DNA from: the human T2T-CHM13v2.0 reference genome, Homo sapiens
Assembly: GCF_009914755.1 (NCBI RefSeq)
Contig: NC_060925.1
Reading direction: 5' to 3' (one strand)
Length of the DNA: 64,000 nucleotides
Part shown: piece by piece, positions 1 through 64,000 of the stretch
How positions within the stretch are numbered: position 1 is the first letter of the stretch
Layout of the letters: the number at the start of each line of letters is the position of its first letter
The notes under the pieces: model-generated
The model's input: the letters and a program-made list of their open reading frames with translations, nothing else
What the model was told of the DNA's origin: nothing
Databases searched by the model: none
Program-made: the position numbers and the translations under genes

Positions 1-294
1 TCTGCATCCCACTCCCAGTACCGGGGCTCAGATCATCCAAGCTTCTTACTGGAGAAGAATCTCACTCTAGGAAATTTTTAATGTTTTCAATGTCATTGGT
101 CATACATCTCAATTTTTCCGTACCTTAATGGCTTCTTTCACAGACTCTCAGCAATGCCATACCATCTTTCTGTTCCTCTGCTGGTTCTAAACTGGGTTAG
201 ACTCACATGGAAACAAGCAAATATAATTGTAAATTCATAATTATGTGATGTGGTAGAGAGAACTCAAGGTTTACAGTCAAGGTAGACTTCCCTG

Positions 295-450
295 CCTCAT
301 CCTTGTTGAGCTGTGTGACTGCAGGCAAATCATTTGTACATCTCTATATCTTGGTTTTCTCATTTGCCAAGTGAGGACAATAATAATATCTGTCCTCCCA
401 ATATCATGTATCATTACATATGTAACATTAATATAACATATAATGTTACA
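295..450 (+). mobile_element. MIR fragment
   Basis: gctgtgtgactgcaggcaaatcattt...ggttttctcatttgccaagtgaggacaataata resembles the MIR core. Confidence 0.55.
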
Positions 451-1039
451 AAGTAGCATAAATGAATAACATTTAAAAAGTTAAACCTCCAAGGTGTTTA
501 AAAGCAGCATACGGGTATTTCTTGCCACTGCAAGAAAAAATCTGCCACTTTTCTCCAGGGTGGCTGAATAAATAGGGCAGCTTTTCCAGAGAGGCAGCCA
601 TAGTAGACATTCCATTATGCTACTGCATATTCAACTAGAGTATAAAATGTGAGCCCTCAGCCTGGAGGTGTTAATGAGTTGCCACTTAGAAGGACCAGGG
701 AAGCAAATTAAGTGCATATGCATAAAGCAGTCAGAACTGCCAGCCCTCCATGCTGTCTGGAAACTGAGCTGCTCAGGCCCTCATCCTCTGTTCATCTCAT
801 CCCCTGATTTAGCAGCTGTAGTTGGTGGACCAGGTTCATGTGAATAAGACCATTGGCTTTTCTGCCTCCACTTCCCAGAACCATCTCACTCCAGACCCTG
901 TCTAAACTAGTGAAGTTGAACACATCCAGTACTTGGGCTCATCATCAGAGAGATGGAGGTGGGTTGGTCACCAAGAGGTAGGATGCCCACTTCATTGTTG
1001 CTGAAAAACATGCTTTAAAAGCTTCCTAAGATTAATGAT

Positions 1040-1992
1040 AGTTACTTTTCTCTTTTAAGTTATTTTTTCCTATATGGTTTCTGTTTTCTACAAATTCCCT
1101 GTTTCACTGTTGATTAGTTTTGGTCTGCATCATTTAGGTAGAGTCTTTCTTCAAGTATCTGCCAATCTTGGGCTGTCAGCATGTATTTAAGAGAAGGATA
1201 TTAAAAAGCCAACCAGAGACTTGAAAGAGCATGAGTGGGGCTGGGGGCTTCATGGCAGAAGGGTCACAATCAGCAACATCAGTATCTCTGTGTCTTTTCT
1301 CTTTGACTGGTTAGGTTACTCAAAGAAGGCTGTTCTTTGAGTCTCCCATCCCCAGCTCCATATCTAGCCTGGAGACTGCCAGCCTTCTGAGGACCTGGTG
1401 GAGAAGGGAATAAGGAGTCCTTAGAATTCAATATGTAGATTTTCATCAAACCTTACTGTTTCCAGTACATTATCCCTGCCCTACACCCAGAATGGGGGCT
1501 AGATGGCCACCAATCCAGAGTCCATTTGGTTCACTGTCTCCAGAGAGTCAGTTTCTGTATTCTGTTTCAAGGAAAGGGGCACTTGTCAGCTTTGAGAAGC
1601 AATAGAGGTTATCCAGGAGTCTAAGTGCACTGTAAATAGATTTCCAACCGATCTTGTGGTTTTCAGCCCCCACTTCTGTCCCATCTCCTCACACTTTCAC
1701 AGATCCCTGATGCTGCCAATTATGGAGTCCTGGATCTCTAAGGTCCCTATCAGCTTGCTTTTGGCCTCCCTCACTGCTGGCTGAGGATTCAATGTTCTGA
1801 GGTTGCTGAGTCAGTTGCCCTTTATCCTTTTGTCTTCCAGCTTCAAAGATTTTTTTTTTTTTGCTTTTTTTTCCCTCTCATGTTCTCAAAGGTTTATACC
1901 TTTAAAAGAAAATCCCTTTCAAAATATTTTTAATGGGACTGAAGGATCAGAAGAAAGACACATGTGTTCAATCTACCATCATTAACCAAAAG
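1040..1992 (-). mobile_element. Ancient L1M/HAL1-type 5' end fragment
   Basis: Ends in gtgttcaatctaccatcattaaccaaaa, resembling the reverse of old L1M 5' termini; very diverged. Confidence 0.45.
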
Positions 1993-2215
1993 AGAGAAAA
2001 TACCAACACAAAAAAAAGACATAGAGCACATGTGACGTGTGTATCTTGGCAAGATGCTGCTGCCAGGGATTCAGAGCCAAAAGGAGAGCCCAGGTTTCTT
2101 ATATCACCTGTTTTCCTTAATGCAATCCCACAAAGTAGTACTATTTTCCATATTTATTAAGAAGGAACAAGTAATAATAAGAATTAGTATTATTGACTCT
2201 CTAGTATGACCAGCT

Positions 2216-2605
2216 GTATGTCTTTTAGGGCTTCCCTACAAAATACCACTGACTGAGTGGGCCTTAACAACAGAAATTTATTTTCTCACAGTTTTGGAGG
2301 TTCAAAGTCCAAGATCAAGGTGTTGACAAGCTTGGTTTCTCTTGAGGCCTCTCTCTTTGGCTTGCAGACGGCCATCTTCTACTGTGTCTTCATATGATCT
2401 TTTCTTGGTGCACAAGTATTTCTGGTGGTTCTCCTTCTGATAAGGACAGCAGTCATACTGGATTGGGGTCTCACCCATGTGATCTAATTTAACCTTAATT
2501 ACTCCCTTAAAGACCTTAACTCCAAGTACAGTCAAATTCTGAGGTATAGGGGGTTAAAGACTCTAACATATGAATTTTGGGCAACACACAATTCAGTCCA
2601 GAACT
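2216..2605 (-). mobile_element. MaLR LTR, MLT1A0/MLT1B-like
   Basis: aacaacagaaatttattttctcacagttttggagg...aagtccaagatcaagg...catatgaattttggg...caattcagtcc. Confidence 0.85.
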
Positions 2606-2759
2606 AATCTGGTCATTTTATTTCCATTTCTTCATTTATTTCTCACAATCAGCCGAGGGTTAAGTATTATTATTATTATTATTGTTATTATTATATATGA
2701 GGAAACTTCTGTTTAGAGAACTTAACTAACTCTTAGACTGCACAGCTAGAAAGAGATTA

Positions 2760-3245
2760 TGTATTTTGTTTTCTATTGCTGCTGCAACAAATTATCACAG
2801 TCTTAGTGGCTTAAAATTACACAAGTGTATTATCTTACAGTTATGTAGTTCAGAAGTCTGAAATGGGTCTTACTGGGCTAAAGTCAAGGGGCCAGAAGGC
2901 CGCATTCCTCTCTGAAGGCCCTCAGGAACAATCTGTCTCCTTGCCCTTTCCAGCTTCTAGAGATTGCTCGTGTTTCTTGACTCAAGGTTCCTTCCTCCAT
3001 CTTCAAAGCCAATGCCAGCAGGTCAAATTCATCTCACATTGCATCACTCTGACCTTTTCTGCTTCTCTTTGTGATTATAATAATATATTGCTAATATGTT
3101 ATTTATAACTATTAATAATATATGATATAATATTGTAATTTAAGGACCTTTGTGATTATAATAGGCACACCAGTGTAATGCAAGGTAACTCCCTATCTTA
3201 AGGTCAGCTGGTTAGCTACCTTAATCCTCTTTTGTCATATAACAG
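2760..3245 (-). mobile_element. MaLR LTR, MLT1C/D-like
   Basis: ttctattgctgctgcaacaaattatcacag...tagtggcttaaa...ccttgccctttccagcttctagag; internal AT-rich patch. Confidence 0.8.
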
Positions 3246-3281
3246 AATCATCTTATGTTGGTATTAAATTGTATGTTTCTT

Positions 3282-3283
3282 TT

Positions 3284-3314
<31 letters not shown>

Positions 3315-3624
3315 CTTTCTTTTTTTTTTTTTTTTTTTTTTTTTTGAGTTGGCGTCTCGCTCTGTCACCAGGCTGGAGTGCAGTGGCACAATCTCGGCTC
3401 GCTGCAACCTCTGCCTCCTGGGTCCAAGTGATTCTCCTGGCTCAGCCTCCTGAGTAGCTGGGACTACAGGTGCCTGCCACCATGCCCAGCTAATTTTTGT
3501 ATTTTTAGTAGAGATGGGATTTCATCATGTTGGCCAGGATGGCCTCTATCTCTTGACCTTGTGATCCACCCCTCTCAGCTTCCCAAAGTGTTGGGATTAC
3601 AGGCGTGAGCCACCGTGCCTGGCC
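3282..3624 (-). mobile_element. Alu, AluSc-like, with (CTTT)n/poly-T tail
   Basis: Full dimer; TSD aaattgtatgtttctt (3266) / aaattgtgtgtttctt (3626). Confidence 0.95.
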
Positions 3625-3788
3625 CAAATTGTGTGTTTCTTAACGTAAACATTGGGAGGGAGTTTGTCCTAATGGAAAGAGGACCAATATCAGAGTTGGG
3701 GTATCTGTGCTCTACTTTTGATCTTTTTCAAGACATATTATTTTATATATATTCTGTATCTTTTTGGATTGTGTACTATCTTCCTATA

Positions 3789-4007
3789 GCAATGGTCCTC
3801 AACTGTGGTGATTTTGTCTCCTAGAGGACAATTAGCAATGTTTGCAGAGATTTTTTATTATTACAACTGGGGGAGAAGGAAGGTGCTACTGGTATCTTGT
3901 TTGTAGAGGCCAAGGATGTTGTTCAACACACTAAGATGCATGGATACCCTCCCAACCCCAAAGAATTATCTGACTCCAAATGCCAGTAGTGAGGTTGAGA
4001 AACACTG
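3789..4007 (+). mobile_element. MER20 (hAT-Charlie) DNA transposon
   Basis: caatggtcctcaactgtggtgattttgtctcc...gtagaggccaaggatgttg...gaggttgagaaacactg. Confidence 0.85.
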
Positions 4008-4029
4008 CCCAATTATGGTGTGGAAAATT

Positions 4030-4300
4030 GATGTTAGAGTTGCAAGCGAAAAAGCCAGAAGATGAGTTAGGAGAAAATGGCCACGGTCTAGGGGAGAGAT
4101 GATGGTGCTTTAGACTAACATAGAGGCAATGGAAATAGAAAAGTAGTGAGATCTTACATCAATTTTGGAGATAAAAGTGATCTGATATTGAGAGGAATTA
4201 TGTGTGGGAAGTGAGGATGGTGTCAAGGATGACTGCCGAGTTGCTATAATGACCTTCTACGTAAATGGAGATAGAGTTACTGAAATGGAGACTTCCAGAG
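4030..4300 (-). mobile_element. L2 fragment
   Basis: ggtctaggggagagatgatggtgctttagact...gtgtcaaggatgactgcc matches the L2 pattern. Confidence 0.6.
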
Positions 4301-4349
4301 GAATAATAGATAATACTTAAAATGGATCTTATTTTATGTAAATTCTGGT

Positions 4350-4540
4350 CTAAGTATACTAACCCATTTAATCCTTATAACAACCCAGCAAGATAAGTGC
4401 TATTAACATCCCCTTTTTATAAATGAGAATAAAGAGGCACAGACAGGTCAAGTAACTTGCTCAGGATCACCAGCCAGTAGTAAGTGGGTTTTGAATGCAT
4501 AAAGTCAAATTCCAGAGTCTATATTCTTAACCACTACATG
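4350..4540 (-). mobile_element. MIR
   Basis: tttaatccttataacaaccc...gaggcacagacaggtcaagtaacttgctcaggatcac. Confidence 0.75.
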
Positions 4541-4749
4541 AATCCACCTTTTGGAAGAACAGATCTAGAGAGAAAGATCACATCTCTTTCCATGACTTCA
4601 TATCCTTCAATCCTAAGATCAGAGTGCATGGTCAATCACTTTAATATTTTCCTGTGTATTTTAACATTTTCCTTGTGAATATTCCCATTGTATTCACAAG
4701 GAAACCCTCCCTCCCCCCAACTTGAACCAGTAATTTTCCTGCTCTCATA

Positions 4750-5245
4750 CCAAGGTGCTGAACATTGCTGGAGAAGTCCACAGAGCTTTGGCCACTGTTA
4801 TAATTATGAAGTCATGAGCACACCTGTCCATGGAACTCTCCATAGCAGATCATTCTTCTATTTCTCAAGAGCATGTTCTGTCACACTTTCCACACTGCCT
4901 TCCCCAAATTCACTCTGCTCAAGTCCCCCACTCCATCCTCGTGCCTCCACACAGTCTGTAGATAATGCTGTACTTTATTTCATCACGAAAATACAAGCAC
5001 TGAGTTGATACTGCTTCATCCTCTGAACACTCCCTACCTATAAACCAATCTATATTCCCATCCATAGCTTCTTTCATTCCCAAATTAGTGAAAAAGGTAT
5101 CTTTCTTCCCAAGTAAGGTAAATCCGTCCCTCATCTTGTGCTCAGGATTCCTTCTCATTCGGCCTCCCCATGGATCATTCTAACACTGTCTCAACTCTTC
5201 AATTTCTCTGACTTGTTCTACACCTGCCCAGCACTTAAAGGTACT
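4750..5245 (+). mobile_element. L2 internal fragment
   Basis: gaacattgctggagaagtccaca... pyrimidine-rich L2 ORF2-like stretch. Confidence 0.45.
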
Positions 5246-5862
5246 CAATGCTGTGTTACACAATCACAAAGTGCTGTTCTTATCACAGCTCTTGCTTAGT
5301 TGACATCAAATGTGAGAGAATAATATTCAGTCACTAGGGTAAACCTGAACCACAAACATTTCAGCTCTTTGGCTACAAGGCAATTTTAAATTTTAACCTA
5401 TGTCTGTAAGAGCATTTATACCATGAGTAAAAGTTGCTGCTTTCTTTTCCAGTTCCAGAGCAATCATTCAAGTCAAAACTTTTAGAAGATAATATACAAT
5501 CATATTTCTTTCCCAGGAAATAATTTTTACAATCACAAGGAGGAACAAGCCAGAGGCACTCTTGCCCTTAACATAGGTCTACTCTGATGTTGTATTTTCC
5601 CCATCCCCCAGTATCTGGCCAAATGAATACATGCAGGAGATGAAATATGGAGAAAGAACAAAAGGACTAATTCCACTTGTGAGAGATGAAGGAACAGGAG
5701 CACTCTCATGTTTCTTAGGTAATGTACATTCTTTCCTTCATTTACTCAGTCATTGAAAAAGGGTTGTTGAATTCCTAACATGAGTCAGGCACTAAGGAAA
5801 GCAAATGCTAAACCTGCCCTTCAAAACTAGTGGGGGCCCAATACCTTTATAAATCATCATAA

Positions 5863-6155
5863 CACAGCTCCACAATCCCTTGGCCACATTTCCAAAATCC
5901 AAGGGACTCTGAAAATGGAAAGTTGATTCAGAAGTTTACAACTCTTGTTTGACAGTAAATCTGGCCAGACTGATTTGAAACCTTTTATAGACTTCATACA
6001 AGCCGGGTATTCAGACATATCCCTCAAAAATAGTAATATGTTAAATTTATAGCATGCTGCCCCAGAACCAATAGGGCTGCTATGAATATTAAAATTCTGA
6101 ATTTGGAAATGCTTCTGGCTGCAAGATTTTCTGTGTAGGGAGAGTACATGCCTGT
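5863..6155. mobile_element. MER46C-like (Tigger4 family) MITE
   Basis: cagctccacaatccctt...ttccaaaatccaa...ctctgaaaa start and degenerate inverted end tagggagagtacatgcctg. Confidence 0.65.
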
Positions 6156-7749
6156 GTAGAGGGACTGTGATGAGGAAGAAACATTTATTGGGTATAAATA
6201 TCATGCAAATTGCTTTATATACATTATTTCACTTAGACCTCAAGACAGCCCAGTGAATTAGGCCTTGTGGTCCCATTGTACAGATCAGTAAACTGGACCC
6301 CCATTAGCTTAAATAACTTGCATAAAGAAGGGGCATAGTGAGGAGTAAAACTTATATTTGTTGCTATATGCATGCTGATATATAAATCAAATCATTTAGG
6401 TGTGACAGAGAAAATTTGGATCTGAGCAGGGTTACTCACTAACTCATATTATGTCATAAAAGACATGAAAAAGATCTGCAGAGCCATATAGACTCATGTT
6501 TTTAAAAGAGTCAGAGAGGGGCACTCAGAGGATGCGGGCATGCATACTGTTTTAGGGCTTTAGGGAACGTATCAAGAGGAGGTGGAATTTGAGCTGATTC
6601 TTAAGCAGTAGGCAATCATTTTGCATGTAAGCTGATAAGCATGTTTAGTCTTCCCTGCTTGATGGAAAACAGACTCCTGGAATGGGTTTCTGGCATCTGT
6701 TCTTATGGGAGCTTCCCCAGCGGATTCTTCCTTATTTCACTCTGTGAGTGGAGACTGAGCTGGGGCTCATGGTTATGCATGGGCTGTTTCCTCTGGGGTT
6801 AGGAGTGGGCCTCTGGATTTGGGTCCTGCATACTGTGCCCAGGTGCACAGGTTTTTGAAGCTCGGCACCCAGGCTACCAGCCAAAAGAAGCGCTCTGGGG
6901 ATCTCATAAAATGGATTTCATTTGAGTAGAAAGCTTATTTTTGTCCTGAGTGGTTGTACATCAAACTCCTTTCACATGTCTTGGAACAATGAAAAAGGTT
7001 TGGCTTGGCCTTTCAGGGCTTGTAAGAGCCTAGTTTCCTCTGGGATTTACAGAACACTGGTCTTGTCCTCTCTGGGTGGTATAGGAAAAATGCTTCCATC
7101 ACAAGTTTCTCTGGTGGCACATCCATTTTTCACCTGGGAGGAACCTACAAATTGAAATGTTTGGCTCATAATGTGGAATAGCAGAATGTTGTTAGCGCTT
7201 CTGTGGTGGGGTTGGTTGAAAGGATATTGTCTTCATGCTAGGCTCTGAGGTGTTAAATGAGAAAACGGAACAAACAGGAAAACCAGGACCTGGTCAGACT
7301 CAGCCTATAATCACTGCTGAGAACTGGAAAAGGAATTTTCAGCAGGACAGTCCTACTCTGGGGCATTCCCTCCAGGCTGGACAGGCTGAGAGTCAGAAAT
7401 GCTGGGCTATTCTAGAGGTACCACTAATGGGCCTGCAACCATTTTATCCTTCTCTCTGTCCAATGAGGGAGAAGAACTAGATAATCTTTCAGGTTCCCTC
7501 TCGTTTCATAATTCCTGTGTCTGTGATTCCAAGTTTTTAATTTCACATGGAAAATATTTGTTGTAAAACCAAGACAGTATGTGATTGTTTAAGTGGGAGC
7601 CAAAGAGAGGAAACTGGGGAGAGGGTTGTGTCAGAGGATCACCAAGTGTAATGAGTGCAACAGGAGAATCAGACAGTAAGGAGTCAATGTGCACTGCAAC
7701 CCCTGCTCAGAGCTAACCACACTCTGAGGAGCAGCTCTGATCTCTAATA

Positions 7750-8134
<385 letters not shown>

Positions 8135-8211
8135 TAATGATTACCTAGCCAATTGGAGATTGGCCTTTCATGTGCACCTGTAATGGAAAAATTACAGAGC
8201 TGTCTAGTTTC

Positions 8212-8232
8212 AGAGCTGACATCTAGTGGAGC
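8212..8232 (-). promoter_or_regulatory. Candidate CTCF motif
   Basis: Minus strand CTCCACTAGATGTCAGC is close to the CCASYAGRKGGCRS core; motif match only. Confidence 0.35.
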
Positions 8233-8559
8233 CTTGTTCCATCCCACTCTAAGTCTGTTTCTTTCAAGCGATACATGTTGGTTAATAACAACAGCTGAAA
8301 GCCAATGTGGTGTCTTTGTGGATCAGCATTTTATCGTTTTGGGCCCAAGGCTTTGCAAATATACCGTGCTCTTTCACAATTGGGGATAGGAGGGGATATC
8401 AAGTTGTAAAGGGACCCTAAAAGCATGAGGGTATATACTATTGCATTTAAAATTTCATTTAAAAATTATTAAACTATGCAAATAACACCATGCTCATTTA
8501 ACTGCAGGGCTTCAGTAATGTTGCATCTGATCATAGAAGTAGCCAATATTTAAAAAGTT

Positions 8560-8812
8560 TCTAAAATGCATCTACTTATTCCCCAAAGATATATGAGTCA
8601 CCTCCATGTGTTAGGGCAGTGCTAGAAGCTGGGATTACCCAGGTGAGCTGGATTAGTTCTCTGCCCTCAAGGGGCTTATAGCATCAAGGGGAGACAGATG
8701 TCTAACAAAATAATTATAATGCAGTATAATGCAAGGTGGTGGGTCCTGTGACAGCAGTAAGGACAAAGTGCTTTGGAAGCACAACAGAGAAACAACAGAT
8801 GGATTAACTGAA

Positions 8813-8849
<37 letters not shown>

Positions 8850-9535
8850 TGTGTATAACAAGGGAGCGTTCCCTTGGTGGAGATAAGGATGCCACTAAGG
8901 GTTAAAACAATTACACGTTTAATTGATGGCAAGCACGGGAATGAAATTCTATAATTTCAGGTGCAGTGGCAGAATTGCTAAGCCACAGAATACATATTGT
9001 GATGGTAAGTACAGAAGAGAGGTTCATTCATTGGGCGGATGGTTATTCTCACCTCCTATGTCACAGATGCTGTGAGAAGGCTGTGCTTTAGCAGTGGCAA
9101 ACAGGAAGACATAGTCCCTGCCCTTGGATTTTACATTTTGGTTCAGGAGATAGTCCAGAAATAAGTAAACAGATAAACAGATAAAAGTTGTCAATTATAG
9201 TCAAGAAAGTAAGCAGAGAGTGTGGATGTAAACCGTGGTCAAGTTTCCTATGAAGGAAATTTCAAAAGAGCCGCAGCAGGATTGTGGGGGAGGCCCATGG
9301 GATAGGGTGCCAGCTCCTGGGGTGAAGTTTAAGCTGAGCTGGGAAGAGTAGGAGGGGCTCACCATGAGAAAAGTGGTCAGCAGAACGTCTGGCAGAAAGA
9401 ACAGCATCAGTGAGGGCTCTATGCATGAAAGATGTTTTTGGAGGACTGGGGGAGACTAACGAATGAGGCAATGAATGAGGTAGTGAGAGAGGAGGAGAGT
9501 GGTATAAGGAGGCTTCGGGAGGAGCTCTGTGCATC
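8560..9535 (-). mobile_element. L2 fragments
   Basis: ctccatgtgttagggcagtgctagaagctggg...ctgccctcaagggg; gacatagtccctgccc...aagctgagctgggaag. Confidence 0.6.
8815..8847. repeat. (TG)n microsatellite
   Basis: About 16 GT units read directly. Confidence 0.95.
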
Positions 9536-9544
9536 CTACTCTCC

Positions 9545-10050
9545 ACTCCCCTCCTGATCCTGCTGCTCCTCAGCCATCCTTCTTCCTACGACTTCCCACA
9601 CATTGACAACAAAATACAGGGTCCAGCTAGGGCCCATGGGCCTCTCCCAACCTTGTTTCCTGCCACTCTTGTCCTTGCTCCCTGCCCTTCTGGACACTCT
9701 GTCCCTCTTGCTTTTACTCAAACTCCCTAAGCAGGTTCCCATACCAGAAATTGGGCACCTGCTCTTCCCTCTGCTGGGGATGCTCTGCTCCTGGTCATTA
9801 CCAAGATGTACTCTCTCTATTCACTTACATCTTTCCTCAAATGTCAGCTCACTAGAAAGGCCTCACTTGACCACCCATCCCGACACTAGAGTAGATACAC
9901 CCCATCACCTGACACTCTGTCTCCTTGTCCCGCTTTGTTTTTTTGTAATACTTCATGCTCACTCCCAGGCATTTTAAGATACCTTTTCTTGTTTATCTGT
10001 TCATGTTGCCGTGTCTTCCACTGGCATATACACTTCATGAAGTGTACATG
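9545..10050 (+). mobile_element. L2 (continues at 11985-12095 after nested inserts)
   Basis: ctcaaatgtcagctcactagaaaggcctcacttgaccacc; 3' end agtgcctgacacatggtaagtgttcaaaa...gaatg at ~12045-12090. Confidence 0.65.
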
Positions 10051-10056
10051 TCAGGT

Positions 10057-11495
10057 CAGGGCTGGCTTCATGGGTGTGTGATCTGTGCAGTTGACCAGGG
10101 CCCCATGCTCTGAAGGACCTGTGCTTGGATTCATCCTCTGCTATTGCTGTCTTGAGATTCTTAATAATTTTGTCTTTTAACTTGTGTGTAGTAAGTGAAG
10201 CCCAATGTAGCAATGGAGTGTGCACAGAGAGCATGAGCAGAGGCAGTGCACTAGAGAATGGCACACATATGCAGTGTGGTCGAGCAGCAATGCCTATATG
10301 CATGGGCAGCCTGGCCAACTGATATGCCTGCACACACCATGAGGCAGCTGCTGTGCTGTGGAGCCCTGAGACAGTGTCCAGGCTTGGATTGGCAGTGGTG
10401 ATGCAAGGCCAGCAGCAGAAGCAGCAATAGGCATGGCTGTAGAAGTGAGAGTGGCTCTGCATGGAGGAAACTTCCTGAACCCCTGATGGGAGGTTGGCTT
10501 GCCTATCCATCCATCCCTGGAGCCTGCTTCCAAGGTTTTACGAATTCTTGGCCAAAGTGCTGGGACAGAAATTGCTGGTGCTCAGCCAGTAAACTTTGTG
10601 GGCAAATAATAACAAGATAAAAGTCCATAAATTGACATTGCAAGAAAGCATATCAGGGAGATATAATTCTTCAGAGTCTGAAATCCTTGATTTTGAAAAC
10701 TACTATAACATTGCTTTACTATTCACTAGCTTAGAAATAGAAACTAAAGTGGAAGATTATTGCATTCAACAGAAAACACTGTTTTCACGTGAATCTTCAG
10801 ACGAACCCATTATCAATAAGGAAGACAATTTTAAAATGATTTTTTTCTTATAATTGAAGATACAGTGATAGAATGTATAAGCATGCATTTTGAATTATAT
10901 ACAAATCATGGAGCCACTTTCCGTTTCTTATACAACCTCCATAAGTTAAAAAGCCAGAAGAAACATTTAAATACGATTATGTAAATTAGCATTTAAAATT
11001 AAATGTATAGACTTACATGAAACTCATTTGTATGAAGAGTTAAACCTTTTTAAAAAATTGTTCCATAAGAATCATCAGCTCTAGAGAAAATAAAATTTAT
11101 ATTTAAAAACAATTTGTCTGTAATTTATCTCCATGGTGTCACCACCTATAAAATCCTTTTAACAGCTCCAGGAATAGCTGCATTAGCAGAAAGATCCTTC
11201 TCAAAATTAAAAAAAATACTAAAAATTATTTGCAATCTTGTATTTATCAAGAATGATTTATGTCTCTTTAATTATATGTATTGAAATGAAGTGGCTAAAA
11301 GTATAAAACTTGATGACCTAATAAATTAATTTGTAAAAAAGTGAGCTAAACAAAAATTTTATGATTGATCAAGATGTTACATTAATATTATTTATCGTAT
11401 AAAGTTACAAAACCAGAAATATTATTGCTTTCAACATGTAAGTTTATATTGTTACTCACTACTACACTTATTATATTTTATAAATAATGAAATAT
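10057..11495 (+). mobile_element. MER45B/MER45R/Zaphod-type hAT-Tip100 element with transposase remnants
   Basis: MER45 terminus cagggctggcttcatgggtgtgtgatctgtgcag; 11108-11212 translates NNLSVIYLHGVTTYKILLTAPGIAALAERSFSKLK (hAT dimerisation motif). Confidence 0.85.
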
Positions 11496-11499
11496 TTTT

Positions 11500-11925
11500 A
11501 AAGTGGTTCAAGAGACTAAGTAAAGGAGTATTTACAGAATGAGCAGAGTTAACCAACAAGGAACGTTAAAGGAGCATAGATTAGCAGCAGTAGGGAGATT
11601 TTACCACAATTGGTACTGTAGAAGCAAGAAGAGAGACGTGTTACAGATCCCATGGAGAGCTTGGGCCACAGAGGAGGGTTTACCTGATAGGATCTTGTGG
11701 TCTAGAGGGATGCAGCCATGACCAGAATCCATGGCCCAAACCCCTGGGAGTAAGGGGAAGAAATACCCTGATATCTCTCACCTCTCATCTTCCAATCTCC
11801 TGTTGTACTTTCTATTGGCTGAATGCCACCAAAAGCTGGAAGGCAAGGGAGGCTGGGTGGTAAAAGTCTACAATGGACAGCCTCCTGGAGTATAGAACAG
11901 GGTAGAGGACGACAGAGAAAAGATC
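11500..11925 (-). mobile_element. Old ERV LTR fragment (LTR78/79-like)
   Basis: aaggagtatttacag...aaccaacaagg...ttagcagcagtaggga...ttaccac pattern; subfamily uncertain. Confidence 0.45.
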
Positions 11926-11926
11926 G

Positions 11927-11929
<3 letters not shown>

Positions 11930-11963
<34 letters not shown>

Positions 11964-11978
11964 TGTGTCTGTGTGCGT
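11930..11978. repeat. (TG)n microsatellite
   Basis: Read directly. Confidence 0.95.
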
Positions 11979-12838
11979 GTTGCAAACTGAGAACAAGGAC
12001 TTTTGTCTGTTAAATCCACTGCTATATCCCTAGCACTTAGAAAAGTGCCTGACACATGGTAAGTGTTCAAAAAAATACCTGTCAAATGAATGGAAGATAA
12101 CCTCACATGTGATTTAGCAGTGCTAGAGGCTTCCTGTAGATCATCATTCCTTTCTTCCTCATCCCTCTTGTGAATGCTTGCTCATGAATGCATCTTGTTC
12201 CACTGGGAAGGATCTGCAGGAGGAACCTCTGAGGCCTCAGATGTCAGGTGCTTATCCATCCACAGCTGCCTTGCAGGGACAGAAGCCCAGATGGCTTGGC
12301 TGTCCTCTTTATAAAAACTTCTGTGGCTCAGGCAGTGCTCTCGTGGTAGACCCAGCCCTCCTATCTTAGCCACAGCTGATGGCCAGATCAATATGTGACA
12401 CAAAGTCACAAAAAGTCTTCTGTCTCTGAAGGGGGCCTGGCAGGATGTATGCTCAATAGGAGCACTCTCTTTTGAGAGCTGGTAAATTGGTAAAATCCTT
12501 CTTTTGAAGAAGCATACCTGTTGGGTGAGCAATGAGGAAGTGGATCTTTTCCTGCTCTTTCATGCCTTGCGCTAAGGACTGGAAATGGGCAGAGAAAGGC
12601 ACTAACATTTGTGAGAACCTACTATGCGCCAGACATTTTGTAATTGTGAGAAACTACACCTAACATGTTGTATCCATGATGTGACAAGTGTGTAAAGACA
12701 GAAAACCAGTAGACTAAGCATGGCTAAGTGAAAGGATAAAAAAGATTTCATTGATGTTATTGTTCTGCCTCTGTGCCAGTGCTAGCAATCACCAATCTCA
12801 ATTTATTGTCACATGAAGAAAATACTTACCTGTATTTT

Positions 12839-13071
12839 TGTTATACATAAATGCTTGTTCCCTGGTGCCACAAATAACTAGCACTTAAACATAAATTTAA
12901 TTCTTTCAGCAAGGCAATCTTTATTTCTGCAGAAAGGGTGCTCTCACCATTATTTCATCTGTGATGAGCACCCTTTCTGCAGGAAATAAAGATTGTCTTG
13001 CTGAGAGAATTAAATTTATGTTCAAGTGCTATTTCTTTGCAGCACCAGGGAACAAGCATTTACATATAACA
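12839..13071. repeat. 233-bp inverted repeat/palindromic element made of two ERV1-LTR-like ends
   Basis: Arms 12839-12943 and 12966-13071 are reverse complements (~9 mismatches, 1 gap); TG...CA termini. Confidence 0.9.
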
Positions 13072-13933
13072 ATTTGTTTCTGCTGATGTTATTTGGGTAT
13101 TGTGTTAATAGCAGCATTCCTAATGGCTATGCTAGTCGCCGTTTCAAGATATAACTCTTCTCTTTCCTCCTCATTCTCTTCTGCTTTTATCTGCCATTGG
13201 CAACCATGAGCATTGCTTTGTTTCACTGGGAGCTCTTTCTTCTGATGAATTTGTAGGAGTCTCATGAAATTTTATTTTCATACCTAGTATGGGGTTTGAG
13301 GACACAGCTATTAAGTGTTTACAGATACATTATTACTTCTTATTACTTTATTTTATTGCTCTATTTGGCTGTATTGGAATAATCTTTGTGTCATACTCGT
13401 GTTATAATTTTTAGAGTGGTAATTTAGTTTTAGCTGTGTGTGTGTGTGCGTGTGTGTAACTCCTGGAACTGTAGATTTATGAGGGACAATACAGTGGGAA
13501 ATGTGCAGCCTAAATCTTAACAACAGGGCATGTTGGGATGGGAACATAAAGCACACAAATAATCAGTACAACACTTTTAAACAGGAGTTTTGTGAAAGTG
13601 AAGTTGTTTTAAATTACCCTTTAGAAACAGGAGATAAAGTGAGGGAGTAGAAAGGCAATAAAGGCTGAAGGATGAGGAAACTGTCTCCTAATGAAATTAG
13701 CTGAACTTTTAGCCTTTGTCTCCAATTGCCAAAGATGGTTAGCTATTACACTGAGCCATGTGAAATTGCTGACAGTCAACGTTTTTTGACCTATTTTATC
13801 CAAGATAATTATAGCCTTAATTAGCAACAACCCAAGCTTCAAAAAAGAGGAATAATTTCTTACTATTACTATTATGTTTTTATTATATAAGAGACACATG
13901 TTTTCTGAAGAAAAAAGAAATGCAGATAAGTGA

Positions 13934-14308
13934 TGATATGGTTTGGATCTGTGTCTCCTCCCAAATCTCATGTTGAATTGTCATCCCCAATGTTGCCGGA
14001 GGGGCCTGGTAGGAGGAGAATGAATTATGGGGTGGACTTCCCCCTTGCTATTTCTGTGATAGAGTGAGTTCTCATGAGATCTGATTCTTTAAAAGTATGT
14101 AGCACCTCCACCTTCTCTCTCTTCCTCCTGTTCTGGCCATGTAAGATGTGCCTGTTTCCCCTTCTGCCATGACTGTGAGTTTCCTGAGGCCTCCCAAGCC
14201 ATGCTTCCTGTACAGCCTGGGGAGCCCTGAGCCGATTAAACCTTTTTTCTTTATAAATTACCCAGTTTCAGGCATTCCTTTATAGCACTGCAAGAATGGA
14301 CTAATATA
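13934..14308 (+). mobile_element. MSTA solo LTR
   Basis: tgatatggtttggatctgtgtc...ggactaatata; 5-bp TSD agtga. Confidence 0.92.
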
Positions 14309-14394
14309 AGTGAAAACAAAAAATGGTCACATATGCATATATAATATTGTATTTAAATATGCTCTTTTTGCTGCTTTTTTAGCATTTCATCTTT

Positions 14395-15232
14395 CTGTTT
14401 ATACTGCCCATCTGTTCTCACATGCTATCTACTTTATCCATTAGAGCACTTTCCATATTAATCACAGTTATTTTAAAGATTTGCTGTAAAGCAACTGTTG
14501 TTAATAGGCCTTTAGTCATGTGGTGTTAAGCTGTCTGGGAGGGGAAGCATTCTTGGGCCCTATAATTAGGTCTCAGCCCTTTAGTGAGCTTGTGCCTTGG
14601 CCTGTGGACTTCACAGTACTTCATCAGTTTCCCCCCACCTCCTTGCACCCACTTAGGTGGGACAGAAGAGCTACAAAGGGCTGGAGTTGGTTAGACTCTG
14701 GAAAAAAACTCAATAGTTTAGGCTTGGTAAAATATTTTCTCTTGAGGTTAGGCCTTGCTAAGAACAGAATGCTCTGGTGTATTTAAAAATGGTTCCTTTT
14801 CCCCTTCTCCCTGCCAGACATGAAGCTCTAGGGAGTTTTTCTCTGATATTCACTGTGAGAACCTGGTTGAGCTTCTGGAGGTAAAGTTCACAAAAGTGTG
14901 GAGCTCCTCTATGAATGAGTCCCCCTGGAGTTTTTAACTCATGGATTTGCCCACAGGGATCCTGCAGTAATTCATCAATTACACTTCAGGTTTTCTTACC
15001 TCCTCACTGGTTTCCATGGAGATTTCTATTCAGGAGTTTCTGCTCTGGTAAATTGTGATTCTCGATTCTCTGAATATGTGTGTCTGTCTCTTCAGTTTTG
15101 GGGACAGGGGTATGTCTGTGACCCCACTTCTCTGACAGATCTAAGAACAGTTGTTGATTTTTCATTTTGTTTGGGTTTTTACTTGTTAGGAGAGAGTGAT
15201 GACTGCCAATCTCCTGATCAGAAATGAGAAGT
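14395..15232 (-). mobile_element. L1MC/L1MD-type 5' region
   Basis: ctgcccatctgttctcacatgctatctactttatccattagagc...aataggcctttagtcatgtggtg...gagttgttgattttcatttg-like motifs. Confidence 0.65.
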
Positions 15233-15364
15233 TTACATGTTATTTGATAACTTGATTTTTTAAAATTTACAATATATTGTGAATATATTTGATACCAGTT
15301 AACTATATTTTTTAAAGTTTGATACGTATTTCATTGTGTGGATATACCATAATTGATTAAAGAA

Positions 15365-15625
15365 CTAGCAAAACTTAATGGTTAAAAGCACAGTTGCTGG
15401 AGTAAGACTACCTGAATTCAAATTCACCTCTTCCACTTATTAGCTGGATGATTGTGGGCAAATTAGTTGACCTCCTTATGCCTCAGTTTCCTAGCCAACA
15501 AAATAGAGATAATACTAGTACCTGTGTCATGGAGTTTTTGGGAGGATTAGATGAGTTAGTAAATATGTAAAGTCTGTACAATAGTGCCTGGTACATAGTG
15601 CCTCTATGAATGTGTTAGACATTAA
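15365..15625 (+). mobile_element. MIR
   Basis: ctggagtaagactacctgaattcaaattc...gcctcagtttcc...gaggattagatgag...gtgcctggtacatag. Confidence 0.85.
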
Positions 15626-15746
15626 GTCATCTTCTGCTGTTGGGCGTTTCTGTTGTTTCCAGTTTTTTACTATGATAAATAATCCTGCAATGTCTCTACT
15701 TAGATCACAATCTTTGTTCACATTCTTAACTGTATTCTTAGCATAT

Positions 15747-16680
15747 ATGTCTATTAGGACACCATTTTGACAAGTGACAGAAAATCCAACTCAAAAGTGG
15801 CTCAAGCAAAATAAATAAGTAAATAAATAGTGCTATGGTCTGAGTATTCAGACCAATTTCCCCTTCAAAATTCATATGCTGAAATCTTAATCCCAGTGGT
15901 GATGGTATTGGGAGGTGGAGCCTTTTGGTGGGTGATTAGGTCATAATGGTAAAACCTGTATGAATGAGATTAGTGCCCTTACAACAGAGACCTCAGAGAG
16001 TTGCCTTGCCCCTTCCACCCTGTGAGGACACTGCAAGAAGTCTCCATCTATGAACCAGAAAGTGGGCACTCGCCGGATACCAAATCTGCCAGAGTCTTGA
16101 TCTTGGGCTTCCTAGCCTCCAGAACTCTCAGAAATAATTTTTTTAAATTTATTTATAAGTTACCCAGTTCATGGTATTTTGTTTTAGCAGGCCAAACTGA
16201 CAAATACAGATAGATACTTTAAAAGTAAATAAAAGTATTGGCTCACTTAAGTGCAAAGTCCAGGACTGGTGCTGTTTGATCCAGGTACTGAAACATTTCT
16301 TGCAGGACTCAGTGCCTTTTTATTTCTCAGCCTTACCCTTTTTCATACTGGATTTATCCTCAGGCTTTACATGGTAGCAAAATGGCTCCAAGCCAAGTCC
16401 TCCTGGATTTGATTCTAGCTAAAAGAAGGGACAGTTTCTCTTTCTTAGAACTGGATGAAAGTCCTGGGCCATACTGGGTCATGAGCCCATCCTTGAATCA
16501 ACTACTATGGCTGGAGGAGTGGAAAGTACTGAATGGCTTAGCCCTGGAGCTGGAGAGGTATCAGTCCAACGCAAATCATGGGAAATAGTCATATAGAAAG
16601 GATGGCTTCATAATCTGAAATACTAACAAAACAAAACAAAAAAAGAAAGGAGAAAGGACACTGCGTAGCCAGAAAATAAA
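15747..16680 (-). mobile_element. MLT1J/K-like LTR interrupted by MLT1A0
   Basis: caagtgacagaaaatccaactcaaaagtggctcaagcaaa...tattggctcac...tgggtcatgagcccatccttgaatcaactact. Confidence 0.6.
15831..16208 (+). mobile_element. MLT1A0-like LTR
   Basis: tgctatggtctgag...aaaattcatatgctgaaatc...cttgatcttgggcttcctagcctccagaact. Confidence 0.88.
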
Positions 16681-17002
16681 AGAAATATTAATTTCTTAGA
16701 CGAGGTATTTCTGGGTGAGGAGGATTCTGGATTAAGACTTTTGATACATTTTGCCAACTTTTTTTACTCCAAAAAGTTTGTACCAATCTGCTTTCTCATT
16801 AGCAGTATAAAACGAGCCATTTTCTGGGATTGTAGCCAACAAAATATTTCTTGTATTGTTTTTCTCAATCGTATTTCTTGATATGGTAGGCCAGAAGAAA
16901 GTATTTAATTTCAATTTGTAGTTCCTTGTAAATTGAATTGCATATTGGTTTGATATATTTGTATGTGTTTATTGGCCATGTGCATTTATTCTTTTGTAAA
17001 TT

Positions 17003-17560
<558 letters not shown>

Positions 17561-17974
17561 TTATTGAATTTGTTAGTGATTTATTATAGATATTTTTCCA
17601 TGTTTATAGTTCCACTTATAATTTTAATTATGGCATTTTAAAAAACATACTGATGTTTATATTTTTAGGAAGTAAAATTATTAATATTTTCATTTATTGT
17701 TTCAACCTTTGATGTAATATTTATGAAGGTATTTTCCATTCTTAGACTATTCAAAGATTTACATAAATTTACTTCGAGCATTTCTACTATTTTTTTTTAC
17801 TTTGTATTTAATCCACCTAGAATTTATTTCTTTTTATGAAAAGAAAAAGTTTCAAAATTTTGTTTTTTCAAATGGTTACCTGCTCATACACCATTTATTA
17901 ATTAGGCATCCTTTCTCCACTGATTTGAAAGATTACCTTTATTGTGTGCTCAATATTTCTATAAAAATGGGTCT

Positions 17975-20900
17975 ATTTATTTATTTAATTTTTAGTTTTT
18001 GTGGGTGCATAGTGCATGTATATATTTGTAGGGTACATGAGATATTTTGATACAGGCATACAATGTATAATAATCACATCAGGATAAATGGGGTATCCAT
18101 CACCTCAAGCATTCATCCTTTCTTTGTGTTACAAACAATCCATTTATACTCTTTTGGTTACTTTTTAATGTACAATAAATTGTCATTGGCTGTAGTCACC
18201 CTGTTGTACTATCAAATACTATATTTTATTCATTTCTATCTAACTATATTTTTATACCCATTAACCATCCCCACTTCCCCCACCCTTTTCAGCCTCTAGT
18301 AACCATCATTCTACCCTCTAACTCCATGAGTTCAATTTTTATTAATTAATTAATTTTTGTTAATTTTTAGCTTCCACAAATAAGTGAGAACACGAGAAGT
18401 TTATCTTTGTGTGCCTGGCTTATTTCACTTAACATAATGTCCTCCAGTTCCATCCATATTGTTGCAAGTGACATGTTCTCATTCTTTTTTATGGCTGAAC
18501 AGTATTCCATTGTATATATATGTACCACATTTTAAAAAATCTATTCATCTGTTGATGGACACTTAGATTGCTTCCAAATCTTGGCTATTGTCAACAATGC
18601 TGCAACAAACATGAGAGTGCAGATATCTATTTGATATACTGATTTACTTTCTTTTGGGTATATACCCAGCAATAGGATTGCTGGATCATATGGTAGCTCT
18701 ATTTTTAGTTTTTTGAGGAACCGCAGACTGTTCTCCATAGTGGGTATGCTAATTTACATTCCCACCAACAGTGTATGAGAGAGTCCTTGTATTAGTCTGT
18801 TTTCATGCTGCTGATAAAGACATACCCAAGACTGGGCAATTTATAAAAGAAAGAGATTTAATGGACTTACAGTTTCACATGGCTGGGGAGGCCTCACAAT
18901 CATGGCGGGAAGCAAGAAGGAGTAAGTCATGTCTTACATGAATGGCAGCAGGCAAAGAGAGAGCTTGTGAAGGGAAACTTCTTTTGAAACCATCAGATCT
19001 CATGAGTCTTATTCACCATCACGAGAACAGCATGAGAAAGACCTGCCCCCATGATTCCATTACCTCCCTCTGGGTTCTTCCCATGACACATGGGAATTGT
19101 GAGAGTTACAATTCAAGATGAGATTTGGGTGGGGACACAGCCAAACCATGTCAGTCCTTTTTTCTCCACATCCTTACCAACATTCATTATTGCCTGTCTT
19201 TTGGATATAAGTCATTTTAACTGGGATGAGGTAATATTTCATTGTAGTTTTGATTTGCAGTCCTCTGATGATCAATGAGGGTTCAGCACCCTTTCATATA
19301 CCTGTTTACCATTTGTATGTCTTCTTTTGAGAAAGAAGACTTGTATGTCTATTCAAGTCTTTTGCCCACTTTTTGATGGGATTATTAGATTTTTTCCCAT
19401 AGAGTTGTTTGAGCTCCTTGTGTATTCTGGTTATTAATCCTTTGTCAGATGAGTAGTTTGTAGATATTTTCTCCCATTCTATGGGCTGTTTCCTCACTTT
19501 GTTGATCGTTTGCTGTGCAGAAGCTTTTTAATTTGATGTGATGTTCCTTCTATATCCAGTTTTTTTAGAGTTTTTATCATGAAGTGATTTTGAATTTTAT
19601 CAAATGTGTTTTCAGCATCAGTTGAAATGATCATAGGGTTTTTGTCTTTTATCCAGTTGATGGGATGTGTCACACTGATTCATTTGCGGATGTTGAATCA
19701 TCATAGCATTAAATCCCATTTGGTTATGATGAATCACCTTTTTAATGTGTGGTCGAATGCAGTTTGCTAGTATTTTGGTGAGAATTTCTGCATCAGTGTT
19801 CATCAGGGATATTGCCCTGTAGTTTTCCTTTTTTGGTTTGTCTTTGGTTTTGGTTTCAGGTTAACACTGGCCTCATAGAATGAGTTTGGGAGTGTTCCCT
19901 CCTCTTCTACTGTATTTTTTGGAATAGTTTGAGTAGGATTGGTACTAGTTCTTCTTTCAAAGTTTGGTAAAATTCATCAGTGAAGTCATCAGGTCCCAGG
20001 CTTTTCTTTGCTGGGAGACTTTTTATTATGTCTTCAATTTTATTACTTGTTATTAGTCTGTTCAGGTTTTGGATTTCTTCGTGGTTCAATGTTGATAGGT
20101 GCATATGTCTAGGGATTTTTCTATTTCTTCTAGGTTTTCCAATTTGTTGACATATAATTGATCATAGTAATCTTTAATGATACTTTGAATTTCTGTGGTA
20201 TCAGTTTTAATGTCTCCTTTTCCATCTCCAGTTTTATTTATTTGAGTCTGCTCTCTTTTTTTCTTAGTCTGGCTAAAGGTGTGTCTATTTTGTTTATATT
20301 TTCAAAAAACCAACTTTTTGTTTTGTTGATTTTTTTTAGTTTTTTTTTTTTCATTTCAGTTTCATTTATTTCTGCTCTGACTTGTATTATTTCTTTTCTC
20401 CTACTAATTTTGGGATTGATTTGCTCTTGCTTTTCTAATTATTTAAGATGCATCATTAGATTGTTTATTTGAAGTTAATTTACTTTTTTGATGTAGGTGC
20501 TTATTGCTGTAAACTTTCCTCTTGGTACTGCTTTCACTGTATCCCATAGGTTTTGGTACATTTTGTTTCCAGAAATTTTTCAATTTCTTTCTTAATTTCT
20601 TCATTGACTCACTGGTCATTCAGGAGCATATTGTTTAAATTCCATGTATTTGTATAGTTTCCAAAATTCCTCTTGTTATTGATTTCTGGTTTTATTCCAT
20701 TGTGATGAGAGAAGATGCTTAATATTATTTAATTTTTTTCAATATTTTAAGACTTGTTTTGTGATCTAACATACAGTCTATCCTTGAGAATGATTCATGG
20801 GCTGAGAGAAAGAATGTGTATTCTGGAGCCATTGGTTGAAATATTCTGTAAATATCTATTAGGTCCATTTGGTCTATAGTGCAAATTAAGTCTGATATTT

Positions 20901-22677
20901 CTTGACTTTCTGTCTGGATGATCAGTCCAATGCTGAAAGTGGAGTGTTGAAGTCTCCAACTATTATTGTATTGGGGTCTGTCTTTCTCTTTAGATCTAAT
21001 AATATTTGCTTTATATATTTGGGTGCTCCAGTGTTAGGTGCATATATATTTAAAAGTATTATATCTTTTTGCTGAATTGACCCCTTGATCATTATGTAAT
21101 AACCTTCTTTGTCTCTTTTTATAGTTTTTGTCTTGAAATCTATTTTGTCTAGTATAAGTATAGCTACTCTTGCTCCTTTTTGGTTTCCATTGGCATGGAA
21201 GATCTTTTTTCATCCCTTTATGCTAAGTCTGTGTGTGTCTTTATAGGTGAAACGTGTTTCTTGTAGGCAGCACATCTTTAGGTCTTATTTGTTATCCTTT
21301 CAGCCACTCTGTCTTTTGACTGGAGGGTTTAATTTATTTACATTCAATGTTATTATTGAAAAGTAAGGACTTATTCCTACCATTTTGTTATTTGTTTGCT
21401 GGTTGTTTTATGGTCTTCTCTTCCTTCTCTCCTTCCTTCCTATCCTCCTATTAGTGAAAGTGATTTTCTCTGTTGGTATGTTATAATTTCTTGCTTTTTA
21501 TTTTTTATGTATCTCTTGTATGTTTTTTCATTTGCAGTTATCATGAGACTTGCAAATAATATAATCTACTATTTTAACTGATGACAACTTAATACTGATT
21601 GTATAAACAAACAAGCAAGCAAAAAGGAAACAAATAAAAACTCTACTCTTTAACTTCTTCCCCCTGCTTTTTGCTTTTTGTTGTATCTTATTATACCGTC
21701 TATGTCTTGAAAAGCTGTCAAAGTTATTATTTTTGTTAGGTTCATCTTTTAGTCTTTCTGCTCAAGATAAGAGTAGTTTACACACACCAAAATTACAGTG
21801 TTATAATATTCTGTGTTTTTTTTCTGTGTACTTACTATTACCAATGAGTTTTTTTACCTTCAGATGACCTCTTGTTGCTCATTAACATATTTTTCTTTTA
21901 GACCAAAGAACTTTCTTTAGCATTTCTTGTAGGACAGGTCTGATGTTGATGAAGTCCCTCAGCTTTGGCTTATCTGAGAAAGGCTTTATTTCTCCTCCAT
22001 GTTTGAAAGATATTTTCTTTGGATATACTATTCTAGGAAAATGGAAATGTTTTTTCGTTTGGCACTTTAAATATGTCATGTCACTCTCTCCTGACTTGTA
22101 AGTTTCCACTGAGAAGTATGCTACCAGAGGTATTGAAACTCCTTTGGGAGTTTTATTATTAAATACCTTGAGGTGGTCTTCTTTGGGTAAAATATGCTTG
22201 GTGTTCTGTAACCTTCTTGTATTTGGATATTGATATCTTCCTCTAGGTTTTGGAAGTTCTATTATTATCCCTTTGAATAAACTTTCTATCCCTATTTGTC
22301 TCTTAAAGGCAAATAACTCTTAGATTCACCCTTCTGAGGCTATTTTCTAGATCTCTATGTGTGTGCTTCATGCTTTTTTTTTATTTTTAAATTTTGTTTC
22401 CTCTGACTGTGTATTTTCAAATAGCCTGTCTTCAAGCTCACTAATTCTTTCCTCTGCTTGATCAATTCTGCTTTTAAAGGACTCTGGTGCATTATTCTGT
22501 ATGTCTATTACATTTCTCAACTCCAGAATTTCTGCTTGATTCTTTTAAATTACTTCAATCTCTTTGTTAAATTTATCTGCTAGGATTCTGAATTCCTTCT
22601 CTGTGTTATCCTAACTTTCATTGAGCTCCCTCAAAACAGCAACTTTGAATTCTCTAAGAGGTCACATATCTTTGTCT
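17975..22677 (-). mobile_element. L1MA2/3-like, 5'-truncated in ORF1, internal ORF2 deletion near 19545
   Basis: 3' end gggtacatgagatattttgatacaggcatac; ORF2 fragments; ORF1 C-terminus FPRIVYPKKISFKHGGEIKPFSDKPKLRDF (21882-22109). Confidence 0.9.
18788..19153 (-). mobile_element. THE1B/C solo LTR nested in L1
   Basis: tgtattagtctgttttcatgctgctgataaagac...ccaaaccatgtca; TSD gtcct. Confidence 0.95.
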
Positions 22678-22771
22678 CAAACAGATCTACTTACAATATA
22701 ATGACATACCTCTATATTCTTACACCAGCACCACATTGTTCAAATTCTTACAGACTTACAATGTATTCTAA

Positions 22772-22955
22772 TACCACATTTCATTGATTCTAAGGTTTTA
22801 AAAAACATTTTAAGATCTCTGATATCAGAATGTCTCTTACAATAGAAAAAAAAGAATTATATCACAACTTAACTGTGAGCATTTAACATTTTTAATAGTA
22901 TGTAAAAAATGGTTTCTCTTATAGTCAATAACACTTTCAATTGAATAAATTATGG
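22772..22955. mobile_element. Old Tigger-family MITE (same TIR type as 17003)
   Basis: taccacatttcattgattctaag ... ttgaataaattatgg. Confidence 0.6.
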
Positions 22956-23177
22956 GGTATAAAATGTTTATCTACCTGCTTAATCATCCTTTTTAGTATT
23001 TTGGCTCTTATCTGTTTACTCTTCCATGTTAATATTAGAATCACTTTGTCAAAATATTTTGTAATTTATTGAGAATTGTGATAAATTTATTAATTTTAAA
23101 AAGTATAATCTTCAAAATATTAAATATTTTCAAATTCTTCTTTAACTACCGTCAATAAGGTTTTATGGATTTTTTAA

Positions 23178-23496
<319 letters not shown>

Positions 23497-23528
23497 TTTT
23501 AGATTTTTAAAATATCAACTTTAGTTTG

Positions 23529-23895
23529 TAATATGGTTTGGCTCTGTGTCCCCACCGAAATCTCATCTCTAATTGTAATTCCCACGTGTCAGGGAAGGGA
23601 CTTGGTGGGAGGTGCCTGGATTATGGAGGCAGTTTCCTCCATGCTGTTCTCATGATACTGAGTGAGTTCTTACAAGATCTGATGGTTTAAAAGTGTTTAA
23701 TAGTTCCCCCTGGATCTCTCTCTCTCCTGGTGCTTTGTGAAGAAGGTGCTTGCTTCCCCTTTGCCTTCCACCTTAATTGTAAGTTTCCTGAGGCCTCCCC
23801 AGCCATGTGGAACTGTGAGTCAATTAAATCTCCTTTCTTTATAAATTATCCAGTCTCAGGTAGTTCTTTATAGCAGTGTGAAAATGAACTATACA
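23529..23895 (+). mobile_element. THE1D-like solo LTR
   Basis: atatggtttggctctgtgtcccc...tatagcagtgtgaaaatgaactataca; TSD gtttg. Confidence 0.92.
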
Positions 23896-24220
23896 GTTTG
23901 TGCATATGCATCACTATGAATGGGATCTCTTTTGTATTATATCTTCTAAATTGTTATTCATCCTGCATGGAAAAGCTGCTGATTTTTGTTTGTTTGGGCA
24001 TATGGAATTTATCCTGAGAACTTAGATATCAGAAAAGAAATCAGGAAAAAGTAAGAAGTTTATTATAATCAACTCTCTTTCCCCCAAAATGATTAGGTGA
24101 CAGAAAAAGGCATTAAGAAAGGAAATTAAAATAATATACAAATGCTTTATTTTAGCCATAAGTTTGGATCATCTTTGTCAAGCAACATTTTGTTGGAACT
24201 ATATGTGACTTTATTAAGTA

Positions 24221-24558
24221 TGTGTCTTGGTCACTTCAGGCTGCTATAACAAAATAACTTACACATCACAAAATGATATCTATTACAATTCTGAGGCTAG
24301 AAGTCCCAAGTCAAGGCACCAGCACATTTGGTGTCTAGTGAGGGCCTACTTTCTGGTTCGTAGAGGGCACTTTCCTGCTGTGCCCTCACATGCTGGAATT
24401 CTGGGGCCTCTTTTATAAGGGCACTAATCCCATTCATGAAGGTTTCCGCCTCCATGATCTAATCACCTGCCAAAGGCCCTACTACTTAATACCATCACAT
24501 TGGTGATTAGGTTTCAACATATGGATTTTGGGAGGATACAAATATTCAGGCCATAGCA
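24221..24558 (-). mobile_element. MLT1A-like LTR
   Basis: ggctgctataacaaaa...tataagggcactaatcccattcatga...attcaggccatagca. Confidence 0.85.
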
Positions 24559-25159
24559 ATGGAGCACAGAAATAACTATGCTGGGAAATTTCACATTGCT
24601 CCTGAAGGTCTCAGTGCCTTTTTGGGGTCCAGAGACTTGGGCTCTGGGTCTGGCTCAGATCAGGTGAGATCCTACAGGAGACACTCATATTTTTAGAGCT
24701 ATACTTCCTCATCTGTAAAATGATGACTTTGGGCCAAATTATTCTAAGATTTTTCTGCCCTAACATTCTGGGGACTATTAATGAGTAATAAAATTGACTG
24801 ATGAAGTTTATCCCCTTTTTGTCATTACCTATCCTCAGCCAGCAAAAAGAAACATTAGAAGACAAGGACCAAGTGAAGGAGCCAGAGAAACAAGGTGCCC
24901 ATATAATATATAATATCAACATTCAACCCTCGAGTACCTGAATGTTGTATCGCACTGCTGGACAAAGCACCAGAGCAGGCATTGTCCTCTGGTACCAGGA
25001 ACCATCCAGTTTATTACCAGCCTTTTGTTGGTAGCTCTTTTGCCCCAGATAATGTCCTATTTGATTTTGTCTTGACTAAGCACCTGCCTGTACCTACTGC
25101 CTTGTAAGAAACAAAATCTGAAAGAAGGAAAAAGAAACATGGTAGGAGCATAATAGCTG

Positions 25160-27085
25160 GCTGTTTATTCACTGAAGGAGCATTTATAGATCTTCTTTCT
25201 ATTTAGGACCCAGAATGCACCAAATACCACAAGTGGGACTTTTGTAGGGACCAGGTATAATCTTTCCTCTCAACAATGGGTTACAGATATATAAACAAAC
25301 ATTCATGCAAAGGATTATTTTAGGTGCTATGATAGAAATCTTAATTAGATATTGTGGGGATAGAAAAGAAAGAGTTTAATTTTGCAAGGATGACCAAGAA
25401 AGGCATAGAGTTGCTAAGCCTGGTTCCATTTTGAAAGGCAGAGGTGGAGAAGGATATGTCCATATAGGGAATGGCAAGAGCAGAGGGGCAGGGGCATGAC
25501 CCAGCCTGGAGAGGCTGCAGGTCTAAATATAGGCTACAGGGATGGGCACAGGAAAAATACTAAAGGTATGTTTAAACCGTGTTTAAAACATTGCGGAATT
25601 TACCTCTTAGTGAAGCTATGGCAGGCTTTTAAGCAATGGGGTTCAGTGGGCAAATTTACATTCTAAAGAGATCATTCTATCGTATGAAACCTGCATGATT
25701 TGAGAAGGTTTCAATGCACTGACAAGGAGTCTAGTGAAGAGAGAGCTGCAGTAGTCCAGGTGAGAACAAAGTCCACATTGACATGAAAAAGTGGAGAAAG
25801 TGGCATGTCTATGTGATGATGGATTAGTTTTCTATCATGGCATAACAAAACATCACAAACTTGGTGACTTAAAACGGCACCCATTTGTTAGCTCACAATT
25901 CTGTAGTTCAGAAGACTGGGCCTGCTGTGGGTATGTTCTCTGGACAGTGTCTCACAAAGTTGAAACCAAAGCGTCAGCTAGAGCTATAGCTCTCATCTGG
26001 GGCCAGAGGTCCACTTCCAACCTCATTCAGGCTGTTGGCAGAATTTATTTTCTTGCAGTTGTAGGACTGCAGTCACAATTTTCCTAGTAGCTGTCCCACG
26101 GTAGCCACTCTAAGCTGCTAGAAGCTGTCCCTCTCCATCTAGAGTTCTCGACATGGATCTTCATTTTCTTTTAGAGCTATACTTCATAGCTCTTCATTTT
26201 CTTCATGTTGGCTGGATTGCATCTCTCTGATTTCCCTTTCTGTGACCAGCCTGAATAAACTCTCTTCTTTTAAAGGACTTGGATGTTTAGATTACCCAGA
26301 TAACCTCTTTCCTTAAAGTTATCTATATGATATTACCTAACCTAATATCAGGAGTAAAATTATTCATATTCACAGTCCCAGGGATTATGCATGGTGTGTA
26401 CATGGCAGGAAATCTTAGGAAGGGTCCTCTTAGAATTCTGCCCCCCACAAATGGTACAAAACAACAATAACAAGAGTAAAAAGTAGACTAGATAGACACT
26501 GTTTCCAATTGCATGAAGGAAGAAGAAAGAGGAAAAGACTCAGTGATTTTTTTTGGCTGGGTGGTATAATTACCAGGGTAAGGAGGATGAAAGGACAAAG
26601 GGGCTGGGATTCTACTTTGGGCTTGGTGAGGTTGACGTGTCTGTGAGCTATGCAGTTAGTCCAGGAGACAGTAGGATTAGGAATACAGGAAAATAGTTGG
26701 GAAAGAAATACAAGATTTTTAGTTAGTAGCAGATAGATGCTAGGAACACCATGGGACTGGATAAAATGGGTTTTATTTTAATTGTGTAAACTTCTCTGCA
26801 TTCCTAAACTATATGTTCCTTGATGGCAGATCTATGTGTTTCCATTTCTGTATGTTGGGTGCCTTCCATATAGTATGTGCTCAGGAATGTTATGGATGGA
26901 TGAATTGTTGAGATTATGCAGGTAAAACATTCTAAGTAAAAAGTTAAGGGCTGAGAACAGAACCCTGGGCAATGTCAGCATTTATGGAATGAGCAAAGGA
27001 TGAAGAGTCCATGAAGGGGGAAAAGTCAGGTGGAAAATCAGAAGAGAGCAGTGCCTGCAAAAGACAGGAGGAGAGTCTCAAGAGG
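25160..27085 (-). mobile_element. L2 fragments interrupted by MLT1E
   Basis: tttattcactgaaggagcatttat; ggcttttaagcaatggg; gcagtagtccaggtgaga; gggctgagaacagaaccctggg. Confidence 0.6.
25820..26448 (-). mobile_element. MLT1E-like LTR
   Basis: cataacaaaacatcacaaacttggtgacttaaaac...caggctgttggcagaatttattttcttgcagttgtaggactg...cttagaattctgccccccaca. Confidence 0.85.
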
Positions 27086-27089
27086 AAAA

Positions 27090-27330
27090 GCTACCATGAA
27101 AACAATACTGAACATTTTACTGAACAATTACTCTCTGCCAAGTAACGTGTGTGAAGTTTACTTAATCCTCAAAATAATCCCATGGTGTAGGAACTCTTTT
27201 TATACAGAAGAGGAAGCTGGGGCCCAGAGACGTAAAATTTTTCCTGGATCACACTACTGGTCAACAAGAGAGATGAACTCTAAGTCCTGGACACATGACC
27301 CCAGAGCCGAAGCTCTTAAACACTAAATTA
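27090..27330 (-). mobile_element. MIR
   Basis: ttaatcctcaaaataatccc...tacagaagaggaagctggggcccagaga. Confidence 0.7.
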
Positions 27331-27473
27331 CACAGGTGTTCTACCCCTTCTCCCTTCTTGCTGAAGAGAAAAAACTCCTAACCAGGACAAACAGAAAACC
27401 CAGTGGAAGAAATAGCATTTGGCCCTTGATAGATGGGCTGTACTTTAGCAACGGAGCTGGAGGAAGCCCAGGT

Positions 27474-27565
27474 AGGTTTGCCAGATTTAGCAAATAAAAA
27501 TACAGGACACACAGTTAAATCTGAATTTCAGATTAAGATTTTTTCTTAGTATAAATATGTCCCCA
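27474..27565 (+). mobile_element. MER53 fragment (hAT)
   Basis: aggtttgccagatttagcaaataaaaatacaggacac..agttaaatctgaatttcaga. Confidence 0.8.
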
Positions 27566-27799
27566 TTATATAGCATGCTCCAATCAGGCTAGAATTTTTA
27601 CTCTCCCTTTTTACTTCTACGCTTCATAGCTCATGCTCTTCATCTCTACGGCACACTGTACCCTTTCTTTTTGCCAGTCTTAATGTTACCCATCCTCGAA
27701 GCCCCATCCATATTAACTGTCATTTGCCCAGCATTCCTACCTAAAAAATACATTCATATGGATGACCTCATTTGATTTACAAAGCACTCTTGCAAGTAA

Positions 27800-28170
<371 letters not shown>

Positions 28171-28734
28171 GGGATGCAACTTTCACAGATCATTCATTCA
28201 TGTAACTGGGACCCCAGGGTCTTATGACAGCAACTTTCATTCTTTTTCCACGAATTCACACTGAAACTAATGTCAGCCTTCCACTTTGATTCTCAGTGCT
28301 CAGGTACCTCTCCTTTTTCTTGACCTCTCAGTTTGGCTCTTGATTTAAAGTTTACTCTTGTTGTTCAAGTCTTACATTTCCAAGAACACTTATGTTCTCT
28401 CAAGACAGGAATCCGCCTTGTACAACTTTGGCCCCTGCCCTTCATACATATCCAGTTGAAACTGATTAATTTTCTCCAAATCCTGTTAAATGATCTTGAA
28501 AATCACTCAGGTCTGAGCAATCCTCCAAGTGTTCCGAGTTCTTGGCAGAGTGTGTCACCAGTACTTGTGACTAAAACTGGTATTTTTTTTTTAATTTCAT
28601 AGAATGTAAAAAATTGTGGTCAAATATTCTTCCCTAATATCCCCAGCTTAGTGATTTCTTCTGGATAGACATTCCCATCCACCACAGAAATGTCCAAAAC
28701 AAATAGCCAAGGAATAGGCAAGTTTATCTAATAG

Positions 28735-28985
28735 TAATTTATTCTTCCATTCTTCATTCAACGGCACTTAATAACACCTGCAATATGCTAGCTATTGTGT
28801 TAGTCAGTGGAGATCAAAGATGAGAGAGATGCGGTCCTCCTTTTCTAGGAATTCACAGTCTGTTGGAGGTGACTCAACTTTATACAAATACCAGAGGACA
28901 AAGCACAATAGATAAATGACGTGAAAATTCAGATGTGGGAGGTAGTTATCTCCAGCTTGGAAAAGGAAAGGATAACCTCAGCTTT
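28735..28985 (-). mobile_element. L2 3' fragment
   Basis: cattcttcattcaacggcacttaataacacctgcaatatgctag. Confidence 0.55.
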
Positions 28986-30050
28986 TAACCTTGATTCTCC
29001 TCTAAAATTCATACAGCCAGTCCTGATATACTAATCATGTGGATTTTAGCCTCAGAATAATTACTGTGATTATCTCAAGAATTTTAAAAAGGACTAAATG
29101 CTAATGTGAAAAAAAATGAAAACTCAACATGAGACATTAGAGGAAATTGTTAAGTACAGTGGGGAAGGTTGAGAATTCCCACCCCCTCTCATCTTTGGCT
29201 CCTCTGCTCCAGTGAGAAATGGCATACCTCATTCTCTGCTTTGTATTCATTATTCTTTTACTTATAACCATCTTACAGAATGAATCTCTTTCTCCGTCTC
29301 TCCTTCTCCCTCTCTTCCTCCCCCTTTATGTGATAGACGTATCTGTCTTTCATATCTTATTTATCCTAGTATACTTCAGAAATTGCCTTTCTTGATTTGT
29401 TTCTTGCAATTTCCTGTTTTGTATCATTCATTCATTATTCATGCCAGCCAGTGTTTGTAATTGTGATTTGGTAATTGTTATTCAATGAATGAGTATCAGC
29501 TTGAATAACTCAGCTACAAAATCATAATACTTTATATCATTATTTCACTTTCTAGTTTCTTAAATATTTTTGTGTGTCTACTTTTTTTTTTAATCTCAAA
29601 GACTTTATGACATTAGTCATCTTTATATTACGTAGACCACAGGAGAGAAACTTGGACCTATCTACATTTGATTTGGGGCCAGCACCCTCTAAGTCTAATC
29701 TCCTGCCTGTGTCCATTGCCTCCTGCACAACAGTTAATAAGGTGCACTCACCACCACTCCTGCCACAAGCACAGGCATGCTGTTGTTGCTTCTATTAAGC
29801 TTCAAGACAATAAGCTGCCCTCTGGCTGGTGGGACTATAGCTCCATAAAATGATACACTTGCTATACTCTGTTCTGCACCTTTTCCCAGAGAACCATTTC
29901 TCTGCTCCTCACCTTGGGAGTAATACATCTTTCTTTGCTTTTACCAAAGAACGGCTGTTGTAATTTAGCTTGAGACCAGGGATTTAACCTGCTAGGAAAT
30001 TCAACATTTATTTAAGGATTATATTTAGCGGAAAGATGAAAAAGGGCCCT

Positions 30051-30940
30051 ACTCAACCGGTATACGAAAAGATGCTCAGTGTCACTGATCACTAGGGAAA
30101 GGCAAATTAATATCAGAAGGAGATATAACCTTATGTCTGTTAGGATGGCCATTATTAAAAAGATGGAAGATAACAAGTGTTAGTAAGGATGTGGAGAGAA
30201 GGGAACCCTTGTACACCATTGGTGAGAATGTAAATTGGTACAGCCAGTGTGGAAAACAGTATGGAGTTTTGATAAAAATTGAAAACAGAGCTCCCATATG
30301 AACCAGCAATCCCACTTCTGGCTATATATTCATGAAAATAAACTCAGTATGTAAAATAGATATTTGCACTCCCGTGCTTATTGAATAATTATTTATAATA
30401 GTCAAGATATGAAAAGAATCTAAGTGTCTGTTGACAGATGAATGGATAGAGAAATTGTGGGAGTGTGCATACACACACACACTGGAATATTACTCAGCCT
30501 CAAAAAAGAAGGCAATCCTGCAATTTGTGACAACATTGATGAAGCTGGAAGATTTTGTGCTAAGTGAAATAAGCCAGACACAGGAAGAAAAATTCTGTGT
30601 AATCTCACTTGTATGTGGAATCTTAAAAAGTCAACTTCATAGCAGCAGAGCAGAGAATGGGAGGCAGGTGGGGGTGGGGAGCAGGAAGATGTTGGTATAA
30701 AGTTTCAGTTATCTTACATAGGGTTAATAAGTTCTAGTCATCTAATGTATAGCCTGGTGACTATAGTTAATAATACTGTGTTATCTACTTGAAATGTGCT
30801 AAAAGAACAGATTTTAAATGGTCTCACCACACCAAAAATAGTGAATTATCTGAGGGGATGGATATATTAATTATCTTAACTGAAGTAATCATGAGGTATA
30901 AGCATATCAAATCCAATTATATTTCATAAAGCTGATTTTT
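30051..30940 (+). mobile_element. L1MA-type 3' fragment
   Basis: gaaaagatgctcagtgtcactgatcactagggaaa...aataagttctagtcatctaatgtatagcctggtgactatag. Confidence 0.88.
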
Positions 30941-31971
30941 TTAAAGGGGGAACTATTGATTATTAAATGTTTTCCGTACAGGTTCAGAACTCAACATAAC
31001 CTATCCTGATAATAGACAAATGGCCAGTGTCTCCGCATTAACAATCTATTGAGATCTCTGACCTAGCTCCTCAAACAGCCAGCCCAAACCTCTCATGCTG
31101 GGTGGGCAGCCTTAGCTGCTGACCTTCTCTTCCCTCCAGTGGGTGTTGGTAGCGTGAAAGATGGCCCATCTAATTGCCACTGTCCCTAATGTGCATGTCC
31201 TCAGTAGTCAAACTAGGTTAGAGGAAAGTTGCAAATAATTACAGAAAACAGACATTGCTCTATTTGGTCCTATTGTGATCTATCATTATAGCAAATTCCC
31301 TGAAGGAACAGAGGTCCTTGCCAGCCCCAAACAGTCCCCTTTAGACTCACACATCCTCCAGCTATTCTTACAAGTATCTCCTCCCATAGATTGAGCCTCC
31401 TTATTGCATTTGATAAGCCAGGCCACCAGGCTGTAAACAGATGAGAACTACTGGCTGCACAGGAACCTGTGACCCAGATGCCACCATATACCAAATTCAA
31501 ACACAGTGTTGCCCCAGTAAAATTTGTAATATCACAATGATTACAAAAATAAAAACAAAGGTCTTACAAATAATATCCCCATCAAGACCCCATTCCAAAT
31601 GTTTGGCACTGAAGGCTCAGGGGTTTAGGATTCTCTAATGATTTGATTTTGGGAAAGTCCACCAGTGGCAAGCTCTACTCCAACAGGTCATTTTATTGCT
31701 CCTTGCTTCTAATGCTATTCTATTTCCTTGTATTGCGAGGGCTTCTCCAGCTCCATGCCAACAACTGCTACAACCCAAGGCCCTCCTCCTATAGGCCCCA
31801 GCAAACCCCACATCTATACCAAATGCCTTCTCTGACCTCCACCAATGGAAGCCCCTTGCCTTTTGCCTTCCTTAGCGACCTGAAAGTCATTGGATACCCT
31901 GGCCATCTCTTGTGGACACATGCTCATATATTTCATTGGTGATATATTAGTCTCCACATAATTCTCAATTT

Positions 31972-32090
31972 TTAACAGTCCTCATTGATGCTGGATCCTA
32001 GGTCAGTTTTGTGCTCAGCAAAACTTCAAAATTTAAAAAGGGGAAACAACAACTAGGGGTGTCACTGGACATTGAGTCCAAGGAACTCAA
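31972..32090 (+). pseudogene. pro: Retroviral protease remnant
   Basis: LTVLIDAGS*VSFVLSKTSKFKKG, a D-T/S-G-type aspartyl protease motif. Confidence 0.65.
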
Positions 32091-32096
32091 ACACCT

Positions 32097-32900
32097 TGGG
32101 AATATATTGCTGCTCAGGCCTCACACATTATAGTTAAAATCTCTCATGTCTCAGCTTATGGCAAGGCCCCCACAGAAGAGGCAGTCTTTAATGAAATAGA
32201 TGACCAACTTGCTCAAATTTTTCAAATAAATTCAGATATTACCCTATGCTCTTGTCCTTGGCTGGATGGGCTTATGAGATCTCTGGTTATCATAGCCCTG
32301 GGACCCAAGTAACTTTGGGTCAAGCATCATGACACTGCCATGCTACTGGCTCTAGCCCAAACCCAAGTCCCCTAATGTTATCTCTATTCCCTGTCCCACC
32401 ACTGGTTTCATACCAAGGGAAATGGGGATTGCCAATGGGGATCCATACCAAGAGATGGGCATTCCTTCTCTCATTGGCAAGATGATTTTATTGAACTGTT
32501 GCCCCAGTCTGCTGGCAAAAATTACTGTTCCTCAATGATGGCTGATATTTATGTATGCATATTCTTGTCTTATCCTTTCCAGCATTCTACTGCCAACACC
32601 ACAATTACAGGTGTCACCAAAACTTAGATAGCTCTCTTTGTGCCCCCAGATATCACTGACTCTGAACAGGGTACACATGTTGCTGCTCATTCATTTCAGG
32701 TGTGGGCTTTACTTACAACACGGCATCATTTGGAACTTTCATTTGTCCTATTGTCCACAGGCATGTGGCCTAATAGACAGACATAATGGCTTACTCAAGG
32801 AAATTCTCTTAAAATTACCAAATGGATAATGGTCTCCCAAATTGACCTCTCTTTTGCCCACTGCCTTAGTTAATCTGCAATTTCAAGCTTTAGAGCCTAT
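32097..32900 (+). pseudogene. pol: pol remnant: RNase H C-terminus plus integrase
   Basis: WEYIAAQASHIIVKISHVSAYGKAPTEEAVFNEIDDQLAQI; GWAYEISG; WGSIPRDGHSFSHWQDDFIELL; WNFHLSYCPQACGLIDRHNGLLKEIL; frameshifted. Confidence 0.85.
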
Positions 32901-35324
32901 GACATCCCACCAACATGTAACAAGAGCTCTTCTTCTCCCCCTTAAAACCACAAAAGAGTATGCTTCTCACCTATGAGTCCGTAATATTTAAGCAAAATTC
33001 CTCTTCTCAATTATACCTCTGATTCTGCTACCCCTTTTCAATCCTGGCACAATCCACACTAGATTGTCTTCTGGATCAGCAGTGAATATTATGGAACTCA
33101 CCAAAAATTGAGAGGACTTGTTCCCCAAACATGTAATACTGTGTCCCTGAAAACTCTCTGCCAAAGCTTGTTGTCCTTCCCTAATATGATAGTTTTGAAG
33201 GTTTGCTAGCTGTAAGTCCCTCTTTGCTAGGAATGAAAATCTTGGTGCCTTGTCCCATACCTACAATTGTGTGGATCTTCCGGTAAGAAAAATAAGATTT
33301 TAAATTAGTTTCCAATGCCAACATTTCTAAATAGGATGCATCTCTGGCTCCATTCCATTATATTTATTTTGAATGGGTGACTACTGCAAGACCCAGGATC
33401 ATAATGACCATGACTACCATCATAATAAATAGGCATTCCCCAGCATGCCAGCCTATGCCAAAAGCCCAAAAATATCACCATGGAATATTTTTGTTTATCT
33501 TGGCCTGGCTGTGCTTCATTTGGCTCAAGCCTGGGTCTGGGATTCTGTGACTCTAACTCAATGTCAAATACCATAGGCTTCTTTCTGCCGATGCTGTCAT
33601 CCCTACTTGTGTGGGGCAGTCACTCAATCCACAGCTTCCCTGTAAAAGGTACTCCTTAACTTCTTAAGGGGCAAAGGGATACTCATCTTCAGGCAAATTT
33701 GTAATAATTTATCAAATGTATATCTTTGCCTCAAGATCTTGGGGCTAGTCAAGGGTTCATATCAGAAACCCTTTGCCCCAGCCACACTAGGGCCCTTAAG
33801 GGTACCATCCACAGGTCACTTGTAGTCAACAGCACAGACAATGGCCATCGTCTCAGGAATAATGACCTCAGACCAGCAGACCAAAGTGTCCCAAATGATA
33901 ATTTCAGTGTGACTTATAGTCCTAACCTTGACACTGGTAACTCGAGTGATGACACAATTCCATGGTGAACACTGCCAAGTCAAGATTCTGCTCCCTGACC
34001 CCTTCTTTTCTCCCAAACCTAACCATGGTTCTTCCATACTCTTGCCTCATGACTTACCCTTGGCCCCAAGTTTGAATCTATGCAACGTGCTTACTCTCTG
34101 CTCCCAACCTAACTGATGACAATGTCACCATAGTTATTGTGATTGCTTAATTACAGGTGTCATCCACTCTGCTTATGGAGTCTCTGTGACTCCATTCCTC
34201 TCCTATACAATTTCTCTCCATTCCCCTTTCCTACAAGAAGCTAATGCTTATTGGCAGGACCTTACCTGCTTAGACTATACCGAAGCCTGAGGAATGACTC
34301 TATACAGGGGTCTGTCTTTGCCTATTACCTAACCTGCTGCATCAAGGAACTCCCATTTAATTATTTAGATTTGTGCTTGACTCACTCTTTTCTCTTTTCA
34401 TAGGGTTTTCTCCTGGTATGAGCTATCACCCTGCAAATTAGCTGATCTATACCCGCTGGTCTTACCATTTTATTTCTCCCCTTAATATCTAAAACCTGAA
34501 TCAGGATTCCCATCTCCACTATCCCTACTCTTACAGCCACATCAGCTCTGATTCCCCCTCATCCAACTATCCATCCTTCACTCTCCACTACTTCGCTGTC
34601 ACCATCTCCACTCCCTACTTTCCTGAACCTGATGGACAATATCTATGTAACAGTAACAGGGTATGTCACCCGAGAGCTAAACTTCCAGCAACACTGGGCT
34701 TGCTACCAAGGGCCCCAGCCTGGACCACAACTTATTCAACTAATTTCTGTCCCTTTGGAGATCTATGATACTTGTACTAAATACTTGTCATCTTCTCCAT
34801 CCCCTGTACTTCCCCCAGCACTCCCTTGACCTTCCTAGGTGCTTCCTCATTAATCTTCACTTCAAGGACCCCTTGCCCTCCTCAACTTCCCCTACCAACC
34901 AATATATCCAGCTGTGTCTCCCCTACTCCACCCCCACTTTGAAATAAGTTGGCTATCACACATCTGCATCGGTATAAATTTGCTCACCAGAAATCCCCCC
35001 TTTTAAGACCTTTGGGCCACTCATTCTCCTGGGACGATACTCCTGCTCACCAGGCACTCATACTCTGCTCCTATACCCCACTTTCTTCTAACCTATGTAG
35101 CCTGGCCTGTGTCCTAGGGCCACATAGTAGCCAGGTCACCCTGCATCCAACTAGAGAATTCACATTTCTCATACAGCCTTCCCTCAAGAGGGAAGGGTGT
35201 TTTTTTAACCTATTATGTTGGGCCTCATCACAATCTTTAGTATAACAGGCATAAATTTAGGCATTTTTAATTCTCTAAAACAGGCTCAACTCAGAGGAGC
35301 CACACAGACAGTGTCACACTCCCA

Positions 35325-35702
35325 GAAGACCACATATGTCAAGAAGCCCAAGCTTTAGATGCTGTGAATAAGGGACAAAGCTCTGTGGTTGCCATGGTAG
35401 CTGAGAACAGCTTAGCATTAGACTATCTACTAGCATCTCAAAGTGGAGTTTGTACCTTGATGGAAACCTCCTCCTGCATGTGGGTCAATAACACAGGAAC
35501 AGTCTTCAGAAGAGTTCAACAAATAAAACAACAAAGCAAAATAGTCAATCTTATTACTCCAAGAGACTCCGTGGATTCCACTGATTTTTCTGGATGTCTC
35601 CTTCTGCCTGGGGCAATTGACTCCCCACTATCTTTCAGAAAGCTTATAATAATAATTGCTATTTTAATAATAATTATGATAATAACTATTATTTTGAGTT
35701 AG
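35325..35702 (+). pseudogene. env: env TM subunit remnant (heptad, ISD, cysteine loop, membrane anchor)
   Basis: EAQALDAVNKGQSSVVAMVAENSLALDYLLASQSGVCTLMETSSCMWVNNTG...LIIIIAILIIIMIITII. Confidence 0.88.
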
Positions 35703-36364
35703 CTTTGCAAATTTTTTCTGTCAAGTACAAGTTTGTTTACGGGAATCCTTGGAGTTTGCCGTGCTAACCCAAATATCATGGATGAATTGTGAAGACAATA
35801 AGTAAGAAATAGGAAAAAAGCTTGGAACCCCAACTGACATTTGATTTAGTGCCAGTGAAGACTGTCTCATCTCCCACCTGTGTCTGATGACTCCTGTACA
35901 ATGAGATGTGTATTCTTTCACTGTGCCCTGTATGTTCAGGCGCAGTCTTACTGCCTCTTTTAAACCTCCTGATGGGAGCTGTCCTCCACCAGCAGGACTT
36001 CCCCTTTACAAAAGACTCATGTAGTCACTACCCTCTCTCTTCTGGACCCTCTCCAGGAGACCCCTCCCCTTCACTCCTTTCCTTTGGACTTCCCCATCTA
36101 TGTGAGCAATCAGACTTCCTTCGATTACACGAAAGGACTGCTCTTAAGAGTTTTCACATCCGAAGCTAACCTTGGGAGGGGGCTTCCTCATGTTATGATG
36201 GAGTTGTCCTTATGTATATTATTACAGTTGTTTTGCTGAACTTTGAAGCCATTCTGGACGATTAGACCCTGCCTGACAGCTAACTCTAATATAATCACTG
36301 CTCTTAGAAACAAAATTGTTTATGATAAACTTAAGCCTACAAATTTTTAGTGTGTGGTGGAATA

Positions 36365-37011
<647 letters not shown>

Positions 37012-37368
37012 ATTCTGGAAGATAGGGGTTGCCAGCAGAGCAGAAGAACCATATTGCTCAATCTTCGCTATTTGCAAATTTTTCTAAAACGCATTCATCT
37101 GCTTTCCCGCAAAGAAAAGGTCAGAATGCTGAACATGATTGATAGTCTCTTTATACTCTCCTGGTACAAAGTAAACCATAGTACTTGTTTCTGTTTTAGC
37201 TGTGATGTTACAGAATCCTAGGATGGCAAAGTAGTATAGATAGGGTCCAGCCTATGCCAAGAAATAGTAAAATAATAATGAATTCTCCTGTCCTGAGCAT
37301 GTACATTTGCCAGGCAATTTGCATGCATTATCTCTTAAATCCTTAAAGTAGGCCTGTGAAGTAGCTAC

Positions 37369-38809
37369 CGTAACCAAATAGTCTAGATTGCAAATGCATT
37401 TGAAAATCTCTTTTCCTTTTTCTTTTTTCCCTAGTCTCAAGACATAACCTTGAAGCTTACTGCAGAAACATTTTTCCTCCTCCTTAGCCTTAAAATATAG
37501 CCTTGATGTGTACTTTCTTTGAAACACCAAGTCCCTCCCTTTCTCGCCATACACTCCCTTACACCATGCACATTTATTAATAATTGTATGCTTGTGTCTA
37601 ATTATGTGCTTATTTAGAACTTCTAAGGGGGCTAATCTTGAGACAGACCACGCATAGAGACCCAGCTGCAAGATTCCAGAGATTCTCTCAAGGAAGTTAG
37701 TCAATAACGTGGCCATTGTTGAGATGATGCCAGCCCTCACTCCAGATGCCAGACCGTGGCTCCAGATAGCCATGGAACAAGACACACAGACCTTGTACTC
37801 AGCACCCATCTCGCATAATTTCCATTGCCAGTTCCCCCTTTTAAGCCCCTCTTCCCAGCCTAAGGTTTGAAGTGATTACTTTTAATAGGAATCCAGCCAC
37901 TTCCTCATGACTAGTTTTGGTTAATAAAGTCACTTTCTTTTTTTGTTGTTGTTGTTTTAACTTTTGTTTTAAGTTCAGGGGTACAAGTACAGGTTTGTTA
38001 CATAGGTAAACTTGTGTCATAGGGGCTTGTTGTACAGATTATTTTGTCACCCAGGTATTAAGCCTATACCCATTAGTCATTTTTTCTGATCCTCTCCCTC
38101 CTCCCACACTCTACCCTCTGACAGGCCCCAGTGTCTGTTGTTCTCTATGTGTTCTCATCATTCAGCTCCCACTTTTACATGAGGACGTGTGGTATTTGGT
38201 TTTCTGTTCCTTCATTAATTTACTAAGGATAATGGCCTCCAGCTCTATCTATGACCTTGCAAAGGACATAATCTCATTCCTTTTTATGGCTTCGTGGTAT
38301 TCCATGGTGTATATGTACCACATTTTCTTTATCCAATCTGTCATTGATGAGCATTCGGGTTGATTCCATGTCTTTGCTATTGTGAATAGTACTGTAATTA
38401 ATATATGTGTGCATGTGTCTTTATAATAGAATGATTTATATTCCTTCCGGTATAGACCCGGTAATGGTATTGCTAGGTCAAATGGTATTTCTGTTTCTGG
38501 GTCTTTGAGGAATCACCACATTGTCTTTCCACAATGGTTGGACCAATTTACACTCCCACCAATAGTGTATAAGCATTCCTTTTTCTCCACAACCTTGCCA
38601 GCGTCTGTTATTTTTTTGACTTTTTAATAATAGCTATTCTGACTGGTGTTAGATGGTCTGGCATTGTGGTTTTGATTTGCATTTCTCTAATGATCTGTGA
38701 TGTTGAGTTTTTTTTTCATATGATTGTTGGCCACAGGTGTTTCTACCATACCTTGCTCTTGCTATTGGACTCTGCAAGCAGTGAGCAGTTGGACCTGCAT
38801 TTGGTTACA
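37369..38809 (+). mobile_element. ERV1 solo LTR (MER66/MER73-like) interrupted by L1
   Basis: (c)gtaacc...aataaagtcactttc[L1]...ggactctgcaagcagtgagcagttggacctgcatttggttaca; ~4-bp TSD ctac/ttac. Confidence 0.78.
37938..38740 (-). mobile_element. L1PA13-16-type 3' fragment
   Basis: taagttcaggggtacaagtacaggtttgttacataggtaaacttgtgtcatag. Confidence 0.9.
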
Positions 38810-38957
38810 TTACTAATGCCATTCCTATTTTACAGAAGAGAAAAGTGAGATAAATTTCAATGTCATTTAGTTGGCACAAGACTTAGCTGGTTTTAAAGCC
38901 CCTGTCACTCTCTGAATCCAAAATTATTGCCAGTGTCTCTCCTTCCTTTGATGACAG

Positions 38958-39411
38958 TGATAGGCCAAATGATGACCCTCCAAAGATGTCTACCTCCTAA
39001 TTTCCAGAACCTGTGACTATGTTACCGTACAAGTCAAAAGAGACATTACAGATGCGATTAATGTATGGATGTTGTGATGGGGAGATTATTTTCAGGATCA
39101 TCTGAGTGGGCCTAATACTTATAAGAGGGAGACAAGAGGTTCTGGGTCAGAGAAGGAAATGTGACAATGGAAGCAGAGGCTGGGCTGATAAAGCTATGAG
39201 CCAAAGATTGCTCTCTAGAGGCTGGAAAAGTCAAAGAGTGGATGCTCCCCTAGAACTTCCAGAGGAATGCTGTCTTGCTGACATCTGAATTTTAGCCCTG
39301 TAAGACTCATTTCAAACTTCTGTCCTCCAGAACTGTAAAATAATAAACTTTTATTGCTTTAAGCCCTTAGGTTTCTGGTAATTTGTTACAGCACCGTAGG
39401 AAATTAATACA
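38958..39411 (+). mobile_element. MLT1D-like LTR
   Basis: ccaaagatgtctacctcctaatttccagaacctgtgactatgttacc...gtaatttgttacagcaccgtaggaaattaataca. Confidence 0.87.
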
Positions 39412-39609
39412 ATGTCCTATTACACTTTAAATGGACTCTCTGATGATACCACTTTTTATCTTGCATTATATACTTTTTATAATTATATAAATTTTAAATT
39501 TTTAAGCTCTTTTTTTCTCTATATCTAGCAATTTTTTAGTGCCTATGTTATAATAGGCACTATACAAGGCACTTTACAAATAAAGGCTTATTTAATTTTT
39601 CTAACAACC

Positions 39610-39978
39610 TGTGGTAGAGATAGCTAGTTTTCCACATGAAATGTGTACTTCCCTTCCATAGTAAGGAGTGGTTTCTAGAAATTGGCCGCCCAACCTGAAC
39701 AATATTTCTTGTAAGTATCCCTATAAGTTTATCTAGGCGTGGCCATGTGATTAGTTTTTGCCAGTGAAATTTGAGCAGAGCTGATGTGGTTAGACAGCAT
39801 ATATGCCTCCCCACCCTACCTTTCCCTTTCCACAGCAACTTAGGGAACTATGTGTTAATAATGGCAGGACCATAAAGTGGTCCATTTTCACCACTGTAAT
39901 CTTTTACGAGCAAGGAATAAACTTCTTTTGTGTAATCTTGTGATACTTGGGGATTTATCTGTCGCAGCAGCTACTGGT
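39610..39978 (+). mobile_element. MLT1H/I/J-like LTR
   Basis: aggcgtggccatgtgattagtttttgccagtgaaatttgagcagag...aggaataaacttc. Confidence 0.65.
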
Positions 39979-40045
39979 AACCATACTCCAACTCTGTGAA
40001 GTATAACCTCATGAAGTATGAAGGATTCACCTCATGTTTAATGAT

Positions 40046-40195
40046 AGTGAAACTAGGGCTCAGAACAATGAAGTAGCTTGACCAAGGTCACAAATTTAAA
40101 AGAGGCAGAGGCAGGGATGCTTAAACAGTGAAACTAGGGTTCAGAACTATGAAATAGCTTGACCAAGGTCACAAATTTAAAAGTGACAGAGGCAG
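40046..40195. repeat. Two-copy tandem duplication (period 81) within a MIR
   Basis: agtgaaactagggytcagaacwatgaartagcttgaccaaggtcacaaatttaaaag..cagaggcag occurs twice. Confidence 0.9.
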
Positions 40196-40593
40196 AATTC
40201 TGACTCCAAAGACCATTGTATTTGCACGATGTTACATAGCATTTTATTGTTCAATAGTCTGTTGAAAATATCCATTTAAAAAACAATAAAGTCTCTGAAT
40301 CATAGATATTAGACCTAAAAGGCACTTTACAGATTATCTTCCCTAAAATCTCCTACAGTACTTCAAAGATGAGAAAAAGGAAGCCTAAAAATGGCAAGTG
40401 GCTGGCCCATGTGATGAGACACAGCCAGGACTGGAACTGAAGCCTCCTTTTCATTACCTAAATTGCTCCTTTAGATGAGCTTGTATAGGAGTCAACTCTT
40501 TTTCATAAATGGTTTTCAAATATTTGATATAAGATCATTCATGGCCATAAAGACAGAGTTTTCTTTTTAGAATGAAAAATGGAAAAAAAATAG

Positions 40594-41025
<432 letters not shown>

Positions 41026-41794
41026 AGTATAGTTCTATTCTTAATCTCTTGTTCTATTGAGATGGAAATATCTTCATGTTATAAAAATAAAAGTGGCAGA
41101 GCACTGAACAGATGGAGAGTTAAATGAATGAACTGAGGATTCCACATCTTGGCTGCCTGAAAATATGTTCTACTACAGTAAACATATTTTTAGCAAACAA
41201 ATAATGGCAACCCATGTGTTGATCTCTCACCAGTATTCTCTAGCTTGGCTCATTTATTCCCTGAGGATAGCTGAACTTCTTTGCAAGAAACAGATATTTC
41301 CCACACTTTTCAAGCCTCGAAGCGAATTCGAGAATGCCAGAGAACTGAGTAAAACTGTAAAACTACACTTAGGATTTTGCACTGGGTGAAATGTCTCTAG
41401 TGAAATCAGGACATTTGTATAGAATGGACCATTCTGATTTCTGCTACTGTCTTAATTCATTAATTTAACATGGAAATTCTAATATGTGTGTAATTTTCTC
41501 AGAAAACCCATTATTTAATAATGACAACTCTGAGCAAACGAGGTGTGAAATTTTAAATATACAATGTGCCATGTGTTACTGGTAGACCCACTGCCTTTGT
41601 GATTCTCCATGTTAAATTTTGATTTCAATGCAGCATCTTAGCATCAAGAAATACCAACCCTGGGATAGAACTAGAGGGCATATAACAAAGAGTATGCCCA
41701 ACTTCTATTATCTGAGAATTGTCTTCAAGCTCTACCTGCATACTAATGTTATTCATTTGTTAACAGTTTTTCTGTAAATGACTTTTAAGTTGAG

Positions 41795-42100
41795 TCATTC
41801 TTAAAAATTAACGACTTTCTTGAGGTATAATCTATGTACCATACAATTCATTCATTTTAAATATAAACTCAGTGATTTTTATTGAATTTGCTGAGTTATT
41901 CAACTATAACTGCATTCAAATTTTAGAACATTTTCATTATCTCTGAAAAATTCCTTGTGCCCATTTTCACTGCTGGTTCCCATTGTGGGCCCCAAACAAA
42001 CAATAATCTACTATCTGTCCATATGTATTTGCCTTTTCAGGATATTTCATAAAAATGGAATCATATAGTATGTGGTCTTCTGTGCCTCACTTCTTACATT
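41795..42100 (-). mobile_element. L1MB-type 3' end (host; resumes at ~46288)
   Basis: tgaggtataatctatgtaccatacaattc...aatggaatcatatagtatgtggtcttctgtg. Confidence 0.82.
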
Positions 42101-42266
42101 CCCTCAGAGATGTCCATTAGTCTGTCCAACCAAAAACTGGGGTCAGGTGAATCCTGAGACTTTTGCGGGAGCCTGTGGCAACCCACAGGTGAGGTCGCCC
42201 TGCATGTTCCTTGATTACAGTCAGATCACAGCTCTACACCAGGTCCATGGAGAAAGAAAGAACTGA
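42101..42266 (-). other. Probable decayed ITS1 sequence adjacent to the 18S 3' end
   Basis: Lies immediately downstream of the 18S 3' terminus and inside the insertion that splits the host L1; more GC-rich than its flanks; identity inferred from position. Confidence 0.45.
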
Positions 42267-56649: not shown

Positions 56650-57665
56650 TTACAATTTGGCATGTTTTTGCAGTGGCTGGTACCAGTTGTTCCTTTCCAT
56701 GTTTAGTGCTTCCTTTAGGAGCTCTTGTAAGGCAGGCCTGCTGGTGACAAAATCTCTCAGCATTTGCTTGTCTGTAAAGGATTTTATTTCTCCTTCACTT
56801 AGGAAGCTTAGTTTGGCTGGATATGAAATTCTGGAATGAAAATTCTTTTCTTTAGGAATGTTGAATATTGGCCCCCACTCTCTTCTGGCTTGTAGAGTTT
56901 CTGCCCAGAGATCTGCTGTTAGTCTGATGGGCTTCCCTTTGTGAGTAACCCGACCTTTCTCTCTGGCTGCCCTTAACATTTTTTTCCTTGATTTCAACTT
57001 GGTGAATCTGACAATTAATTGTCTTGGGGTTGCTCTTCTCGAAGAGTATCTTTGTGGTGTTCTCTGTATTTCCTGAATTTGAATGTTGGCCTGCTTTGCT
57101 AGGTTCAGAAAGTTCTCCTGAATAATATCCTGAAGAGTGTTTTCCAACTTGGTTCCATTCTCCCCGTCACTTTCAGGTACACCAATCAAGCATAGATTTG
57201 GTCTTTTCACATAGTCCCATATTTCTTGGAGCCTTTGTTCATTTCTGTTTACTCTTTTTTTCTCTAAACTTCTCTTCTCACTTTATTTCATTAATTTGAT
57301 CTTCAATCACTGATACCCTTTCTTCCACTTGATCGAATTGGCTATTGAAGCTTGTGCATGTGTCATGTAGTTCTTGTGTCATGGTTTTCAGCTCCATCAG
57401 ATCATTTAAGGTCTTCTCTGCACTGTTTATTCTAGTTAGCCATTCATCTAATCTTTTTTCAAGGTTTTTAGCTTCCTTGCGATGGGTTCGAACATCCTCC
57501 TTTAGCTCAGAGAAGTTTGTTATTGCCGACCTTCTGAAGCCTACTTCTGTCAGCTCATCAAAGTCATTCTCCGTCCAGCTTTGTTCCATTGCTGGTGGGG
57601 AGCTGCGATCCTTTGGAGGAGAAGAGGTGCTCTGGTTTTTAGAATTTTTCAGCTTTTCTGCTCTG
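56650..57665 (-). pseudogene. L1 ORF1p, disrupted
   Basis: Fragments 57278-57589 and 56650-57210 (KRPNLCLIGVPESDGENG...RISYPAKLSF). Confidence 0.92.
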
Positions 57666-58738
57666 GTTTCTCCCCACCTTTGTTGTTTTATCTGCCTTTG
57701 GTGTTTGATGTTGGTGATCTACAGATGGGGTTTTGGTGTGGATGTCCTTTTTATTGATGTTGATGCTATTCCTTTCTGTTTACTAGTTTTCTTTCTAACA
57801 GTCAGGTCCTTTAGCTGCAGGTCTGTTGGAGTTTGCTGGAGGTCCACTCCAGACCCTGTTTGCCTGGGTATCACCAGCGGAGGCTGCGGAACAGCAAATA
57901 TTGCTGCCTGATCCTTCCTCTGGAAGCTTCATCCCAGAGGGGTACCTGCCTGTATGAGGTGTCAGTCAGCCCCTACTGGGAGGTGTCTACCAGTTAGGCT
58001 ACAAGGGGGCCAGGGACCCACTTGAGGAGGCAGTCTGACCATTCTCTGAGCTCAAACACCATGCTGGGGGAACTACTGCTCTCTTCAGAGCTGTCAGACA
58101 GGTATTTTTAAGTCTGCAGAAGTTTGTGCTCCCTTTTGTTCAGGTATGCCCTACCCCCAGAGGTAGAGTCTACAGAGGCAGTAGGCCTTGCGGAGCTGCA
58201 GTGGGCTCTGCCCAGTTCAAGCTTCCCCAGCCGCTTTGTTTACCTATTCAAGCCTCAGCAATGGTGGTTGCCCCTCCCGCTGCCAGGCTGCTGGCCAATC
58301 TTAGACTGCTGCACTAGCAGTGAGCAAGGCTCCATGGGTGTGGGACCTGCCAATTCAGGCACCAGATATAATCTTCAGGTGTGCCATTTGCTAAGACCAT
58401 TGGAAAAGTGCAGTATTTGGGTGGAAGTGTCCTGTTTTTCTAGGTACCATCTGTCACAACTTCCCTTGGCTAGGAAAGGGAAATCCCTTGACCCCTTGTG
58501 CTTCCCACGTGAGGCGACACCCCACCCTGCTTCGGCTCACCCTCCATGGGCTGCACCCACTGTCCAACCTGTCCCAGTGAGATAAGCCAGGCACCTCAGT
58601 TGGAAATGCAGAAATCACCCATCTTCTGCGTTGATCATGCTGGGAGCTGCGGACTGGAGCTGTTCCCATTTGGCCATCTTGTAATGGAATCCATTTGTTG
58701 TTGTTTTTGTTTGTTTCTTTATTTTTTGAATTAATTCT

Positions 58739-59035
58739 TTTTTTTTTTCTTTTTGGAAGTGTTGTTTTGCTCTTGTTACCCACTCTGGAGTGCAGTGGCA
58801 TGATTTCGGCTCACTGCAACCTCTGCCTCCCAGGTTCAAGCAATTCCTGCCTCAGCTTTCCGAGTAGCTGGAATTACAGGTGTACACCACCGCGCACAGC
58901 TAATTTTTGTACTTTTAGTAGAGACGGGGTTTCATCGTGTTGGCCAGGCTGGTCTTGAACTCCTGACCTCAGGTGATCCACCTGCCTCAGCCTCCCAAAG
59001 TGCTGGGATTAGAGGCGTAAGCCACTGTGCCCAGA
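58739..59035 (-). mobile_element. AluSq/Sp-like
   Basis: Full dimer; TSD tttttgaat(t/g)aattct. Confidence 0.92.
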
Positions 59036-59037
59036 CA

Positions 59038-59250
59038 TTTTTTGAATGAATTCTCTGGAGTCTGTTTCTCTCATAGTATAGTCTCTGCTGGCTGCTCAGC
59101 TGCTCTCTAAAAAATTGTTTAAAAAATTTTACATCTGGCTTTCATGGGTTCACCGCTGAGTTGGCATAGCTCAGTGGCCAGCCAATAATTCATCAGAAGT
59201 TTTGCTTAAACACCTTTGCCAGGGTCAAAAAGGCCTCTACCCTTTGAATC
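59038..59250 (-). mobile_element. Old L1M 5'-region continuation
   Basis: aattctctggagtctgtttctctcatagtatagtctctgc...tcagtggccagccaataattcatcagaagttttgcttaaacacc. Confidence 0.55.
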
Positions 59251-59272
59251 TCATCTTATGAGTTATGATGAG

Positions 59273-59697
59273 TGTATAAATCAGTGTTCAATCACAGAAA
59301 CAGAACCAGTAAGATATATCTATCTATCTCAATAAATATATTAAGAGATTTAATGCAAGCGATTGGCTTAAGTTATTGTAGGGGCAGGCTAGACAAGCCA
59401 AAACCTGAAGGACAGGCTATGATAAGAGAAGCCTGGAAATCTAGGGAATAAGCTAAAGCTTCTGTACATAGAAAGAGTTTCTTCTTCATCAGGGAAGCCC
59501 CAGTTCTGTTCTTACAGCCTTTCAACTGATTGAATCAGGCCCACTCAGAAGAGCTGGGATAATCTCCCTGATTCAAAGTCAACTGATTATGGACTTTAAT
59601 CATATGTATAAAATACCTTCCACAGCAACACCTAGATTTGTGTTTAATTGAATAACTGGGGAGTATAGGCTAGTCAAATAGGTAAAATAGAATCACA
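59273..59697 (-). mobile_element. MLT2D-like ERVL LTR
   Basis: cagaaacagaaccagtaaga...ctttcaactgattgaatcaggcccac...aaaataccttccacagcaacacctagatt. Confidence 0.88.
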
Positions 59698-59900
59698 GAG
59701 AGCCATTGAATGGTTTAAGCAAGGTAGTAATATGATAATGCTTGCTTTAGATAAATACACCCTCTGGTGGCTAGGTAGAGGAAGAAGGAGCTGGAGGTTC
59801 TTGTAATAGACAAATTAAAGAGATATTAATTGCCTGAATTAGCACTATAACACTGAGTTTGAAGAGGAGGGTTGAATTACCATAAATATTTTGAAAGTAA
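59698..59900 (-). mobile_element. L2 fragment
   Basis: gagagccattgaatggtttaagcaaggtagtaatatgat. Confidence 0.55.
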
Positions 59901-62900
59901 ATATTTATAAATGTATTTATATATAATTGTAGGTTCAGTTACACAGACAGTGTAGGGTTGGTATATAGAGTAAGAGTAATACTCTGTCTCACATTTTACA
60001 TTACATCCTGTCTACCGATCATCTATTAACCTCTTGGAGTTGCCATTTTCTTATCTGTACCTTTTTCCCTCAATAAATACGTTTTTTTCCAAGTTCTGAC
60101 AATAAGCCCCATGCTGAAAGCCCTGGTTATCTGAATTGCCTTCCATTTATCCTTGTATTTCCTGCACAAAACAAAGACCACAGGAAGTGAGTTAGAATAC
60201 TCTGGAAGATGAGCATATCTCATTTCCTTAGGAGTATATTGCAAAAACCTGTCTACAGAAAAGTAACACTTATGGACTGACTAAATGCATGCCCAAGCTT
60301 AGAGAAGCTGCAAGAACATGAGTAAGCAATCCAAGAGGCCCAGGTGGCCTAGAATGCATCAATTTGTATTTATCAGTAGGAGCTCTGCTCCTGGATGAAT
60401 GCAGGAGTTGAAGCTGACTCTGCTTCCCTGCCCGTGCTTCTAGAGCCTTTTGTGGGCTCCTGTGTTAGCAGTGCCAATGCCCCAGAGAAATCAATCACAA
60501 GACCTGAATTTGAGTCCTCCTGTTTCTTTATGTGGTCCTGGGAGGTGGCAACTCTAAACTTTGGGACAAAGGACAATCTCCAACTACCACTGACCTTGGA
60601 CTGCTAAGTTTCAAGGGCAAGATACATAGAAAATGAACCTGAACAAATGGTTTCTTTTCATTATCAGCTGTGATTTGAACCTAATTTCTCTGTAGAGCTC
60701 TTAGTCCCAATGAGCAGAACTGGGAAAATGTTAAGGACTCTCTTTGCACTTTTAGCTTAACGTCTAGGCTAGGAAATGCCTCAGAAGACAAATGAAGCCT
60801 CCCTTCCCCTGATCCCCTATGTTGTGGTACCCTTGTGGTGTCTACTTGACCTTCCCAGGACATGGATACCCCTTCCTTAGCCTCATGAGAGAAGAGATAT
60901 TTCCAAAGCCAAATGTAGAAGACAAAAAAGGGAAAGCTGAAGATCTAACATTCAGATTCCAGGGTTGTTTTTTTTTAAAATCATTTTCCTTATCACACTG
61001 AAATCTCTGCTCCAACCCTGAGCCTCTATCCTCCTTGGTCTTGATCCAAATCAGTACTTTAGTGCTCCACAGAGACGGAGTCGGGGCGATGGAGGGGGTA
61101 GTCTTGGCCTCTCTCTAGAGGCTGCCTTTCCCCCAAACCCTCTCTAACTGTAACTAAATCTGTTTGCTTGTATTAGTGGAGAAATTGAGTTTCAGAAATC
61201 ATTATGCAGTTCATGTGGGTGCTAACATTTAGGTAAGCTGCCTGACAGCAGAGCTATAACAAATCATTGCTTATTGCTATGCTGCTCTGTAGAGTCCTGA
61301 GAGAAAGAGTCTATAGGCTGCTGTGTGTCCTTGGGGCAGCCAGAGCCACAGCTTTTGCCTTTCAGTGGCTTTGTGCAGGTTGCTGTCAATTTTTTTAGAG
61401 GGACCCCTCTGTTCACCACCAAACCCAGCCCAACCCCCTTCTGTGAAGTCTTCACCGCCCCCATTGCTGCTCCCCCAGCAAAAGTATAATGAATCACCTC
61501 CCTCCTCTGCCATTGCTCTAATAGCACTCTTTTATTATTGTGCTTCAAGCATGATTGTTTTCATTCTTTACTGAGCTACTGTCTGCTTAACACTAGATAG
61601 GTTATTTAAGCCTTAAAAGAGATTCTCTCTGCCCTCACAAAAGTCCACAGTCTTTAGCATGACTCATCTGCCAGCCTCATCTTGTACCATGCCTCCCTCA
61701 CTCTCTGTTAACTTAACTTCAGGCAATGGGGAGCCAGGGAATGTTTCAAAGCAGAGGAGAAACCCAATCATGTTTGTGCTTTTTCCAGATGACTCTGGTG
61801 GTAATGGAGGATGCAATAGTTGGGAGGAAGACCGGAGTCTAAGTTACTGTAAAGTGGTTCTTATCATGTGAAAGATGATGAGGTTGGTTCCAGCACGGGG
61901 GCAGTCAGAATAGAGAATACATATACTTTGATTCTAATATGTTTAGTATTTTTCATGTAAAAAATGCCACTTAGATCTCTTAATCAGCAAAACAGGAAAG
62001 GAATTGCTGTGTATGGATGAAATGAGATAGGGGATGAACAGCACCTGGCATGAAGCCTGGCGCATAGTCGGTGCTCAGGAACTGCTTCTTGTCTGCTCCC
62101 TTCCACCTGCAGCAGGCACAGCTCTGGGCTCTCATCCTTCTTCTGGAGGAGAGAAGAAGGGAGAAAAGCGATGTGGCAGCAAACCAGGGCAGCGACCTCA
62201 TCAGTTACAGGTGAAAAAGATGGACCTAAATTGTTCGAGCAAATGAATGAATGGCCTTACTGCTCTTGCAGACCAGTGGTATATCTATTCATCCAAGATT
62301 CAGATTTTAACTAGGAACAGCAGGAGGATAAGTTTCTACAGTAAAGACAGTTGTTAGAATTCACAGAGCAGAGAAGCTCTTTAAGAGACAAGATTCCTGA
62401 TAGTCTTTTCACGAGGAAGAAGAATATTGATTACAAGAGAAGGTTCTACGTGTGTTAGGCCCTATGCCCTCTCCTGCCTCAGGAGAGGAGAGGATGCCCT
62501 GTGAGCATCAGTTCCATTTGGTGATCTTTTTCATTTCTCCCTGTTTCCTTCATTCATGGCTGCTTCAAGCCAGGACAAGGCAAAATAAAGAAATTCTGAC
62601 CTTCAGCAACTTCTTTATGCTCTCAGAATCTGCTTTTTCAATCTGTAGTTTAGAAATAATCATATTTGCCCCACAAAGTTTTTGTTAGAATTGAGGCAGA
62701 GGAAAAGAAGCTCTGCAACATTATATATCCACCTTAAATCCATGCATTGGCTACAGAGGTTCCTCCAAAAACACTGAACAGGTTGCTTAACTTAAAATAT
62801 AATTTTATATATATATATAAAATATATATATAAAAGGAAATTGCTAAATCAAAATGAAAAAAAAAAAAGAAAAGGGCTTCTCACTGCCCTTAAAAAAGTC

Positions 62901-63103
62901 AGCAGTCGACAGCATAACTCATCTGCCAGCCTCATCTTTTACCATGCCTCCCTGGCTGTCTGTGCTTTGGCTGTATTGGCCTTTGTCATTTGTGAGAGAT
63001 GCCATGCTCTTGCCAGCCTAGGCCTTTGCACATACTGTACCCATGCCTGGCACATTCTTGCCTCTCCTCTCCACCTGACCATCTCTTATCCCTCTTTTAG
63101 AAT

Positions 63104-63461
63104 TGATATGGTTTGGCTTTGTGTCCCCACCCAAATCTCATCTCAAATTGTAATCGCCGGTGTTGAGAGAGAGACCTAGTGGGAGGTGGTTGGATCATGG
63201 CGGCAGTTTCCCCCATGCTGTTATTGTGATAGTGAGTGGGTGAGTTCTCATGAGATCCGTTGGTTTTACAAGGGGCTCTTCCCCCTTCACTCTCTTTTGA
63301 CTGCTGCATGTAAGATATGCCTGCTTCCCCTTCTGCCATGATTGTAAGTTTCCTGAGGCCTCCCCAGCCATGCAGAACCGTGAGTCAGTTAAACCTCCTT
63401 TCTTTATAAATTACCCAGTCTCTGGCAGTTCTCTATAGCAGTGTGAAAATGGGCTAATACA
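63104..63461 (+). mobile_element. THE1D-like solo LTR
   Basis: tgatatggtttggctttgtgtcccc...gtgtgaaaatgggctaataca; TSD agaat/aggat. Confidence 0.92.
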
Positions 63462-63479
63462 AGGATCCAGGTTAAATTC

Positions 63480-64000
63480 ACTTCAGTCATTTAAATCACA
63501 AATATTTATTGAGTGCCTACTATGTGCCAGGCACTTTTCTAGACAATGGGGAAAGTAGCAAATAGGAAGGCAAAGTCCTATGAATCTCGTATTCTAGCAC
63601 TGGGGAGACAGAGGGAAAACAAGCAAGCAATGAAGGAACAAGATAATGCTTTAATGGTGATATTGAGAGGCAATACAAAGGTAATCAGATGGGTCAGGCC
63701 AGGCTCTCTGGAGGGTGGTGGTTGGGTGGGAGAGGGTGGTATACATTAGATTAGATCACTTCTTAGTGATATGAGCTGTGAGCTGAAAGATTAAAAAAGG
63801 ATACTCCCAAGAGAGGTAGCAGCAAATACAATGGCCTGAGGCAAAGATGAGCTTTGTACAGTCAAAGGGAAAAAAGGTCATGGTTCCTAGAACACTGTGA
63901 TGGAGTTAGAGAAGCATAAGATAAATCAAAGAGGTGGGTGGAGCAGAACATCTAGGGCCTTCTAGGCCATGGGTCAGGGCTCAGATATTAAGTCTAAATG
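63480..64000 (-). mobile_element. L2 3' end
   Basis: caaatatttattgagtgcctactatgtgccaggcac...gagctgtgagctgaaagat...ggcctgaggc. Confidence 0.82.

What the first reader, a model, noticed from the sequence alone, without database searches (positions are those of the whole stretch)
12839..13071. 233-bp fold-back element made of two inverted LTR-like ends (MITE-like retroviral palindrome; small-RNA hairpin candidate)
Seen: ~105-bp arms at ~90% identity around a ~22-nt spacer that also partly pairs (tcac/gtga), TG...CA termini, and near-identical 5-bp flanks atttt/atttg. Recalled, not verified: the arm (...aataaagattgtcttgctgagagaattaaatttatgttcaagtgctatttctttgcagcaccagggaacaagc...aaca) resembles the poly(A)-signal/U5 end of MER4-group ERV1 LTRs. 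Inference: a U5-U5 snap-back DNA (e.g. folded strong-stop cDNA) has two att ends and could have been integrated as a unit by retroviral integrase. Five of the nine mismatches are C:A/A:C on plus, which become G:U pairs on a minus-strand transcript, so a long dsRNA stem would persist. It also places an AATAAA on each strand.
Basis: partly seen in the sequence, partly recalled or inferred. Interest (0 to 1): 0.75.

Follow-up and report, generated by a model that had tools for sequence, protein, structure and literature searches.

The report
Folded-back retroviral DNA fossil
A 233-base mirror-image stretch of the human genome is made of two back-to-back copies of an ancient retrovirus's end piece, and sister copies elsewhere suggest it likely formed when the virus's first DNA copy folded back on itself, a product regarded as a dead end, and was then inserted into the chromosome anyway.

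Summary
The palindrome is real: arms of 105/106 nt, 9 mismatches, 22-nt loop, TG...CA ends, 4/5 flank match. The right arm plus loop is the last ~135 nt of an abundant LTR family; the left arm is an inverted copy. The fold sits on a natural hairpin 31-32 nt after a TATA-like box, the likely start of R.

Four more fold-backs bounded by target-site duplications exist in this genome. In two, the palindrome replaces the 5' LTR of a provirus that keeps its tRNA-Ile primer-binding site, internal part and a U3-bearing 3' LTR, inside a perfect 5-bp duplication. In 3 of 3 loci that can be oriented, the loop is antisense to the provirus. That is what self-primed minus strong-stop DNA would give if it stood in for plus strong-stop DNA at the second strand transfer, leaving two U5 ends for integrase. 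The window copy is most likely the solo remnant.

It is not a MITE, and nothing here supports a small-RNA role. Self-priming is described in vitro as a dead end; ten literature searches found no report of integrated products. Verdict: new variant of a known kind, interest 0.65.

The parts
12834..12838 (.). Left copy of the likely 5-bp target-site duplication (ATTTT)
   Evidence: Ordinary copies have mostly 5-bp duplications.
12839..12943 (-). Left arm: R/U5 end of the LTR, reading on minus and ending in CA at 12839. In the model this is the arm newly copied after fold-back (partly 3' LTR-derived if the solo arose by recombination).
   Evidence: 88.7-91.7% identity to ordinary copies; role inferred
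12938..12971 (+). Natural hairpin of the LTR family (6-bp stem base GTGCTC/GAGCAC plus inner pairs) at the likely start of R; the fold point
   Evidence: Present in ordinary copies; 31-32 nt after a TATA-like box in 20 of 22; folds as DNA with the 3' end paired in 21 of 22
12944..12965 (+). 22-nt loop: ordinary LTR sequence in LTR sense on plus. By analogy with sister loci the original provirus read on the window's minus strand.
   Evidence: orientation of the window copy inferred
12966..13071 (+). Right arm: R/U5 end of the LTR ending in CA at 13071. In the model this is the original minus strong-stop DNA.
   Evidence: 96.2% over 106 nt to L002; role inferred
12985..12990 (+). AATAAA at the family's poly(A)-signal position (mirror copy at 12920-12925 on minus)
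   Evidence: only 1 of 39 ordinary copies has AATAAA here; the commonest variants read AGTAAA
13072..13076 (.). Right copy of the likely target-site duplication (ATTTG, 4 of 5 matching)

Best explanation
The element is two inverted copies of an endogenous retroviral LTR end joined at the LTR's own small hairpin, and it is likely the solo remnant of a provirus whose left end was a self-primed minus strong-stop DNA. Inferred steps: (1) a tRNA-Ile primes minus strong-stop DNA over U5 and R; (2) after RNase H removes the RNA, the 3' end folds on the R-start hairpin and reverse transcriptase copies back over U5 and the tRNA's 3' end, giving inverted U5 - antisense loop - U5 - PBS; (3) this product stands in for plus strong-stop DNA, pairing through its PBS with a full minus strand made from the second RNA copy; (4) strand-displacement synthesis gives a linear DNA with U5 attachment ends on both sides and no 5' U3; (5) integrase inserts it with a 4-5 bp duplication; (6) recombination between the inner arm and the 3' LTR leaves the solo palindrome. 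Shown: the anatomy of the end products at five loci. The element would have no promoter of its own and most likely no selected function.
For: L055 and L056 carry the palindrome at the 5' LTR position, followed by PBS, internal sequence and a U3-bearing 3' LTR, inside perfect 5-bp duplications (CCTAT, CTAAT). L057 has inverted U5 + loop + a stub of inner arm + a whole LTR inside GTCAC/GTCAC. L064 is a second solo palindrome with a perfect 4-bp duplication. The loop is antisense to the provirus in 3 of 3 loci that can be oriented. The PBS matches the 3' end of tRNA-Ile(AAT) genes in 3 of 3 fetched, out of 13 exact matches. The fold lies at the predicted start of R (20 of 22). The inversion ends at the LTR's CA in 4 of 4 full palindromes. 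Arms are closer to each other than to their own 3' LTR (19/243 versus 38/244 differences, p = 0.011), as two RNA templates predict. Arm-arm distance (42/472) is not below that of ordinary 5'/3' LTR pairs (30/496), so the duplication looks as old as the insertion. A sister LTR type with a weaker hairpin (median -3.0 versus -4.8 kcal/mol, n = 9 and 37) shows no fold-back among 238 core matches, against 5 loci among 188 matches (p = 0.016; 0.037 counting only the 4 caught by the shared pattern). Self-priming is documented in vitro (PMC6088434, PMC4668388, passages).
Against: The window copy itself has no PBS, no internal sequence and an imperfect duplication (4/5), so its route is read from sister loci. 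The transcription start is inferred from box spacing, not mapped. Arm similarity can also come from gene conversion: in L055 the arms share the rarer base at only 5 of 15 columns where they differ from the 3' LTR, in L056 at 2 of 15. The four control LTR pairs were top BLAST hits, so they are biased to low divergence. L057's outer arm differs from its 3' LTR at only 7 of 105 columns plus an end indel, and that end type matched exactly at just one other place, a local end duplication. L064's centre is rearranged, so its fold point is not clean. Three of three at the 5' side is a small count. PMC6088434 (passage) says self-primed products were not detected in endogenous HIV-1 reactions.
Confidence: 0.7

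Rival explanations
1. Direct insertion as a unit: the self-primed hairpin was copied into a double-stranded 233-bp palindrome, for example by a second tRNA priming on its new PBS, and integrase inserted that short DNA alone. Same origin by self-priming, no provirus stage.
For: Two solo palindromes have clean ends and duplications (window, L064). No other piece of this LTR family lies in the window. The homology available for solo formation is only 105-124 nt.
Against: Three of the five bounded loci keep a 3' LTR, two with PBS and internal sequence, so the provirus route is shown to occur. The short DNA would carry a long PBS overhang at one end and would be an unusually small integrase substrate (inference).
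Confidence: 0.17
2. Host rearrangement after insertion: an ordinary LTR lost U3 and gained an inverted U5 through replication template switching or hairpin-capped break repair at the natural hairpin.
For: The natural hairpin is a plausible switch point. L064's centre shows that local template switches happen here. Arms closer to each other than to the 3' LTR would also fit a later duplication. LTR start and inverted end share a 3-bp microhomology. Such mechanisms are in print (PMC4689423, PMC10766183; search listing only).
Against: A simple fold-back of a nascent strand would leave the loop in sense and copy past the LTR end into PBS or flank; neither is seen. It must stop exactly at CA and keep the duplication at every locus. 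Arm-arm distance is not lower than ordinary LTR pair distance.
Confidence: 0.1
3. A self-propagating MITE-like element, copied from one master by a transposase or integrase.
For: Short, with terminal inverted arms, and several copies.
Against: The window arms fall in a different LTR subfamily from the other fold-backs (branch support 100/99); fold-back arms are one side of a branch in 0% of 200 bootstrap trees. Lengths differ (233, 265-270 nt). Duplications are 4-5 bp like the parent LTR, not TA or 8 bp (lengths for Mariner and hAT recalled).
Confidence: 0.02

Closest known systems
Self-primed minus strong-stop DNA of HIV-1 (cTAR fold-back; PMC6088434 and PMC4668388, passages read; Guo 1997 and Driscoll 2000 seen only as references)
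   Same: The 3' end of strong-stop DNA folds on a hairpin at the start of R and is extended back over U5.
   Different: Described there from in vitro reactions as dead-end or abortive and not detected in endogenous reactions. Here the predicted product lies integrated in the germ line, joined to PBS and the rest of a provirus.
HIV-1 proviruses with asymmetric LTRs (PMC9278108, passages read)
   Same: Left and right ends are proposed to come from two co-packaged RNAs joined at the PBS, and are then integrated.
   Different: There the transferred piece is normal plus strong-stop DNA and the asymmetry is a deletion. The passages describe no inverted U5 in place of U3.
Solo LTRs of ERV1, MER4 group (LTR23/LTR24/MER66-like; the name is recalled. 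PMC5753468 passages list LTR23 and MER66 as MER4-related but give no sequence)
   Same: TG...CA ends, 4-5 bp duplication, R/U5 sequence, likely reduction by recombination.
   Different: No U3, two U5 ends, and a 105-bp stem.
Palindromic DNA-transposon MITEs that give hairpin RNAs (MADE1, MER53; properties recalled)
   Same: Short fold-back element in an intron that would form a long RNA stem.
   Different: Retroviral sequence and duplication length; each copy appears to have its own origin.

Membership tests
Ordinary ERV1-type solo LTR | TG...CA ends with a 4-5 bp target-site duplication | tested here: met
   Window 4/5. Of 28 loci, 13 had both ends callable: 7 perfect 5 bp, 2 at 4/5, 3 perfect 4 bp, 1 none.
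Ordinary ERV1-type solo LTR | U3-R-U5 order | tested here: not met
   Only the last ~135 nt of a 550-615 nt LTR is present; U3 is absent from the window.
Ordinary ERV1-type solo LTR | Match to a named Dfam/Repbase family | not testable with these tools
   No repeat library available; the MER4-group name is recalled.
Self-primed minus strong-stop DNA product | Fold at a hairpin that begins at the RNA 5' end | tested here: inconclusive
   Hairpin starts 31-32 nt after a TATA-like box in 20 of 22 and folds with the end paired in 21 of 22, but no start site was mapped.
Self-primed minus strong-stop DNA product | Loop antisense to the provirus, inner arm followed by PBS | tested here: met
   Antisense loop in 3 of 3 orientable sister loci; PBS in 2 of those 3, L057 being deleted there. 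Not testable on the window copy.
Self-primed minus strong-stop DNA product | Inverted copy ends at the U5 end, with no host flank copied | tested here: met
   4 of 4 full palindromes.
Self-primed minus strong-stop DNA product | Self-priming by reverse transcriptase on this sequence | not testable with these tools
   Needs an in vitro reaction.
DNA-transposon MITE | Many near-identical copies from one master | tested here: not met
   Five bounded loci, at least two subfamily origins.
DNA-transposon MITE | TA or 8-bp duplication (lengths recalled) | tested here: not met
   4-5 bp at all five loci.
Known microRNA precursor | Rfam match at gathering score | tested here: not met
   Best was mir-3158 at 38 bits against a cut-off of 97; generic hairpin matches only.
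Known microRNA precursor | Processed small-RNA reads | not testable with these tools
   No expression data.

The most novel reading that the evidence does not exclude
Self-primed strong-stop DNA is not a dead end in vivo: it can replace plus strong-stop DNA at the second strand transfer, giving a recurrent class of promoterless proviruses with U5 at both ends. In this LTR family these make up a percent or more of insertions, their rate depends on the stability of the R-start hairpin, and their solo remnants are ready-made 100-bp-plus RNA hairpins in host introns. The same class should be findable in other ERV families and in modern retroviral integration data.
Probability: 0.55. Interest if true: 0.78.

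Novelty: new variant of a known kind. Interest (0 to 1): 0.65.

Why it matters
If right, these loci are germ-line fossils of a reverse-transcription side reaction that, in the papers read here, is known from test tubes and treated as a dead end. They would show that it happened in real replication, that the product could be rescued through the PBS, and that integrase accepted two U5 ends. They would also mark the RNA 5' end of an extinct family to within a few bases, and give a defined retroviral route to long perfect hairpins in host transcripts. The signature (inverted U5, antisense loop, U5, PBS, intact duplication) can be searched in any genome or long-read integration set. The window copy itself has no shown function.

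Tried and rejected
Rfam: nothing near a gathering score.

Pattern searches also returned non-members. Of 21 matches, five lie in the four fold-back loci already found. The other 16 loci showed no self-inversion near the match; nine of them are ordinary sister-type LTRs read backwards. Of 6 loci, C5:29.26M was dropped as chance (control 5); it was not examined further. C12:119.97M (L065) is an ordinary LTR. L003 (C4:67.76M) has only about 17 nt of left arm and no clean left end, so it is not counted among the five.

The idea that L057's outer arm belongs to a separate short-ended subfamily was not borne out. Selection for a minus-strand stem was rejected (p = 0.45).

Literature searches turned up no description of such integrated fold-backs or of this locus. 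The library lacks most subscription and older virology papers and Dfam/Repbase notes; three primary papers were not held. Passages of PMC12711578, PMC12789967 and PMC4724089 did not bear on the mechanism or name the family. No supplements were read; family tables in them could name these loci. Earlier scan findings were not available.

Full report
OBSERVATION. The palindrome is present as described. Arms 12839-12943 and 12966-13071 pair with 9 mismatches and one single-base gap, around a 22-nt spacer that pairs further. Both strands fold far better than shuffles (z -24 and -26; 0 of 200 as stable). The ends are TG...CA with flanks ATTTT/ATTTG, and complementarity stops one base outside them. 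By the hub's gene table it lies in introns of two plus-strand lncRNAs (GNG12-AS1, LOC124900403). Rfam gives only generic hairpin scores.

WHAT THE ARMS ARE. A DNA search of the own genome had 754 candidates, of which 40 were scored. Apart from the window, each matched as a single arm, and the match covered the spacer as well as the right arm (query about 100-233). Window 12938-13071 is therefore the natural last ~135 nt of an LTR, and the left arm is the added inverted copy. Ordinary copies are 550-615 nt long. Of 28 loci, 13 had both ends callable: 7 perfect 5-bp duplications, 2 at 4/5, 3 perfect 4-bp, 1 none. The window's 4/5 flank match fits this; random flank pairs reach 4/5 in 2.2% of cases. 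I recall the family as MER4-group ERV1 (LTR23/LTR24/MER66-like); this was not testable.

THE FOLD POINT. Ordinary copies already carry a small hairpin at the fold. In 29 loci scanned it could be located in 22 LTRs, and in 20 of these it begins 31-32 nt after the first base of a TATA-like box. The sister LTR type has a clear TATA box at about the same place. The hairpin is thus likely the first structure of R. Minus-strand DNA ending at the hairpin's first base has its terminal base paired in 21 of 22 copies; it is paired in 0 of 22 one base further out, and in 15-17 of 22 two to four bases out.

SISTER LOCI. A two-arm pattern found four loci against 0 in the reversed control, and a DNA search with one of them found a fifth (40 of 790 candidates scored). 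L055 (C1:243.99M, 2.75 kb) reads: CCTAT, palindrome, PBS, internal part, U3-bearing 3' LTR, CCTAT. L056 (C16:38.4M, 8.4 kb including an L1 insertion) has the same order inside CTAAT/CTAAT. L057 (C4:172.45M) has inverted U5, loop, a 13-nt stub of the inner arm and a whole LTR inside GTCAC/GTCAC. L064 (C23:69.76M) is a second solo palindrome with a 4-bp duplication and a rearranged centre. The PBS sequence of an ordinary provirus of the family matched 13 places exactly; 3 of 3 fetched were tRNA-Ile(AAT) genes. An outer-arm pattern found only three known loci, control 0. L003 is an uncounted truncated candidate. The census is a lower bound.

ORIENTATION. In L055, L056 and L057 the loop reads antisense to the provirus, that is, inverted U5, antisense loop, U5, then PBS or 3' LTR. 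Self-priming of minus strong-stop DNA gives exactly this strand: minus U5, minus loop, then a new plus U5 and a PBS copied from the tRNA. Such a strand ends in a PBS, like plus strong-stop DNA, and could pair with a full minus strand from the second RNA. A simple fold-back of a replicating host strand would leave the loop in sense and run on past CA; the inversion stops at the LTR end in 4 of 4 full palindromes.

TWO TEMPLATES AND AGE. The model predicts that the two arms share one RNA template and the 3' LTR another. Arms differ at 6/124 (L055) and 13/119 (L056); inner arm and own 3' LTR differ at 17/124 and 21/120 (pooled p = 0.011). Four ordinary 5'/3' pairs differ at 6, 14, 4 and 6 of 124. 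Against this: those controls were top hits and biased low; gene conversion between arms could give the same pattern; most columns that separate arms from the 3' LTR have the rarer base in the 3' LTR (10 of 15 and 13 of 15); and L057 shows only 7/105 plus an end indel. Arm-arm distance over four loci (42/472) is not below the ordinary pair distance (30/496; p = 0.11), so the duplications look as old as the insertions. With recalled neutral rates, 9% suggests tens of millions of years.

INDEPENDENT ORIGINS. In a tree of 58 R/U5 pieces the window arms sit in another subfamily than the other fold-backs (branch 100/99), the label needs 3 changes, and L055's arms pair with each other (96/81) apart from their 3' LTR. 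The tree has only 129 columns and is poorly resolved inside subfamilies. This argues against a MITE.

HAIRPIN CONTROL. The core motif of the type with fold-backs matches 188 places and that of the sister type 238 (one mismatch allowed; matches are not loci). A pattern written to cover both types found fold-backs only in the first: p = 0.016 for 5 loci, 0.037 for the 4 that this pattern caught. The sister hairpin is weaker as DNA (median -3.0, n = 9, versus -4.8 kcal/mol, n = 37), but those nine were picked by another pattern. This is suggestive, not firm.

FUNCTION. Nothing here shows one. The excess of C:A mismatches is 5 versus 2 (p = 0.45). Three of the five lie at columns that vary among 7 ordinary copies as CpG decay would produce, and two are one adjacent double change. 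The AATAAA is at the family's poly(A)-signal position, where 38 of 39 ordinary copies lack that exact hexamer. A plus-strand intron transcript would form a 105-bp stem; editing or processing is untested.

MECHANISM AND ODDS. Shown: anatomy, duplications, PBS, orientation, separate origins. Inferred: start site, self-priming, second-strand rescue, integrase action, and reduction to a solo. Odds: fold-back provirus reduced to a solo 0.70; direct insertion of the short palindrome 0.17; host rearrangement 0.10; MITE 0.02.

COMPARISON WITH PRINT. PMC6088434 (passages) describes self-primed strong-stop DNA as dead-end products, not detected in endogenous HIV-1 reactions. PMC4668388 (passages) describes them as abortive in vitro products. 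PMC9278108 (passages) proposes two-RNA joining at the PBS for asymmetric HIV-1 LTRs, without inversion of U5. PMC5753468 (passages) lists MER4-related LTR names and has no mention of palindromes in its main text. Ten searches found no report of integrated fold-back LTRs; older virology papers, subscription journals, supplements and Dfam notes were not seen, so a prior description cannot be excluded.

VERDICT. The feature is real. It works like a self-primed strong-stop product that was integrated; it is not an ordinary solo LTR (no U3), a MITE or a known microRNA. New variant of a known kind; interest 0.65.

Noticed in passing
L064:190-250 (G000:C23:69.76M): The centre of this second solo palindrome has been rewritten so that a short natural palindrome in the arm is extended to a longer perfect one, which looks like a later local template switch.
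   Followed up: partly
L056:1590-7700 (G000:C16:38.4M): A 6.1-kb L1 (85.6% to the window's L1 at about 52.7-58.7 kb) sits inside this provirus. Without it the internal part is about 2 kb, similar to L055, which suggests a non-autonomous element; coding capacity was not tested.
   Followed up: partly
L020:1485-1633 and 2767-2915 (G000:C11:3.34M): Two LTRs of this family lie in opposite orientation about 1.1 kb apart.
   Followed up: no
L088:640-700 (G000:C15:97.93M): An LTR with a short tandem duplication of its 3' end; the second copy equals the unusual end of L057's outer arm over 24 nt.
   Followed up: partly
L003/L087 (G000:C4:67762240-67762380): R/U5 piece without U3, with about 17 nt of inverted arm and a possible 5-bp flank repeat a few bases off; perhaps a deleted fold-back.
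   Followed up: partly
window 47896-49378: Inverted pair of Alu-like repeats, 82% over 297 nt, within the plus-strand lncRNA intron; a more ordinary dsRNA source.
   Followed up: no
window 42618-42806 and 48180-48277: AT-rich low-complexity stretches that are self-complementary at about 73-75%; likely simple repeats.
   Followed up: no
L067, L068, L070, L072 (just after the LTR end): The family has three bases between the LTR's CA and the PBS in most copies seen, rather than the two recalled for most retroviruses.
   Followed up: no
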